Shown here: piece after piece, positions 1 to 64,000 of the stretch
How positions within the stretch are numbered: the stretch's first letter is position 1
How the letters are laid out: each line of letters begins with the position of its first letter
Origin: Raillietiella orientalis
Taxonomy: Eukaryota
DNA: 64,000 nt
Reading direction: 5' to 3'
Assembly (NCBI GenBank): GCA_036172245.1
Contig: JAYWIR010000032.1
Span: forward strand, 2,108,001 to 2,172,000
Program-made: the position numbers and the translations under genes
Notes under the pieces: generated by a model
The model's database searches: none
Told to the model about the DNA's origin: nothing
The model's input: only the letters and a program-made list of their open reading frames with translations

Positions 1-1399
1 CCTAGCATGTCCCTAGCACTAAAATCATGAAGTACGAGACACATGAGCTGGATTATATGTTCAAGAGAATTTACTGGTTATCGAAACACAAATAACATAC
101 TGCATGCTTATTATAGGGATGCACAATCGTAATTTTCAGAAACCCCATCAAAATTATTTGAATGAGAAATCTTTGCAAGTTTCGCCTGTGCAGTAGTCCT
201 GAAAAAAAAAACAAACAAACACTCGTATGGAGCATTTTTTTTTCATGTGTCATTCTTTTTTTCAACCCGTCTACTTTGAGTTTTTAAATTCAACGGAACG
301 TCAATACTGCCGTTAAAAACTATATGAAAAGATTATCAGTTTTGACTAAAAGATAGTTCTAAAAATAGTACGTATTGATGTCTTTTTTTCTTCTTGATTC
401 TTCAGTTAGGTATGATTTTTAATTTATATGGTTTTCCGATCTGTTTTCCCTACAACAGTTTCCAAAACAGCAGATAGGATTTCTGCCCTCCCACATTTCA
501 ACCTGTATTCTTTGCATAAAACACTTTCAACGTAGTCATCATGATTTTCATTTCAGTCTCATCTAGCAAAGTAAACTTCCTCAGTCCCTATTGAAAAAGG
601 GGTTTATTTGTATTTTTTAAGTTGCGCAGCAAGAACAGCGTACATCTATCTCTCATTTTTCAGGCTGTACACTCCTAGGACTTATTTGGATTAATCTTCG
701 CCTCCCAGCAACATTTTCTTCATCCTATTTATAAGCATCATAATTCCATGCATTCATGTGTAAATCAAGGGTAACATTCAAAATCAGATCAAGTAATTTG
801 ACTCGAACCCAGAGAATTCCACAGAAAGACGAATAAACTAAATAAACAGCCCGGAGAAAATTTGAGAAATACTTGCTCAAATCAATGATTGGTGACCTGA
901 GGATTCTTAAGATCGCAATTTCCAAAGTTCAGTCCCTTTGAATTGCCTTTTATGATATCTTACAAAGAAGGACTGGAGAAATTTACTCCTCCAATCGTTG
1001 GTTGCGGTGTACTTTTATCAATAATGTAGGAAACGTGTGACCCAGACAGCAGAGCAACAAGGTTCCAGCAAATAAGTTGGCAACACCCGATGATGATTCA
1101 GGACTGAAAATAATGACTATAAGGGGATGCTCGTCTTGGACTATACGGTTATGTTTGGTACGTCTCTGTAGTCGGATACCTTATTCTCCTCCCCCTCCCC
1201 CTTTTCCTTTCCCTTTTTTTCATTTTCTTTTTAATGGCATCTAGACTTTTCCATGCTTTTTTCTTTTTCCAGAGAGGAAGCGTAGGGACGGAGGTAAAGA
1301 GCTTTTAAGCAATGTCTTTTATATGCTTTTTCGTTAAAGAAATTAGAACGAAAACTTTCATTTAAAAAAAGTTGCAATTTGGAAATCCTTCAGAAGAAC

Positions 1400-2560
1400 C
1401 TGATTATTCCAGTGTTTTTGAATTCCGAGGGAAGATTCGTGGTATGAACGGTGGACGATTCACTTTATGATTCTGGAACGAAAGAAACACTGCTAAAGTC
1501 AAGGTGTCGCCGAAGTGCCGACACAGTTCACGTCCACGAAAGCACAGTGAGAATTCGCCTTGTGGCTTCGAGTCCGAGAGGTATATTTATTTGGGGGAAA
1601 TTCTCCAACGATTCACGGCAAAGTTTCTGACTTCTGATGCTTTGGAAAGTTTCCGGTCACTCTTGTGAATACGGAATTCACAGAAACCAGAATGGCAGAC
1701 GCAGCCCGGGTTGCAGATTAACAGCAAGCATGTCAGATTAACATAAACCATCTTCAGAATGGAAAGACGCTGCTTTCCATCTGAAGAAGGCCTCAGCTTC
1801 ACTTTTTGTTTCGGACTCGGCTCCCCCGTCATCTGTCGCGACCAGCCGACTGTAGATCTCAAAGGTTTCTGGCGTATCTCTGGAAGCGTCTTTGCCACGA
1901 TTTGTGCCACACTCGCGGACCTCTTCGTGGACTTATCTCTGCCAGCAATGCAAAGAACGCCGCAGGAGTGTGGATGGACGCATTGGAAACACAAAGCCGG
2001 ACTTCCCTCGGGAGAAGCACCGTGGGTTTCCCAGTCCGTAGTCTGATGCGAGGAAAGGCAGCGTGTTCTGGGGCGCTGCGCCCAGCAAAGTTCGGGAAAA
2101 AGAGATCATTCCTTCCCAGTGAAGATGAAATGGCGGTAATACGGGGGAAAAACCAACTTGGTGGTTGGTATGTTGAAATACACAGGGAACAACGCAATCG
2201 TTCCAATGTTTGCAAAGACTATCAGCAGCCGAGAGTGAAAGTCCCGTAAATTGTATGAAGAAATCCACGTCATCTTGAACACAGGATAATGCCGTAGAAT
2301 CTGCAATAACCGCCACAGATTCAGGTTGCAAAAATCCATTCAACCTAAACAAAAGCGTATTCTCGAAAGGAAGGTGATGAGGGAGGAGAGCCTTGTCGGG
2401 GATCACTCCAGGAGGGATGACTCGAAACGCTGGAAAGAGCCGGTCGGATTCGAAACATTAGCGATTCCTGCAGGGAAGGACGCGGCCAAAGGTGACACCT
2501 CAACGAGGAAAGCAGCACTTCGAAACGGAGCAACATAAACCTGACCTGGACACACGTCTA
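1400..2560 (+). mobile_element. Possible highly decayed transposable-element remnant
   Basis: Local GC/CpG enrichment, broken frames and weak endonuclease-like fragments (EGRFVV, IFIWGKF, FTF); not diagnostic. Confidence 0.25.
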
Positions 2561-5500
2561 TTGGAATTTGTCTATTTGAGTGCTTTGCATTTAGAGTAAT
2601 TCTATTGGCAATGTTCCCCGGCTCATACGATCGGGCCATTTATTTATCGTTAATCGTGTTAGTTTTCCATAGAAAGCTTCACTGTTACACCTTGCAGATA
2701 AAGACCGGAAAAAAGGCTTTTCTTACTTAGGCGAGCCACTTCAAACTTTTACCTAGGGCCTGTTTCTCAATCCCTGTTTTATTAATCTCATTCATCTACA
2801 GTGATCCCGGATTATCCATTTGTTGATGGATTCCCCATTCATTTTTCAATCTGAAAAATCCGTTTTTTCAAAAACTCATAACATTTTCCCAAGTTTTTCC
2901 CAAAGTTTTAAGGTGGTAATTATGTTGGCTGCTTCATCAGGATCTTTGATGTAGTATGATGTTGTTAACTGCGTCAAACTTTAAATTGTCACTTAAAAAT
3001 TATAATTAATTAGTTTAAAATTCTTTTTACGAAACACTTGTATTGATGGACTGACAGGACGGAGATTCCAAACAAATAATACATGCTTTATATATGAACT
3101 GCAAAAGTTTTGTGAAATTTAAAATCTGTCTAAAGTCTGTAAGATAAAGCTTTTTTTTCTTCCCCCTCCCTCCCACCAAACACGAACTTATCCTTTTTTC
3201 CAGAGACTAGGTTGAAGCCTGAATTAATGTGCAAAGCTCCAGGTACAAAAGTCAACTATGAAAACAGTAATTTATTTTAAAGTGGTATACAATTAGACAG
3301 AACAATACACTCTTATGGGAACAAGCCAAACAAGTATGCTTTGTTCACAGAACAACTGCCATTACTGACGTGCCATTCAAACCATTAAACTACATGAAAT
3401 ATTTTGATGAGAAAAAATCTCCATCTCCCACCCACCCAAATTGATCCAGTTATTTAATACGAACTTTTAATTTGGCTCTGCTTACTGTAAAATACCTTCA
3501 TTTTTGCCAAAACAATCAAGATCAAATAGTTCTCTAAGATACCCAAGAGTGGGTACTAAGAACCATTCTTCTTAAACATACAGAATAACTGGACTCGCTG
3601 TGTCTCAAACATCAGCATCCACAAGACAGTTTTAAAGTTTCAGGAACAGGGAATGCATGCTGCTGGTTTAAATTTCTCTGAAAATATGAGACTTTCATAA
3701 AAACCTAGCAAAGTGACAACCATAACCTTGCACCAATTTTTTTGAGAGAAAGGTAAAGGACAAGAAGCAAACCAGCAATTGTGAGTCAGGTACCAATGAG
3801 GGACTGTGGAACTTAATAAGGGTGTACAAGATACACAGAACCAAAACCAAGTCAAAGGCATAGTTTCGGATTTTTTTAAGGAGAGAGTATCGTCAATTTT
3901 TGTTGAGAAATTAAAACTGTAATTTGATACTCATCATTGAAACTACGCCAAGTCAGGCTACTCTTGAAACATGAGGAGTGAAAAAAAACCACTTTTGCAC
4001 ACTTTATCCATTTCATGACAGTAAACTTCAATACACTGCAAATATTTCTAATGCAATTTTTAGGCTCCTTCTCAAGTGATCTGCTTGTCTTTCCCAAAAA
4101 GAGATGCTGAAGAAAAACGAAAAGTCAGTACATGGACCTGAACAATGTTTGCATCTATCACAACCTATAGATCTTGCCTATCATGCACATTTCTGAATTG
4201 CTGTTCACCAGGATGGGGAACAGGCACTGCTACTTGCTGGGAGAAACCAAACTCCCATTCACTTTGTGAAATGCATCAAATCTCAATCACACCTTTTGAG
4301 TTTGAACTTCTACTCATGCTGAATATGTCTAGGTTGTTCCATGCACAGACACTACTTACATAAAGAATCTGGAATAATTTCCATTAGAAACAACGGCTAA
4401 TGAGTTCCTAGAAACTTTTTCCTTACAAAGAAACCCAGGGAATGAATAACAATGGAAATGAAAACCAAGCAAGTGCAACCCTATCAGAACGAAAATTAAT
4501 TTACATGGAGAACAAAGAGGAGAAAAGTTATCAACCAACAGACCATCACCTGAATCTAACTTGCACAACTCTTTCCATCCAGCTAAAATACTTTCCAAAA
4601 TATGCCTCGAGAGTGGCCATCTTCAAGAAAACATTCTTGATTGGTGTTACCATTTACTTAATTTAGTTTACATTCATCTGCAAGAATTGCTTTTATCAAC
4701 AAAGAGCTTTTATACTCGTGAACGTCTCCATGCTTCTTCTCAAACGACTCATATTTAATGCGCTTACCTTTATCCTGCATGGCTTATGTTGTAATCCTAA
4801 AATATTTACTTTGCAATAAATTTCAATTATGAAACCTAATCAAATGAAACTACTGAACTAAAAATGTACAAATGCCAAACTTGTCCACTCTATCAAACTT
4901 TATAATAGTTTATATTTGTTTCTAGATGGGTTCAATGAACACTTTTGTTTACTTAGAAAACAATTAATTTTAGGTCTGATGGAAACTTACTTTGAGGAAA
5001 AGAAATGTTTCTCATTTGCATCTCGAGGTCTCATTCTTTTCAACTGTTCTCCTTTTTGCTGTTTCTAAATTCCTTTCTCCTTTGATTCTTTATCTTTCTT
5101 AGAATTCAATTCATTTGCCTAACACCTAAATCTCTGCACCTTAAGGAGTACTAAATGATGTTATGTAACTCTACTGCTGAATTATACTCTTGATGTTCTA
5201 AATCATGTTTTAAACGTTAGTAATAGTTTCTTATTTCTGTCATCAGCAGCATTTGATGTCATCAAAGTTAAGTTAGTAAGTTAGAAAATAGATGCTATCC
5301 AGAATAAATGTGCACATACCCTCAATGATAAATTTTACAGGCTAGCGTTCTAAACAATGCAAAGGCATACTGGAAAACACTTGTACATAAAACGTGTTAT
5401 TGTTACATTCCCGATGTTTTGTTACCTTTCTTTGATAGTGAAAACGGAATATAACTTTTTTACGCTTCACAGAAACAAAAGTGATCTAGGAAAGTAAGTG

Positions 5501-6946
5501 GGCAAAGAAAATATGTTAAAATAATGGAGGTATGATTAATTTCTGGGAATTTTCTGGGCTATAACAAATATCAATTAGAAACCTGACTTTGCCATCGACA
5601 TTTCCTAAAGAAAAAAAAAAAAAATACCAAGCATGTTTCAAAGTTCCATATGTTTCAATTCAATTCAGTGTACCTTACAAAACTTCTAATACCTCAAACT
5701 TCCATGAACTTCTGTTAATTCGAAAATTCCAAATGTGGATTTCACCTTTAATTTGCTAATCTGAAGTTTTCACACAGGTATACTGAGGATATTCATAGAT
5801 AATAGTTAAGAATCTCACACTTGCATGAGATACTATCCCAGTTACAGCATATAGCATAACACCAGTAACTTTCCTGTTCATTTATTCCTTAGACTAAAAA
5901 GTTGAAATTTAAAGTTCTCACAAAAACACAAAGTTATAAAACAAATAAAAATTTCTTCCTTCTTACTATGCAATGAACAAATATTTTATTCGTCACTCCA
6001 GTAGGTTTGATACTTGCATCAGTGTCTGAAAAAATAAAAGAAACATTCATCGGGAAATTCAACCAATCAGTCCATCAAATAGTAGTTGAGAAAATTGATC
6101 AACATCTCAAAGACTGTTAGTAAACTAAGTTGATGATTTCGAAAATTTCATTCATATTGCATATCACGATCATAAAAATCATTCATATCACACATTGAAA
6201 TGAATTTCAGATGTTAAAAATAGTAAAAGCACTTCAGATTTTAAAAATAAGAATACTTTTTACTCATATTTATCTTCAATCTAGATCCTCCAATACACCA
6301 AGCTTTTTAAAACATGTTCTTATAAATCAAAATTAGGTTTGTGTATGTGCTTTACAAATATTAGCATCAATGTCTTCTTGCAAATGCATACCATTTTTTA
6401 AGGATTGCAGTTATTCTACTCAAAATTTTTAGTAAACATTCACAATGCCACAAAATGATAAAGTGAATATTTAATTTTACTTGCCATGCAATAACAAACT
6501 GGAATATCATATGACCAGCAAGACATGTTTGCAGTTTAATGAACATATTGAAAACATATAAGACACAGAAAATACTATAACATATGTATTTTTCTTACAT
6601 CATTGTTGCATACTTTTCAAAGTGAAATTATTATATATTTTATAATATTAAAAGGATAGAAAGCTATTTTACTGTATTTTTTCAAATATTTCGGAATAAA
6701 TAATCGATGAACTTGTTGAAATACTTAAAATGATATACAACAAGAATGAGAACAGAACTGTATCCTACCCCTAAATGGATAGATACATCATAAATCAAGT
6801 ATTTTCAAAGTACGTACTTAGAGCAAGAGAGTTGTTAGCATGCAGTCTGTAAAACCAATAATTAAAATTTTTGCTGCTTAAAAAATAATCTCTATCGTTT
6901 GCAGGGAAAAATGCATGCAAACTTAAAATGTTTTTCAAAAGTTTGC

Positions 6947-9900
6947 CTATTTGTTAAGAACTAACTGTTTGCCACTTCGAGTGATGTGCCCTTCAACATG
7001 TTGCAAATCCGCAAGACCACGATGTTTTAGTTCCTTGCATTCATCCATATGCAGAACTCTTAATTCTTTGGGCCACCACTGTTGATGCAATGCACCTTTA
7101 GGTTCTTCAAACAGAGAGTGCTGGAAATGATCTTTTAGAACACTTGGATTACAACACGCACTTTGAGGGTTATCTTCATAAGGATCAATTTTTTGTTCTG
7201 GTTTGACAATGGCTACAGGTTTATTGAATGAAGTATGCTGTGGAAGGACAATATGTGGATTTGATGCCCACCAAGATGAACTTGTTGGAGAACTACACAA
7301 TGTATAAACAGCACTAATCTGCAAGTCGTTTTCGTTTTCTTCTTCACTGGATACAGTAAGATCAATGATCTCAACATCTGAAGTTGGTTGATGGGAAACA
7401 TTTGCAGGTGAAAATGAAGAGCTTCCGCTTAAAATGGAATTGGGCAAACGCTGGAGCAGTATGAAAAGAGGCTTGCAGTGCCAAAGCAATATTCGAGACC
7501 TTTTGCTTAAACCTGAGAACATTCTCTATTCAAAGAATGGGAATTATACTAGCAAGTCACCTGTTTGGATAACCCGAAGTCTCTCTTGGCGTTGCTGGCG
7601 AGTGAAAGAATAGGAATGAAACCAAGGAAATGACTTGCGATTGGCTACCCTTGTTGTCCGGAATGTAACTTGCCATGGGACTGATGATGATACAGTGGGT
7701 GCTAAGTTTTTTTGAATGAAACGTTCATAACGGGGTACTAGTTGCTGAGTAAGATAAGGAAGACAACTGTTGGTCTGCTGAACTATCCTAAGTCCCAAAG
7801 GAGATGATAAGGGTACATTCAAATAACGTAAAATGGAGAGAGAAATAGTTTCATTTGTTACACTTGTAGGGAGGACACTTTTCTTTGGAAAAAATTTCTG
7901 TTCAACTGGCTGCAATCCATGGAAAGCCAAAAAGTCAATCTAGTGGTTATAGAATTTCAGTAAACATTTCTTGCAAACATTATTCAATAAAACATAAGAC
8001 AATTTTACACTGCTTAAGCATAAATCTCATATCATCTGATGCATTCACCAAAGGACTAAAAGTTCAAAAGTTAAAGTTCAAAATTTCATTCAGTTATACT
8101 TACAGACTCTGCTGCAATTTCTCTAGTAGAAAGTCTATAAGGTATCACAAATAGCTATGACAGCTATGACAGTCTTAAATGACTTAAATAAAATATCTTT
8201 TTAATGATAGGAATACACTTAGAAAGGAACCATATCCCCATGCAGCAAGCAACTTTGCAAAACCAAAACAAAACCCTCTACTGATGTATTCCTTTCTTTC
8301 CTTCCAAAATATCTGAAGCCTGTAGAAGTTAGCAAATCCGGACTAATTCAAATAATAAAGTACGGCAGATACTTATGTCATTTTTTCTTCATTCTCATTC
8401 AATCTATTACACACAGAGAATTTTTGAAATCTGCTTCAAAAACTCCTAATTTATTTCCGAATTTACTGTGACTAAACAACAATAACATACATACATATAT
8501 AAGAGGGAACATGTTAAATTATTTTGAGGTTTGCAAAAATAAGCAATTGCAAAACGCACATCAGAATTAAAACATACGATACAATTAAACAATAAATTGC
8601 TTGCATTTAAGATTTCTTTTTTTTTTTGAGATTCATGTCAATATTACCCACAGACAGGAAAAAACAACTCACTTGTAACCAATTATTAAAAAACGATAAA
8701 CTGATTTTTGAATACTTAACAATGATTGAATAATGAGTCCAATAGAATTTACATTTAAAAAATACAAATCAACACTTAAACAGAAAGTAATAAGAAATTG
8801 TTTCCACAGTGATTCATTACATGTTATTTTGAGAACTGAACACTGATTTATTAACCTGATCTATGCATTCATAATCTTCCTCAATCTCTGCTGGCATATC
8901 AGAGAGACTGGAAGAAGCACTCCCACATTTGTGAGTCTGGAGCAAAGTAATTAGAAAAATTAAATTACATCATTCATTACTCCACCTGTAGCTCTACAGC
9001 ATAATTAAACTTCTGAAGACAAGTTGGACACAAAAAAGAATCTGCTTGAGACCTCTTAGGATGACACTCTGCATCATCTTGTATGCCTTTGGTTGACTGG
9101 GTATTTTCATTATACATTCCTTTATCATACTCCTAAATTAAACAAAGTATGATGCTGATGATGTTGCTCAAACACATACCCTATTCTCATTTCGAAATGT
9201 CACAAGAAGCTTGTTAGTAGAGGTCTCAAGCATTGATGTAGACCCATCATGGTTGTCTTGAAAGTAAAATGCATCCTGATCACGACTGGATACTTCTTGG
9301 CAGAACTTTAATAAGTACTGGCAACCATGAAGTTCATAACAACATTCTACACTTGCTATGAGCTTTTCTCTAATGGCCTATAACAAGATTAGTAACACCA
9401 ACTAATAATTTATATTTAAAATTACAAACTTCTTTCTGATTATGGTTTTTGTTGCGTGCAAATTCAATTAAATTGGGAAATGGGAAATGAGCTGGCCACC
9501 ATTCAGGCTTCTGATTTTTATTTTCAGCAGTATACGAGCATTTAACCAGAAAGGGCAAAAAGCGTGCTAATTCACCCTAAAATATAAAACATATTAGATT
9601 AGAATTAAATAGGTTCTTCAACAACAAAACTCTTAAATTTGGTTATCATATATGATGAGTTTTCATCACATGCTTATTGAATTTCAAGCAAAATGAAAAA
9701 AAAAGAAAAAGAAAGAAAGAAATCCAAAAACAGAGACTGATTCCTTCTAATTCAAAATTTTATCAACTTGCAGTATAAACTACATCTGACTACTGGCAGC
9801 ATTGCTATTACTTATGACAGCCGAACTTAGGAAATGTGTTGAAATCCATAATACCATTATTTTAATTTAAAAAAAAAATCTATTAATGATGAACAAGAAT

Positions 9901-12076
9901 ATGCATTCAATAACTATGAAGTCAAATACATCTTGGCCTTATTTATGGTTTAGAAACCAAAACAAAAAACAAAAAAAAAAACATGACCCCACTGTTTATG
10001 GAATGGAATTATGGAATCCACAGGCACATTCTGTTTCAACATCAAATAGTTTTTTGAATTAGAAAAGGGTTTCAAAGAGTCACTGGATCATTAAATTCAA
10101 TCTATTATATATTCTTTCTTTTGAAAAAACAAAAACAAAAAAGGAATCACAATGATCTACTTCACATGTTGCATGCCATTAAAGCACTGTTTCTTCAAAT
10201 AAAAAAAATCAAATGACCACCACCAAATAGTTTTTTCCTGATGAAATTTAAGATGTAATGTGTAACAAACAGAACATTACATTTTCAGAAGTTAATAGCT
10301 GTACTACTAAACATAAAGTCCAATTCTGATTTCAAGTTCATAAATTTTTCTCCAGTTTTCATTTTTCATCAAATGTTTTCAGACCTCAAATAATCACCTT
10401 CTCAGTTATTTCAGAAGCTCTATTGTATTAGCAATACGCTGATACGTCTAAAAGAAGCATAATAAAAACTAAGCATAAGTCTGCCAATGAATAATTGACT
10501 ATTGCAAATTTGCCAATACAAGATTGCTCTCTAACAGGAAATTTTTTCAATTCACATTTGCATGTTCTTAGGATAAAATCAGCAACTAAAGAACATTCAA
10601 GTTTATGAAGCTTAACCTCTATTCCTTGTAATAATATGGCTGTAATCTATCCATACAAACTTTATTCTCCTTATTCTCCACTAACATCATACTTAAAATC
10701 ACCAAGCCATTCATAATCTTGATAAAACTATTCCCAAAAATTCAAACTGGTATCTGTTACAAAGTTTCAGTTTTAAGAAGTTTTATAATTCACTGTAGCA
10801 ATACCCTATATGGAACCAATCTGAAAAGCATTCAATTTCAATTTTCCATCATTTGACTGTCCACCATCATCTCAGCACTTCAAGATGTTCGTACTGTTGA
10901 TTCTGATTTTTGTGATTTCAACACACTTACTAGATTTTTAAAAACAAACAGCTTCCAGTTTCCCTTTATGTTGATTTTCTCTCATAAATGTTTTTCCTCT
11001 GTCATATCTAACACTACCTTGTACTGTGGACAGTCAAATGATGTCGACAATTTTTTTTTTTCTTGCCATAATTCGTAAGTACACCTTTTTATAAAATCAG
11101 ACAACTGACAAAAAAAATCATTTTTTATTTTTTTAAACTGAAAAGTACCCTAAATCAAAAATTGAGTAGAAATCCAAATACACCAAGTTGAAACACCTCG
11201 AGTTTCTGAGAGCTTCTAATTAGTATCCTTTTATCACAAATGGTTGAAACACAATGCAAAACACGTTGCCACTCTGTTCCTTCTGTCCATTAGCTACTGA
11301 GAGTCTAAAAATCATCCTGTATTTCCCTGTGTCATGTCTGCACTTTTTCTGAAAATCTAAGCATACTTCTCCCTCACCTTCATGTTCACTGTCTTCATCA
11401 AGTTAACTGCTTACATCAATGCACACAGAAGCACATGCTTTCAGTTTCTTTAGTTTCTTTGGCAATCACAAGATAAGTTTATTGGAAGTACAAACCATTA
11501 TTTTACATGGTTTCTTCTCATCATCAAATCATAACCAAGAAACACTGTGATTTCACATAGATTAAAATTATGAACTTCAATTTGATATTGAATCATACTA
11601 CATGTTTGTCATAGGAAACGTAGGGAATGTTTCCTATAAGCATGGTGGAAGCCCATTCAATACGTTCATTCTGAAGGGTTTAGGATAACAATCCTCTCTT
11701 AAGTCGAAATGAGAACTTACCTCTAAAGAATTAAATATACTTTGAACATTTTTTGAGCGATTTTAATCCAGAATTTAGTTATTTTAGTGTATATACAACC
11801 AAAAATCAATCCATTTGATCTTCATTTACCTTAATGGTTATCCCTATGACTTATCATTATCAAGAATTAGTGCTTGCCCCCCAAATTTCCATAATACATA
11901 ATTTTTTCTCTATAAAATCTTTCTAGAGTTCATGAAAAAAAATTATGAGATTACACATTTTAAGCAAAAGTCTATTGAATTACCAGCTTGAGACTGTTCA
12001 GTGATTTTAGTTTGCCCCTAACAAACAGAAGTGGAAGATTAGATGCCATCATACCATGCGGTTTGGTAGTAGACAT
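6947..12076 (-). CDS. Multi-exon gene for a protein with an NRF1/EWG (erect wing)-like DNA-binding domain followed by a C2HC zinc finger; 3' end uncertain
   Basis: Phase-compatible GT-AG exons: 12076-11984, 9576-9430, 9377-9180, 9132-8986, 8936-8856, 7939-7561, 7512-~6950. Spliced product: MSTTKPHGMMASNLPLLFVRGKLKSLNSLKL-GELARFLPFLVKCS...KPEWWPAHFPF...LIASVECCYELHGCQYLL...KLLVTFRNENREYD...CPTCLQKFNYAVELQTHKC. This resembles the NRF1 motifs LPPL..G.P, LRAFIPEMLKYS, KPIWWPEDIPW and IVKNCYKQHG.EDLL. The last exon may stop at 6947 or splice at 6966. Confidence 0.75.
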
Positions 12077-13997
12077 AATTCAAGGCTCTGAAAGAAAATT
12101 GGAACCAATAAAATTTTCAATCACTACATGTCAATGTTATTAATACTATACAATTAAATATGTACTCATTCCGTCAGTCTATATTAAAACTGACTACTGT
12201 AGCTTGCTGCAATTTCTAAACTGCAATGATTTGCAACTACAAACCCATAAAACTGATTCAAGATGACATTTGTTTTGAATAAAAATAATGTATTTGTAGT
12301 TCTGCCACATAATTAAACATAAAGTATCATTTACGTTAATTTAAATGATTACAAGTGTTCATATCAAGTTGTATGCTTGCACATCATTATTGAAGGAGTT
12401 ACGTGATAATCACACATGAAACATCCTGATGAAGTATGACGCCTACATATCGTATAAAAAATTAAATGTTCGCTGCAGTGGGCAAATTTAATTCATTAAT
12501 ACAATGGATTTCTTTAAATACATAAACAGCAGGTCGCAGTGATTATTGAAACGCTCACACTCTTGAGATACTTGTGATTTATTTATGCAATATGAGAACA
12601 GAATAAGGCAAAGTGATAATTTTCATCAGTGCATCTACTTCATAAATCTAATTCTCAGTTTGTTTACGATTCAAAGGAGGTAAATTTCTCTGGATCTACT
12701 TATCAAACTTCAAATGAAGGTGCAAATACGTATAGGAAATAAAGGTTTCTCAGTTTTATTCATACGACTACACGAAGGATGAAACTTTTCCTGGAATTGC
12801 CTGAAATCGGGAAAGAATCTTGATGCTCTTGTACATTTTGACTTTTGTGCGCGCCTGACTCTACAGATTCGATTGCATGAAAGAATTCCAAACATCCGAA
12901 GGTTACGAACAGCCACAACATAGAATGAAAACCATACAAAACCTGGGCCTCGTAATCTGTTTTTTTTTTTGCCCTCCCCCTAAACGGAAGCTTGGGTTTT
13001 TTCCATGAACACCATTACGTACTCTCCAGCATTTCACGTAAACGACACACACTTGGATTTCTCTCTTTCCTATGCACAACCACCAATTTCCGTACTCCAG
13101 CTTCAATCGGAAATGTGTACCGAATGGTTGGACATCGAAACGCAGAAAAACACTTTACAAATTTGTGGGCTGCAGCTGGGGCGGAGCAGCAACGACGGAC
13201 CCGGCTGATTTTAAGGGGCATGGGGCCACCACACTTCGCTGGCTTCGAGCCTGACGGCCCCACGGAGCTTCCTGTCGTTCGAATTGCTGCCCGCCGCTCG
13301 CCCGATCGAACACCACGACAAGTACACCCTCTCTCCGTAAACACCTCGGCGTCTGATTCCCAATTACCGTTTCCTTCTTTCCTTCCTTCCTATCGTTTCA
13401 TGGGCCACAGGGACGTCTTCCACACGAAATTCGTGTGTACTGTGACAGACCAACGCACGCATGCAGCCAAGAAAAGCAGGAGGGAGAGAGAGGGGGGGAA
13501 AAAAAAAGGAGCTTTCCCTTCGTACTTACAATTATGCAAAAAAGCGGCCATACAAGAGGTTCACAACACTGGAGGAATAAAATTGTACATGTGTACAGAT
13601 CGAAAATGCTTCCGCTGGGTAACAATGAGTAGGGAACACATCAGTGATCTCTGATTGGTCAACAATCGAGCCTTTGGCGAACGGAGGGAGAGGTGGAGGG
13701 CTTTGTGCTCCCATGGCATCCGACCTTTGGGATTCGTTTGGGGTTGACGAAAAGCACCGAAAAGGGGAAGAACTCTTCAAGGGACGCTGGATACCTCGGC
13801 TGATAATTTAAGGAAGAGGATTCTTCCTCGCGTTTCCCTTTGGATTTTCTCCCTCATCACCCCCAGTAGCCGAGTATCGGGTTGGCTTCGAGCACATGAT
13901 GGGGGTGTTTCTCTATTGCTCCCAACAAATAATCCAACGACTGCCTATCAATCTGTTAGATTACCAACTCTTGCCTTATTCGCAAATGGGATTCGCA

Positions 13998-14030
13998 GTC
14001 TCCTCTCCCTCTCTCTCTCCCTCTCTCTCT
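13998..14030. repeat. Imperfect (CT)n microsatellite
   Basis: tctcctctccctctctctctccctctctctctt read directly. Confidence 0.7.
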
Positions 14031-17000
14031 TTTTTATAGTATTTTCCTTTCTGATGCACGGTTGTGTACATCACTCTTGCTCGATGCCGTTATAAGCTGC
14101 CGTTAAGTACTTGTCACTGTTTTCCATGTTGCTTTCGATAGCCTTCGTAGGCAACATACTGTTAGATGTGTGAGTGCCTTGAGTAAATGGACTTAAAGCT
14201 CCTCTTTGCTTTTTCCTCTCTTCCCCCTCCCCCCTTTTTTTCCCACTAAGAAGATTAGAAGTACTCGCTTAGAGATACGTGGAAAGAGAGTCTGCGCATC
14301 TTCCAATGTATTTCGGCATAGAATCGAAAGCTCTGGGAGGCATCTTTTCCATGGATTCAAACGCTGTTCGACTTCAATGCAAAAGAAAACCGGACTCGGA
14401 AAACACGTGAGTTGCGGATGTCATCTCAAAGTTCCATCACGGTGCAGTGCACAGTCATCATAAGGTGCAAAAATACTTTGATAAGCACACTTTTAGGATA
14501 ATTGCATTTTCTCAAATGACTGTATTTCAGTAATCGGACCGTATAACGTTTTTTTCATCGTCCTTTTTGCGGAGCAGTGATAACACTGGCTTATTAGCAA
14601 GAAGAATTTTGTATAACAAAGGGACGAAAACGAGGGCCTTTTCTGGATAAGATTGCTTAAAACTCATTTACAAATGGCTTCGTTCTGAATGAATCCTGAA
14701 AACTTTTCAAATAATCTCATATTTTCTTGCAGAATTTTAAGAAGTGATTGAGGCATTGCTCGAGGATTCGCAAGGAGGTTCACAACTGAATGCAGAGAAC
14801 ATCCTTCGAAGAACACCGTTTCCTGGCAGATGTATCTATTGTGGTGCTTCCATGAAAAACTAGAGATAGTTTCACCCTAGGAAAGAACTCGCATCCATGG
14901 CTATCATTAAACGTAGCTCTCTCTTCCAGTGGGCTAACTGACTCACCAGGTAATTCGAATAACTTTTATGCCTTACAAAGAGATTTCTGATTAGTATCAC
15001 CACGACGAAAGCATTCTGACACACTCAGGCTATTTATAAAGGAAAAGAAGAAAAAGCACAATGGTATCACGGTAGGCAGATTCAGATGACCCGGGGAAAT
15101 TAAACAGATGATTTGACGATGAAACTTTTGGGTTTGAAATCTTGCTTTTTTAGAATTTTAAATCTGCAAATTTTTTAAAGTTTCTTTTAATCATTATTGA
15201 TACATTATATATAAGAGGGTCACCAGTTAATGAAATTGCTAATCCACCTATTACATTAGCGGATGAATGTGTCATTTCAGCAACTGAAAAGGGTCATGCA
15301 GAATAGACCGAGGTGCGTTCCAGAAGTTGGAAGTGGGCGCAGAAAGCCTTCGGGGGCTCATTGATGCGAAAGTACGTCACAAAAGCTGTAGCGAAATGCT
15401 GCAGTCTTCAGCTGTTGATGGCTTATTCTCTGAGTATCTTCCAAAAGACATTGTCAGTATGCCACCGAAAAAGGAGAGCACATTTATTTTAAGAACAATT
15501 GTATTTTTTAAAAAAGTAGTTTTATACACTTACTTAACATTATTCGTTTACGTCTCATTCTTGAATGCTAAAGACGGTTTCACAATTTTACAATATCCAA
15601 ACTTGTCACGCAAGAAGGCTTCAGAAATGGGATGCAGAAGCTTAGTATTCTCTAGATTTTTGCATCAAGTGCTGCCTTTTTTTCTTTCTTTTTTGAAAAA
15701 ATTTTTTCCTTGAAATTTGAAATCAATCAACAAATTTCATCTCTGATAGTTTGATTTCTATTCCAGAATTCTATTTCAGGCATTTTGAAGTATTCCAAAC
15801 TTGGCATCGTTGTTGGTTCCTCTTTGCAGAACTCATGACGGGGCGACGACTCCCCGAAAAGCAGTCTTTTCATTTTGTTCCAGAAATACAAAATTACATT
15901 TTGGGGAAATATTGTGCTGTGATTGTAAGCAAATTGAAACTTTCTGCTTGCGATTGGAGAGCGGAGAAAGTTACACGTTAAAGAGATGATGATGAATACA
16001 AATTTGAGAAACAAGAAAAAAAAAGAGACAGCAAGGCTACCAAACATTATAAATAACACTGCTAAAAGTAGTAGTTGACCAGAAAGAATCAGGGTTCAAA
16101 AGAGAATAGAGCCAATTTGCTACCCACGGTTAACAAGCGGCGAATAAACTTGACTCAAAGATTGCAACACATCGGGGAGACAAAAAAAAAGAAAAAAAAA
16201 TTAAAAGTTGAGGATTCAATCCCCCTGAGCTTTAGAAGAAGACTTTCCATGACGATGAAACTTACTGCTTCATTTTTAGAATAGATCCGAGTATACACAT
16301 ATATAACATGAAACACCCGATAATAGATGAAATGACTGTTTCAAAACTGAGTTCAAGTCGACAAATAAAACACTGTTATGAACAAAAATCACTGGAATTC
16401 TGCATACCCTCTGATAAAATGATCAAAGAGCTAAGCAGCACGTGCTATTTGTTTTAGTCCACTTCGAGAAATTTCGCAAATCTGGGAAATTGCATAACTA
16501 TTTTGCTCTATTCAGAAAGTCCAAACCTATTTAAATGTAAACATGCAATATTAAATCGAGGTTGATTTCGCCAAAAAAAAGAGAGGAGGTTACTAATGCC
16601 ATTTAAATGCTGTTATCAAATCTACGGTTTTCAGTAGAACTTCTTTGTTCGGCGGCGCCAAATTTCTCATGAAAAGGGAAGTGCAAAATATCTGCTTCTT
16701 TAAACGAATGTTTCTGTTTAAGTACCAAAGAATGTAGATCTTTCTCAACGAACCAAGCCAAGCAATTACGCCGGAAGTGTCTAAAACTCACCAATACGTA
16801 GGAATCCGTGGAGGAAAGCTTTTCAATATGTAATTTCCTGAAGTAGAATGAGGAAAAAAATATATGTGACATACAAGCAAATCTTTTTGCAATTTCATGT
16901 GCAAACAATATCAGGAAAGCACGATTTGAGGGGAATTATCGAAACAGATGCGTACATTTAAACGAAAACACTTAATGATGTGTCATCATAAAAACGCACC

Positions 17001-18727
17001 ATAGTCCATGAAGTTCATGGAATGCAATGCATTATGGATAAGGCGAGCGTCAGAATTCCGCTATACTCATCCACGGACACCACGGTTTTGTTCATTAACA
17101 AAGGTCAAATCGGTCAATTTGAAGTAAGGCAATTAAGTTTTCGCAAACTAAGAAAGTGTTTTTTTGGAACTGGAAAGAAATTTTATTTCTTGGCATTGCA
17201 AGTTTGCTACAGTAAAAAAAAAAAAAAAAAAAAAAAAGGCTGCAGCCAATAAAAATATGCTAAACTGCATGTTTTTTTTGTTTTTAAAAAAAAAATTGCC
17301 TGAGCTATCAGGACTTAAACACAACTAGGTAAAACAACGATTTGTTTCCAAACAACGTTGGATCGGCTTCCAAAATGAATTTGTAGTCTGATGTGAAACG
17401 ATCGAAATATGCTTTCGCAGCCTATGAGGTCTTCAATCTTCCAAGAGTTTCACAATTTCTGCAACAGGTGATGATACTTAATTGAGCTGAGTACTTTTGG
17501 CTCCAACGTGAGTTTTAAAAAGGAAGTGAGGAAATGCAGAACCTCGAATAAAAAAAAAAACAATCATTCTAGGACTTATGTCTTGCTGTTTTACTATTTC
17601 CTGAAAAAAATAAGTACGAGATTGTAAAGGTTTCTATTCTGTTGGAATCTTTTAGTGACTCAATTGTTTCTGCAAATACGGAGAAACAAGCGTCCAGCGA
17701 AAACAAGAAAGGATTTTATTTTGGTTTCTGATTTATTTGAGACCATAAGCTCCGACTCTTTACGGTGAATTCGAATACCTTTATAGAAAAACTGAACCAA
17801 AGTACACAGAAGTTACACTGATATTGGTAACGGTATAATGTTATGAAACTACGTGCCAAAGTTTGCTTATTTCTGTAAAGGATTATTGTTAATGATGTAT
17901 TTAAGTAAACATAATATACTCTAGCATCGGAGAATGTGAATAAATGTGAACTTTTTTTCAAGTATTACCACGTATTACGTATATGGTTTGTGAATCAATC
18001 GTAACCCCAAAAATTAATTTTGATTCCTTCAATTCCTGATTTTTCCTTGGAGGTAACGTTTTGCAAGGAGTACTGCATATTTATATGTTGACTTCACGGG
18101 GCCAGCAAATCCTAAAACCTATCCTGTCAGATACTCCCTTTCTAACGTATCAGTTATTAAAAAGCATAAGTCTGTACTGGTCTGTGCAATTACGTTGTGT
18201 TCCCACATACAGAATGTTGGTGATTCTATCCTGTAATGATTAGAAGAATAAACTCCCAGTGAAGGTGCCACTAAATAAGGAATCAACACATAATGACAGG
18301 AAGCAAATGGCTCTTGTGATTGATGATCGTAAATTTTCCATAATAGCAATAACTCACCTCTACACATAAGATACATGGATTAATACAGAAACTCACGGTG
18401 GGTGGACGTTGTGTACTAGTAAATATTAAGTAAAAACATAAATCCTTAAGTATTTGGTGAATAGCGTAATTCTTAATCCAATCTAAAATCAATTTTTCTA
18501 TTTCAACTGATCATGATGTCACATGTCCAATAAGATGATATTTTCTAAATTCTTAATTGTAACAAAAATAAAGGCATTAACAGGTTTTTTCTGCTTTATT
18601 ACAAACAGCGATTATGGCAAAATGACAACTTGTATGCACTATGCTCTGCACAGCATATAACACTTATGCATACAATCATGTTGGAAATGCTTCAACACAA
18701 ACAGTTCAAATGGGCACTGCTACTGAT

Positions 18728-21700
18728 TCACTCACGAATAATAATAGAGTTTGCTTCATCAGAACCTCCATCAATCTAATTCAGAAATATAAGTGATGGC
18801 ACATACTGACTGTAAAACCTATTACCTGTAATTCTAAACTAGAATCAACACCCAACTGAGAAAACTGGTCATCAGTAACATCTGTCAGAATCATCTGCCC
18901 ATCAGGCAAAACCAGAAGAACTTTCTTTTGGCCTAAAAAGATGTAAGAGAATACTTTTTTAAGTTCACCAACCTTCTTCAGTTGAAGCTTGCAATTCTTC
19001 AGAATTGACTACCAAGTTTGCCAGAGTGTTCAAGTCAATTGCCTGTTCTTCCCCCTCATGACCATCTTGTGTAGCAATGATAGTAGTGGTGCCATCTTGA
19101 TGAGTTGCAAGAGCAAGAGTCTGGGAATCTTGGGAAGCTTGTGCTGCAGCTGCTGCAAGAATACTTGCAGCCTGTTCAGCACTATCTTCTGACGTTAGAA
19201 TTACTTGTCCCGAACCATCGGTTACTCCATTCTGTGATGGCACATCATCCTGATTTCTAGATAAACTGATTGTGCGGCCTGTCATGGGACTTCTGGAGCC
19301 CATACTTTTAACTTGAAAGTGCGCTTTAGGATGAATTCTTCTCGGGCTCATTGGTTTTTTCTTAGTATTTGGGTCACTAACACTGGTAGAGAGTCGCACA
19401 CCTTGGTTTACAGTGGTGGTTTGAGTGGGTGCAGTATTTTTTGTTTGCAAAGTAAGTCCAGGCACACTTTCAACAGAATTAAGAGTCATTGTCAGGTGAT
19501 CCCCGCCATTGTCTTCAGATCCTTCTTCGATTTCTATTACTTTCATTTGACCCATTTCATCAATTTTAATCTCAACACTTTTCTCCTCGGGTGGTCTCCT
19601 GATAGCCACAGGCCATTTGATTTCACGTTTACTGATTGTATCCGTACTATTCATTTGTTCCACAGATTTTTTTGGCATCAGTCGATACTCGATTGTATAA
19701 CCATCTGCCATAGTTACTGGCACTAATTCCAAATAATCAGGAATGCGCTTAGGGGCATGGGGTACAGTTGAAAGGCGACGACCAAATAAAGGAATGTGTC
19801 CTCGACGTAAAAGTCCTGTGGTAGGTGGTCTCCCTCTCATACCTGTATACAAACGATAAGGCGATGGTGTAAAAGATGTATTATATTTTGGAGTTGTTCG
19901 GGGTGGTCTACCACGAGAACGTCCACGGGGTGGGGCAGGTACAACAGGGGTGACCACTGAAGCATTTTTAATAGAATCAGCAGATTCACTTTCAAGAACT
20001 GTTTTGTTTTCACCGCCAGGTGTAGAAAAAGGAGTAGAAGTTGTGGGCGTTGAATATGTCTTCCCTCTACTCCCTCTCCCTCTTGAGCCTCTCCCTCTCC
20101 CTCTCCCTCTCCCTCGGGGGACAGTTATCTCATAACTGGCTACACTGGATTCAAGATCCATTTTTTCTGATTCTGGTGTATATTCTGGAACAGCAACATC
20201 TGGAAGAACCACTTTCTTAATAGGACTGACTTCTGCTATCGGTAATTCTGTTGTCTTGGAAGCAGGATATACTGACTGTGGTAATGTAGGAACAGATGCA
20301 GGAAGTGGAGGAGGTAAGGGTGCACTTTCAGGAGGAGGAGGAGGAGGAGGAGGGAGTGGAGTAGTATTCACAACAGAGGACTTTGCAGAGGCAGCTTGAC
20401 GACCGTATTTTAGGTTGGCTAATGATTTATCTAATCCAGGTATCGGAGTAAGGACCACTTTAGCTTTTTTAATGGAAAGTCGTGCCATATAATTCGAATC
20501 AGTTTTATCAGCTTTCCGCTTAATGCCTACTGACATCCCTTCTGCAGCGTTCGAGGTATCAGCAACACGACCAGCACTAACACTTTTTGAACGAGCTTTC
20601 TCTTCAAAACCGGATTCAACAACTAGTTGATTTGATGTCCACTTTTTCATTAGTCCCAATGCTTTTTGCTTAGATGGCCTACACAAGATTTTAATTATCA
20701 GAGGCTCGTTTATTTTAATTACCTAGTTCCTGGTGATAGACTCATTTCAGGGGTCGATTCAGCTGTTAGTTCATCTTCATCCACCTCTAAAAATGCTTCA
20801 TCTGATTTGGCTAATTGCTTTTTGCGAGTCAAATTCCAGTTTTTTTCGAATTCAAACATTAAAGTGGGGCAGTCTAAATTATCCTGTGGTTCCCAAGTGT
20901 TTGCAGATCTATAGGAACAAACAACTTATCTCCAACAAACAATTTTCCTCACTCATTATATCCTTCCCATTTCAACAAATATTCGTACTTGTGAATTTTT
21001 GGATTATATCGTTTCGCTAGTATTTTTTCTACTTTGAAATGCCCTACTTCCCTTATGTCTTTTCTGACTTCTTGCAAACATGCTACAAAATACACAAGAT
21101 TACCCATGTTTTCCATGCAGAGATCACAATGCTTACTTTCCTCACTGATTGGGCCAGCGAAAGTGACTTCCTTGTGCCGCTGCAAGGTAATTATTATGCC
21201 AATCTTGTACATTAACACATCTGCATACCTTATCAGGATGCTGGAATTTACCAGTTTCTTGAAATTTGCGAGCAGAGTCAAACCACAAAGTTTTCCGCTT
21301 TGAGTTCAATTTATTCCACTGCATTTCAATATATTCATCTGACATTAGTTTGTCATTAGCTGTAAAAGAAAAAAAAAAAAAAAATGCAACCAGTTTTTTT
21401 TAAAATCTGAATGGAAACTGAATTACACATTCTCACACCACCATGAAAGCACACATTTTTGTATCATAACAGTTTGTTGAAATCTCACCTTTGCTTTTAA
21501 CAGACTTCATATACAAGGAAAATGCTAGCTCAGCCAAACCTGGAAACTGCTTTCTTGAATTGTAATTCAATGAAATTGATGGTTTATTTGTAATAGAATT
21601 AATGGATTTTAAAGTGTTATTCAAATTTGGGATCTGAGATACATCATCTTTGTTCTGGAAAGGATTGCACAATATTAAATTGTTCATCCAAATGTACTGA

Positions 21701-24700
21701 ATCCAAATTCGAGCACCCACTGCAATGCTAAACTATGTACATTAGAATACATATTACGATGCACATTTATGCAAAACACATTAGCAAATAATTTCATCAA
21801 AAAATATCTACCAACTATTGACAATTAAAGTTACTCTGTGATTATATCTTGTACACTCACAACATTGATCAGAATCTTGGTAAGACCACTGACCATGTCT
21901 CTAATGCAATGGAAGTGATATGAAACAAACAAGCACATTTAAGTGCTTGTTTCTCATTTGTCTTAACAATAAAATTAAAGTAATACAAATTGCATAAACA
22001 CTCAAACCAATAAATCCCCGGAAGGTACAATGAGAAACATGTCCCCAATACACTGGAACACTATCTGCAAAAAACACCCAAGGAAAACAAACATCTTCAA
22101 AACATGAAAATGCACTATACATAATGCACAATAACAGAAAAAATTATCGTAGAAACAAAACTTAATCAATCAAATGCAAATGTCCGATTTCCATGTTCTA
22201 GATCCTGCAATTAATATGCAAAAACTTCAGAAGTATGCTCACATAGGTGATACCTACGTGCAAGATTTTCTTACTAAGCATGCTAATCAGATAATGCAAA
22301 TGCTATATAAAAATCCACATCCCATGAAGGTTACAAACTGCATTATTTTAGAACATACATCTGATGAATGCATGATTTAAAATTGTTTCTTGCACAACAC
22401 ACTAAATAAAAGTTTAACTCCCTCAAAGATCCCGTCTGATTGGTAAAAACTCCCTTGTCATACATAAATGTACTCAGAAACTGGATATGAAATTTTGAGT
22501 CTGTGGCTCCTTAAAAAAATTGGGCCTAGAATCTCATTCAGCTTTTAAAAATACCTATGCTATAAACCTACATCTAAAATGTAGACACAAAATTAATCAA
22601 TATGTTGGAAGGAATCTTATTTACTAACAAACACTTAAAACCTTGAAAATCCGTAATGCTGATGTAGGTACAAAACACCCAATGATCATTTTGCTATAAA
22701 CATATGGTAACTAAATAGTAGACAATGATACACAAAAATCCAAGTAACTCAAGAGATTAGTTTGATTATTGACTTTAATTCACACAAAAATCTGGATTCT
22801 GTAAGATGCCTAACACATGTTTCCAAACAAAACATAGAATGTATATCAAAAATGCCAAGGCAGTGCATCTGATTCACATTTAGTTTTTACACATGAGAAT
22901 GGTTTTCATCTTTTGTTTCCTACCTGGTTTCTTTTGATAATCAAAATTAAGTAACATAGTCATTAACTATAAAAACCAATGAACTAAATTACTAACAAAA
23001 TTCCTTGTGATGAAGCATAATATTCTACCTCAACATCCAAACCAAATCATTAAGATGAAAACTTTGATAAATAGAAATCACTTCAGCCAAACATAATGTA
23101 TGCTAACAAAGAACACTATTTAATTGGGAGTATAAATCAAACTGTTTTTCAATTCACATAACGAAATGGAAAAATGCAACAAAACAAAGGATAGTAAATC
23201 TTCAACAATACGGCTTGGATGACATCCTGAAAGATTCAGCTTTCCATTGTTGTAGTTACTTGATCCCAAATTAGCAGAACACTTCCACACCATAAAAGTG
23301 TCTTTAAAATGAAAATTTCTTTGCAATGACAGCAAACAGTAAAACCTCATTCACATATAATAAAGAAATCGCACATACAATACAAGCACATGATCTGAAT
23401 AAATATTATTGTAATTTCTCTGCACGATATGGAATGCATATAGTAATGAAGTACAAGTGCTTCTCTACACATAGAACAAATTCAAAAAGGATATTACTTT
23501 ACAGGGAAATCTGAAAGAAACATAACCAGTTCAAAATGCAGATGATGGCCAATAATAATAGTAAATCACAGAAGTAGTCATTATGCTTGTTTGGATGCTT
23601 AGTTTCAATTTCCATTTCCTGTTTCAGTTATAAATCAATCAAATATTTAAAAATTTACCAAAAAACTTAGCAATCTCAGCAAAAATTTTACAACCATAAA
23701 TTCTGCATTCTTACTAGGGCATTTTGGAATATTTGACATTTTTAACATGAGGATGAATATGCAGCAAAAAGAACTGTTTAGCCCTATTCAAACCATTACG
23801 CTCATTTGTCCATCCAATTCAATATATCCAATTATGATAGACAATCCTGGTTACTTATGTATGTGTTTTTTAAATATAAAGCTTATTAGATAAATACATG
23901 GCACACTAACTGCCAATCTTTCATAAACAACAATTCTCAAAATTAAGGACATAAGCCCATTTCAGTTCAAGAACTGAATCAATTCGGGATCCAAACAAAA
24001 ATGCCTGCACCATCATAGAGTTGCTAATTGGCACTCCTTCATTAATCAAAGAGTACATGGTGGAACTGTGTACTTTACAATACAAAATTAAAGGGTCAAC
24101 AATCTGTACAACAGTTAGGAAAACGTGGTTTTTAAAGCATTCCAAACAATGCATTTAAAATAATTTCTCTTCGAATATTAAGTAATCAATATTCATTCTT
24201 TCTGAATTAGTACATGCTAAGCAAGTAGTTGTATGAATTTAAAATTTTTTGTTTACCACGAAATTCATTTACACCTGCATCCAAAACACAAGATCAAGTA
24301 AAAATTATCATTTGACAAATCTATATTTACTTTCCTTTGCTATAACTCTCAAATATTCCATACATTTTGAACATATATTGCACACGAATAAACATACAAA
24401 AAAAATATAAGTTTGCAATAAAAATGCTGGCATCTTTACAAATCACATCTACTGAAAATCCAGTAATTCAATTCTTTAATACTTCAATTTGCAATACATT
24501 TGTACACATTGATCACTCAACAATTACCAAATGTTCACATGCATCACTATTATTTCTTCAACTTCATTCAATGTCAAAATTAAGCATTCCGAAAACTCTG
24601 TTTATGAGCCCTAAATTTCAAAAACAAAAAAGCATCTGATTCTAATTCAAAAATGATCAAATGGCATGACAAAACAACAAATTCAAAAGAAAAATACCTT

Positions 24701-25526
24701 TTTAACAGCATTGGGTTCACATCCCTTTTGTTTATGCTTTGCAAATTCGTTAATATTTGAATACGTTTGCCTACATACTCCACAAATCAGTATATCAACA
24801 TCTGAAAGAAACTTGACTCTCTCAATCAGTTAAATTAACAAATCTACCATGAGCTGTTTTTTTTTGTGCATCTGTTTCAACTTTCAACAAGCCTGTTTCT
24901 GAATGTTCGTCAATTGAGGCTTCGTTATATGACTGTCCCATATCTCCTCCTCCAAGAACATCAGTACTCAATGTGAAACTATCAACATCAGCAACACATT
25001 CTGATTTCACTGAAGTAATGATTGGGCACATTCCAGCACTATCTGAGTCTTCAGTTTCATTAATTGAAGCACTTTCCATATCATGCACTGACAGATTTTC
25101 ATGAGGTTTATTTAACACAACTGCACTTTCCGGCATGCAAAAGGAAAGATGAACTGAATCTGATGGATCATTAGATGAAACCATAACATTTTCATTTCCT
25201 TCACTGGAATTGTAATCAACCTCGGATGATAATGGTCCTAATTCACTCATTGCAGCAAGTAAAACATCATTTGCACCAGGATTTAAAGTTCGATTTTCTA
25301 CTGTATGTTGACAACAGTCACTGTTACTAAGGGGATTACCGAAATCATTCAAGGCTTCGATGTCAAGTCTAATATTATCACCATCTTGCTGATGACTGAG
25401 TAGTATTTCTGTTTCATTAGAAACACCAGAAACCTTTGTATCCTCTAACAAATTTGTTGAATTTTGTAGTTCACTTTCCATTATATTCGGAGACGGCATT
25501 ACAAATGTAGTCTGTTTTGTTACCAT
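18728..25526 (-). CDS. Chro: Chromator/Chriz-like chromodomain protein with an N-terminal C2HC zinc motif, AT-hook (RGRP) motifs and Pro- and RG-rich regions
   Basis: Approximate exons: 25526-24848, 24801-24698 (DILICGVCRQTYSNINEFAKHKQKGC), 22966-22924, 21719-21489, 21361-21253, ~21180-21138, ~21070-20953 plus 20909-20723 (chromodomain [42 protein letters not shown]), 20678-18972, 18932-18826, 18775-18728. RPSKQKALGLMKKW after the chromodomain and C-terminal LVLPDGQMILTDV resemble arthropod Chromator as I recall it. Confidence 0.75.
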
Positions 25527-26649
25527 TTTCACTGAGAAACTTATATGGATTCAAATTTTCTTTTAATTCATCTCTGAATTATTTCTGTAACAAAACTACT
25601 CCTTGACATATTGTGTCACCACTACGCATAATAAACCAGGGTTGCAAGCACAGCATATTACAATTCTAAAGATTGCTGAATTGTCTTTACAAGCGAATAC
25701 TTTCTCTCTTTCATTTGTTATTTCCCCTTCTTCTGTCTCTAGAATAAAATAAAAACACACATATAATACCAATTATAAATATGCAAATCCCAGACTTTTG
25801 TATTTTACAATGCAAACCACCAATCTGTTACACAGGACATGAGAAACAACATTAACAATCATTTCTTATCGTGCTCAGGCCTATACGCAAACAACTTGCA
25901 TACGAAAATTACGTTCATATGGAGTTGACTGAACTATCAAGAAAAGATTACCTTTACACCTTAGTTACCAGAACATAATAACGTACAAGATAAACGTACG
26001 GCTGAGGCGTGTTTTCGTTTCAAGAACATAAAGTTAATAAGATTACGTACTTACACTATGCTTGCAATTTCCTAGTCAGTTTCATCCAAAACATGAACGC
26101 CATTTTTTGCAATTTCACAAAACAATTTAATCACATGTACGCAAATAAATATTTTTTTTGCTTTCTCAGAAACAAATAACCTTTACATAACTGTACATTT
26201 AATTACAGATTTTGCACTTTCGACTACTTAAACAGCAATTACACATATTTGGTATTTAGAGTGCATAAAACTGCCTACCTTTACTTGACAACGCGTTACA
26301 ACTGGCGCGATAGCAAATCAAAACAAGTACATAGTGCGCCACAATTGTACTCCTAAAATAAAATACAAATGTATTCAAACTGCTGTTTTTTATTTTTTAT
26401 CAACTCTGCTCCCATATCAAAATCGCCACAATAATAAGCTAATTTTAAAGTACAAAAAAACACAATGACTGATATGTTTTTTTGCTGATTGCTATTATAT
26501 GCTTTGTGTAATATAAAATAACATTCTGATCTCTCAAATCACAAAATAGAATTTCATTCAGTTTAGAAATTTCGAGAGGGAAATGTCGAAAAAACCATGT
26601 AATTACTGAATACATTTACGATCCTGATGAATACTATATTTGAAGATCT

Positions 26650-29550
26650 ACAATCTTAATTCAAGTATTTCCTCTTAGGCTTCTTTTACTGCTTATCTCT
26701 TGACAATTTTCTTTTATTCCAAGAGATTTTGAGTTCGGATTCTCATTTCTACTGTTAGCTATTGTTAAAAAGACGCTTCCTGGAAAGTAAGGAATCAAAA
26801 TACTATTGATTGTTTCTTCTAAATTTATTGTTGGAAAATTTGGAAACAAATTAAAGGCTACTAATTCACGTATGTGATCTTTCGTTGCTATTTTTATTTG
26901 GCTATAGTCTACTTCATAACATACTATCGAATAATGCTGGATTAAGAAACGCAGTAAAAAATTCATGCTGGAATCTTCTGAGATTTTGACATATCTTTCT
27001 CTTTAGGATAGTGAACTGATAGAATGTTTCTTGATAGAATTTAGCGAGAAATGTTGCCTCAACGATACTGAATGAAACTCTCACATACTTCGTACTTCTT
27101 TCTCTTCCCTTGAAGTTCACAGAATGCAGTGCGAGGTGATTGATGAAGCCCACAGGAAATGTGTTGAATTTTGAAAGTGATGCTCAGAGTGCACCAAAGT
27201 ATCTCATACGAAGTTCGTTAACTGCTAATCAAATGTTATTCGAGGATTTGGGTATCTCTTTTTGCTGCTAGATTGGGTGTGATCCATTTGCTTGCTTCCT
27301 CATGATTTGTCATTCTCCTCATTCGAATACAAACCATGCTAGAATTTCTGGGTAGGAATTCTTGAAGGTCCTGTCATGAAATATACATATTAATATCTCG
27401 CGCTGAAATTTCATTCTGCTCATTCAGCATTCCTGAAGTTCAGGTCTGGACTTTCAATCACTTCTTTCCAGATATACGATATTCATATCTTTCGGCGCTT
27501 ACATTTCATGGGGTGCGCAAAACAGGCAGCTGCAATATTCTCAACTCCGATGACTTCCTACTTAAAAGACTTTGCTTACTTAATAACTTCATGCTTAAGA
27601 GGAATTGCCACACTTTAATGTCCCTTCTATTGTTCGGGATTAAGACCCCATATTCACCTTTAAGTATTCTTAAGCTGGATGAAGCTTTTACAAAAATTCC
27701 ATGTACTTATTAATTCATCTTATTCACCGATTTGCTACCCATTTGTGGTAGTTGATTTAAAATACTATATCGCCAAAACGTATTAAATCCATTTTGTTGT
27801 TGTGAGTATAACCTGATATTTTACTTCAAGATTAAATGCCTTGTCTTCATAGTTACGGCCATTAAGAAGTGCTATTAAATTTTACGTCTCATTTTCTATG
27901 CATTGCACGTTTGACTCTTTCCGCATTCTTTCTTGGATATTCTTCATCAGTTACATTGAAAGAAAAAAAAAAAAAATTAATTCTTTTGATATTTAGTTCA
28001 TTGCATATTTTCCAATAATGATTTACTTTTCTTAGTGCTTTAATCTAAATAGTGATTGTTTCTGTAATTGATTTGATGAATGATCTTTATTATTTCAATA
28101 GTGTATCCATGTCTTGCAGACAATGCAAATGTTTTTCCTTTTGTATTCTTGAAATCTTTTGTATTCTTGATATTGATATTGAATGATAAAGTTTGTTGTG
28201 CTTTTCTACATTTTCTGATGTTTTCAATGCTAATTTTTTATCTACCTTAAACAAACTTTCTCTTCATCTTATAACTTCCCTGAATTAAATGTGGAACTTG
28301 GAAGAATCTTCATACTTCTCCTTAGTGATTATCTTTGCTCCAGTACATGTATGTGTCCTACTTTCATTAATCTCATTTTTTTAAAACAGCCAAAGGAAAA
28401 TACACTTTAAAAATTGCTTCTGGTTGAGAATTTTAAATCATTGAATTAAAGACGGCTCATTCCATTTATTTTGATTCAGTAAGTTTCAAATTTTCTGTCA
28501 CTTTACCGAAAGTTGAATCTTGTTACACCATGGTTAGCAGAACATGCCGTAAACTTTTTCTTGTTTTCTTTGTTTCTGTTTCTATACATTGAATTTTGTT
28601 CCCAATATGCGCTCTCATTATGGTCACCTAAAATCCATGCTTTGAAGTGTGAAGCTGGTTCTTGTTTCCCCTCTTTTCTGTTTTCTTTTCATTTCTGTTG
28701 TTTGTATGTGCATGCAATATGTGGATTCAAAAAGCTGATCCATTTAAAATAATTACCATTTTATATAAATTCCCATTGATTTGCCATTTTTTTTCCGGTG
28801 TCCTCAGTTGACCTAGTACAGGAATTTTTTTTTTAATCAATTCCTTGGCTATGGTTTAGGCGGTTGCTTAGTTTACAGAGTTGACTCGCATTTCTTAAAT
28901 TCACTTGTCCCTTGAACTATGTGTGTTCCTTTATGGGCCTTCGAAGTCTGTTTTCGATCTTATCATTCTTTATAGTTAAGATTTCAAATAAAAAAATTTC
29001 GAGTGTCTTTGTATCAGTGAGAGCTTCTAATGTGCACTGTAACTAGTAGCTGGGTTTCGAAGACAGATGTCAGATTCCAGACCCTTCATTTAAGGGAATA
29101 CGCAGAATTTTAAAACTGCTCTACCATGGAAGTCCACGGAAAATTCGCAGATTTTCAATAATCAGTAATTTGCGATTCCACCGTTGGGGAATATGTTGTT
29201 ATTTTTTGGGTGTCATTATTTCATGCCATTAATTTATTGTTTGTAAATACTTTTCCATAAATCGTGAAGGTAAACCTTTCGAACATGTTTTGATCATTCC
29301 GACCCTACCAGTTTTCCTCCTTATTTCCTCTTATGATATAAAGAGTTGAAGACTGTGAGGAATCTCACCCTTGGGTTTTTGCCCGGCAAAGGAAATATTT
29401 CTTCCTAGCCGTCTTGTTTCTTATACTGTGCTTTGAGGCTTCTGAAGAGCTCATTTGATCATTTTCATCCGTCTGATGATTGTCAGCTTCTTTCCATTTT
29501 CCGTTTCACGGTCCATAAAGTTCTCTTTTCTTTGATTTAATTCGTATTAT
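26650..29550 (-). mobile_element. Possible highly decayed AT-rich LINE remnant between Chro and SRPRB
   Basis: A-rich minus strand with short Lys/Ile-rich frames and a GDHN-like remnant near 28625; no intact motifs. Confidence 0.22.
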
Positions 29551-32500
29551 CTCGTTGAAAGAGCACAGGAAATAATTCAGGAATATGTAAGAGATAAGAC
29601 ATTTCATCATTCTGTGTTTTTAATTTTATGCGTTTTGTTCCTTTACGTTATCTTATTAAATGTGAATACTTGATTTTTGAGAACGCAGAATGTTCTGTGC
29701 TGATGAATGCATTTATTGGAATGATATTGGGTTATCACTGCTCAGAACATAAGAGTGGAAATCATTTGTGAGAATAAATGAGTAAAATAAAAGAAAAATT
29801 AATTTTATAGATGACTTGGAGATCTTCAGATCATCAGACAATAACAATAATGTGAAGAATGATAACTAAAAATATTTTTAATCTCCACTAGTTTGTAACT
29901 AGTCTGTTTAATTTAGAAATATCAAACAGAGATACTGTTTTTAATCTCCTCATAAGCTTGAATTCAGATTTCTAGCATTTTACAAAATATCTATAACTCA
30001 AGCTGTTCATGGCATACACTTTTGGAGGATTTGGAAATGAAGCTACCTATCCACTTTCTCTCCTCATCATATATGTTTTTTATTCTCTGAGATAGGTGCT
30101 CATTCCATCCTTGTAATGATTCACAGAAATTCAGTGACATCTCAGATATCCATTATGCTTCCTGTTGTCATTGCAAATACTTTCAGATGTATTTACAATG
30201 AATTGCTACACTTAATTAGTTTATAGTTTGATGCACATAATAATTCTGGTACCTTCCATGCTTTGTGTGCTTTCTTGCTTCTTGGTACACAAAAAATAGT
30301 GTATATTCCATATGTACATGCTGAACTTCACACCTTGTTACAGTATTCATTATTTAAACATCAATTAATTGCTTTGGGGAATGTAAATAATTATTACGTA
30401 TTTAATTTGCTTATTTGATCTCTTTAGTTCATATTTCACTGTATATGACTTCCAAATGCCAACAAAAGGTAAAAGGCGACTACTATTTCTGAACGATGAC
30501 TACACAATATCATTATTGCATTATACTTCAGTAAATTAGGTTTATTACTCAAACCCTAATTTCATTCAATTTTTTTTTCAATAGAAGCTGAATTCCTAAA
30601 TGCTTTCAGTAACACTGCTTCAAAAATTAATTTTCTAATCTTGATAAAACCACTTTTTTCCCATTTTTTTCTCTATGAGAAGCCTAAGCAATAGATGGGG
30701 AAAAAATGAGTCCTGTGCATGAGATATAGAATTCCTTCGATTTGTTAAAATAAGCTTACTTTATATCGTCAGCTACGAGCTGCAAACAAGGCTTTGATTT
30801 ATTATTGCAAATTATAAAATTTGTATTGAGAATTCTGTATCTATGTACGAAATGCAAGTAGAATGAATGAAGTTTTGTAGCTCATGATCGTTTCATTTTT
30901 TGTTGATGTTAATTCGAATCTGTAAATTTGTCTGCTCTTCACGATATGCAAATAGATTGCTGAATCCATTGCATTGAGAATTTATTTTTGAGGAATGTTA
31001 ATTCAGGATGTTATCTGCAATCACTACTGAATAACTGAAAATAGTCCAAAGTGCTTCATTTCAACAAACATATTCCAATTTCTCTTTTGTCTATCTGGTT
31101 TTTATTTTTTTTTAAATCTTTCATCTTGTTATTTTATTAAGCTGTCTGGACTTTTATGGTATGCTAGCAATTTTTTTTGCTCTGATTTCAAGTACTGAGT
31201 GGAATACTATTTTCACTTTTACATTTTCCTATAGGTCGAATTGAAGGTGGAATTTGCACCAGTTTTGTTCATAATTATCGCTTCAATTTCTCGAGTTCCA
31301 GAATTTCTGATGTATTAATTGCATTTGTATTTCATTTCTAATTCTCTTATTCACTGGCCTATGTTGCAATGGGTATTCTTCACTTCAGAATGCATGACAG
31401 TCTTTTTGAAACATTTGATCACCCCAAGACTTATTTATAGGTCATTTTGATTTAAATAAATCTTAAGGAAGCTTTAAAGCTTATCGATTTTGAAAAATTC
31501 AAGCAATGGGAAAATGGCAATTGCCCATTGTATTTCGGGACCCTTCTATAGTCCTCAACACTGGAAGATCTCAGCACCTTCCAGAGAGTTAAATGATTTA
31601 GTTTTAGTATCTTTCGCAATTTCAGGAAGCTTCTCTTCGATTACCAATATGACTCCAGGTCTGCTCACAGTACTCCTGATCTTGTGGTCTCCTCCCCTCT
31701 CAGAATGCCACTTCCAGTCGAGGTTTTTGTTTGTACGGTATTTCTTTTGCTTTTGCAGCGCATGGGCTTTGCGCACTTTAAGGTGTACGGTTTTTTTTTT
31801 TTTTTTCCCCGGTACACCTGAAGTACCTATTTTCGATTTCCTTGCTGCAAAGGGACGAACAAAGGCCCAACATCACATAAGGATTGTCTCGTTTATCAGC
31901 TTGGAATGCTCTCGCAAAATAGGAGAGCCTCGTAAATTCTCAGCAGAAAAGCTGTACATCATTCGCCTTTAAGAATCTCGCATTCTTCTTTTTCATCAGC
32001 ATCATTTTTTGAGGGACTGGTACGGTGATTTTTAAGGAACCTTCAAGATTAACTTCCCGAAGACCCTTCTAAACAGAATATGCAAAATATTAGTAAATCG
32101 CTCAAAAAGAATGCATGAAACTAATTCGTGCATTCTTTTTACTATCAGGATCCAACGTTGCATCAGGTCCACTCAAGTTCTGTGTAACCAGGGAACTCTT
32201 TACTAATCTTTCAAATAAAATGGGAACATTAGGTTGAACGTGTGCTGTTATTTTAAGGGGTCCCATTTATCGTAAGGGGTTTCATGTTTTTGGTAGGCAG
32301 CGTTGAAGTGCATGACAGTGGCACACAAAACTACAATTAGAATATGTTATTGCAGAAATTGCATTGCTGTCAGTAATGAGATGTTTTTTTCATTCTATAA
32401 AATAAGTTTTCGAAGAGTTTTCGAAAATAACAATACAAATAGGTACGATCGTGCAGTATTGCTTTGCACACCTCTAATGCAGCTTCTATGCGGGAGTCGA

Positions 32501-32890
32501 TGTTAACACCGCGTGTATTAATTTGCCGTACGCTGTCTACTCAACAGTTTGTGAAACATAGGAAGACGACTAAAACACTATCCCATACGATTCAAATTCT
32601 AGAAAGCCCGAAAGCTTAAGGTTACATGGTGGATGCTTGACTGCTTACCCTGTTCGGCTTTTGTGAAATGTTTATCAGAGACATTTTTTTATGTGCACAT
32701 AAAAATATATTGCCAAATCGTGTTCATTTTTCGAATAAACATCGAAGGCAGCAACAGATATTCACTGTATTTCTTACCAGCTTCTCAAGATTGAAAGCTT
32801 GCCAGCCATTCATCTTTCTAACTATCCAGTTTTCTTGTGGTACAGGCATTCATTTTGTTCTGTGTTTTCAGCTTTCATTGAAGTATAAAT

Positions 32891-35800
32891 ATGGCAAAAC
32901 CATTAAATTTTAGATTGGAATCTGTAATCCAGGATATCGAAGATTTTGTATTCATATTGTTTTCAAAGAAATTCGAGATAATTTGTTTAACAGCCCTTTT
33001 GTTGTTCTGTTGTAAGTATTGGCTATCTTATTAATCTAGATCATATACAAAGAGAGATTCATAATTTGTTATTTGGCGTTTGCCCTCTAGATATCCTGTT
33101 TATAAAAATTAGAAGAAAGTCTTTGAAAACCAAGATTCTGTTAACAGGACTTAATGATTCAGGAAAAACTTTGTTGTTCTCTCATCTTGTCGGAAAAACA
33201 TTTGTACATTCTTATACATCCTTGAAACCAAACATATGTGAATACTCCATAGCGCAGAAGGTAAGCAGAAGTAAATGTGCCGTTATTTGTATTTTCATTG
33301 ATAAAAATTTTCCCATCCTGTCACCAGAATCACAGATCTTCATCTTCTTTTTCATGATTTTGTTTTTACACACTTGCTGAGATGTGTGAAGTAATTGTTG
33401 CAGCAGTTACTTTTTTTTTTATTTGAATTTCTTTGTCTTCCTAATCAGCTGAATGAAATGAAACTCTTGAATTATTGGAAGATTGATATATATAGTATAT
33501 AATTGCGATTCGTTATCAACTAGGCATAGTGTGGAAATAATGGCATGGAAGATTAGCATTATATGTAGTCTTTTAGTAAAATTCATCTCTTGGAATGCTT
33601 TACAGAGTATAAAGATTATGAAAGTTGAAGCATGGGAAGCATACAATGTTGAACTTTAATTTATCATTTTATATTTTTGTATTTTCATTTGTCAATATTA
33701 TGCAAAAGTTGCTTAAAAAGGAAAAAAACAAGCCAAAAGAAATTGATTGCAAGTAAACTGGTTTGTTTGTTTGTTTGTTTAGGTTTCAGAGATTAATGGA
33801 AGGGATCATTACTTCCAATGGTGTTTTTGGTTACCAATTTATGTTGCATAATTTCAAGAGTATTTCACAGTCAACAGATTGTTAATCAAAGCAATCAGTT
33901 CAAAACTTGATATGTTTAAAATTGTGGATGTTTGCATCGATTTTATTTCTTAATCCTTTCTTGTTTTAATTGGAATTTTTTTGCCATTATTTTTTAGGAT
34001 TCATGGAGTTTGGTTGATCTTCCTGGTCACATTCAGTTGAGAAAAAAATATTTTGATCAGTTCAAATCTCAGGCCAAAGCTATTATTTTTGTTATAGACT
34101 CACTCACCATTACCAAAGATATTAAAGATGTTGCTAGGTAAGTGGTAGTTGCTTTCATTGTGACTAATTTTATTGGAATATGAAAAATAGGATCATACAA
34201 ATCTTTTGTATAAAAAATACCCAATAGAATGTTAAAATTGTGTAACTTGGAATCATTGCCCAAAGGTTTATGTTTTACAGTAAATCATTCAAGGGAAACT
34301 CTTACATCTTTCTGATGTAATTTTCTGTAGGCTATGGTGTTATTAATAAAGGCTTATTAAGATGTCTTGTATTTCTTTGAATAATAGCTTTCCTTATTCA
34401 TATTATTCTAGATCAGTCATAGGCTTCATTAAAGAAATGGAGATGGATGTGAAATTATTGGTGTATTCATTAGTAGGGTTGGAAACCCCAAAGCGAATTG
34501 CATTAGGTTATCTTGAAACAATTAGATGGGCAGATTATGTATGTAAATGCTGATTACAGAGATGAAGTAATCTTAATTCATCCTTGAGAAGGAAGATCTT
34601 TTAAAAGAATTTTATCATTGCACATGTTGGATTGCTTGTTCACTGTTTTTTTTTTTTGTTAAATTTCAAGAGCATTGAGGTCGGAGTAAGATAAAGATGA
34701 AGCTTCACTGGTGTATGAACATTTTATCAAGAAGAGTTTTCTTTGATTTCTGTTCCAAAACAAGTAAATATCGCTATTTCAGTTTGTTAATCTAGTGTTG
34801 TTTTTAAAGTTTGAGGGCATTCATAAATGATTTTAAAAAAGCATAGGCTGAAGTTTCAATAAAAGGCTAAATTTCTAATTTGAAAGTTACAAAACCCCAA
34901 GAAATAAATGTAATTGAAGGTGATACATGATTAAAAAATTGATCTTTAGTTCCACTTCAACTAATTGTGGTGATCTTGATGCTTTCGTGAGCTGTCATAT
35001 AGGCTACTCAAGGGAAAGTAAGGAAAATAAAACATTAAAGAAATTATAGGCTCAGATAAGTTAAGACAAATGTTAAACTTAAAACATTATAGACACATAG
35101 TAGAAATTGCAACAAGTTCCTTCAGTTGCAGATAGAATAAGGTGTATGTTCCTAAATAATCAAGTGATTTGACTGCACAAATATATATGGTCAGCTATTG
35201 ATTAGGAGGTCACTTCATGAACTTTAATTATACAAATTACTATTTATGTAATTCAATAGACAAAGAGAAGCAGTTTAGTTTTTTTTTTCCTGTTGATGCA
35301 TGCTGGACATCAGTCATTAGCTGTATCATTTGTTAAAAACAAGCATTTATTAAATAAAGGAGTCACAAATCTTGACAGGAATTTTCTCATCTTGTTTTCT
35401 TTTATGGTTTATGGACAAAATGATTGTGATTTGAACAGTACCCTTTCTTTACCAAAATTGCAGGCAGGCACAAAACTGTATGTACAAACTGAGATGCAGA
35501 AATTCTAAAAGCAAACTGACATTCTTATTGTAATTTACTCCTCTAAATCAATGCCTATGCCCTTATTGCTCATTATTATTAACTAATTTTGCAGGATGTT
35601 TCCATTTTGCAAAGAGAGCTGCATGTTGCCTTTGTCTTTGTGTTAAATATTCTGAATCTCTGGATGTATGCAAGTGCATGGCAGAGTTACAGAGATTTTT
35701 GATGTCATATGCACTTTTAGTATTCTGTCATAGCTCATGTTTATTGAACAATTCTTTAGCTTCCTGTATGATATCTTGACTGATGAATGTGTAAGAAAAC

Positions 35801-36137
35801 TCCGACCGAACTTTTTAGTATTATGCAATAAACAAGATGAACCACTGTCCAAAGCACCACAAGCTGTGCGGGCAATGTTGGAAATGGAAATGTATGTATA
35901 AATTTCATCTGGTTGGTGTTCATTAAAAATTTTAGAACCAAATTGAGAAGTGCACACTCCCAAAACTTAGTTTCAAATGGTCGTTCTCTTACAAAAGAAA
36001 CTTTCCTGGGACGAAAAGGGAAAGATTTCCAGTTTGATGAGATTTCAATCCCTATAAGATTTTTGGCAAGCAGTGCTGCAGCCAAACCAGAACTGGATTT
36101 GAGTCAGTTAGAAGATTGGCTAATGAAAGTAAAATAA
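32891..36137 (+). CDS. SRPRB: Signal recognition particle receptor subunit beta (Arf-like GTPase with N-terminal membrane anchor)
   Basis: Exons 32891-33011, 33091-33260, 33998-34137, 35760-35891 and ~35936-36137 have compatible phases. Motifs: hydrophobic N-terminus, P-loop GLNDSGKT, DLPGH, IIFVIDS, FLYDIL, LCNKQD, FLGRKGKDFQF, LEDWL. Confidence 0.93.
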
Positions 36138-36305
36138 AATAAAACTTGACAGTCACATTAATCATTGCCATTCAAATATATCCTCAAATGCACGGAAAAT
36201 TTTCCATTGAGAAAGCACAGAAGGTAAGGTATGTAAATAAACAGATTATTACTAAAGAAATGCTATATGTATTTGCTTAGTTATGATAGTCTCACAAGAA
36301 TGTTA

Positions 36306-39300
36306 TCACATGGCAGCAGAACACTGTGCATCACTGCATTGTAAGTCCATATCATCCAACTTATCTAAATATGCAAATATACGGAAATGTAGTCTGGACT
36401 CCAGTGCGTAGTTATGATAATTGTCTCTAGCATGTTCCAATAACTTCCTTGCACTATCAAACTTCCCTCTGTCAATGTGAATTGTTGCTAATTCTACTAA
36501 AGAATATGGAATAAGATACAAGTCTTCCTGTGGTGGAGGATTCCTAGTTATTTGTTCCAAACAACTCTCTGCTTCATCTAAATTTCCCAACTGATGAAGA
36601 CATGCTCCACGAAGACATAGCACTAGACAGTTGGTATCCCAGTGAAACTCTTTGCTGTCTGATTGAATAGCTGGTTGACAATCATCAATTATCTGTAAAA
36701 AGGCACACAGCAAGTCACGATTGCGTGCCAAGTCACGATTGTGAGCCAAAATTCTAAAACAGTTCCACAAATACATAAATTCTAACAATGGCACAGGCAA
36801 TTCAACTCCTTTCATAGTATATCTTTGTGCTTTCCGCACTACAAATTTTTCCATTGGAATCGACTTCCCAGCTATACGTTGTTTCCATTGACATACATTC
36901 CTAATACATCTGTAAATTTCAAGCAATGCAGACATTCATAAGTTCTTACTCCATAAGCTCGAATATTTCATGATATTTTAATGAAGCATCGTTCATTGTC
37001 AGCAAAATACATGCCTTTAAATAGGCATAAATGGAACGAGACCATGAACTTCGCTCCAGAAGCAAATCTGCGAAAACCAAGGCTTTTTCCCATTGCATCT
37101 GCAGGCTGCCAACAAGCTTGTGTCATGTGTATTAAACACAGCCTTGTGACTTACAGATGGCACCACATAAGCTCCCAAAAGCAGATGTGATGGAACTGCT
37201 TCCATTCCTCTTGCACTTGCCAAGAAGCTACTTGAAAGTGAATAGCTCTATCAAAATTTCCGCAAATCAAGTGATAACGTCCAATGAAAAAGAGTGTCAA
37301 AACTCCTTTGGGATATTTCTGAAAGAAGTTTGTGATTCTGTAACCAAAACGAAATTATGCTTACTGAATTTAGAAATGAAACTATTTTATGGCACAGGTT
37401 GAAATCTGGGTCGCAGCAACCATAGAGAACAAGAGCTATAGTTTGATAGAAAAGTAATACCATCCCACAAAGTATCTGCCGAAGACTTCCTTGAAGCTCG
37501 AATCCTTTAATCAGCTGTTTCATTGCGATTTTCTGCATAAAAAATCAGATGGATGGGTCTTGAACCTAGCAATGACTCACCCTGGATGCCTATATAACAA
37601 AGGGAACAAAAAAAAAAAAATAAATAAACGGAGCCATGTAATTATGACCTGGAAAATGAATACAACAGCGTACCTTCCTTCCTGCAAAACCTATAATTTC
37701 TAGTAGCTTCAGAATCCTAGGAGGGAGTAAGGATATCAGCTGGAACATTAAAGTTATAATCTTATTGAAATCAAGAGGTATTTAAATGTGAAAAATATCT
37801 CACCAAATGAAATGTGCCCACTCCAAGATTTACACCACTTTCAAAATGTACTCTGCTTTTTTTATTATTCCATACTGCTTTTTGTTTAGATACAATAGCA
37901 CACTCCCTACAAGAACTCCTTCTGTTGTATGTCAATAACTTACTTATAAGATGAAAAACAAGATTTGATGCACATGCCACCTTTAACAAAGCTTTTAAAA
38001 GTTTCATCTTCCATGAATGTGATCAGTGCCTTCATCAACAGAGATTCAGCATAACACAACTCTGCATGCACTTCACCTAAAATCAACAAAATATAGACAA
38101 TTTTATAATGAATTCGTTATACATATAATTCACTGAATGACAGCACACAAGCAACATTTCAAGATTCAGACTTTGAATATACGGTGTTTTTTAACTCACT
38201 ATCAGTATACAAATCATAATTTGGTCTTCTCAGCCAATTTCCAATATTTTCTGTGACAGTCTTTTTCCTTCGGAAGCTATTGCATACTTGTACGGAATTA
38301 CTTATGAGTTCACAACCGTATTCGATATCTTTCTAAGATACAGCTTCAGTAGACTGAAATTAATATATTACCAAATCAAATGTCATCATGGCCTGTAGAA
38401 ATGACATAGTGCCGCAACCAAGTGCATGATACATGCTGGTCTTGTTCCTGAAAAACCAAAAACAATGTTGTAGCGGTAAAGGTGGCTCTTAATTTGGGAA
38501 TTCATAATGATAGTCAACAAAGATGATTCCTTCAAGGCATCAAAATTCATTCCAAAAGCTAAAAATTCGAATAATTATTTCATTAAGACATTCAGAAATA
38601 TCTATTCCCTAAGAAAAATAAAAGAATGTACAGATGTTTAAATAACTCCTGAGAAACTGTCAATAAATAAATGCATATAAGTACACAAACTTTTACAATT
38701 TTTTTAGTTTTGTTCTTTTATCAAAACAAATTCGAGGTTTCCACTGAGATGCTTGAAAACAAAATAACTTCAAATACTTGAAACTACAGTTTCCTTTCAT
38801 TTTTCGTTTTACTTTCTTTGTTACTATGCCAGTTTATTTACATTCCTTTTTTTTCTTTGTTTCATATTATTCACAATTGTGGATCAGGAATACTATGCAC
38901 ATTCTGTGCCAGGGCAAGTACAGTTTGTTTACAGTGAAATAATTCGCTGAATTTGGCTATTGGAGCTATGACTGAATTTAAGGAAGAATGATGGTTACAT
39001 GTGCTTTGTATTGACCTGTCTCCATGCTCCCTTATTTCTCCCAAAATTCCATTTCTTCAATACTATATCACAGGTTTGAACAGATTTAAAACTTTGTAAT
39101 CTCTCAATTCAAGAAATATCGTTTCTTTTCACTATTCATTTAATTCATTTCCAATCAACATGTGCTAATGATGATTTCTCTACAACTCAAAGCTGGTTTC
39201 TTTTGTCAAATGATCACCAAGAATATTTCAACATCTACTGAAAAAAAGACCTATAGGCATATGGAAGAAAGTTTAAATTTAGCAGCAGAATAGCTTAAAA

Positions 39301-41279
39301 CCAGGATTTCAGTTTTACCTGCATTAAAGAAAGTCTGATGCATATACAAAAATACAAAATGAGAGGGAGCATAGCATACTTTGCAATGTTTGAAAATTAC
39401 ATTACAATCACTCTCAAGAGAGAAAATGACTTTTTTCTGACAAAAAAACTAAATCTTTCAGAAATAAGAAGCTGAGCAGACAATTCACCTTATTTGACAT
39501 GCATTGTGAATGAGCTCAATCATGAATACATGTTCTTATTTGTGTAATCAATGTGATTGTTGTCATCAATTGAACCTCCTATTAGTTTCTTTATGAATAT
39601 GTAGACTGAAAGGAAGTTTACATATGGGTACACTGAAACAAAACTTTTGATATTCACCAGTTGTCTTTTGTCCGTACAGAGGCATTCAAATTATAAAATT
39701 AAGGAATTTCTCAATGTTATCACTCAATGTTATGATCTGATAATCAATGTGACAGTGCACTCCTAAAGAACTATTTCGGAATGAACTTTCACTAATTGTG
39801 ATCTATCCTTTGCTGTGTGCATTGTCTATACTACATTTCTCCCTATTTTTGAAAACAATATCAATTTGCAAATGTGTTTCTTTACAACAATTCACAATCG
39901 CATATTGAATCACGACTTTCACAATACTCAAGAAATAATGAAAATGAGATTCACTAAAATTAAGAATTTTCTGGAAAATGAAAACATTTTAAAAAATAAA
40001 ACAATACAATAGGACATCTCAGTGTTTGTCTCAAATGCAGACAACAGCATTTTCATGAAGACATGCTTGTTGCTTTGTATTTGATATGACATATAACAAA
40101 GCCTATTTGTTATTTATCTTGCATTATTGCACAATCAATATATGCGATAATATATCAGCAATTATGGAGAACTGATCTGTATTGAGACCATTTCTGAAAA
40201 AAAATACAAAATTTCTTCATGGAAAAAACATCCAAGTGTTCAGTAAAGCTTTGCATCAAAGTGATGAGAATATTTCAGCACAAAGAAGCATATTTCTTAA
40301 GAAACAAACAAGTTTGCATGATAAATTATTCATAAATTACCAATTTAATAACACAAAAAACTTGTCAAATATGAAAACTTACTACCATGGTTCAAAAAGC
40401 AGTTTAGCTTTTTCAAATTGATTGTTCAAAAACAAATTTGTAGCAATAACAGCCTGCTCCATAGCTAACTCAAAGTCCATGTTTACTGGCCTAAAAAACC
40501 TCATGGTATAGACGACATATATAATATAAACAAATCATCATAAATAAGAAAAGGCTCTGTAATATGGATGTATGCTAGTGCAACAGACATACTTTTAAAT
40601 TTAGGATTTGAAGAGTTTAAGATTTTAAAAACTTTGCTATCACTGAACTGCGAATACTGACTGCAATTTAGGAACTTAGGTCTAGAATTAAGCATATTAT
40701 GCCAATACTCCAGAAACACTGAGAACTTCAATCAGATTTATTGAAAATTTATTCATTCTTAATTCTATGACAATGTGAAACAAAATAACTTGCATGAGAA
40801 CCTCAGTCATCTCATAGTTCAGGGATACTTCTTTGAAAACAAACAGGGCTACAAATGAACAGGGCATTAAATTCAACACCATTACTTACATCGGTTGCTC
40901 CTCCACAGCATCAACAAATTCCTAAAAGTTTAAAAAACAGTGTGAACTCATAATATTATTGTCACAAGTGTTGTTGCTTAAATTAGGATGCTGACGTTAT
41001 CCCTCGTGTGAAGTTATCTCTCACTTTATCTCACAAGTTATCCCACTTACATCTGAACATTTGATTCACTGAGATTTACATTAAAAAAAATTCATGCTTA
41101 AAATTATAATTATCATGTTTAAATTCATAAGGCGTTTAAAGCATTTTTTTTTTGTATGCTTTCAACCTTGACTCAAATGTTATCAAACAGTATAGCACAT
41201 TTACAAACAGTTGTTTCGTTACCTGATCCTCATCATCATTGGGAAGGGATGAACTTGCCGAGTCTTTCACTTCCATCAT
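36306..41279 (-). CDS. TTC39: Tetratricopeptide repeat protein 39 family (TTC39A/B-like)
   Basis: Exons 41279-41223 (MMEVKDSASSSLPNDDEDQ), 40921-40890 (EFVDAVEEQP), 40490-40386 (NLFLNNQFEKA), ~38447-38372 (SMYHALGCGTM..LQAMMTFD), several short exons between 38330 and 37000 (VHAELCYAE, FESGVNLGVGTF, HLLLGAYVV region), and a last exon ~36901-36306 (WKQRIAGKSIPMEKF...YALESRLHFRI). Confidence 0.92.
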
Positions 41280-44200
41280 TGTATTCTATGTCCTTATTCA
41301 AAGTCCAAAGACGTTACAAGAAACTACATCGAATAAGTATAACATTGAATACACAATAAATCCTCTTGATGCAGACCAGAGTTCTTTGTCGGCAGGACTA
41401 TCTAATGATACATACCAAATTAGCAACACACGTACACAGGCAAAATTTACACAAAATTACACACAAAATCACGACATCAAACATGTGCTCCAAATATCAA
41501 ACTCAACCCAAGACCGCTAATTAAAAGAAATAACGTTTCATGTTTTACGTATGCAACTATCGCAATTATCTTCGAAAGCCAAAAGAATTGTATCCATCGA
41601 TCAAGAACTCCATCGAATTTCTACTACATTTTGTGCAACTTGTATGGATAGGTGAATGCACAAAACTGTAATGCAATTGAACGGAATGACAGTCCTATTA
41701 TATCTGAAATCACCAAGCAAGGATCAAAAACTCTTACATCTATTAATGTTCTTATTTCAATGATGAACACTTCATAATGGCATTGCATTACCCGATAATC
41801 AGAATTCCATTTTTGATAAAGCGCTTCTCGCGGCTGTGATAACTTTCAAGATTTCTTTCAACAATTTCTTTTTAATTTAATTTCTTAAATCTTCTTTAAT
41901 TACTTAGCATCCCCACTTGGTTAGCTCCGCTGTTCAATTTTCTCATTAGATAAACGCGATTATTTACTTATCTATTTCAGAAATCGCCTAATAAAGACCT
42001 GTTACACGATTTTTGAAATTAGAACTTCGATTTGAAACGATTTGAAAACCTTCAAATCATCAAAACAAAATTTAGTCACAAAATGAAACAAGTAATTACA
42101 GAATTAGGAAAAAGAATATGCTTTAAGTAATTGATCAAAGCTCTTCAATAATGTAATTTTGGATGATACACAATTCAGTTGCTATCACTTTTTACTCTGT
42201 GATCTCACTTTATGCTCAGATGCAATTTGTTTGTCCAAAAAAAAATTCTAGGTAGCTCACAGCCACGATTTGGAAACAGATGTGATGCATATAAGACTTG
42301 AGAAGCTCAACATGAATAAGGAATTTATTTGGGGGACATAAAATAGACTGTGGAGCAATAATGCCTCTACTATTATTTCAATAGTAATCATTTTTTGAGG
42401 TAATTATCTTCACCTAAAGGGGAATTCTCAAACAGTTTACACCAAAGGTTGTGTGTCCATTAGCTGAGCCTTTGGATTTCAACTGTTACCAATGAGATGT
42501 CTTAAGGATCTGAGATCGGCAATGAATTTAGTAGGCACACGCTGATCGTCAAAGTGATGAAATCATTTTTAATGATTGCAGTGCATTAAAAAAACAGATT
42601 TTGTAGACTTCCTTTATTTAAATTCCTATTAGCTTACTACTTTTATGTTATTTTGGCTAAGGAGTTTGCTTTCATCCTTTTATGATAAATTTTAACAAAT
42701 GATCGGCAAATATTTATATGGGATCCTTATAATACCGATTCCCATTTTTTCCATTCTCATTGTAATGAAAAGAACAATTTCCGTACAAGTATCAAAGTTT
42801 CCAAAAGTAGTGATCCTCGTGTAGTACCCCCCAATGCGATATATGTTGGTACACAATATACATACACACATATGTGCTAGGAGTACATATGTACACGGTA
42901 AATCAAATCTACTTACTCAAATACAAGAGTAAGCATGTACCAATATTTTCATAAATCTAAAAATATTCGCATTTAAGAATGCCACTTTCCTTCCCCATCA
43001 TACTAGTGAAACTGTAATAAACTCCCTACTATATCAAGTGTGACCAAATTTTTACTCTCATGCAACTAGTTCGCTACAGAAGTGAATTCAGATACAATTA
43101 CAAGATGGTTCTAACTGCGATCTTGTATGATTTTCACCATGTTTTTCACCACGGAAAACTGTAAACTGGAAATGAGTTTGAGCTCTCGTACGAGATTGGG
43201 AAAAGATAAACAACAAAAACTATCGCCTGTTAAGAAATGAACCCGGAGCATCTACGAACATGAAGACGTGAGATGCATGACTGTTTTTCGAACCTTTCAT
43301 GCAACAGAAAGCTCGATCTAGACTCCACAAGCAGGCACACCTCGTATTTCTTACCTCCTATCGAACAGATCAAGAGAGTTGTACAACACAATCGTGGTGT
43401 GCACATTACAATATGACAAAAAGCTTACTTTCGAGAGAACTGTAGCTACTGCAGCCAACATTTCATTTGTTTAAGAGCCTGTGCATTGAAATATGCAAAT
43501 TCTGCAGACGTAACAAGATGATGAACAAAACAAGACTCGCGATCGTCAGTTCTTGTTTAATGGCACAATTAGCACAAAAAGTTGATAGGATAAGTATATT
43601 GCATTCTTTCAGCACCAATATTGCTTAACGATCTGAACAGCTGAAAACCCTCTTGTTGAATTTATTGAGAATGGAAGAAAGTAAAACATTCTTTTACTTA
43701 CGACTTGTGCCTAGTTACCTGCCTGATATTATCTAAAGTTTACCGTGTAATTTTTAAAAACAAACTAAGTCCATACAGTTAGAGAACTGATGAAAATTCC
43801 TAAGAAATTGAACTTATTTCATGGAATTAATTTCTGAATTTGATAAAATCAGCATTTAGTACACACTAAAATGAAGTTTGAATAAAGGAAGAAACGATGA
43901 ATTACCAGCAGACAGTAAAAAAAAAAATACATACAAGCTGTTTGTGATTTCATTATTTTTCTGGTCTTTCGATACTCTAGAGTATTAATAATTTGCTCTT
44001 TTTAAATGAGTTGAAATTTTTTCCGTTGTGCTCTGATTTGCAAATTTTCTAAACTTCTTCCAGATGCACTCATAATGCTTGCTAGCGTTTCTAAGAGACA
44101 TTAAGATTTAATAGTTTTGCAATGGCACTTTTGCAACGATATTGGTTTTACAATGACAAAGGATCTAATCTCAAACTAATCTCAAAATCAAACCTTCAGT

Positions 44201-46399
44201 TATCCGTAAAAAAGGCATCCATATTATAATCCCAAGCTTCATTCTTTGCTCTTGATATATAGTCTTATGAAAAATTTACGATAAATTTGTTGTTTAACAA
44301 ATTTCACACTCGGTTTGAAATTTTAAACCTTGTACATAAGTGCACTCAGACGTTCACGAACATATGTTTAGATGATGCACACATTGATACTTTAAATTAC
44401 TTGCAGTACATGTGTAGTATATTGTGCATATGTGTACACATCCGTTAGTTTTCCTTTCATGCTTTATTATCCCCAATTCGAGAATTTTGGTGCTTGTCAA
44501 AATTAACGATCAAATGTACAATTCAAAGTCCGGATTTTTATTTTGAAACTAGATTGCTTCTTTGACTGAGCAAGCATAGTTGGGGATCTTTAACATTGGA
44601 GACAGTTATTTCATTTTGATAAGAAAAACGTAAGCTAAGTCAACTGTACTTTTCTCCAAATTATTTTAAAGTATCTTCAAAGAATACTGAGCTTTATCCC
44701 CGTCAATAGGGTTTTAGCCCTGCCGAGTGTTTATAGCTTTGAGACATTAGGCATTATAGCACTTTCGGCATGCTCATTGCTCAGTTTAGTCGTCATCAAT
44801 AGTTCAATGGTATTCGTTCCGTCTGTTATTCGTTAGATCCGATATTCGTTAGATTTTTTTCGTCTTCCTCTTAAAATAATAAAATCTTCAATAGGTTTTT
44901 TTTTTTAAAAATGTTGTTCATTACAAATATGTGTGATGGAGTTTCAATGATTGAAATGTAGAACAAAGTAGTCTTTGAACATCACTTCAGCTTATGTTTC
45001 CGTTTAGAAAGAAACTATTTACTCATAATCATTTATTTTCCACTCCATTTGATGCAACATTAGCATGCATTCGCACTATACTACTCCTAAGAAATGGCAG
45101 GATTCTTTCTTTCCTTTACTTTGTAGCAACTGAACGAGTACTTGAAACATCAGGTGTCCTTAATAAATAAATGTTAAGCTTTTATTTTAAACGTGTATCC
45201 GGCAGTCTTATGAAAGCTTCATCTTTAATAAAGAAATTTTTGTAAATATAAAATTATCCACAATTGATGAAAATAAATCCTATCAAAGCATCAAGATGCT
45301 TATTAATTCAGGATTCTACAATTCCCAAAGCAATAATAGATAGTGAATCTCTATGCCTTTTCTGGGGTATTTAAAAGGAAAAATCCTTCTATAATGATCT
45401 CAAGTAAAATTGATGTAAAAATTGTTTTCTTTTGGAGCTGCCTTTCGAATATTGTGTTTCTTAAATTCAAAGTTATTGGGAATGATTCAATTTTCAAGAA
45501 TCTTCAAGGGTGATTAATTATTTTTTGAGTTTTTTATGGTAATGGCAAGGACATCTATTCTAGTAAGATCACTGAGCTTCAGGCATTTTTCGTTGATGTT
45601 GTCTCAAATATGGCTAAATATACAAAAATCTTACGGATTTAGGATTCTGCTTCGTTTATATGCAACTTTGCACCGGATATTATATCTTCGTTTCCTAATT
45701 TAACGTTCCCATTTTCTTTGTGAGAATGCAGAATTCGTTTCACGGTGTTTACTGCTTTGGATTGCTCTTCGTGTGACCTCATTTCGAATATTATTTGCGT
45801 TATGCATGGGACCCTTCTATTACATCGGAAACACGTTTTGAGTCTGTCACAGTTTGCTTGAAAAATTTCTTATATTGAAGGACAATGGTGCAAAAAGAAT
45901 TTCAAAATTCTTTCCTTGCGTCTCCCCTGCCAAGAACAATTGAACAAAACTGGCATCACCGAAAAGCATGGTTGCAAAGTGGATTTAATGACTTAAGTCA
46001 CGAAATGTGTCCTTTTTTTTGCATTCTTTGTTTTTTTGCTCGCGGACTAGTGTGAATTTGGATAATCGAGCCTCGATAATTTGATTCAGCACTGGGAAAG
46101 CCCAACAGCTTTAGAGGGAGATCTACTTGGCCTCCGAGTTCGCGGCAACCAGTAGAGCGTTGAGCCTTCAGTAGAGCGTTGTTTTCAAGTTCGTTCAATT
46201 TCTACATCGGACAACTCCAGTGTTTGCATTGCCAAATAGGAAACCAGGAAATACTGCAACAAGATGCAAAGCATGGGAAATATGTGTAACTTTTGCGAAG
46301 TATATGTAACTTAGTATATGCAGCAACATGGGTACATGTTAGGATATGTAATCAGTACTCCGAGAATTTGATCGTGCAAGAATTTTTGTGCCAAAAAAA

Positions 46400-48469
46400 A
46401 TGTCGGACACTTGGAATGATATTCAGGCCTTCAAAATAAAACAACTGAGTCTGAAGGAACGATTGCAAACGAGGAAAAAAAAGAGAGAATGTTTCCTAAA
46501 TTCAGCAAACACCTTGAGTGGTAGGCAAAAGAACTCTTGACAAACTATCCACTATGCTATCCACTATGTGAAATTCTTAATTTTTGTGTATATTTTAGAA
46601 GTACCAAGTAATCTCAAAACTGAAAAAGAAAGCAACAGAACCATAATTGAACAAGGTAGTTCTTAATTTGTTGTAGAACATTGCATGCTTGGATGACATA
46701 GTTGAGGATCATTTGCATTTTGGGTTGTTTTTTCAGAAATATTATGTCATCATCACACAAATGTAGAAGTAGAAAAGCAGCTTCTCCAGTGTTTGTGTGA
46801 TGCGTTGTTGATTTTGCCTACAGATTCGCATGTTCTCACTAAAGCTGTTTCACAGTGTTTAACAGAAAATGTCCCCCATATAGTGGTCGAAAACTTGTTG
46901 CAAAAATTTGCAGCCCAGACTCTGATAAGGTAAGTTAAGCCATTGGTGTACTTGTTATTTACTACTATCAGTTATTGGATAGCATTGAGGAAAGCAGTTT
47001 ACCTGACGGTAAACCTTCCATCACAGTTGTGGCAACTGAGCATGCTCGTCTAACTGCAGTGGCACATGATCTAAATACTTCTCTTAGTAGTGATGGTACA
47101 GATTTTCCAAAAAGACAGCGCATTGATGACAGCAAATCGGAATTTTATAAAAGCTTACAAAGTAAAGAAGAAAAACTTCCAAATAAAGATGAGGATATTT
47201 TGGTAGTCAGATAATGTGAATATATTAACATTACATACTTAATATACATACCAGAGCCTTCTTGCTATGCCTACCATCAAGGAAAAGGAAAACAAGAAAG
47301 TTGGAGAGGAAATTTTGGAGCTTCTTAGTAAGCCAACTGCCAAAGAAGTATCCATGACTGAGCGTTTCAAGTCTCAGAGTACACATGTGAAAGAGTTCTG
47401 TTCCTATGGCACTAGAAGTGAATGTGATCAGAGTCGGACAGAAAAGATTTGCCATAAACTGCATTTTAGGAAAATCATTCAAAAGCATACAGATGAAAGT
47501 TTGGGAGATTGCTCATTTCTCAACACGTGTTTCCATATGGATACTTGCAAGTGAGTTTTTTTTTATTTGCTTGACAGAAGGTCACAGTCCTGTAGGTATG
47601 TCCATTATGAGGTTGATGCTAGTGGTATAGATTCATGCAAACAGATAACTAATAAAAAAGACAAAGATATCCCTCGAACTCCCCTTAGTCAGGATATTAC
47701 TGTCCTCATCAAACCACAGTGGATCCAGTGTGATCTTAGATATTTTGATATGACCATTTTAGGTAATTTCACTTTATTAATAAATACATATAAAACCCAT
47801 AAAGGAAAGTTTGCTGTGGTTATGGCTGATCCACCATGGGATATTCATATGGAGCTTCCATATGGTACCATGTCTGATGATGAAATGCGTGCTCTCAATG
47901 TGCCATGCCTTCAGGATGAAGGCCTTATTTTTCTGTGGGTCACTGGCAGGTATGTACATCACCAGAAACATGGTATTATTGAGTTTGTAGAGCTATGGAA
48001 CTGGGAAGAGAGTGCCTTATTTTATGGGGCTACCAAAGAGTGGATGAGCTCATCTGGGTTAAAACAAATCAGTTGCAGCGTATAATTCGAACTGGACGTA
48101 CAGGTCACTGGTTGAATCATGGTAAAGAGCACTGTCTGGTTAGTAGATGCTGATACTGAGATTTAAAACTTAAATTTATAGGTAGGCATGAAGGGCAATC
48201 CAAATACAATGAATCGAGGTCTTGACTGTGATGTGCTGGTGGCTGAGGTTCGAGCAACCAGCCATAAACCTGATGAGATTTATGGGATCATTGAACGATT
48301 GTCTCCAGGAACACGCAAAATTGAACTGTTTGGTAGAGAACATAATGTCCAGCCTAACTGGATTACACTGGGAAATCAGTTACCTGGAGTCCAACTTCTG
48401 GATCCTGAGTTAGCAAAAGCATTTAAGGCACGTTACCCTGAGGGAACAGCCATGATGAAGCAAAACTAG
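46400..48469 (+). CDS. METTL3: N6-adenosine-methyltransferase catalytic subunit (m6A writer, MT-A70/Ime4)
   Basis: N-terminus [27 protein letters not shown] fingers (EFC...[34 protein letters not shown]); catalytic [69 protein letters not shown]. About 9 exons with short introns. Confidence 0.97.
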
Positions 48470-48559
48470 AAGTGAAACTTTCAAACATGCAGAATACTTT
48501 AATTTATGCTATAAAAAACATGAATGCAAAATCTAAATGCTAAGTGTTTATGTTAAGCA

Positions 48560-49361
48560 TCATGTTACTGCTTTTCTTTTGTCTGGATTCCAGACATGAA
48601 TTTTTTCTCGAGTTGTGGTGTATGGCACATATGCCTTTCTTGTTCCTGTGGGATTTTCTGTTTGAGGTGGCCCCCATGGGTAAATTGTTGCAGGTTTCTT
48701 ATCAAAGAGGGCAAATCAAGATCATATATTTAAAAATGCAACAGCACAACTTACAACAGTTGGGGGCTCATCACACATGTAATGAAGCCATCCATGCCAT
48801 TCCGGGGACACCTGACTTGCATCATACCATAAACCTACACTGTCTGAATAATCCACCCATCGGCTTTTACCTAATCTGCACATTCTTATTGAATTTCTCA
48901 TTCAAGTCTCACCAATTGGGTATCTTCGGTTTTCATAATATTTATTCCCAAGCTGATCAGTTCCAACTAAGGTCCCAAGTTTGAGATCATCATTCCTAGA
49001 GGTTCATTCTAAATTAGCTTAAGGATAGTCACTTCTGTATAAAACATTACAACAAACATCCTCTTAACTGCATTTACTAATTGGGGATTTAAAAATACAC
49101 TCTTAAAACACCTGCAATTCGTTTTAAATTTTAAAACGAACTGTAAAATCTGCAAATTGTTTTTGCATTACACGATACTTGTGTTCTTTTGGATTCGGAT
49201 GGGTAGCAAACACAGAAACGGGGTCGCTTATTAGTGAAATACAAATTAAATGCTCACCTATAGTATTTGTATGCTGCGTTCTTGAGACCGCCATGCAAGC
49301 GCACCATATCATATAGTCTTTTGATTTTATCGAAACCGAAAAACTTGACAAAACTCTCCAT
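48560..49361 (-). CDS. NDUFA12: NADH dehydrogenase (ubiquinone) 1 alpha subcomplex subunit 12 (B17.2); not represented in the ORF track
   Basis: Four exons (49361-49258, ~48995-48913, ~48870-48755, ~48697-48560) splice to MESFVKFFGFDKIKRLYDMVRLHGGLKNAAYKYYR-NDDLKLGTLVGTDQLGNKYYENRRYPIG-KSRWVDYSDSVGLWYDASQVSPEWHGWLHYMCDEPPT...ENPTGTRKAYVPYTTTREKIHVWNP. These are hallmark NDUFA12 motifs. Confidence 0.93.
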
Positions 49362-50204
49362 CTTTTGCATTGACTATCAAATCCTATTACTGACCGTGGA
49401 GGGCCATGCAGTAACTCCGTTTGTCCTTTCGAAAATTGCCAAATACGAATCTTGCCGAAACCTGTGCTCCTTTCGAACAATCGGGGAAGATGGGATTCAC
49501 GATCTGATCTCGAGATGCGTCGCACACGCACACACGGCAACAGGACGGGAGGAGCACAGCCGTGTTGGATGCTCAGCTGTCCGTTCCTGCGCTGTAAACA
49601 TTCCGTTTCGCACAGCTCTTCCACCCGTAGGCAAAAATAAGGTGCCAAGTGATGCAGATAAATACGGCGCCGGTGCACACACAAAGCTCTTTTACTCGCT
49701 ATAAAAACAAAACAGACATCTATGAACTTGGAACTTCCAAGAAGGCCCAAACACGTGCACAACGACACTGTATGAACGCCAGTGGCAAGGTGGCTTTTTT
49801 TTTTCTTCTTCTAAGAGTTCCATCTATTTGAACTGCTCAGCAATTAGGAAGCATTCAGAAGCATCACAAAGTGTAAGAAAGATACGGACGCAATTTTTTC
49901 CTAGAGATTCGTAGAGATTTTGCAAAATGAACCACTTGCTCCAGGATGCGACTGTTACACACAAACACACAATTTGAATGAATTTCGTAAAGTAGTTTTA
50001 AGGTGAAGTACAACGTGAGATACTACCTAAAATGCGTGCTCATTTAAAAGTAGGAAAAGTATGACATTTTCATCGTCTCAAGTAAGAGTTCAGTGGTTGC
50101 CTCGTTTTCACCAAAGCCGGGTTAGTAATTCTGTTTTCAATTTCTTTTCTGATTAGTAACACGCTTTCCTATACAATTTCAGCCTCACAAGATTTCAATT
50201 ACGT

Positions 50205-50970
50205 CTGTAGCGCCAAGATCACCACCAACTTGCAATTTGGATCACGAGCCGGCTGAAAAATGCTGCGACCTCAAGTGTTCCACCGAATGGACTATTGGCC
50301 GGGGAGAGCTGCTGGGAATCCTTCTTTAAGACCTCGAGTGGCCCTCAATGCTGAAGAATAACCAGACGTCCCCTGAAGTGGCAAGAGTAGGCATTTCTGG
50401 TGTTGCACTGGGGTCTCCCCAACAACGCCCGCCGATCTCACTGGACTCGGGGGATCTGTGGACCCAAACTGCTCCATATGCGGGGAACGGGAATCACTCC
50501 CGCACCTCTTAGTTGACTGTGTTGCCCTCCGGCCCCTTTGGGAACGTTTCGGTACGACCCTAGGGATCGTGGAAGGTAGCCCTCCTAGAGACGTTTTTCG
50601 GCTTTTCTTCGTGCGGGACGCCCTGCAGCCAGTCGCTGTCGTAGCAGCGTTCAGCTGCATCCGCGGTATCATGGCAGCTTGGAGTGAATCCGACGAAGCA
50701 GAAGATGTCGGCATCCTGCAAAGGATGGAAACTCCACGCAGCGGACAGTGATCCCTTCCCGGTCCTCCAAAGAACTATGGTTTTTTGTGTTTTCAGTTTC
50801 CTGTATTTTTTGTTTTTGTTTTCCCCATCCCCCTCCGCTGACGTGGAGTGTCAAGTCGGTCTGTGCACCGACAAGCCGGCAGCTCCCTATGTTTTATTGG
50901 CCGCAGAGGGGCCTTGTACCACAAATACCGAAAGTTTTTTAATAAACGCCCCGGCTTGACCGGGTGAAAA
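50205..50970 (+). mobile_element. Fragment A: 5'-truncated LINE 3' end (ORF2 C-terminal Cys/His domain plus 3' UTR)
   Basis: DPNCSICGERESLPHLLVDC motif; homologous to 55420-56334; ends AATAAA-cgccccggcttgaccgggtg at 50941-50966. Confidence 0.88.
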
Positions 50971-53292
50971 TGTCGAAACAAACATTTCGCACCGCCCCCG
51001 CCACCCTGCCCCGGACAAGGAATGCTACTCCGCGGGTATTCTGGGAGCCTGACCTCCAATGGAGTGTCCCTCCTGCGCGAACTGCCAGATCGACCGCTTG
51101 CTGTTCGGAGAGTGCGTGAATCTCCTGCAGCAGGGTCAGATCGAAGTCGCGCAAGACGTTAGCTACCAATCGCCTCTTCTCGTTGTCCTGCAGCCCGTTG
51201 ACGTTCCAACAGGCCACTCGGACGCGACGAGAAGATGCGAGTCCGCGCATTGCTGCTATGGACATGGAGGTGCGTTCCTCGCCCCGTCCGGCGAGTCATC
51301 AGCCGGGAGCACGGCGGATGTGGGAGCGGAAGGGCTCCCTGTCTCGGCCGCGCCGCTCGCGGCTGGCTCGGTGGAGTCGAGGACCATTGCCTCGGGCTCC
51401 GAGGAGCATCGGGAACCGTTCCCGGCATCAGGCTCTTGCCTGGCAAGTTTCGGCTTGCGCGCAGCCCTGACCTTGACCGGGGCTTGGGGAGCCTTAGCGC
51501 TGCCCTCGGACTCCACCTCGGAGTCCGAATTCCGCGCGCGCGGCGGGCGTTTCGCCTGCCTCTTCTTCTGCTGGCAGCTCGGAGCTGACCCAGCATTCTT
51601 GGAGAGCGCCTTCGGCGCCGTTCCCCCTTTCGGAGTCGCGGCGTCGGCAGCTGCCCTCTCGCCGCAGGTGTTTGCGACGGCGCGCGCGGCGGCAGCGGAG
51701 GCTTTTTCTTGCGCCTTCCTTGGCGCGCGGGGCTGCCTCTTAACCCCGCCTACCTTAATAATTGGAAAGTGCGAAGGATCGCGCGGTTAGCGCTCCTTCT
51801 TCCTTCCCCCAACGGAGGTCCAGCCAACCTCGTCGCCCTCGGGTTTGCCTCGGTTCGGCGCGAGGGCTTCCAGGGTCCTTCGCATCCTCTCCAAGGCCTC
51901 CGATGCGGCGATGGCGGTCTGTGCGTCCGTCGCCACGTCTGCCTTTTGCACCTCCTTACCGGAAGGTGCGGACAGAGTGACAGGATTCTTGGAGGTCGCA
52001 CGAGGCTTTTCAGCCTTTGCCGCTGATCGACTCGCCGTGGCCGGCTTGCCTTTCGCGGGCAAAGGGGCGCGCGACCCCTTTTTCGTTGCTCCGGTGGACT
52101 TCTCGGGCGTGCCACCGCTATTTCTCTCTGGAGCGAGAGCGGACGGAAGCGGCGCTTTTGCAGTCTGCCCGATGTTTTTTTCAGACTGCTTCGCTTGGGG
52201 CTTGTTTGTAGCAGCTTGGAGAAGCTTTTTGTCCTTTCGCGCGGGCTTTTGGGGAGCATTGCTCCGAGAATCGCCCGCGCAAGCGGACTTTTCACTTCTC
52301 CGCTGAGAATGCTCGTTCGCGCCTGATTTCTTCCCCGACGACGGGGCGGATGGAGTCGGCGCGGACGGCGATGTTGCGGGGAGGTTTCTCGCCCTCCTCT
52401 TTCGTTTCAGCTCGGCGCACTCGTTAATCGAGTGGCCGAGCAGTTTGCAGTATCGGCAACTGCGTGTTGGGCACTTCCGCGGACGGTGGCCCTCCTTCCC
52501 GCAGTTGTTGCAAGCAGGGGTTTGCCCGGCAAACCGGAGATAGACGACGACGTCACCGAGGAGGATCTGCGAAGGCATGAGCCTCCGGTCGTCCATGGTG
52601 ACGCGCGCCGTCGCGAGTCCGCAAGAGAGGCGCGCGACTTTATGGATCGGATTCGCACGCCCATACATCGCGTGCACTGTGGCGAACGCCTCGAGTGCAA
52701 CAATGATGTCGCGGTCCGTTATTCTCGGCCGAATGCCCGAGAGCTGGACCACGAACGATTGGTCCAGGGCCGAGGGGACGACCTCCTTACCCCTGATTTT
52801 CAGGGGGGTTCGCAGTAGGCGCTGGACGAGGGCTGCATTTTTGCAGTGCACCTCCCAATGACCTACCGCGCTCACCGGCATTAATGCCAGGAGATCGTCC
52901 TCTCGGACCTCGACGCGTTCCAGTTCGCTCCAGAGCTGGTCTCCCGTCCCATCCCGGTAGGCGGCACTGACCTTGCAGGCCAGAGGGGGATTGTAGCCGT
53001 TTGCGGCGTACGCCCGTAGCTCTGCCTCGTCCGGTGGGGCTCCGTGAGCCGCCGCTGCCTTAGCAACGGCGGCAAAACTTCTCGCTGGAGGCGAGGGACG
53101 ATCGGTGGAGGCTTTCACTCCTTCCGAAGAAGGTCCTGCAGCGCAGGGGGGTTCCTCCACCTCCATGCAAGCAGTTGTTGGCTTTATTTTCATTCGAAAA
53201 TTGCACACCACACCCAAAAGGAACAGCCGCAAAAAACACCAAAGACGGAGCGCAAGAATGCACGTCCGAACAATAAGGAGGGCGGCTATTTG
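50967..53292 (-). mobile_element. Fragment B: LINE 5' UTR, complete ORF1 and start of ORF2 endonuclease, truncated at the junction with A
   Basis: ORF1 with two CCHC knuckles; ORF2 from ATG 51265 has WNVNGL, LLQEIH, RGVAFL and breaks after NVCFD. Confidence 0.9.
51256..53232 (-). pseudogene. Tx1-like ORF1 (gag-like nucleic-acid-binding protein with 2 CCHC zinc knuckles and a long basic low-complexity tail), interrupted by one in-frame TAA at 51787-51789
   Basis: CNNCGKEGHRPRKC and CRYCKLLGHSINEC. The frame stays open after the TAA down to 51256, overlapping the ORF2 ATG at 51265. Confidence 0.85.
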
Positions 53293-53737
53293 TCACCCGG
53301 GTGCGCCAAAGCGTTTATTAAAAACTATCCGGGAACAGAGTTCCCGGACAAAGGAAACACAAGAGACGAAGGGGATGGGATCCCCGACACGCAGGTCGGT
53401 AAACGGAAAGTCCGGAACGGGAGGGAGGGGACCACAAATACACTACTATAAAAAATAAAAATATGGAGGGCAGAGGACAGGGGTCTTTGCTTCCGCCGTT
53501 CCTTCCTTTCAGAACCGGCGATGGATGCCGGCGAACTCTCTCCTCACGCTCTCTGGTAGGTGGGCCGACGACATGCTTGCGCTGGCTAATCCTCAGGGCT
53601 GACGAAGGATGGCCAGCTTCTTCAACTCTCGGTGGGCCTTGTCGATGGCGCGGGTGCAACACACGGTTGCAACGACAGCACCCAAAGACAGGCCACCTGG
53701 CGTGAAGAAGCGGCGCATCAAGTCTCTCGCGGTGTCC
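53291..53737 (-). mobile_element. Fragment B': divergent LINE 3' end lying head-to-tail immediately upstream of B
   Basis: Minus-strand translation ARDLMRRFFTPGGLSLGAVVATVCCTRAI aligns to PRDVFRLFFVRDALQPVAVVAAFSCIRGI of fragment A; ends AATAAA-cgctttggcgcacccgggtg (53319-53294). Confidence 0.82.
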
Positions 53738-56337
53738 CCCTGGTGCAGGAGAGCTGAGGTCAGCCTCAGGGAGTAGGTTGTATTGGCGATGCGGGTACAT
53801 CAACACCTGCGGTGTCGCGTTCTTCCTAAAGCCAGCCGTCCACGCCTCCGTGAGGAACGTACGCTTCGATGACAACGGTCGTGTTGGACAGATGATTCTA
53901 TGCTGGTCCGACACGATCGATCTCATCGTTACCAAAGTGTAAGCTCCGAGCGGTAGCAAAGGGTACGCGGAAAGAACTCAGTTCTTCCAGTACCTGAAGC
54001 GCGACTGGCTGACAGATGCAGGATTGCGCAAGGCCCACCTGATAGCCGGGGACTTTAACCTCCGCCTGCTCTCAGGTGCGTGCTGCACGCAAAAGAACGT
54101 GTCGATCGAGTTGTGCTCCGCCATGCGCGCGCGCAACTTGATGGAGGGACACTCGGAAATGGAGGACAGCATCGACCACGTTTTCCTCGACCACGACCTG
54201 TGTACTCGATTCGGTAAACGAGGAAGGCTCCCGTTGACGCTGTCCGACCATTTCCGTCTGATGTTCGATGTCTGGCCACGCGATAAGGGACCCCCATCTA
54301 GGGCGTGGCGCCTACCGGGGGATTGGACGAGGCTCTTAGGTGCGGCGGATCATCTCCGCCAATTCCTCAGAGGCGTCACCCTCCGGAATCTCGAGGATTG
54401 GGACGTTTTCAAGCGTTCGGTCCGCGAGTTCTATGAGGAGTTTCCCCTGGGGCGCCTTCCCTCTGTCGGCATAGGCTGCTACGGTGCAGCCCCCGTAGCA
54501 GCCTATGCCGACGATCTTCTGCTCTTGTTGCCGATGTCCACCCCGGCAGCGGCAGTCGGAGATTTCTTCGACCTGCTTCGCTGCGGGACCGGACTGCAGG
54601 TGAACAGGGCGAAGTCGTCGGTGGTGCCAGTTGGTGCGGCGTGGGCAGGGCAGCAGGACTGGGTTTGTTTAGGGATCCCCACAGCGAGGTGCCTCAAGTA
54701 CCTTGGTGTGCCGTTGGGGGATTATTACCCTGAGGAATCGCGGTCCAGCTGCCTCCAAAAGGTTGAGACGGCGATCGGCCCGTTCCTGGAAGGCAAGTTT
54801 CACTTGCCGGAACGGGCCGCGGTTTGGAACGCCTTCGCGGCCCCCATCCTCCGCCCCTTGCTTTTCGTTTGCCCCGCCCCCGTTGAAGTGAAGAAGAGGA
54901 CGAAGCACCTCCTCCGTATCGCCCTTTGGAGCAAGGGGAGGCCCCGAGTCCCTTTGAAGGACTTGTGCGCTCCGCGTCGGGACGGTGGTCTTGGCCTCCT
55001 GACGCTGGAGCGCTTGGAAATTCAGCTGCGATGGCGCACCCTTGCCATCGCAGCAAAGATGTGGAGCACCCCTTGGTGCGTTCCGGCTCGCCTCCTTGCC
55101 AGTCGTGTGTCCCGATGCGAAGGACTCGCGTCTTTTCTTCTGTGCTCCGGTCGGAAGATCCGAAGATGCGGCCTACTGCTCGGGTGCATGGCAACCCTGG
55201 CGAAGGAGAACAGCTGGATGGTTTATAGCCCCGCCAACTCCTCCGCCTGGCTGAAGGAGACTGCTGACACCTGGGCTAAGCTAAACCAGAGGAGTGAAGA
55301 CCCCATGAATTGCCTGCGTGCCGGCCCATACACTGCCGCACCATGAGGGAAATACTTGAATTTCCCGCGGGTTGCACGTGGGCAGAGACGACCCCCCTTG
55401 CTACGCCGATGCCCTACCTCCGGAGGGCGCTTGTCGGCAGCCAGAAGCCGAGGTGGCAAGTCTCCTGCCGAATCGCAGGCAGGGAGAAGATGTTAAGCGG
55501 CTGGACCATAGGAGAACTGGCGGACGTCACGACCCCGAGCGTCCAGCCGAGAGCACTTTTGCGATGGGGCGAGCTGCTCGCAATCCCCATGGATGTGCTG
55601 AAGTAGCCCCCGGTGTTGTTTGAATCAAGGATCCTGCCCCTTAAGTGGCAAGAATCGGCGCTGCTACTGTTGCATGGGGGTTTACCCTGCAACGCACGCC
55701 GCTTCCACTGGACAAGGGGAGCGGTGGATCCTCACTGTGCCAGGTGCGGAGAGCGGGAATCGCTCTCCCACCTACTTGTTGACTGTGCTGCCCTCCGTCC
55801 CCTCTGGGAACGGTTCGGCACGACCCTCGGTCTCCCTGTGGGCAGCCAACCCAGCGACGTTCTCCGTCTTCTCTTCGTTCGGGACGCCCTTCAGCCAGCT
55901 GCAGCCGTGGCAGCACTCTGCTGTATTGGAGGCATCGTGGCGGCCTGGAGCGATACCAGCGAGGAGGGAGTGGATTCAAACGCGATGGCTGTCATCCCAT
56001 ATGCTGTTCGCTTCCTGCGGAGAGCTATTGGATGGCCCCAGATGAGAAGATTGAAGATGGACCTCGAGGGTATCCTGATAAGGATGGACCCTCCTCAAAG
56101 TGGACCGTGATTGCTTCCCTTCCCTCCAAAAACTCTTTTTTTTTTTTTCTTTGTTTTCTGGTTTATTTTTCTTTTTTTTTTTTAACCCCCCATCCCCTTC
56201 CACTGCCGAGGAGAGTCACATCGGGCTGCGTCCCGGCAGGTCCGGCATTACGTGGCCGTTAGTGGGGCCTTGTACCACATACTGTAATGACGAGTGAAAC
56301 GTTTTTTTAATAAACGTCCCGGAGTACCCGGGTGGCA
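53738..56337 (+). mobile_element. Fragment C: LINE ORF2 (APE endonuclease fused to RT C-terminal half and Cys/His domain) plus 3' UTR; internally deleted and disrupted
   Basis: LVQE, GDFN, IDH and SDH endonuclease motifs; AYADD, GLQVNRAKS, KYLGVP and GGLGL RT motifs; CARCGERESLSHLLVDC; ends AATAAA-cgtcccggagtacccgggtg (56309-56334). Confidence 0.92.
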
Positions 56338-57720
56338 TCGCCGTAACCTGGAGGGAGACGGTTCAGGGGAAACTGGTCGCAGAACTCGCGGACTGAGCTC
56401 TTCAAGTCGTCCCAGTCCGCGAGCGACTGCAGATGGAAGCCTTGCAGGAACGAGCGAAGATGTTGCGCTGCTCCTGCGAGGCGCACCCAGTCCCCTGGCA
56501 AACGCCACGCTGTGGAGGGTGGACCTCTACCGCGCGGGTGTATTTCTACCACGAGCCGGGGATGGTCGGAAAGTTCGGATGGCACTGCCCCTCGATTTCC
56601 CACCCGCGAACACAGGTGGTTGTCGAGGAACATGTGGTCGATCCTCGTCTCCGTCCCGGCGTCACCGGCCAACAAGTTGCGCGCGTGCATGGCAGCGCAC
56701 ATCTCGTTGACCAGCTGTGCGCGAATGTCGGGCGCACCTGCCAGCAGGCGGACGTTAAAGTCCCCGGCAATGAGGTGCGCCTTTCGCATGTCTGCTTCGG
56801 CCAGCCAATCTCGCCGCAGGCCTTCGAAGAACGCAGTGCGTTCCCCGCGCCTGTGGCTCGTGCCGGGCGCGTACACGTTGGTCACGACGAGGTCGATCGC
56901 GTCGGACCACTTGGCAACAAGCTGCCCGATTTGACCTTCCCCGTCGAAGTGCACGTCGCGCAGCGCATTAACGACGGCTGGCTTCAGCATGAAAGCCACA
57001 CCGCGATTGCGGTCTCTCCCGTTTTGGTATACGAGCCGCCCGCCTGCGATTCGTTCGATTTCCTGGGCCTCCTCTGCGTGGAGCACGTGCGTCTCCTGCA
57101 GAAGCGCCAGGTCGAAGTCCCGCAGGCTGGCGGCCACTTCTCTCCTCTTGCCGTCGTCGCGCAACCCGTTGACGTTCCAACAGATTACGCGCAGTCGCCG
57201 GCAGGAGGAGAGTCCACGCGTTGGTGTGTTTATTGTGCTTGCTTACCGTCCTCCGCCTGCTGTTCAGCAGGCGGGAGTTGTGTATCCATTGCGACGGGCT
57301 GTTGCTCGCAAGGAGGCGGTCCGTCGGTGGTTGTGGTGGTGGTTGGAGGATCCTGCTTGGCCAGGGACGTCTCCGGCGAGGAGTCGCGAGACCTCGCGGA
57401 CATCGCCTCCCCGTCGTCGTGGTCCGACCGCATTTCCTCCTCCGCCGGTGGAGGTGCGGAGCGCCGCGGGTTGCCTACCTTGCGGCCCGCTTTGCGCTTC
57501 GGGAGAGCGACAGCCGGAGCGTTGCCGGCTTCGGCTTCGGACTCGGAAGTCTCCGGTCCTTTCGCCTCAGCCGGACGCCTCAAGGCCTTCTTCTGGGCCT
57601 TGGGAGGCTGCTGGAGCATGGCTGCCAACTCTTCCGCCGCCTTGTTGAAGTCCCGGTCGTCGCTGCTCAAGCTGGGCTCGCGACTTTGTCGCGGCGTCGG
57701 CGTTCGCGCGGCGGCAGGTT
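56338..57720 (-). mobile_element. Fragment D: LINE ORF1 C-terminus plus intact-looking APE endonuclease domain of ORF2
   Basis: WNVNGL, LLQETH, RGVAF, NVYAP, AGDFN, RIDH and SDH in one open frame; ORF1 tail ends at 57230. Confidence 0.9.
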
Positions 57721-58372
57721 GACACCCGGATATGCCGGGGCATTTATTTATGGAAATAAAAATATAAGGAATTGTCGCGTGGCCACTCCAAAACAGCTTG
57801 CAGGTTGCCGGCGCTATGCCGGTGAGGTCCTTCCGATGCGCGGGGGTTGGGAAAGAAAAACAAAAACAAAAAGTTCGAACGTGGGAGGGAACAAGTGTTT
57901 CAGGGGTGGGAGGGCGGAGAAGGGATCACTTTGCGCGTGGAGAGGTCCTCTAGATCCTTTTGAGGATCCTCACAAGCTGCGTCCTATCCGCGCCCAAATG
58001 GCGCCACTTGCACACGCTTCGCACGAAAATGCGAGTCCAATACAAGGCGTTGCCGGTTGGCTGACGCCTTCTTCTGGTGGCGTTCCAAGCCGCCACGATC
58101 CCACGAATGCAGCAGAGGACTGCCACACAAGCGGACGGGGACAAGGCGTCACGAGAGAAGAGGCGCCTGAAAACGTCCTTAGGGCCGCATCCACGCAAGT
58201 CCAAAATCGCCGCAAGACGGTCCCAGAGAGGGCGGAGGGCACTGCACTCAATCAGAAGGTGGGGGAATGTCTCTTTTTCCCCGCGCCTGGGGAGAGAACC
58301 TCGCCGGTCTAAGGACCGGGTATCGATTATATTGCAGCGTGGGAGAACCCAGTGTTCCCCCACAGAAAACAT
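57721..58372 (-). mobile_element. Fragment E: LINE 3' end (Cys/His domain plus 3' UTR), head-to-tail upstream of D
   Basis: GEKETFPHLLIEC...LCCIRGIVAAW; ends AATAAA-tgccccggcatatccgggtg (57748-57723). Confidence 0.88.
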
Positions 58373-58379
58373 TTCTTAA

Positions 58380-59575
58380 AGACTTTATTATCTAATTTTT
58401 GTAACAAATTAGAATAATAAATGCCCCGGCATATCCGGGTGGCAAACGGCGGAAGCAATTGTTGTGCGCTCCGGGGATAGGGAGTTTTTCTTTTCTGGTG
58501 TTTCGTGTGTGGTTCGCGGCCGTTTACGGGCAGAAATGCCTGTGAACGCCGCAGTTTCAGGTGAGGGAGGCGGGAAGACCGCGTCTCCCAAGCCAAAGGA
58601 GGTATGATCACGCCCCACCACTACTTCTGCACCTTCCCCCGCCACTACGGCGAGGGCCTGGAGCGCGGTGGCAGCGGCGGAAACGCCCGATGTTGCCGCC
58701 GAAATCCAATCCTACATCCAGGAGGGCTACAATCCGGCCCTCCTGTACAAGGTAGGAAATTTATATTCCCCGTTAAGGGCGCGAAAGTTCGGCAATGCCA
58801 TTAAAAAGATGGGCATTGCCGACCATGAAATTCTTTGCCTGTCAATACGAGCGGAGGGCAGTTGGCGGAGCTCATCTGCAAGGATGCAGCTCTTACCCAC
58901 AAAATGCTTTGTACGCCCGTACAATTTGAGGGCAGGAATTTACTCCCCCACACGGTGGACCACTCCATTGTGGTTCACCTTACTGGGACAACAGTGCGGA
59001 TGGATGAAAATGCCATCCGCACTTAGCTTCAAAAATTCGCAAGCGTTTCCGCGATGTGGCGAAAGCCCAACGCCTTCGCTGTAATTTCCATCCGGGTAAT
59101 CCCGGGGCGTTTATTAAAAAACATTCCACAAACATGGTACCAGGCCCCACTAACGGCCACACAACGCCGGACCTGCCGGGACGCAGCCCGGCGTGGCTCT
59201 CCTCGGCAGTGGAAGGGATGGGGGAGAAAACAAAAAGAAAAATAAAAAGGAAAACAAAAAGTAGTTGGAGGGCTGGGAAGGGATCACTGTGCACTGGGAG
59301 GAGGGCCCATCCTTCGAAGGAAGCCCTTTAAGTCCGTTTACATCTTCGTCGCGGGTATCACTCCACGCCGCCACGATGGCACGGATGCAGCCTTCGGTGT
59401 AAATAAGGCGTTTAGTGGGCGAGTAGGCGCTCGCCTGACGCTGCGAGAAAGCGTGCAGCTTCCCCACAAGCTCCAAATCGGCGACGAGTTCGTCGACATT
59501 TGGTTCGTGGGGAAGCCCAAATTTTGTGGGAACTGTAAGACGTTCGGGCACCTGAAAAAGCGGTGCCCGGACGCA
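58380..59575 (+). mobile_element. Fragment G: short 3' tip (AATAAA plus hairpin), then 5' UTR and frameshifted ORF1 up to the first CCHC knuckle; interrupted by fragment F
   Basis: EIQSYIQEGYNPALLYKV matches ELRAYAANGYNPPLACKV of B. After F the frame resumes VNKAFSGRVGARLTL...FCGNCKTFGHLKKRCPD. Confidence 0.87.
59085..59389 (-). mobile_element. Fragment F: ~300-bp 5'-truncated LINE 3' end inserted into ORF1 of G with a 13-bp target-site duplication
   Basis: Flanks gccttcgctgtaa (59072-59084) and gccttcggtgtaa (59390-59402); 3' UTR closely similar to fragment C. Confidence 0.88.
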
Positions 59576-59610
59576 GTTTGCCTTTTACTTAATCAAGCAC
59601 CCCTTGCTAC

Positions 59611-60520
59611 TTAAACGCGATTCTCTGAAATCCTTAGAATGTATCTGAAGCCGATGAAGACATTCATTGCATTCATTTGCATCGCCTTTTTGATAATAAT
59701 GATCAACTGCTCAAGTGCAAAAAACATCTCTGAAACATAAGTTTGTACACCATAGTGCAGCACATGAAATGTAGCAAATGCCAAATGATCCTCTGCATCT
59801 TTTGGAGTAGCAGGTCTTTGATTTATAATACGATACAAGTTACCAGGTAGAATTCCTCCTGACTGAATAGCATTCCTTAACTGATCTAACATGCCGCCTG
59901 ATCTTTCAAGTTCAGCAACACGTACATATGATGAAAGTTCTTTTACAATATCTACATTTTTCACTAAATCATCCATAAAGGTAGCTAAGCTTGATGTTCT
60001 CTTCTACTTGCAACTTATTGATACTGTCAAGAACACGTTCAAAACCTTGATGCATTTCAATCCTCGTTCCTTTTATAACTGATAAAATCTTACCATTTTC
60101 AAAAATTGCACTTATTACCACAAAGTTTGTATCCACTTTATTTCTGACCTCTTCAATGGCAGCATAGTTTTTTTGGTATAGAGAAAAGGTTTTGACAACT
60201 TAAAGGTCAACTTTCTCAAAGGTTTTATATTGTTCATGCGGAAGTATGCCAAATTCTTCTGGTGTATCTTCAACTCCAAGACCATGCCTTCATTGTCTAT
60301 AACTCTGTCTTTGTTTTCCGCTTCCTTCAAGTAAGCTTCAGACCATCAACTTCGTGGATAACGTTCATACCTCTGAGCAACTTCATTTACCGTGTTTGTC
60401 TCTAATACATCCATGCCTCCCCTAGAATCGATCTGCTTTGTATTAGATTGTAAAGGTTGGATATCAAAATCTTTTGTAGCCATATCCTTAATTTGACCTA
60501 CACCCACTTTATCCGGGCTT
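59611..60520 (-). pseudogene. Disrupted intronless coding remnant of unknown origin
   Basis: Protein-like segments (SPDKVGVGQIKDM..., LKEAENKDRVIDNEGMVLEL..., MDDLVKNVDIVKELSSYVRVAELERSGGMLDQLRNAIQ...) linked by stops and frameshifts; no family recognised. Confidence 0.4.
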
Positions 60521-63500
60521 AATCACAATACAAATCACCCTCGCTGCGAAACTGAATGACCGTAAACAATTTATGTAAATATCAGATTTACTTTTACTTG
60601 TAATACAGATATTTTTAGTATAAGCTATTTTTTTGTGAATTTTATGTGGAATAAAATTTTGATAAAAAGAGTAAAGACGCATACCTGCAGACAAAGCAGC
60701 AAACCCAACACCATCTTCTATAGCCGAAACGTTGTACATGGCGCAGAAAGCTCAGCACAGGGTTGCCAACAGATGCTAATGGAATCGCTCTACATAACCT
60801 TCGAAAACCCGCGATTTCCCAAAAATAATCCCCTGATTTTGATACCTACGAATTAATTACTATGATTAGTATCATTACTATGAATAAGATGCTTCCAGTA
60901 TTTGATAAGGAAAAACAACTTTTTATATATAACTCGCTCCGAATAAAGGCGCTCTGGATCATCCTCACCGAGGTGCTTGGAGTTTGATTCTCAGCTTGTC
61001 CACTTTTGTTTCTGTGGGCAGCCAAGGTTTCTCTTTTCCTTGATACTCCACATGGCAATGATAATTTTTTCAGCATTCTGCAAGGAGGCCTAGGCCTTCT
61101 CTTATTGTGAGAATTGCATTGAGAAATTTCGTTCCCATCCAGCTTCCTAGTTTTGACTTCGCGTTGTTCATCAAGCAGAAGAACCTTTCCACTTGAGCAT
61201 TAGATCATGGAAAAACAATAAGAGATGTCATTACTTCAACCAACTCTTGAAATGGATTGACATCAGAAGCGTCCTTTTTAGCTACCTACTTCACTTTTGA
61301 ACTACTTAATTTTAAATCGTTCCTCTTGATTTCTGCTTCTGCTTTCTTGTCTGATGAAGTTTTGAGCTGCTGCATTAGTGGTATCAATGTACCTTTGACA
61401 AGACTAAGAGCATGAGATACAGACATTAGTGACATTGATCTTAGCACCTTTATATCAACAGGCACTCTTGCTGGACGCTCTTTATGTAACCTGATTATGC
61501 ACGTTTTTTCGAAATCACTTCCTTCTTCTGCTGGAAGCTGGAGCTGATGAGCTCGCTTTCAATTTAACGGGCTCAGATGGGAACGCCAGTGAGCACAGTG
61601 ATGATGAGTTCTTGGTAAGTCTTTCCTGCAGGCTGGAAGCACAAACTTCTTGGTCGTATTCTCCACCAAACTAGTCAGATTATCCGGGAGATTGGTGCAT
61701 TCGGTATTGCCTGCCTGAAATGATTTTTTTTACTGGTTCCATGATTGGTTTTCCAATTTAGATCCGAAGAAGAGGAGAAATGGGTGGGTTTTCTCATCGG
61801 AAAGCATGATGTTCAAAAGGGACACTGTACAATCTCTCTCTTTGGTACTCGCAGTTTATGAGCATCGCACCGAGTTCTACGTGCTGGTCCAGGATTCTGA
61901 TGATTGTGGTCTCAATGAACACCGAAGGAGACCGCCACTTCGTTGCGATGTTCTTTCAGTGAATTTATACACGAACAAATTTGCTTTGCTCCGTTGAAAC
62001 AATTTCAAGAGTTTGTTTTTGCAGCCATGTTTTTACGCAACTTGTTCTTACAAATACACTTACCTTTTTGAATTTGCTTAGAAAAATAAACAGTCAAATC
62101 TTTCATGACACTTACTTGTAGTATTTTCTATATTTATTGAGCACAGTAAACTACAACTATGAATCCAAAATTCTGGATTGGATTTTAGGTAAACTATTGG
62201 AAACCCTGCATTTTCTAATCAATTCTAGTCAAATTTAAAGATGGCAGTCTTTAGTGTGCTTCATGCAGCTAGGCTCTTGAAATTCTTGAATATCACTGAA
62301 TTTATAGTAATTCCAGGATGCTTACCCTTTGAATTTTAAGTGTCCGCTAACTTCTTCTAACAGTAGATGTGAAAATTACATATCTACATGTGAAAATCAC
62401 ACATATTCTTGGTCTTTTGTGCATGATCCAGGTTTGTACTGTCTTTTTTTACATCCAGGTTTGCTGATTTCATATCTTTTACAGATTATTTTAAAGTAAT
62501 TTTATTTGGGGAGTTTTCATGGAGAGGAGCAATTAAGGCCGTTGCTAAGATTGGTCAAAGTAAAAAAGATGGGATGAAAAATTTTTAAAGGAATTTGACA
62601 AAGTGCGGCAGCTCTTAAACTGACTACGGGAAGATGTTGAGGCTGCAGGCTCTTCTTAAAGCAATTCGTTATGTTCAACATGATTACTGGCTCTCATTTT
62701 TTGCAGCATGTTCGTATCGAAATGACGATTTTGCAATAAAATATGTGAGTAACCATACGTTTGAAAGAAACTTTCCATCTGTATTACCACTCTGAAATTC
62801 ACTAACTGTAACAAAGCCACTATGAGCATTTTAGGTGACTTACTGAAAATCTTGTCTATTTCACAGTAAACCTGGAAAAATTTAAAAATAGTAATTCATC
62901 TCTGTACATATGAATCTGGTTTTATTCAGAGTAGATAAGTGATTGAAATTCGCCTATTTTCTCTGAATTAACGAATCGTAGTGGGCTCAAATTTAAGTGT
63001 TCGCGGACTTTTTTAGTATAACTAATAAGTTGTTGATATTCCCTCCCTTTTTAATTCCTAATCCACAGTTCGCCTGAAATAGTAAAAATATTATATTTAA
63101 ATTAGCTTTACTCAAGTTATATATTGTATATAATATATGACCTGTCAAGCTAAGGGGTAATACGCAGACAATAGGACACGTTGTGGGATCTATTAGCGAT
63201 GAGAATGTTACACCTGAGCTTCCTGGATCGGTAAATTTGCAGCAGCTGAATCCAGGATGGAAGCATCGTGACGAATGTCGGATTCTTGAAACTGACAGAA
63301 TAGATTTAGTTGATTGTCGGTCGTTTGTGAATGGAACACGTGACAGCGGAGTTTTGCGATCTTCGTCGGAGACATGAAGCTGAGAAGATTTCCGACACAC
63401 ATACAGAGCTGTCAGATCGAAGCAAAATGGATACGGATGTCAGGGCTTTGGATTTAGACGATAATGGTTACTATTATCCTTTTGATTCAAATTATCATTA

Positions 63501-64000
63501 CCTTCTCAGCCCAAAGGATTTGGCTTCAATCAACCTCTATCTTACATTAAATGAATATAAGAAGATTCTAATTGACTCATTTCGCAAAGAGTTGTCCCAT
63601 GTAGCAACGCAGAACGATAAGGACTACGTGGTTAAGCATGAAAATGCTACAAATAGTGCTTCGAACAGCAGAAATGCCGACTGCTACCACTTGAGATGAT
63701 GATGGAAATCCTTCTTTTATGTCTTCGCAACTCTTTTGCACTGTTCCACGGCACTTGAGGGTGCGTGTGATTTTTCAAGATAGGAGATACCCCGAGATAG
63801 GACCGCCCTATGAATCCAGGAAGGGCTTGGAGTCCGTTCCTCTCACTCCTGGGAAAGAATCCCCGAAAATGGAGATCACTTGCACCCTGGTTGTCTCCGA
63901 AGGAGAACTCCCGAAGGGAATCTTCTTCCTTATTCTCTCCGAAGGGACTCCTGAGGGAGTCTGCTCCGGAAACGATCCACTGTCAGGAATTTCTACTCCG

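Follow-up and report, generated by a model that had tools for sequence, protein, structure and literature searches.

A 9.4-kb island of GC-rich LINE sequence lies at 50200–59580 within an AT-rich, animal-type region of the window (the whole 64,000-nt stretch of DNA that was analysed). Eleven segments, all from one L1-superfamily LINE group, make it up together with ~40 nt of AT-rich filler (Table 1). On balance, we read it as a real nest that arose through several retrotranspositions primed on family DNA, by nested insertions and probable template jumps, in the manner of the Zepp clusters.

Extent and composition of the island

GC content is 58–61% over 50–58 kb versus 31–42% in the remaining window. 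The island as a whole (GC 0.593, CpG o/e 1.01) differs from both its left flank (0.348 and 0.57) and its right flank (0.382 and 0.69), and GC3 is 66–73% in the element frames versus 27% in one host exon. The flanking parts of the window carry host genes (an MT-A70 exon and TTC39-like, SRPRB-like and chromodomain ORFs), and no target-site duplication was found between the host flanks of the island.

A previous sequence-only reading had proposed at least eight fragments with almost no host DNA between them. Their order, A(+) B(-) B′(-) C(+) D(-) E(-) G(+)[F(-)], was recovered using Pfam, self-blastn, tblastn with 150 LINE proteins, frame translations and an nhmmer profile of the 3′ end; the count was amended, given that C is two pieces, and a 34-nt segment (H) and the filler were added. 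The near absence of host DNA also held, except for the ~40 nt of AT-rich non-family DNA between E and H (58373–58412), which cannot be assigned to the family with confidence and could be either filler or a remnant. The same reading had seen no copy in the other ~55 kb, and every search agreed: self-blastn gave no matches in the remaining 54.6 kb of the window, all matches of 150 reference LINE proteins to the window fell inside 50431–57242 (tblastn), none of the 22 tblastn matches of island proteins lay outside the island, and the 3′-end nhmmer profile, run over the window, matched six times, each time within it.

Table 1 Segments of the island, in window positions, with the matches that identify them.
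Segment	Positions	Strand	Content	Matches
A	50200..50970	+	5′-truncated; ORF2 C-terminus (zf-RVT-like CX2C...HX4C) and 3′ UTR; terminus ...AATAAACGCCCCGGCTTGACCGGGTGAAAA	PF13966, E=0.0011 (below gathering score); nhmmer 50614-50971, E=1.8e-90; C2, 75% nt identity over 318 nt (self-blastn)
B	50972..53289	-	5′ part of copy; 3′-truncated exactly at A's 3′ terminus, antisense	PF03372, E=2.1e-7; zf-CCHC, E=0.0023 (below cut-off); P0001, 81% identical over 93 aa at 51250-50972 (tblastn)
B′	53290..53740	-	5′-truncated; decayed ORF2 C-terminus and 3′ UTR; terminus ...AATAAACGCTTTGGCGCACCCGGGTGACAAA head-to-tail on B's 5′ UTR	nhmmer 53699-53289, E=5.3e-87
C1	53741..54492	+	Endonuclease (EN) from about residue 46 to ~70 aa beyond EN domain	PF03372; reference residues ~50-311 (tblastn); D, 69% nt identity over 650 nt (self-blastn)
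C2	54493..56337	+	RT 'AYADD' motif to ORF2 C-terminus (zf-RVT-like), then 3′ UTR; terminus ...AATAAACGTCCCGGAGTACCCGGGTGGCA	PF13966, E=5.7e-5 (below cut-off); nhmmer, E=1.7e-116; LINE ORF2 reference residues 717-942, weak, E 0.003-0.007 (tblastn)
D	56338..57718	-	5′-truncated in ORF1-ORF2 spacer; EN complete and open (311-aa frame)	PF03372, E=5e-15; L1 EN structures, E=4e-10; reference residues 1-~320 (tblastn)
E	57719..58372	-	5′-truncated; ORF2 C-terminus (open 141-aa frame) and 3′ UTR; terminus ...AATAAATGCCCCGGCATATCCGGGTGTCA(A)	nhmmer 58152-57718, E=9.1e-92
Filler	58373..58412		~40 nt, AT-rich, between 5′ ends of E and H	Low nhmmer posterior probability
H	58413..58446	+	34-nt 3′ terminus (TAATAAATGCCCCGGCATATCCGGGTGGCAAA), directly before G's 5′ UTR	nhmmer, E=5.3e-8
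G1	58447..59084	+	5′ UTR and N-terminal part of ORF1, decayed copy	Aligns to B's 5′ UTR/ORF1, also matched at protein level
F	59085..59389	-	305-nt 5′-truncated copy, last ~40 codons and 3′ UTR; antisense within G's ORF1	nhmmer, E=1.4e-82; C2 3′ UTR, 75% identity over 291 nt
G2	59390..59580	+	G's ORF1 resumes, including first CCHC knuckle; 3′-truncated at AT-rich host DNA (59580/59581)

Structure and divergence of the LINE group

In this family ORF1 carries CCHC knuckles, and ORF2 combines an APE endonuclease with RT and a zinc motif at the C-terminus. By structure comparison, the nearest solved structure to the family's EN is human L1 EN. Segment B contains a 5′ UTR (53289–53167), an intact ORF1 with two CCHC knuckles (Met at 53166, stop at 51787–51789), a spacer and the start of ORF2 (Met at 51265), which covers EN to about residue 98. 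The 3′ end of the family consists of AATAAA, a 5-bp GC stem-loop, GTG(N)CA and then 0–3 A; the terminal stem-loop is kept in all six copies (29 of 30 pair cells are standard pairs), with the stem of B′ preserved via three G–U pairs. Frames are open in B, D and E and broken in A, B′ and G. Zero disabling mutations were found across ~1.9 kb of coding sequence in B; A has several (three reading frames are needed and stops are present in the translations) and C2 has one frameshift and one stop. C1 is joined in frame to C2 at a boundary where ~400 aa of ORF2 are absent, and three contigs of an independent run (X1) diverge just upstream of 54493.

Between overlapping pieces, dS was 0.84–2.34 and dN/dS 0.11–0.42 in 12 of the 13 pairs with computable dS (the thirteenth, a 25-codon off-frame trial of G2, gave 0.77); five further pairs were saturated and dS could not be computed. 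Judged by this divergence (dS ≥0.84), the island holds at least five lineages, bearing out the earlier description of a nest of clearly divergent subfamilies; all fall in one L1-superfamily LINE group. The family occurs in multiple copies in run X1 (269 contigs at 85–99+% identity) and is almost absent from protein collections, where the best relative was 51% identical over 106 aa and word-based searches were empty.

Joints between copies and their possible origin

A motif search identified exactly six 3′ termini in the island and one weak look-alike outside (2637–2645, minus strand). As previously claimed, all six abut family sequence directly, by motif, alignment and tblastn. In three cases the terminus runs antisense into another copy's body (A/B, C2/D and F/G), and in three it sits head-to-tail on another copy's 5′ end (B′→B, H→G and E→D), the first two exactly at apparently full-length 5′ ends and the third on the truncated 5′ end of D. 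Only B and G keep a 5′ UTR; both start directly after another copy's terminus and open with similar bases (ACAAATAGCCG and GCAAACGGCGG). The H terminus is identical to that of E at 29 of 30 nt (blastn, 96.7% over 30 nt). In addition, 5′-truncated ends meet head-to-head at ~53740 (C1 with B′) and ~58373–58412, and three copies (B, D and G) are 3′-truncated. D stops ~70 aa past EN, exactly at the 3′ terminus of C2 and antisense to it, with a 3–4-nt overlap (GCA/TGCC) at the joint, and the ORF2 positions at which C1 and D break coincide to within about 12 nt.

The insertion of F into G is a textbook case of nesting, with a 13-bp target-site duplication on both sides (59072–59084, GCCTTCGCTGTAA, at the end of G1, and 59390–59402; 12 of 13 identical). 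A contig of run X1 joins 59020 to 59411 without F, indicating a related copy that lacks F. Near the right edge of the island, where composition changes, the ORF at 59246–59614 reads ...KFCGNCKTFGHLKKRCPDAVC. Nested insertion is complete only here: at A/B and C/D the far (3′) half of the 'target' copy is missing, so a plain nested insertion would need an added large deletion in two of the three cases. No event but F yielded a target-site duplication, and the sense-strand nick sites at the three antisense joints (TGTAA^ATAAGG, TTTCGAC^ and GGCGATGC^) share no common motif. No classical Tx1-type target (tRNA, snRNA, rRNA or microsatellite) is present, in line with the earlier observation; the window contained no tRNA, one weak SNORD36 match 45 kb away and no microsatellites apart from a 35-nt A-rich repeat inside one 3′ UTR.

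In the nest model that we favour, reverse transcription would begin at the very 3′ end of the RNA, from a 3′-OH that is itself family DNA. One type of primer would be the sense strand of a resident copy where it is nicked or broken, giving antisense tail-into-body joints (demonstrated at F in G by its target-site duplication, and probable for A on B and C2 on D). A second type may be the 3′ end of a cDNA that has just reached the 5′ end of its template or a stall point; such a template jump to another family RNA would produce the head-to-tail joints. The 5′-truncated ends would be joined to whatever sat across the break: host DNA for A, and another such end at B′|C1 and E|H, possibly through convergent reactions that resemble twin priming. 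As B is free of disabling mutations and A, which would have inserted into it later, has several, the model requires a source of A that was defective beforehand. Repeated rounds among at least five co-existing lineages would yield an island resembling the Zepp/ZeppL clusters. A preference for family DNA could arise if the CpG-/GC-rich copies were better substrates than anything else in a genome that is AT-rich and depleted of CpG, or if family RNA paired with family DNA.

For the nest model we count the six termini on family DNA, the F duplication and the X1 copy without F, the number of lineages, the lack of copies elsewhere in the window and of an alternative multicopy target, the starts of B and G after termini, the H/E identity, the conserved stem-loop, the multicopy state in X1 and precedent. 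If 6–8 insertions fell randomly on the window, the probability that each entered the growing nest would be ~1e-5 to 1e-7 (0.003 for the three antisense joints alone). Against the model stand its scope of one locus with joints that are not independent, the nick sites without a shared motif, the large deletions that A/B and C2/D would need, the single target-site duplication, the defective source that A would need, the coincident breaks of C1 and D, which it does not explain, and the head-to-tail joints, for which template jumps would require no targeting.

The idea that the family targets itself was upheld as to the nest, in which every 3′ end lies on a family member, but not as to an aim of the endonuclease, given the dissimilar nick sites. 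Likewise, not every 3′ end need be a landing on the family: F in G is one, but template jumping explains the three head-to-tail joints at least as well as independent landings. As template jumps need no targeting, the independent landings are reduced to three. Active self-targeting is plausible, although unproven at one locus.

Both template jumping and twin priming are well documented for R2 and L1 enzymes, and it is possible, if rather unlikely, that the island reflects a few complex events without targeting, that is, one to three integrations or break repairs in which RT switched repeatedly among co-expressed family RNAs and both sides of the break served as primers, much as in twin priming, so that many fragments were assembled in one go. 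Such events would suit the head-to-tail joints exactly at apparently full-length 5′ ends (two of two), both head-to-head joints, the three 3′-truncated copies (not a product of ordinary target-primed insertion) and the GCCC microhomology that flanks the C1/C2 internal deletion, as seen at the C1 end and in the X1 loose-end consensus. However, F has its own target-site duplication and is thus a separate event, pieces from at least five lineages, whose synonymous divergence is saturated, would require many different RNAs in a single particle, decay differs between the open and the broken copies, and the three antisense joints, each into another copy's sense strand, would remain unexplained. 

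We consider it improbable that copies accumulated passively at a site that tolerates or traps insertions, whether a small patch of heterochromatin or a locus like a piRNA cluster, and were purged elsewhere. The copies are fragmentary and in both orientations, and insertions could be costly in the nearby host genes, but the 9.4 kb is all one family group with no other TE type and at most ~40 nt of host DNA, the surrounding 54.6 kb has zero copies despite long non-coding stretches, and several open frames and a CpG o/e of 1.0 leave little time for purging to shape the pattern. A piRNA cluster fits poorly with so small an island of one family group; the dual-strand clusters described to date are much larger and contain a mixture of many families.

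The least probable explanation is an artefact, either mis-assembly (collapsed or chimeric repeats) or DNA of a GC-rich associated organism joined by the assembler: it would account for the extreme contrast in GC3 and CpG o/e and for the near-absence from protein collections, and run X1 gave no read-level confirmation of either host junction, but both island edges break inside elements rather than at repeat boundaries, the sequence has no gaps, X1 contains family copies together with low-depth host-flank contigs (bins 49788–50181 and 59638–60031) and a contig over 57457–57746 with 5 other letters and 3 gaps per 290 nt (extending 27 nt beyond the D/E joint, short of the 31 nt required to count as bridging), and the island has an internal logic (a target-site duplication, termini that are exact and homology that continues in frame across F).

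Comparison with known systems

Dual-strand piRNA clusters (for example, Drosophila 42AB) span tens to hundreds of kb, contain many unrelated families and are defined by small RNAs; the island shares their fragmentary TE copies in both orientations, but is 9.4 kb of one family group. Target-specific LINEs, of the Tx1 clade and others, include Tx1L in Tx1D, Keno and Utopia in U2 snRNA genes, Mutsu in 5S, Dewa in tRNA repeats and Kibi and Koshi in microsatellites. Like these, the island family is APE-type and putatively of the L1/Tx1 group, carries a zinc motif at the C-terminus, lacks a long poly(A) tail and has insertions concentrated on one kind of repeated sequence; unlike them, it shows no conserved target sequence at its nick sites, and the known targets are absent. 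Classical L1 twin priming involves one RNA and one target-site duplication. The island resembles such 5′ inversions and template-switch chimeras (for example, U6/L1) in its head-to-head joints of 5′-truncated ends, 3′-truncated inverted pieces beside flanking DNA and exact RNA-3′-end-to-5′-end chimeras, but its joined pieces differ in lineage, and no duplication was detected in the flanks.

The Drosophila telomeric elements HeT-A, TART and TAHRE form head-to-tail arrays in which the 3′ end of each new element sits on its predecessor's 5′ end, truncated to a variable extent. The joints B′→B, E→D and H→G are like these and like the bdelloid Athena/Hebe chains; however, telomeric and rotifer arrays lie at chromosome ends and are mostly in one orientation, whereas the island is host-flanked on both sides and orientations alternate. 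An A. vaga chain shows fusions of 3′-truncated copies to elements of opposite orientation, as well as internal deletions associated with microhomology (PMC2861651), and the island likewise has 3′-truncated copies that meet opposite elements and a microhomology-flanked internal deletion. Hebe is of the jockey clade with a 5–25-nt poly(A) tail, in contrast to the 0–3 A and L1-like EN of the island family.

Zepp (Chlorella and Coccomyxa) and ZeppL-1_cRei (Chlamydomonas) are two-ORF L1-clade LINEs whose new copies enter existing ones, giving clusters of mostly 3′ ends; Coccomyxa Zepp clusters are local GC peaks of 1.5–42 kb (61% GC), outside which Zepp is described as essentially absent (PMC8226300, PMC3446292, 10.1101/2022.06.16.496473). 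There is one Zepp cluster per chromosome, centromere-linked and CENH3-bound (10.1101/2025.03.28.645958). The island shares with Zepp/ZeppL its two-ORF L1-type LINEs, self-nesting, GC peak and lack of copies outside, a likeness of description. It differs in that Zepp hosts are GC-rich green algae and its clusters are centromere-linked, whereas the island lies between host genes and is flanked by animal-type genes in 35% GC DNA; the Chlamydomonas clusters are single-family, and the island has at least five deep lineages.

Anatomy and class of the LINE island

We established the segment order of the island from Pfam matches, self-blastn, tblastn with 150 LINE proteins (exhaustive search), frame translations, alignments and a 3'-region profile searched with nhmmer. 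The fragment order A(+) B(-) B'(-) C(+) D(-) E(-) G(+)[F(-)] proposed in a sequence-only reading was reproduced, and three features are added to it: the division of C into two pieces, a bare terminus (H) and a short filler. That reading had also described a nest with almost no host DNA and no copy elsewhere in the window, and both points held: the 9.4 kb consist of one family group plus approximately 40 nt, and blastn, tblastn and nhmmer gave 0 matches to the family in the other 54.6 kb of the window. An nhmmer alignment that carries H back to 58278, as if it were a longer copy, rests on a palindromic CCGG-N8-CCGG from the coding strand of E and was rejected.

Segments of the LINE island (window positions)
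Segment	Positions	Strand	Content
A	50200-50970	+	ORF2 C-terminus, 3' UTR
B	50972-53289	-	5' UTR, intact ORF1 with two CCHC knuckles, spacer, ORF2 start, endonuclease (EN) to ~residue 98
B'	53290-~53740	-	ORF2 C-terminus, 3' UTR
C1	~53741-54492	+	EN, ~residue 46 to ~70 aa beyond domain
C2	54493-56337	+	'AYADD' through to 3' end
D	56338-57718	-	spacer, complete EN, then ~70 aa
E	57719-~58372	-	ORF2 C-terminus, 3' UTR
Filler	58373-58412		~40 nt AT-rich DNA
H	58413-58446	+	bare terminus, 34 nt
G1	58447-59084	+	5' UTR, ORF1
F	59085-59389	-	last codons, 3' UTR
G2	59390-59580	+	ORF1 continues; first CCHC knuckle

The island carries marks of the L1 superfamily, namely an APE-type EN at the N terminus of ORF2, a CCHC ORF1, and 5' truncation (A, B', C1, D, E, F and H) together with a target-site duplication (F). 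The EN domain (PF03372) scored above the cut-off in B (E=2.1e-7), C1 (4.1e-6) and D (5e-15), and its best solved relatives were human L1 EN chains (E 4e-10 to 2e-8). The ORF1 of B contains two CX2CX4HX4C motifs (CNNCGKEGHRPRKC and CRYCKLLGHSINEC); PF00098 fell below its cut-off there (E=0.0023, 18.4 bits versus 20.8), and a fold of ORF1 residues 43-300 predicted without an alignment had a mean pLDDT of 36, too low for an RRM check. The reverse transcriptase (RT) survives from 'AYADD' onward in C2 only, with the upstream motifs deleted. C2 aligned weakly with LINE ORF2 residues 717-942 (tblastn, E 0.003-0.007), Pfam RVT_1 gave no match in the window at E<=0.01, and the neighbours of the C frame in the protein atlas were LINE-like RVT_1 clusters (score 0.83, under the lead level of 0.9). 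The long poly(A) tail usual in the L1 clade proper is absent from all six termini (0-3 A). A Tx1 assignment is not established; among solved structures, human L1 EN is the closest to this EN, and the RT evidence is partial.

An EN search of 1.84 billion representative proteins returned one close relative, a LINE-type protein of 106 aa (P0001; 51% identity to D and 81% to B), and every other match was at most 41% identical; in the best long relative (P0057), the EN alone aligned (36-39%). Word-based protein searches (EN and C frame against longer proteins, ORF1 against proteins of similar length) were empty, which is weak evidence. Two further scans were set aside: the terminal motif occurred at 16 metagenome loci, none of which blastn or tblastx linked to the island, so that they are chance matches, and prokaryote genome contigs scanned with the EN gave one irrelevant 29% match in a bacterial MAG.

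The island (50200-59580) has a GC fraction of 0.593 and a CpG observed/expected ratio of 1.01, versus 0.348 and 0.57 in the left flank and 0.382 and 0.69 in the right flank. Along the window, GC is 58-61% across 50-59.6 kb versus 31-42% elsewhere, and GC3 is 66-73% in the element frames versus 27% in one large host exon. This contrast points either to very young or unmethylated copies or to a GC-rich source of the group, and it raises the question of how the elements keep their composition in an AT-rich genome, or whether they arrived recently. Milder GC-rich patches at 13001-14000 (50% GC) and 1001-3000 (44% GC) have no similarity to the LINE group, and a 232-aa frame at 12956-13654 matches no Pfam family. 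Animal-type genes lie in the flanking DNA, namely an MT-A70 exon whose closest relative is human METTL3, a TTC39-like TPR gene, an SRPRB-like exon and a chromodomain exon. A minus-strand open frame of 130 aa at 59611-60003 looks like a host exon, matches no Pfam family and ends approximately 30 nt from the right edge of the island; a protein atlas search with it returned nothing useful. The island may lie within, or just past, the 3' end of a host gene (right edge, 59581-60003).

Termini and joints

A motif search located exactly six termini (exact element 3' ends) in the island and one weak look-alike outside it (2637-2645, minus strand). The six termini in the island have a common layout: AATAAA(C/T)G, a stem (CCCGG, loop, CCGGG), (G/A)TG, one or two further bases (often ending in CA) and finally 0-3 A. 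For every terminus the stem is predicted, with standard pairs in 29 of 30 pair cells and no double compensatory changes. In B' (53295-53311), the 5' arm reads TTTGG in place of CCCGG and pairing is retained through three G-U pairs, as would be expected if the stem is under selection or if one arm only has decayed from C to T. The elements end approximately 25 nt past AATAAA, a spacing that would suit cleavage and polyadenylation there, yet hardly any A tail is copied. Judged from these sequences, the reverse transcriptase probably starts where the 3' UTR ends, with the stem-loop as its guide ('stringent' 3'-end recognition).

Each of the six termini adjoins family sequence, as the earlier reading had stated, three in antisense and three in sense. 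The terminus of A meets the EN of B in antisense (the P0001 alignment to B runs to 50972); that of C2 meets D in antisense approximately 70 aa past the EN, with an overlap of 3-4 nt; and that of F lies antisense in the ORF1 of G, flanked by a 13-bp target-site duplication (59072-59084 and 59390-59402, 12/13 identical). In sense orientation, the B' terminus adjoins the 5' UTR of B, the H terminus the 5' UTR of G, and the E terminus the truncated 5' end of D in the ORF1-ORF2 spacer. A 5' UTR is kept in B and G only, and each starts right after another copy's terminus, approximately 100-160 nt before ORF1; their first bases are similar and their overall alignment is weak (45% identity). The duplication around F was the sole one found: none occurs between the two host flanks, by-eye inspection revealed none around A or C, and the six joints share no nick-site motif. 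The 8-mer GGCGTTTA occurs at 59393-59400, 3 nt downstream of the nick of F in G, and again at 59101-59108, antisense of the terminal motif of F, a recurrence that could be chance or a sign of RNA-target pairing. C1 and D, on opposite strands (65-69% nucleotide identity), break within approximately 12 nt of one ORF2 position (54480-54492 and 56335-56350), approximately 70 aa past the EN, and one piece is joined to the 5' end of C2 and the other to its 3' end. This common position could be a recurrent break, pause or priming site in the ORF2 of the family.

Random nesting of 6-8 insertions in this window has a probability of 1e-5 to 1e-7, and the three antisense landings alone one of 0.003. The sequence-only reading had seen no classical Tx1-type target, and our searches agree. 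The window contains no tRNA, no snRNA or rRNA lies in or near the island, and no microsatellite target was found, the sole tandem repeat being a 35-nt A-rich tract in the 3' UTR of F. The one Rfam match in all was a marginal SNORD36-like C/D-box snoRNA at 5149-5223 (32.2 bits versus a gathering score of 30, E=0.31).

Divergence of the copies

Every overlapping pair of copies is distant. In the EN, D and C1 have a nucleotide identity of 0.65, with dS 0.90 and dN/dS 0.42, and D and B have dS 1.59 and dN/dS 0.27. At the C terminus, dS and dN/dS are 1.15 and 0.14 (A versus C2), 1.89 and 0.16 (A versus E) and 1.17 and 0.36 (C2 versus E), and F and B' are distant as well; saturation left dS uncomputable in 5 of 18 comparisons. 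The 3' regions that overlap (A, C2, E, F and B') are so far apart that they stand for at least five lineages, whose divergence took place under purifying selection, which bears out the clearly divergent subfamilies proposed earlier. The same distances rule out that these five are decayed copies of one insertion. The H and E termini are identical at 29 of 30 nt.

One public DNA run (X1) contains 11% of the sampled words. Its contigs on the island number 269 and are spread over identity classes (135 below 90%, 96 at 90-95%, 29 at 95-99% and 9 at 99% or above), so the family is multicopy in X1, contig depth not being equivalent to copy number (285 pieces and 206 loose ends in total); a few contigs of low depth cover the host flanks. 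Among the pieces listed, one contig joins 59020 to 59411 and represents a G-like copy without F. Another (57457-57746; 290 nt with 5 differing letters and 3 gaps) extends 27 nt into the E terminus, under the 31-nt bridging rule.

Segment C has lost approximately 400 aa, comprising the linker and the RT motifs ahead of YADD; an open 467-aa frame (53943-55346) spans the C1/C2 joint, and GCCC microhomology flanks the deletion. Among the loose ends listed, three X1 contigs part from the window just ahead of 54493, at this internal deletion, and their consensus ends in ...GCCCG versus ...GCCC in C1, which is this microhomology. The deletion in C might mark a propagating derivative, not a one-off event.

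Probable formation of the nest, and known systems

Given that the termini are exact, the joints are best read as reverse transcription from the 3' end of an RNA on a DNA 3'-OH. In three cases (F, A and C2), the priming 3'-OH would lie in the sense strand of a resident copy; the duplication shows such priming for F, and we infer it for the other two. In the case of B', H and E, the 3'-OH would be the end of an antisense strand, that is, a cDNA that had reached the 5' end of its template (B and G) or had stalled (D), and the joint would be a template jump to a second RNA, which would explain the exact 5'-end joints without targeting. The 5'-truncated, head-to-head joints B'/C1 and E/filler/H may each represent two convergent reactions joined midway. 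Twin priming and template-switch chimeras are known mechanisms. As the 3' parts of B and D are missing, the model also requires two large deletions or break-primed events. It has weak points: B carries no disabling mutation, yet A, supposedly the later arrival, is decayed; the common break of C1 and D is unexplained; and the nick sites have no common motif. B has an uninterrupted ORF1 (459 aa, Met at 53166) followed by an open spacer and ORF2 start, and stops at EN residue ~98, where A cuts it off; A, however, is ridden with frameshifts and stops, so that the 'younger' insert looks older than its target. If read in this way, the locus unites target-primed reverse transcription outcomes that are rarely documented: exact 3'-to-5'-end chimeras, convergent 5'-truncated joints and 3'-truncated copies.

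The self-targeting proposed in the sequence-only reading is upheld in part: the placement of all six termini on family DNA and the nested F favour it, but no motif marks the nick sites and template jumps suffice for the sense joints. We consider it unlikely that an animal L1-like LINE clade here homes to its own copies as Zepp does, via CpG-rich DNA or a terminus with a dual use. The cue for such homing would be unmethylated CpG-rich DNA, a candidate that only the elements' own copies would offer in an AT-rich, CpG-depleted genome, or alternatively the conserved AATAAA-plus-stem-loop terminus. In a head-to-tail pair, the terminus would then act both as the putative polyadenylation signal of the upstream copy and as a TATA-like promoter of the downstream copy, the latter role being conceivable since AATAAA lies approximately 25 nt ahead of the next copy's first base; HeT-A offers an analogy in its 'promoting in tandem'. 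Should a preference for family copies prove genuine, the island would represent a self-homing LINE group from outside the green algae, and self-nesting would appear as a recurrent 'safe-haven' strategy of L1-type elements, independent of any host multicopy gene. A literature search, which was not exhaustive, found no self-nesting L1/Tx1-like LINE in an animal.

The other earlier proposal, a trap resembling a dual-strand piRNA cluster, is a poor fit: such clusters, defined by abundant small RNAs from both strands, hold many unrelated transposable element families over tens of kilobases, whereas the island has one family group plus approximately 40 nt in 9.4 kb. HeT-A/TART arrays are uniformly oriented, head-to-tail and located at a chromosome end; in contrast, orientations in the island alternate (+ - - + - - + - +) and host DNA lies on both sides. 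The head-to-tail chains described at rotifer chromosome ends include copies with 3' truncations and internal deletions (PMC2861651). Zepp-type elements insert new copies into older ones and form clusters of mostly 3' ends, 1.5-42 kb long and of 61% GC in Coccomyxa, with the elements essentially absent outside them (PMC8226300, PMC3446292, 10.1101/2022.06.16.496473); the clusters, one per chromosome, are linked to centromeres (10.1101/2025.03.28.645958). Self-nesting LINE clusters are thus already known, and what is unusual here is the host setting together with a barely sampled family. With six 3' ends in 9.4 kb, all on family DNA, a nested F and 0 copies in the rest of the window, the island appears to behave like the Zepp/ZeppL clusters, a likeness of arrangement at one locus.

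Follow-up and report, generated by a model that had tools for sequence, protein, structure and literature searches.

A conserved AATAAA and inverted-repeat motif at the 3' ends of nested L1-like non-LTR retrotransposon copies, with a possible role in tail recognition

Results

A GC-rich island of retrotransposon fragments

The analyzed stretch of DNA (64 kb, hereafter the window) has a GC content of 33% and contains an island of 9.4 kb (about 50.2-59.6 kb) with 60% GC. This island is made up of pieces of an L1-like non-LTR retrotransposon, nested in or abutting one another, and of nothing else. In the remaining 54 kb of the window no element copy was detected, either by sequence comparison or with the covariance model described below. 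The following fragments were distinguished:

Copy A, 50263..50970 (+): 5'-truncated ORF2 C-terminus (CCHC zinc motif) and 3'UTR
Copy D, 50971..53289 (-): full-length 5' end, 5'UTR, ORF1, spacer, first ~95 aa of the ORF2 endonuclease
Copy B, 53294..53808 (-): 5'-truncated divergent ORF2 C-terminus and 3'UTR; weak homology, judged by eye from translations
Fragment C1, 53809..54464 (+): C-terminal half of the endonuclease and linker, stops at FPLGRLPS; 69% inverted match to 57004-56364
Inverted repeat at the C1/C2 joint, 54465..54512 (no strand): perfect 20-nt arms, 8-nt spacer
Fragment C2, 54493..56337 (+): RT from YADD on, thumb, CCHC (zf-RVT-like), 3'UTR, terminal motif
Copy F, 56338..57719 (-): 5'-truncated (end of the ORF1 region), complete endonuclease, ends FPLNRLPP at the end of C2
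Copy E, 57720..58365 (-): 5'-truncated degenerate ORF2 C-terminus and 3'UTR
AT-rich gap, 58366..58415 (no strand): 50 nt, 16% GC, between the 5' break of E and motif X
Copy G part 1, 58447..59086 (+): full-length 5' end, 5'UTR, degenerate N-terminal part of ORF1
Copy H, 59087..59389 (-): 303-nt 5'-truncated insertion within G, flanked by a TSD
Copy G part 2, 59390..59578 (+): ORF1 resumes (frame 1), extends past the first CCHC knuckle and is then broken off at AT-rich DNA

The ORF1 of copy D is open over 481 aa and contains two CCHC knuckles; this copy is cut on its 3' side where the end of A abuts. Copy A has a possible weak TSD (TGAAAAATG at 50254-50262 and TGAAAATG at 50965-50972). The right arm of the inverted repeat between C1 and C2 codes for the RT motif around YADD, and C2 is 63% identical to P0001 over residues 161-458. 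Copies A, E and G are degenerate and contain stops. Deletions and breaks are found at both borders of the island.

Judged by its parts, namely a CCHC ORF1, an APE endonuclease and an RT closest to human L1 ORF2p, the element is classified as an L1-like non-LTR retrotransposon. The RT of the one close relative matched human L1 ORF2p with E values of 7e-40 to 5e-39 and R2-type proteins with 7e-17 to 1.5e-11. The endonuclease of copy F matches Exo_endo_phos (E 1.9e-11), and 9/9 PDB matches of the endonuclease are L1 endonuclease entries.

Six copies of a terminal motif

A pattern search on both strands of the window with AATAAA-YGCCCCGG-N5-CCGGRTG-N(C/A)A gave six matches (50941, 53319(-), 56309, 57748(-), 58416 and 59115(-)), at the very positions reported in the initial annotation. 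The chance expectation for the window is 0.03, and six or more matches occurred in 0/100 shuffles. A covariance model made from the six copies and run on all 64 kb with the filters off returned the same six alone at E < 1e-6, followed by a match with E = 0.55. All six are confined to the island:

Motif of copy A, 50941..50970 (+): AATAAA, hairpin CCCGG-CTTGA-CCGGG, TG, AAAA; behind a 3'UTR homologous to those of C and H
Motif of copy B, 53290..53319 (-): 5' arm TTTGG, loop CGCAC; then ACAAA and the 5' end of D
Motif of copy C, 56309..56337 (+): loop AGTAC; then GCA
Motif of copy E, 57720..57748 (-): loop CATAT; then TCAA and the 5'-truncated F
Bare motif X, 58416..58446 (+): same as the E motif, loop CATAT; no recognisable 3'UTR upstream; then GCAAA and the 5' end of G
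Motif of copy H, 59087..59115 (-): stem off by one base, loop ATTA; ends GGATGGA at the TSD

The matches are homologous to one another, as copies of the end of a single element, and are not independent occurrences. Since the motifs at 57.7 kb and 58.4 kb are identical (97% over 29 nt), at most five independent sequences are present. Five of the six terminate a recognisable ORF2 C-terminus with its 3'UTR. In the alignment AATAAA is invariant (6/6) and is preceded by a T run in four copies. The 5' arm reads CCCGG in 5/6 copies (TTTGG at 53.3 kb) and the 3' arm CCGGG in 5/6 (CCGGA at 59.1 kb), while the loops differ between lineages (CTTGA, CGCAC, AGTAC, CATAT, CATAT, GATTAC), so that the description of a kept stem with a varied loop holds. 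The distance from AATAAA to the element end is 23-26 nt, with the end at a CA or AA dinucleotide. The 59.1-kb copy contains the motif as described, but in the fold the stem lies one base off, as CCGGG/CCCGG around a 4-nt loop.

Element ends and missing A tails

The TSD of copy H (GCCTTCGCTGTAATT at 59072-59086 and GCCTTCGGTGTAAAT at 59390-59404) matches at 13/15 positions and begins directly after GGATGGA, 2-4 nt past the stem. The ORF1 of G, interrupted by H, continues in frame 1 behind the second TSD copy. The earlier claim that a TSD fixes the true element end (there ascribed to an element F, here copy H) was thus confirmed, and because the TSD follows the stem within 2-4 nt, this end is real and lacks a poly(A) tail. 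Equally correct was the count of 1-4 A after the motif: all six DNA copies have at most four, and the A run after N(C/A) comprises 1-3 nt in the alignment. This absence of a poly(A) tail is shown for the genomic DNA copies. Together with the one TSD-bounded case these ends support the view that the motifs mark genuine 3' ends of a non-LTR retrotransposon.

Conservation of the motif

The non-coding terminal 29 nt show an identity of 0.68-0.97 across 15/15 pairs, compared with 0.41-0.66 for the 60 nt upstream and with a mean of 0.49 and a maximum of 0.64 for shuffled sequences. In most pairs the 3'UTR flanking the motif is at chance level. Across lineages the terminal motif is the best-kept stretch of the 3' region. 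Between lineages ORF2 differs with pS 0.53-0.67, synonymous sites being near saturation, and dN/dS is 0.26-0.36; the near-saturated pS with a low dN/dS indicates that the lineages diverged under selection and that the non-coding motif is constrained.

Pairing and folding of the stem

Standard pairs occupy 41/42 pair cells of the alignment, and pairing falls to 29-55% when the partner is slid by 1 to 3 columns in either direction. Stem covariation, which the initial annotation had put forward as a check of the structure, did not bear it out in the six window copies: a two-sided compensatory change was seen in 0/7 stem pairs, and all 500/500 shuffles reached the observed pairing plus covariation. 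Fold energies were unexceptional (z -1.88 to +0.82), with between 9 and 159 of 200 shuffles folding equally well. For the copy with CCC changed to TTT, the suggested G-U pairing is formally kept, but the computed fold (-5.2 kcal/mol, z +0.82) does not surpass that of shuffled sequences. Since the stem is short (just 5-7 bp), shows no two-sided change and has an ordinary fold energy, both the RNA structure and a positioning of the RT by it are putative. Because it is the sequence of the arms that is conserved, a signal read by sequence fits as well as one read by structure. A search of Rfam over the island gave no family at E <= 1, the UnaL2 element included, and the covariance model detected no partner SINE with the same tail in the 64-kb window.

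Discussion

Proposed stringent-type tail recognition

With a probability of about 0.55 we consider the motif to be the functional 3' end of an L1-like non-LTR family whose tail is recognised in the stringent manner. AAUAAA would direct 3'-end formation about 21-24 nt downstream at CA or AA, and the interval would be filled by a short GC hairpin with a 5-bp core and a 4-5-nt loop, extendable by G-U and Y-G pairs. This hairpin may be bound by the element's own ORF2 protein, the conserved stem providing general recognition and the lineage-specific loop discrimination between lineages. Binding would position the RT for cDNA synthesis to begin either on the final bases of the RNA body or among the first one to three A residues; the proposed consequence is genomic ends of hairpin, N(C/A)A and 0-3 A instead of long poly(A). 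New copies would insert into older family members through ordinary target-primed reverse transcription. The motif looks like a further example of the 3' stem-loop tags that are recognised by a LINE's own reverse transcriptase.

Comparison with known systems

The kept stem with a varied loop matches the description of stringent LINE tails in Ohshima 2012 and Hayashi 2014. According to Hayashi 2014, the stem-loop of ZfL2 tails is bound by the ORF2 region between EN and RT; the stem is read generally, by a conserved ORF2 region, and the loop specifically, by a variable one. The L2-clade tails of eel UnaL2 and zebrafish ZfL2-1 and ZfL2-2 share with the present motif a short conserved stem-loop near the 3' end and a stem that is kept while the loop differs between related lineages. 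In contrast, RT and EN are here L1-like and belong to a different clade, no terminal short tandem repeats follow the hairpin, and the hairpin sits between AATAAA and the end.

The contrast with mammalian L1 drawn in the initial annotation is apt because the RT is L1-like, but specific 3' tails in L1-clade elements have already been published (Ohshima 2012). That paper documents conserved hairpins at the 3' ends of L1-clade LINEs, with a divergence of 0.144 in the last 45 nt versus 0.570 overall. LINE1-1_ZM (monocots) and L1-1_CR (= ZeppL-1_cRei, Chlamydomonas) likewise combine an L1-type ORF2 with a hairpin-capable 3' end conserved far above the rest (68-97% over the terminal 29 nt here). Unlike the present copies they end in poly(A), with at least 11 A in L1-1_CR and SINEX-3_CR, and their tail sequences contain no AATAAA-hairpin like the present one (Ohshima 2012, supplementary file 3). 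They also have compensatory changes and partner SINEs (Ohshima 2012), neither of which was found in the window.

Blanc 2012 describes Zepp with 61% GC and nested clusters of 1.5-42 kb. Zepp and Zepp-like elements of green algae are comparable in their traits: they are GC-rich, belong to the L1 clade, insert into themselves and form local GC peaks, to which the present 9.4-kb island of 60% GC with one proven nested insertion is the parallel. Table 1 of Ohshima 2012 gives (A)n ends for Zepp, in contrast to the short A runs here; moreover, the host DNA here is AT-rich (33% GC) and both orientations are present. For SART1 of the R1 clade, Ohshima 2012 summarises that a 3'UTR structure is needed for retrotransposition and for the exact cDNA start; a putative structure could place the cDNA start here by analogy. 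SART1 differs in that its poly(A) end is itself required, in its specificity for telomere repeats and in its clade.

Replication-dependent histone mRNAs also end a few nt past a short 3' stem-loop without an A tail. Here, however, there is an AAUAAA, stem and loop differ in sequence, and Rfam gave no match at E <= 1 in the island. Histone-type processing requires a downstream element, which would fall outside a mobile element.

Alternative explanations

The motif may be a self-contained signal for 3'-end formation only (AAUAAA, structured spacer, GU-rich 3' arm) that ORF2p does not read, which we regard as rather unlikely. It would then supply the processing or termination elements a transposable element has to bring with it, and tails would be short since priming uses just the leading A residues, those pairing with T at the nick. 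The invariant AATAAA with the T run in 4/6 copies, the canonical distance to a CA/AA end and a possible microhomology at the junction of A (T-rich on the primer strand) agree with such a signal, and conservation is silent on which machinery reads the motif. However, elements of the relaxed type, primed on poly(A), as a rule leave A tails of variable and often considerable length, in contrast to four A or fewer in 6/6 copies, and the kept arms with lineage-specific loops better fit discrimination by a protein. To our knowledge, a hairpin that fills the whole spacer between AAUAAA and the cleavage site is not usual in poly(A) sites.

One arrangement had escaped the initial annotation: both full-length 5' ends (D and G, 2/2) begin at a homologous base right behind a same-strand motif. 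This is not predicted by a purely 3'-terminal role and counts against the stringent-type reading preferred here. The motif ahead of G stands alone without a 3'UTR behind the 50 nt of 16% GC DNA, which resemble no copy's 3'UTR within the island; at a third same-strand joint, E|F, no DNA intervenes. These joints and the short 5'UTRs (~95-125 nt) would suit a motif found at both termini of the full-length RNA or of the unit, with head-to-tail joints as part of the life cycle. Transcription could start in or before the terminus of the upstream copy (HeT-A-like 3' promoter or R-like terminal redundancy), or the RT could regularly jump from the 5' end of one RNA to the hairpin-marked 3' end of another. 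We consider this improbable: the sample is two 5' ends, the B copy before D is a 500-nt 5'-truncated copy that a template jump or double insertion explains equally well, the first 11-12 nt past CAAA are not the same in D and G and may stem from the target, and an AAUAAA close to the RNA 5' end would require suppression. Head-to-tail joints are a property of HeT-A and of template-jump chimeras; Drosophila HeT-A/TART arrays, R1 double-insertion tandems and template-jump chimeras have same-strand 3'-to-5' joints, of which the island contains three, the 5' end being full or truncated. Different from these systems, the copies here do not share one orientation and do not lie at a chromosome end. McGurk and Barbash 2018 describe double-insertion dimers as common for other elements; in contrast to the R1 and P-element dimers described there, no intervening TSD was recognised here.

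It is very improbable that the CCCGG-N5-CCGGG inverted repeat acts on the DNA level, where the element endonuclease or a host factor would use it as a target or for recombination. Such a site would account for the fact that each of the 6/6 motifs adjoins another element fragment 3-5 nt on (three on the same and three on the opposite strand), and the arms make up a near-palindrome with the same reading on either strand (four copies matched on both). But no motif is interrupted, the TSD of H marks an insertion at an unrelated ORF1 site, and no common sequence links the three targets on the opposite strand (the middle of ORF1, endonuclease residue ~95, before YADD). Moreover, the TTTGG variant pairs only as sense-strand RNA, and no role would be left for AATAAA or for its constant spacing from the end.

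Hardly any weight is given to a loss of once ordinary poly(A) tails by decay or rearrangement, with the hairpin reflecting recent common ancestry; the degenerate copies and broken island borders would agree with it, but the TSD of H lies directly after the motif, short tails with a kept N(C/A)A occur in all six copies, and the motif is kept next to 3'UTRs mostly at chance-level identity and despite near-saturated synonymous divergence between lineages.

Six copies of a terminal motif

A pattern search with the consensus AATAAA-YGCCCCGG-N5-CCGGRTG-N(C/A)A recovered all six matches that the initial annotation had located in the window (chance expectation 0.03). The matches lie in a cluster of retrotransposon fragments, which are designated by letters.

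Fragments and motif copies of the island
50263-50970 (+): copy A, closed by the motif starting at 50941
50971-53289 (-): fragment D
53294-53808 (-): copy B, closed by the motif starting at 53319
53809-54464 (+): fragment C1, first part of copy C
54493-56337 (+): fragment C2, second part of copy C, closed by the motif starting at 56309
56338-57719 (-): fragment F
57720-58365 (-): copy E, closed by the motif starting at 57748
58416-58446 (+): X, a bare motif starting at 58416
58447-59086 and 59390-59578 (+): fragment G
59087-59389 (-): copy H, closed by the motif starting at 59115

A covariance model built on the motif detected no seventh copy in the 64-kb window, and no additional tail copy pointing to a partner SINE was present there. 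Five of the six motifs close a recognizable ORF2 C-terminus plus 3'UTR, which is clear in A, C and H, partial in E and weak in B. We regard the motif as real and as very likely the functional 3' terminus of a stringent-type L1-like LINE. In this reading, to which we give a probability of roughly 0.55, RT initiation would take place where the RNA body ends.

In the alignment AATAAA is invariant in all six copies and is followed by a Y-G-(C/T) step. The proposal of a kept stem with a varying loop was borne out, since the arms CCCGG and CCGGG enclose five different loops. The motif ends with TG and N(C/A)A, to which up to three more A residues are added. The copies at 57.7 kb and 58.4 kb are identical in motif sequence. 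The 59.1-kb copy has a stem displaced by one base: a G-to-A exchange has removed the outer pair, and a G-C pair has been added on the inner side.

The copies did not arise by recent duplication from one another. Their homologous pieces show a nucleotide identity of 68-80%, and the endonuclease has a pS of 0.53-0.67 with a dN/dS of 0.26-0.36 (over 173 and 91 codons), which indicates that the lineages diverged while under selection. The non-coding terminal 29 nt show an identity of 0.68-0.97 in 15/15 pairs, whereas the 60 nt upstream of them reach 0.41-0.66; shuffled sequences average 0.49. Ohshima (2012) called an L1 lineage 'stringent' on the basis of a contrast of this kind between the tail and the rest.

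The motif could also be a pure 3'-processing signal, a much less likely alternative. A histone-type stem-loop 3' end is not matched: Rfam gave no relevant match at E <= 1 (over 49800-59900 there were only two weak unrelated ones), and the AATAAA hexamer is found in 6/6 copies.

In the 3'UTRs of four copies, a pyrimidine-rich (T/C) tract precedes AATAAA by about 120-170 nt.

Pyrimidine-rich tracts
50790-50830: tract of copy A
56140-56185: tract of copy C
57852-57874 (-): tract of copy E
59223-59262 (-): tract of copy H

The element family and its relatives

All recognizable pieces of the island belong to one non-LTR retrotransposon family. ORF1 comprises 481 open codons with two CCHC knuckles; for the ORF1 of copy D (51787-53232, minus strand) Pfam sees only the knuckle, below the cut-off, and the N-terminal two thirds are without family assignment. 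The N-terminus of ORF2 is an APE-type endonuclease (Exo_endo_phos, E 1.9e-11, 44.6 bits, cut-off 24.5), and all nine of its PDB matches are L1 endonuclease entries. Of the RT, the part from YADD onward is present, with a Cys-His motif behind it; at this C-terminus zf-RVT scored 24.1 bits versus a cut-off of 27.5, and the pattern C-x2-C-x7-H-x4-C is visible in the translations of C and A.

A search of 1.84 billion representative proteins with a 467-aa ORF2 piece resulted in 40 matches at E <= 1e-3 and one at E <= 1e-10. This single close match, the protein P0001, is 63% identical to the ORF2 piece of the window, and a homologue search on longer proteins gave no match. The placement of the RT uses search scores of P0001 as a proxy for the ORF2 of the window: the P0001 RT matched human L1 ORF2p with E 7e-40 to 5e-39 and R2-type proteins with 7e-17 to 1.5e-11. 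Taken together, these scores, the L1 endonuclease entries in PDB and the small number of protein relatives argue for an L1-like family that is poorly represented in public data. The LGRLP stretch of C1 was also considered as kin of the P0001 RT and was rejected as not significant (E = 8.6).

Scanning metagenomes for the motif gave ten loci, all in unrelated GC-rich bacterial-looking contexts, seven of them with one common flank and none with a LINE flank; the motif scan of viral contigs gave no match. Protein-guided scans of viral contigs (13 pattern matches) and of prokaryote genome contigs (62) revealed no confirmed relative. One public DNA sequencing run, X1 (12% of words), and no RNA run was listed for the island sequence. 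Compared with 49800-59800, 379 contigs of X1 match the island at >=80% identity. Nine of these show at least 99% identity, 28 fall at 95-99%, 96 at 90-95% and 246 below 90%, and this spread indicates that the family is multi-copy in X1. One contig of 293 nt spans the joint between E and F with five differences. The bin 49800-50133 has no X1 cover and carries no weight as evidence.

Architecture of the island and its junctions

The window comes from a eukaryote and is AT-rich, with 31-42% GC in 2-kb bins and about 33% overall; in the island (about 50.2-59.6 kb) the GC content rises to 51-61%, or about 60%. The remaining 54 kb of the window contain no copy of the family, and each of the six motifs is adjoined by another family fragment.

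Junctions at the motifs
A onto D: opposite strands, tail to interior, in the endonuclease near residue 95
C2 onto F: opposite strands, tail to interior, just after FPLNRLPP
H into ORF1 of G: opposite strands, tail to interior
B|D, E|F and X|G: same strand, head to tail

Within the older copy G, copy H (59087-59389, minus strand) forms a nested insertion of the ordinary kind; the interrupted ORF1 of G picks up again behind H, through a CCHC knuckle. C1 (53809-54464, plus strand) and a part of F (56338-57004, minus strand) are inverted copies of one ORF2 stretch with 69% identity. Both stop within about 15 nt of one ORF2 position (FPLGRLPS and FPLNRLPP, respectively) and flank C2, and this agreement in stop position is closer than chance would readily explain. 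At the joint between C1 and C2 (54465-54512), two arms of 20 nt form a perfect inverted repeat around an 8-nt spacer; the right arm codes for residues around YADD, the left arm is the reverse complement and the frame is open across it. The repeat looks like a snap-back or template-switch scar. A continuation of D to the left of A was unsupported (local scores 24-29). The borders of the island are not TPRT junctions, and element interiors are cut there: on the left the border is at about 50200, and on the right G breaks off within its ORF1 at 59578. Together, the broken borders, the inverted pieces and the repeat between C1 and C2 indicate that the island is a nest of copies with some rearrangement. 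Such a GC-rich island of one family could be explained by self-targeting, by horizontal acquisition from a foreign source or by a join made in the assembly.

Full-length 5' ends are present in the window only in D and G, and both are aligned from the first base after the CAAA of the motif. In the case of G the preceding motif is isolated: the stretch of 50 nt before it (58366-58415), between the 5' break of E and the bare motif, has a GC content of 16%, resembles the 3'UTR of no copy and matches nothing elsewhere in the window. The position of the motif before these two 5' ends may result from RT template jumps onto the 3' end of a second RNA, from double insertion, or from a motif at both ends of the transcribed unit. 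Known double-insertion dimers, as far as they are described by McGurk and Barbash (2018), carry a TSD between the units.

That the motif is a two-ended module or a template-jump acceptor appears quite unlikely. We tentatively consider, as an unlikely but specific model, that the AAUAAA-hairpin would be a two-ended terminal module, which marks the RNA 3' end for the RT and is also a template-jump landing site or an upstream leader/promoter tag; under this model, head-to-tail joints with the module before the 5'UTR would be the form in which full-length units arise and persist. If a two-ended module were true, it would bring an LTR-like or HeT-A-like logic into an L1 lineage and would drive self-nesting into GC-rich islands of an AT-rich genome. 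The association of the motif with 5' ends is the part most deserving genome-wide follow-up.

A possible RNA structure of the motif

A stem-loop-forming sequence is present at the 3' end of 6/6 copies, and the data are compatible with an RNA structure but do not prove one. Standard pairs occupy 41 of 42 pair cells, compared with 29-55% when the partners were slid. Two-sided compensatory changes occurred in 0/7 pairs, with very low power due to five independent sequences; four stem pairs show one-sided variation from C-G to U-G. In the pairing/covariation test the shuffles equalled the observed values in 500/500 cases, and the fold energies of -5.2 to -14.7 kcal/mol (z +0.82 to -1.88) are not unusually stable. 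The 53.3-kb copy has TTTGG as its 5' arm; the G-U pairing proposed for it is retained, but only in sense-strand RNA. A palindrome acting at the DNA level is very improbable. Folding of the three alignable 3'UTRs proposed that a GGGGC farther upstream pairs with the 5' arm; this long-range pairing was rejected, because it involves three sequences only and is absent in B, E and X.

Element ends and the missing A tails

A poly(A) tail is usual but not universal at L1-clade 3' ends, and it is absent here from all six copies. The initial annotation had counted 1-4 A residues after the motif, and in agreement with this count 6/6 tails contain <=4 A. The duplication cited there as "TSD of F" was recovered as a 15-nt duplication around copy H (59072-59086 and 59390-59404), with 13 of 15 positions identical. 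On the strand of H the target-site duplication starts immediately after ...CCCGGATGGA, and therefore this copy has at most two terminal A. RT initiation at the end of the RNA body would produce copies with almost no A tail. The alternative that tails were once present and have since been lost is scarcely credible.

Copy A has a candidate TSD of 8-9 nt with an indel, TGAAAAATG and TGAAAATG, precisely at both ends; since words of 8-9 nt are expected about once by chance in the searched windows, only the position favours it. The same search found no common word of >=6 nt at the junctions of B, C2 and E, only two 6-mers for C, both away from the ends, and no duplication for the island as a whole.

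Comparison with known elements

A hairpin-bearing 3' end of a stringent LINE is a known kind of feature, also in the L1 clade. Among L1-clade families, 9 of 233 from flowering plants and 5 of 15 from green algae are listed as having no 3' repeat (Ohshima 2012, Table 1). In supplementary file 3 of Ohshima (2012), the tail of L1-1_CR differs from the motif described here and ends in poly(A), and the pyrimidine tract before this tail is similar to the one described above for A, C, E and H. For the tails of zebrafish L2 elements a bipartite recognition is described in Hayashi (2014); the kept arms and lineage-specific loops found here may resemble these tails, by analogy only.

Zepp and Zepp-like L1 elements of green algae form clusters of 61% GC by nested self-insertion, as described for Zepp by Blanc (2012). 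Phylogeny aside, the island recalls such clusters in GC content and in nesting, with H inserted in G with a TSD and 6/6 ends adjoining family DNA. If the family were confined to such islands, this would be a parallel to the centromere-associated clusters that Zepp-type elements form in green algae, whose genomic background is very different.

Relaxed retrotransposition, primed from poly(A), is usually modelled on L1-type elements. A divergent L1-like family with a constrained, hairpin-bearing terminus of 29 nt and almost no A tail would add a clean natural case to the few stringent elements of the L1 clade. The combination of kept arms and lineage-specific loops would be a ready system for the question of how an L1-type ORF2p discriminates its own RNA, and the island offers compact material on self-targeted nesting and 3'-to-5' end joining.

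Outside the island, host exons at 36306-36935 (minus strand) and 47567-48085 (plus strand) code for a TPR protein of the TTC39/Iml2 type and a methyltransferase of the MT-A70 family; a database look-up with one host exon gave a eukaryotic, TTC39-like assignment. An ORF of 573 codons (18965-20686, minus strand) has no Pfam match.

Follow-up and report, generated by a model that had tools for sequence, protein, structure and literature searches.

The 64,000-nt window analysed here, that is, the whole stretch of DNA, contains a 9.4-kb island crowded with GC-rich L1-like LINE copies, while the surrounding eukaryotic DNA is AT-rich. The LINE domains of the island are APE, RT, zf-RVT and gag knuckle, with Exo_endo_phos, zf-RVT and zf-CCHC/gag knuckle present in its ORFs. 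Among solved structures, the endonuclease finds its best matches in L1-EN and chimeras of L1-EN (E 4e-10 to 1e-8). The database protein P0003, which shares 63% identity with the ORF2 fragment of copy D, matches human L1 ORF2p with E 7e-40 and R2 far more weakly, with E 7e-17. By its APE, RT, C-terminal zinc-binding domain and ORF1 knuckle, we assign the element to the L1-like LINEs (L1/Tx1 group). A blastn comparison of the island with the other 54.6 kb of the window gives one 27-nt match (E 0.003) and no meaningful similarity otherwise. The island is composed of the following copies.

50240..50970, + strand: copy A, a 5′-truncated ORF2 C-terminus (zf-RVT) and 3′ UTR; left limit approximate
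50971..53288, - strand: copy C, a full 5′ UTR, ORF1 with gag knuckles and the beginning of the ORF2 endonuclease; stops against the 3′ end of A
53289..53795, - strand: copy B, deep lineage, a 5′-truncated ORF2 C-terminus and 3′ UTR; upper limit approximate
53800..56337, + strand: copy D, the endonuclease C-terminal part, an internal deletion, the RT YADD region, zf-RVT and 3′ UTR
56338..57718, - strand: copy H, the ORF1 C-terminal part and a complete ORF2 endonuclease; stops against the 3′ end of D
57719..58375, - strand: copy E, deep lineage, a 5′-truncated ORF2 C-terminus and 3′ UTR
58376..58446, + strand: G, a 3′ tail stump of ~65 nt from an E-like subfamily, with terminal hairpin at 58425-58439; the 5′ UTR of copy I comes directly after it; upstream limit set by eye
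58447..59585, + strand: copy I/J, a 5′ UTR and an ORF1 that runs as far as the first gag knuckle; split by the nested copy F, ends against AT-rich DNA
59086..59389, - strand: copy F, a 304-bp 5′-truncated copy nested in I/J, with a direct repeat on either side

The stump G matches the end of E over 30 nt at 97% identity. On either side of copy F stands the direct repeat GCCTTCG(C/G)TGTAA (59072-59084 and 59390-59402), a target-site duplication of 13 bp with one mismatch, and a contig from another run joins 59020 to 59411, i.e., both flanks of this copy.

Five of these copies, which represent three deep lineages (A/D/F, B and E) sampled in this one 9.4-kb island, carry in their 3′ UTR a hairpin that we designate H1. 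The initial annotation had listed these five hairpins, and we find all of their coordinates and strands in the sequence, with the loops as it gave them, namely CTGCGT (copies B, D and F), CTGTGC (copy A) and ATAGC (copy E).

50855-50872, + strand: H1 of copy A, GTCGGT (CTGTGC) ACCGAC, alignment columns 41-58
53384-53399, - strand: H1 of copy B, CCGAC (CTGCGT) GTCGG
56221-56236, + strand: H1 of copy D, TCGGG (CTGCGT) CCCGG, with U.G as the outer pair
57808-57822, - strand: H1 variant of copy E, CCGGC (ATAGC) GCCGG
59175-59192, - strand: H1 of copy F, GCCGGG (CTGCGT) CCCGGC

In all five copies H1 lies 3′ of the ORF2 stop and of a tract that is T-rich and then C-rich, and 5′ of AATAAA, some 85-95 nt upstream of this signal. 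From the start of its 5-bp core to the terminal GTG or ATG the distance is 111 (A), 106 (B), 114 (D), 100 (E) or 103 nt (F). The stem of 5 bp has an invariant core of C-G and G-C, and the loop reads CUGYGY in four copies. The placement of H1 in copy E is alignment-dependent, as MAFFT run with less upstream context shifts E by one arm.

The claim that H1 is positionally homologous and covaries across deeply diverged subfamilies is borne out in 5/5 UTRs, with 25/25 core cells paired. Three of the five core pairs show double-sided changes: the closing pair, which is C-G, G-C or U-A; a G-C pair that is A-U in copy B (columns 45-54); and a third pair that is C-G, U-A or U.G. RNAalifold, unguided, predicts both H1 and a second hairpin at the very end of the tail, HT, which is common to all copies and was missing from the initial annotation. 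When B and E are compared with the other copies, the flanking blocks are 29-46% identical, the H1 block 44-67% and the HT block 61-83%, so that the two hairpins are islands of conservation within the UTR. The 6-nt loop of B is that of D and F at every position, although blastn gives no similarity of B to D or F. For H1 and HT together, 92.7% of the cells are paired, compared to 84.8% in shuffles (2/500 reach 92.7%), and the covariation score is 0.409, compared to 0.237 in shuffles (4/500 reach 0.409); this control is not a probability, and related sequences without structure can exceed such controls. Sliding the partner by 1-3 columns leaves at most 60% of the cells of both hairpins paired.

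Within the island, hairpins of the H1 class (5 bp, loop of 5-6 nt, at most one G.U) start at 119/9341 positions of the + strand and 110/9341 of the - strand, or about once per 80 nt. A single hairpin therefore means little, and the case for H1 rests jointly on its position, the loop shared by B and D/F, the full core pairing, the double-sided changes and the controls. A sixth hairpin, at 58303-58322 (+), fell in the H1 columns of our first alignment; it is the reverse complement of the ORF2 C-terminus of copy E and thus a chance hairpin. This background, the alignment of one chance hairpin with H1, a sample of only five sequences, a shuffle control that yields no probability and weak thermodynamic support are what one would cite for the view that H1 has no function, being the slowly decaying GC-rich palindromic remnant of a common ancestor whose covariation is a small-sample accident. 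We consider this improbable, since the flanks of B and E have decayed to the low identities given above and yet every core cell still pairs, B retains the D/F loop exactly, and the closing position accommodates three pair types with zero mismatches.

Thermodynamics, as modelled, do not favour H1. In folds of the whole UTR, the H1 pair probability is 0.89 in A and 0.99 in E and ~0 in B, D and F, and in 5/5 copies the best local fold that contains H1 lies 0.6-4.1 kcal/mol above the optimum. Only the tail of B folds better than its own shuffles (z = -4.13), the other four ranging from -1.26 to +0.31. In A, D and F a competing structure involves the segment just downstream, in which the initial annotation had placed a second stem, cggc...gccg, with loops of 8-19 nt.

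50877..50903, + strand: second stem of copy A, CGGC, 19-nt loop, GCCG
56243-56258, + strand: second stem of copy D, 8-nt loop
59154-59169, - strand: second stem of copy F, 8-nt loop

These stems and their loop lengths are present in A, D and F, but B and E have none, and because the four pairs never vary, covariation cannot test the stem; as the basis for a multi-stem element it fails. Its 5′ arm in A, D and F can also pair with the 5′ arm of H1. This gives a competing extended hairpin, in which the H1 5′ arm joins a downstream (G/U)CCGGC and loop letters 2-4, UGC or UGU, join GCA or ACA. In all three copies this is the fold of minimum free energy or the centroid fold, and it beats any local H1 fold by 2.5-4.1 kcal/mol. 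From A to D/F, both partners are exchanged in two pairs of the extended hairpin (C-G to U-A, G.U to U.G), which also accounts for loop position 4 (C/U) varying with G/A in the 3′ arm. In A/D/F, whose loop letters 2-4 can pair downstream in this more stable structure, a stem plus a held loop is thus one of at least two folds that the data permit. One may go further and take the extended hairpin as the functional fold of A/D/F, with H1 of B and E as a simpler relative, or take the two folds as a switch. We regard this as rather unlikely: neither B nor E has a partner segment, so the extended hairpin cannot be the feature common to all five; it contains mismatches (C.A in A, A.C in D); and it bears on three sequences only.

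The terminal hairpin, HT, has the form CCCGG-N4-5-CCGGG and is found 3 nt after AATAAA at 6/6 3′ ends (A, B, D, E, F and G); the combination of AATAAA and HT is expected 0 times, as judged from 100 shuffles. All six ends stop 3-7 nt past HT, with 1-4 A's and no long A run. The fixed end point is confirmed by a target-site duplication at one of the six, that of F. Five of the termini are as follows, the hairpin of G being given above.

50941..50970, + strand: 3′ terminus of A, AATAAA, HT 50950-50964, TG, AAAA
53289..53319, - strand: 3′ terminus of B, AATAAA, HT 53296-53310 (5′ arm UUUGG, three U.G), TG, ACAAA; adjoins the 5′ UTR of copy C
56309..56337, + strand: 3′ terminus of D, AATAAA, HT 56318-56332, TG, GCA
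57719..57748, - strand: 3′ terminus of E, AATAAA, HT 57725-57739, TG, TCAA; adjoins the ORF1 part of copy H
59086..59115, - strand: 3′ terminus of F, AATAAA, HT 59092-59105 (register CCGGG/CCCGG), ATG, GAA, then the target-site duplication

Double-sided changes are found in 0/5 pairs of HT, which could therefore be conserved as sequence. The absence of such changes fits a role of the hairpins in mRNA 3′-end formation or stability, with HT setting the poly(A) site, H1 acting as an upstream auxiliary element or stabiliser, and the DNA copies ending at the cleavage site. So does the placement of AATAAA 3 nt before HT at every end, as does a CA 1 nt after the terminal TG of the hairpin in 4/6 ends (B, D, E and G), given that cleavage usually occurs at about such a distance after AAUAAA. 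This explanation, which we judge unlikely, leaves the presence of at most four A's unexplained and still needs a precise start of the cDNA; moreover, H1 is GC-rich at its distance from AAUAAA, unlike the U-rich elements known to act upstream in polyadenylation. A role in mRNA 3′-end formation is compatible with recognition by RT.

At three of the six 3′ ends (53288/53289, 57718/57719 and 58446/58447) another copy follows directly and in the same orientation, beginning either at its own start or in its interior; such joins are what template jumping by an RT that seeks this kind of 3′ end would produce.

That the signal acts as RNA is suggested by the manner in which the H1 stem varies. A DNA-level palindrome, for example a CGG-N8-CCG site bound by a dimeric protein, or a site of recombination or cruciform formation, would match the CGG-N8-CCG of A, D and F; a perfect palindrome is identical on both strands, and hairpins of the antisense strand equal those of the sense strand in stability. 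In B, however, the half-sites CGG/CCG have become CGA/UCG (CGA/TCG in the DNA), a compensating change of both that fits RNA pairing and not a fixed DNA-binding site; the spacing in E is N7, and the conserved loop is non-palindromic and has a fixed orientation relative to the ORF in 5/5 copies. We find a DNA-level role highly improbable. The asymmetry of the strands is slight, with 49 or 50 of the 50 core cells forming pairs in the sense orientation, depending on the register of F, versus 46/50 in antisense. The U.G wobbles, three in HT of B and one in H1 of D, pair only in sense RNA, a weak hint in favour of an RNA role.

We therefore favour, with a probability of about one-half, a reading in which H1 and HT constitute a stringent-type LINE 3′ tail that is recognised by the element's own ORF2 protein. 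Of the proposal of a multi-stem cis-acting RNA element, the cis-acting RNA role thus survives as the best reading, while the second stem originally put forward fails. The ORF2 protein would bind its own encoding RNA at the structured tail; HT would set the end of the RNA and the start of cDNA synthesis, and H1 would provide a second contact, its stem read by shape and its loop by sequence, so that target-primed reverse transcription would begin at a fixed point and not within a long poly(A) tail. The hairpins with their position and covariation, the fixed 3′ ends that lack long A runs and one insertion with a target-site duplication are observed directly, whereas we infer that the RNA adopts these folds in vivo, that ORF2p, by analogy with other LINEs, reads them and that H1 and HT divide the labour as outlined.

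Stem-loops in LINE 3′ tails that show compensatory changes and keep their loop letters have already been described in the L2 clade and in a plant L1 lineage. The L2 system comprises zebrafish ZfL2-1 and ZfL2-2 and eel UnaL2, with stringent-type 3′ tail stem-loops, and according to Hayashi et al. (2014, PMC4176376), L2-clade ORF2 proteins recognise the stem in a general way and the loop in a specific one. The tails described here share with these the small conserved stem-loops and copies independent of long poly(A), but the clade differs, RT and endonuclease here being closest to L1 among solved structures, and L2 tails are described as ending in short tandem repeats (PMC3747384), of which our tails have none. 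By position, the analogue of the L2 stem-loop is HT, not H1. The plant L1 lineage, according to the review by Ohshima (2013, PMC3747384), carries a hairpin at its 3′ end that shows compensatory changes and conserves its loop, and that is read there as stringent recognition within the L1 clade. As described for monocots (Ohshima 2012, PMC3472496; PMC3747384), these elements resemble ours in being L1-type, with stem letters that vary and a loop that is kept (UCU there, CUGYGY here); they are reported to end in poly(A) and to share their tail with SINEs, whereas A runs here are at most 4 nt with no SINE partner in the window, and the hairpin sequences differ. R2 protein is reported to bind no more of a 248-nt 3′ UTR than a two-stem core of 40 nt, with initiation at the exact 3′ end and template jumping by RT (Wilkinson et al. 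2023, PMC10499050). The joins of 3′ ends to 5′ parts seen here would fit such jumping, although R2 has a restriction-like endonuclease, a single ORF and specificity for 28S rDNA, whereas our element combines an APE endonuclease with two ORFs and nests in copies of its own family. In human L1, a conserved 3′ UTR stem-loop has been proposed as an aid to RT recognition (Grechishnikova and Poptsova 2016, PMC5135761); mammalian L1 is classed as the relaxed, poly(A)-dependent type (PMC3747384), while the present family is without long A tails.

The suggestion that the hairpin is possibly undescribed is in line with our searches, as H1 matches nothing in Rfam or, by sequence string, in the literature searched. 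The curated Rfam LINE 3′ elements include the UnaL2 LINE 3′ element and the R2 RNA element. A cmscan search of 49500-60000 against Rfam (both strands, E up to 1) gives no match to these elements and only two matches, CRISPR-DR28 and uc_338, both unrelated and below the gathering score. Within the 64,000-nt window we find no SINE that shares the tail, and no further tail motif outside the island. The LINE family seems undescribed; its kind of 3′ signal is already known. Beyond this, we raise tentatively, as a doubtful but coherent extension, that these copies may represent an undescribed, deeply diversified L1-like lineage that is R2-like at its 3′ end: its tail of H1 and HT would be read by ORF2p, cDNA would be made from one fixed nucleotide on any DNA 3′-OH, the affinity for the tail would also make the RT jump from the 5′ end or interior of one RNA to the 3′ end of the next and so give rise to the three head-to-tail chimeras, and H1 and the extended hairpin of A/D/F may act as a conformational switch.

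Scanned in steps of 2 kb, the window is AT-rich (31–42% GC) except for an island at ~50.2–59.6 kb that has 51–61% GC and is composed solely of pieces of one non-LTR retrotransposon family. These pieces were assigned by self-comparison, translations and ORF1 comparison, and we find that all nine, from at least three deep lineages, lie inside this one 9.4-kb island (50200–59600). The remaining 54.6 kb (31–42% GC) has no meaningful similarity to the island, the single blastn match being 27 nt long (E 0.003). Host gene pieces are found outside the island: a TTC39/Iml2-like TPR exon at 36306–36935 (−; E 2e-18) and an MT-A70 methyltransferase domain at 47555–48085 (+; E 1e-15).

Retrotransposon copies in the island (coordinates, strand, content)
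A: 50240–50970, +, 3′ part
C: 50971–53288, −, 5′ UTR, ORF1 and start of the endonuclease
B: 53289–53795, −, 3′ part
D: 53800–56337, +, internally deleted copy with 3′ part
H: 56338–57718, −, end of ORF1 and endonuclease
E: 57719–58375, −, 3′ part
G: about 58376–58446, +, 65-nt tail stump
I/J: 58447–59585, +, 5′ UTR and ORF1
F: 59086–59389, −, 3′ part, nested in I/J

The whole 3′ UTR is present in five pieces, A, B, D, E and F. Over the aligned tail, D and F are 84% identical and A is ~70% identical to both, while the B and E tails are 43–54% identical to all others, and blastn detects no similarity between the UTR of B and the other UTRs; these values point to three deep lineages, one formed by A, D and F and one each by B and E. 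A sixth 3′ UTR considered for G (58290–58441) was rejected, as only the last ~65 nt of it are tail. At the internal deletion junction of D, two perfectly complementary 20-nt arms flank an 8-nt spacer (54465–54512). The right arm encodes the 'AAYADD' stretch of the reverse transcriptase (RT), and the left one, immediately following the endonuclease part, duplicates it in inverted orientation; the structure resembles a fold-back formed as the deletion arose, and a weak Rfam match to uc_338 here is spurious.

Conservation within the tail peaks at its very end, where U5–7 AAUAAA YG, the terminal hairpin HT (CCCGG-N4–5-CCGGG) and UG follow one another at six of six 3′ ends. A search for this pattern (AATAAAYG, short hairpin, TG) returns those six ends in the window, all in the island, and none in 100 shuffles. 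HT is part of the minimum-energy fold of four of the five tails (A, D, E and F); it shows no double-sided change, is kept in B through three U·G pairs (UUUGG with CCGGG) and is shifted in register by one in F. As the most likely reading we suggest, at about even odds (roughly 0.5), that HT acts together with H1, a 5-bp hairpin with a 5–6-nt loop further upstream in the five 3′ UTRs, as a cis-acting tail by which the ORF2 protein would pick its own RNA and set the start of target-primed reverse transcription. HT would sit at the priming end, and H1 would serve as an internal contact, its stem read by shape and its loop by sequence; the hairpins themselves are sequence features, from which we infer both the binding partner and the fold in cells. 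The position of HT directly after AATAAA also brings to mind a role in cleavage, polyadenylation or stability, which is compatible with recognition by the ORF2 protein and which we consider unlikely.

How new copies end is best seen in F, a clean 304-bp nested insertion in ORF1 of I/J. Its two sides carry a 13-bp direct repeat, GCCTTCG(C/G)TGTAA (59072–59084 and 59390–59402), whose units differ at one position; the ORF1 halves around F are contiguous in ORF1 of copy C, and a contig of sequencing run X1 that joins 59020 to 59411 looks like the empty site. Target-site duplications were sought at all six 3′ ends and found for F only. Beyond the terminal UG, the ends carry just three to five letters (AAAA, ACAAA, GCA, UCAA, GCAAA and GAA), which, together with the exactly defined end of F, indicates that new copies acquire an exact 3′ end and hardly any A tail. 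Such an end is stringent-type LINE behaviour, unlike that of mammalian L1 (PMC3747384). A preference for GC-rich targets is not indicated, since the sole defined target, that of F, is nicked on the + strand at TAAAT/AA.

All five hairpins claimed in the initial annotation are present, in the right places and on the right strands, and they correspond in position. In a MAFFT alignment running from a C-rich block to the 3′ end (A2), they share columns 41–58, and the H1 core starts 100–114 nt before the terminal TG in each of the five copies. RNAalifold, given the alignment alone, returns exactly H1 (columns 42–46 with 53–57) and a second hairpin at the very end. All 25 cells of the five H1 core pairs are standard pairs. 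Two of these pairs are invariant (C-G and G-C) and three show double-sided changes: the closing pair is C-G in two copies, G-C in two and U-A in one; the pair next to it is G-C in four and A-U in one; and the outer core pair is C-G in three, U-A in one and U·G in one. A sixth, outer pair forms in two of five copies only (A and F). The claim that stems differ yet pair while the loop is held finds support in B, whose stem letters differ and pair and whose loop, CUGCGU, is identical to that of D and F. The B and E flanks are 29–46% identical to the others, about the level of noise, with the hairpin kept at the same distance from the end.

Scored jointly, H1 and HT have 92.7% of 55 cells paired versus 84.8% after column shuffling (2 of 500 shuffles reach the observed value) and a covariation score of 0.409 versus 0.237 (4 of 500), values that we read as support and not proof, as related sequences may exceed such shuffles without structure; sliding the partner by 1–3 columns leaves at most 60% of the cells paired. 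The sample, five copies taken from a single island, is the main constraint on the analysis. Hairpins of the H1 class are common there, with 119 starts on the + strand and 110 on the − strand among 9341 positions each, so the case for H1 is a comparative one. A hairpin at 58303–58322 (+), CCGGT CTAAGG ACCGG, at first aligned under H1, is a chance match, being the reverse complement of the C-terminus of E's ORF2. E itself is the weak member, with the loop AUAGC; MAFFT with less upstream context slides its hairpin by one arm, so that its homology rests on distance and alignment A2. That H1 is a DNA palindrome seems very improbable. The strand asymmetry is slight and only a weak hint, with 49–50 of 50 core cells paired in the sense direction versus 46 of 50 in antisense (counted from the pairing table).

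Thermodynamics do not single out H1. Its pair probability in whole-UTR folds is 0.89 in A, 0.99 in E and ~0 in B, D and F, and in local segments of 47–55 nt the best H1-containing fold lies 0.6–4.1 kcal/mol above the optimum in all five copies. Set against these energies and the abundance of like hairpins, the complete core pairing in copies with decayed flanks makes it quite improbable, in our estimate, that H1 is without function. Compared with shuffles, the tail of B alone folds better (z −4.13; the other four, z −1.26 to +0.31), because of a strong hairpin of its own and not H1; this hairpin, at 53345–53375 (−), UCCGGGAAC ... GUUCCCGGA, has 12 pairs in the fold, lies just upstream of the U-run and AAUAAA and is absent from the other four copies.

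An extended hairpin competes with H1 in A, D and F. Here the H1 5′ arm pairs with (G/U)CCGGC, and loop letters 2–4 pair with GCA or ACA just after H1; this is the minimum-energy and centroid fold in A and F and the centroid in D. Between A and D/F it shows double-sided changes of its own, C-G to U-A and G·U to U·G, so the C/U variation at loop position 4, read in the initial annotation as variation of the loop, covaries in this fold with G/A in the 3′ arm. These changes would favour the extended hairpin as the true fold in the three copies; B and E, however, lack the partner segment, leaving H1 as the only hairpin open to all five, and we regard the extended form as a rather improbable reading, though within A, D and F the data do not favour either hairpin. 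The second stem described earlier, CGGC...GCCG, does exist in A (19-nt loop) and in D and F (8-nt loops), but it is confined to these three and invariant, and its 5′ arm is the same (G/U)CCGGC segment. A further helix that competes in D and F, CUGCCG/CGGCAG, finds no support across the set of copies: 73% of its cells pair, a level that 55 of 500 shuffles also attain. Inspection by eye reveals no consistent distal pseudoknot partner for the H1 loop.

Copies of the family are strongly nested in one another. The window has two full-length 5′ ends, those of C and I; immediately upstream of each lies the exact 3′ end of another, 5′-truncated copy, B for C and the 65-nt stump G for I.

Junctions between copies (coordinates, strand, description)
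B/C: 53288/53289, −, 3′ end then full-length 5′ end
G/I: 58446/58447, +, 3′ end then full-length 5′ end
E/H: 57718/57719, −, 3′ end of E abuts H, which is truncated within ORF1

No target-site duplication was found at these three junctions, which fit either template jumping, in which the RT passes from one RNA to the 3′ end of a second, or insertion directed at 3′ ends of the family itself. The 3′ ends of A (50970/50971) and D (56337/56338) abut the interior of oppositely oriented copies, C being cut in the endonuclease and H just after it, with the remainder missing on the far side. Twin priming was rejected for these inverted junctions on geometry, since it would join 5′ side to 5′ side, unlike the contact between a 3′ end and an internal point seen here. 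The copies C, H and I/J each lack their 3′ part; such truncation is not a product of target-primed reverse transcription and may stem from later deletions, from rearrangement or from misassembly within the repeat cluster.

The island's reading frames encode an AP-type endonuclease (Exo_endo_phos, E 5e-15), a C-terminal zf-RVT and a gag-type zinc knuckle. The endonuclease has L1-EN as its closest solved structure (E 4e-10 to 1e-8), and a HMMER search of 1.84 billion representative proteins gives a single close relative of copy D ORF2 (53943–55346), the database protein P0003 (63% identity, E 3e-108), whose RT scores E 7e-40 with human L1 ORF2p and E 7e-17 with R2; on these grounds we call the family L1-like (L1/Tx1 group). 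Hebe of Adineta vaga, a jockey-clade element with a poly(A) of 5–25 nt, three knuckles and a 3′ UTR of 0.8–1 kb (PMC2861651), is not this family. The same HMMER search returns 40 proteins at E ≤1e-3, one of them below 1e-10 and the rest at 8e-8 or weaker. Two word-index protein searches, at near and longer lengths, give no match to the family ORF2, and a scan of viral_contigs with the ORF2 C-terminus finds no relative. Tail-pattern scans yield 10 loci in metagenome_contigs and seven in genome_contigs, none of the 17 resembling the island by blastn or tblastx; these are chance matches, mostly in bacterial records. X1, possibly DNA and with a share of 0.12, was the one sequencing run listed, and none of RNA was listed. 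Of 378 run X1 contigs placed at 80% likeness, nine lie at 99% or above, 27 at 95–99%, 96 at 90–95% and 246 below 90%; among the matches listed, none covers H1 or HT positions. With its ORF2 having one close relative among 1.84 billion representative proteins, the lineage looks rare; so sparse a presence in public protein data makes it probable that the family and its tail are undescribed. The earlier suggestion of a possibly undescribed element agrees with Rfam, which gives nothing relevant (two unrelated matches at E up to 1, below threshold), and four 14-nt strings from the tail and H1 do not occur in the searchable literature.

As a kind of element, a structured LINE 3′ tail signal is well known, and current views are not overturned. 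The H1/HT tail has parallels in the bipartite recognition of stem and loop by zebrafish L2 LINEs (PMC4176376), in a hairpin of a plant L1 lineage that combines compensatory changes with a conserved loop (PMC3747384) and in R2, whose protein holds only a 40-nt two-stem core within a 248-nt UTR (PMC10499050). The conserved parts of the present tail are likewise short, two hairpins of 15–18 nt surviving in an otherwise unalignable UTR, and the tail would for this reason, if confirmed, be a compact candidate for a tag specific to the element's own RT and comparable with the 43-nt tag of R2 (PMC10499050). Confirmation of the proposed tail would also place an L1-type lineage among the LINEs whose template recognition relies on a structured 3′ tail instead of poly(A), and would bear on Ohshima's proposal (PMC3747384) that the stringent mode is the ancestral one of the L1 group.
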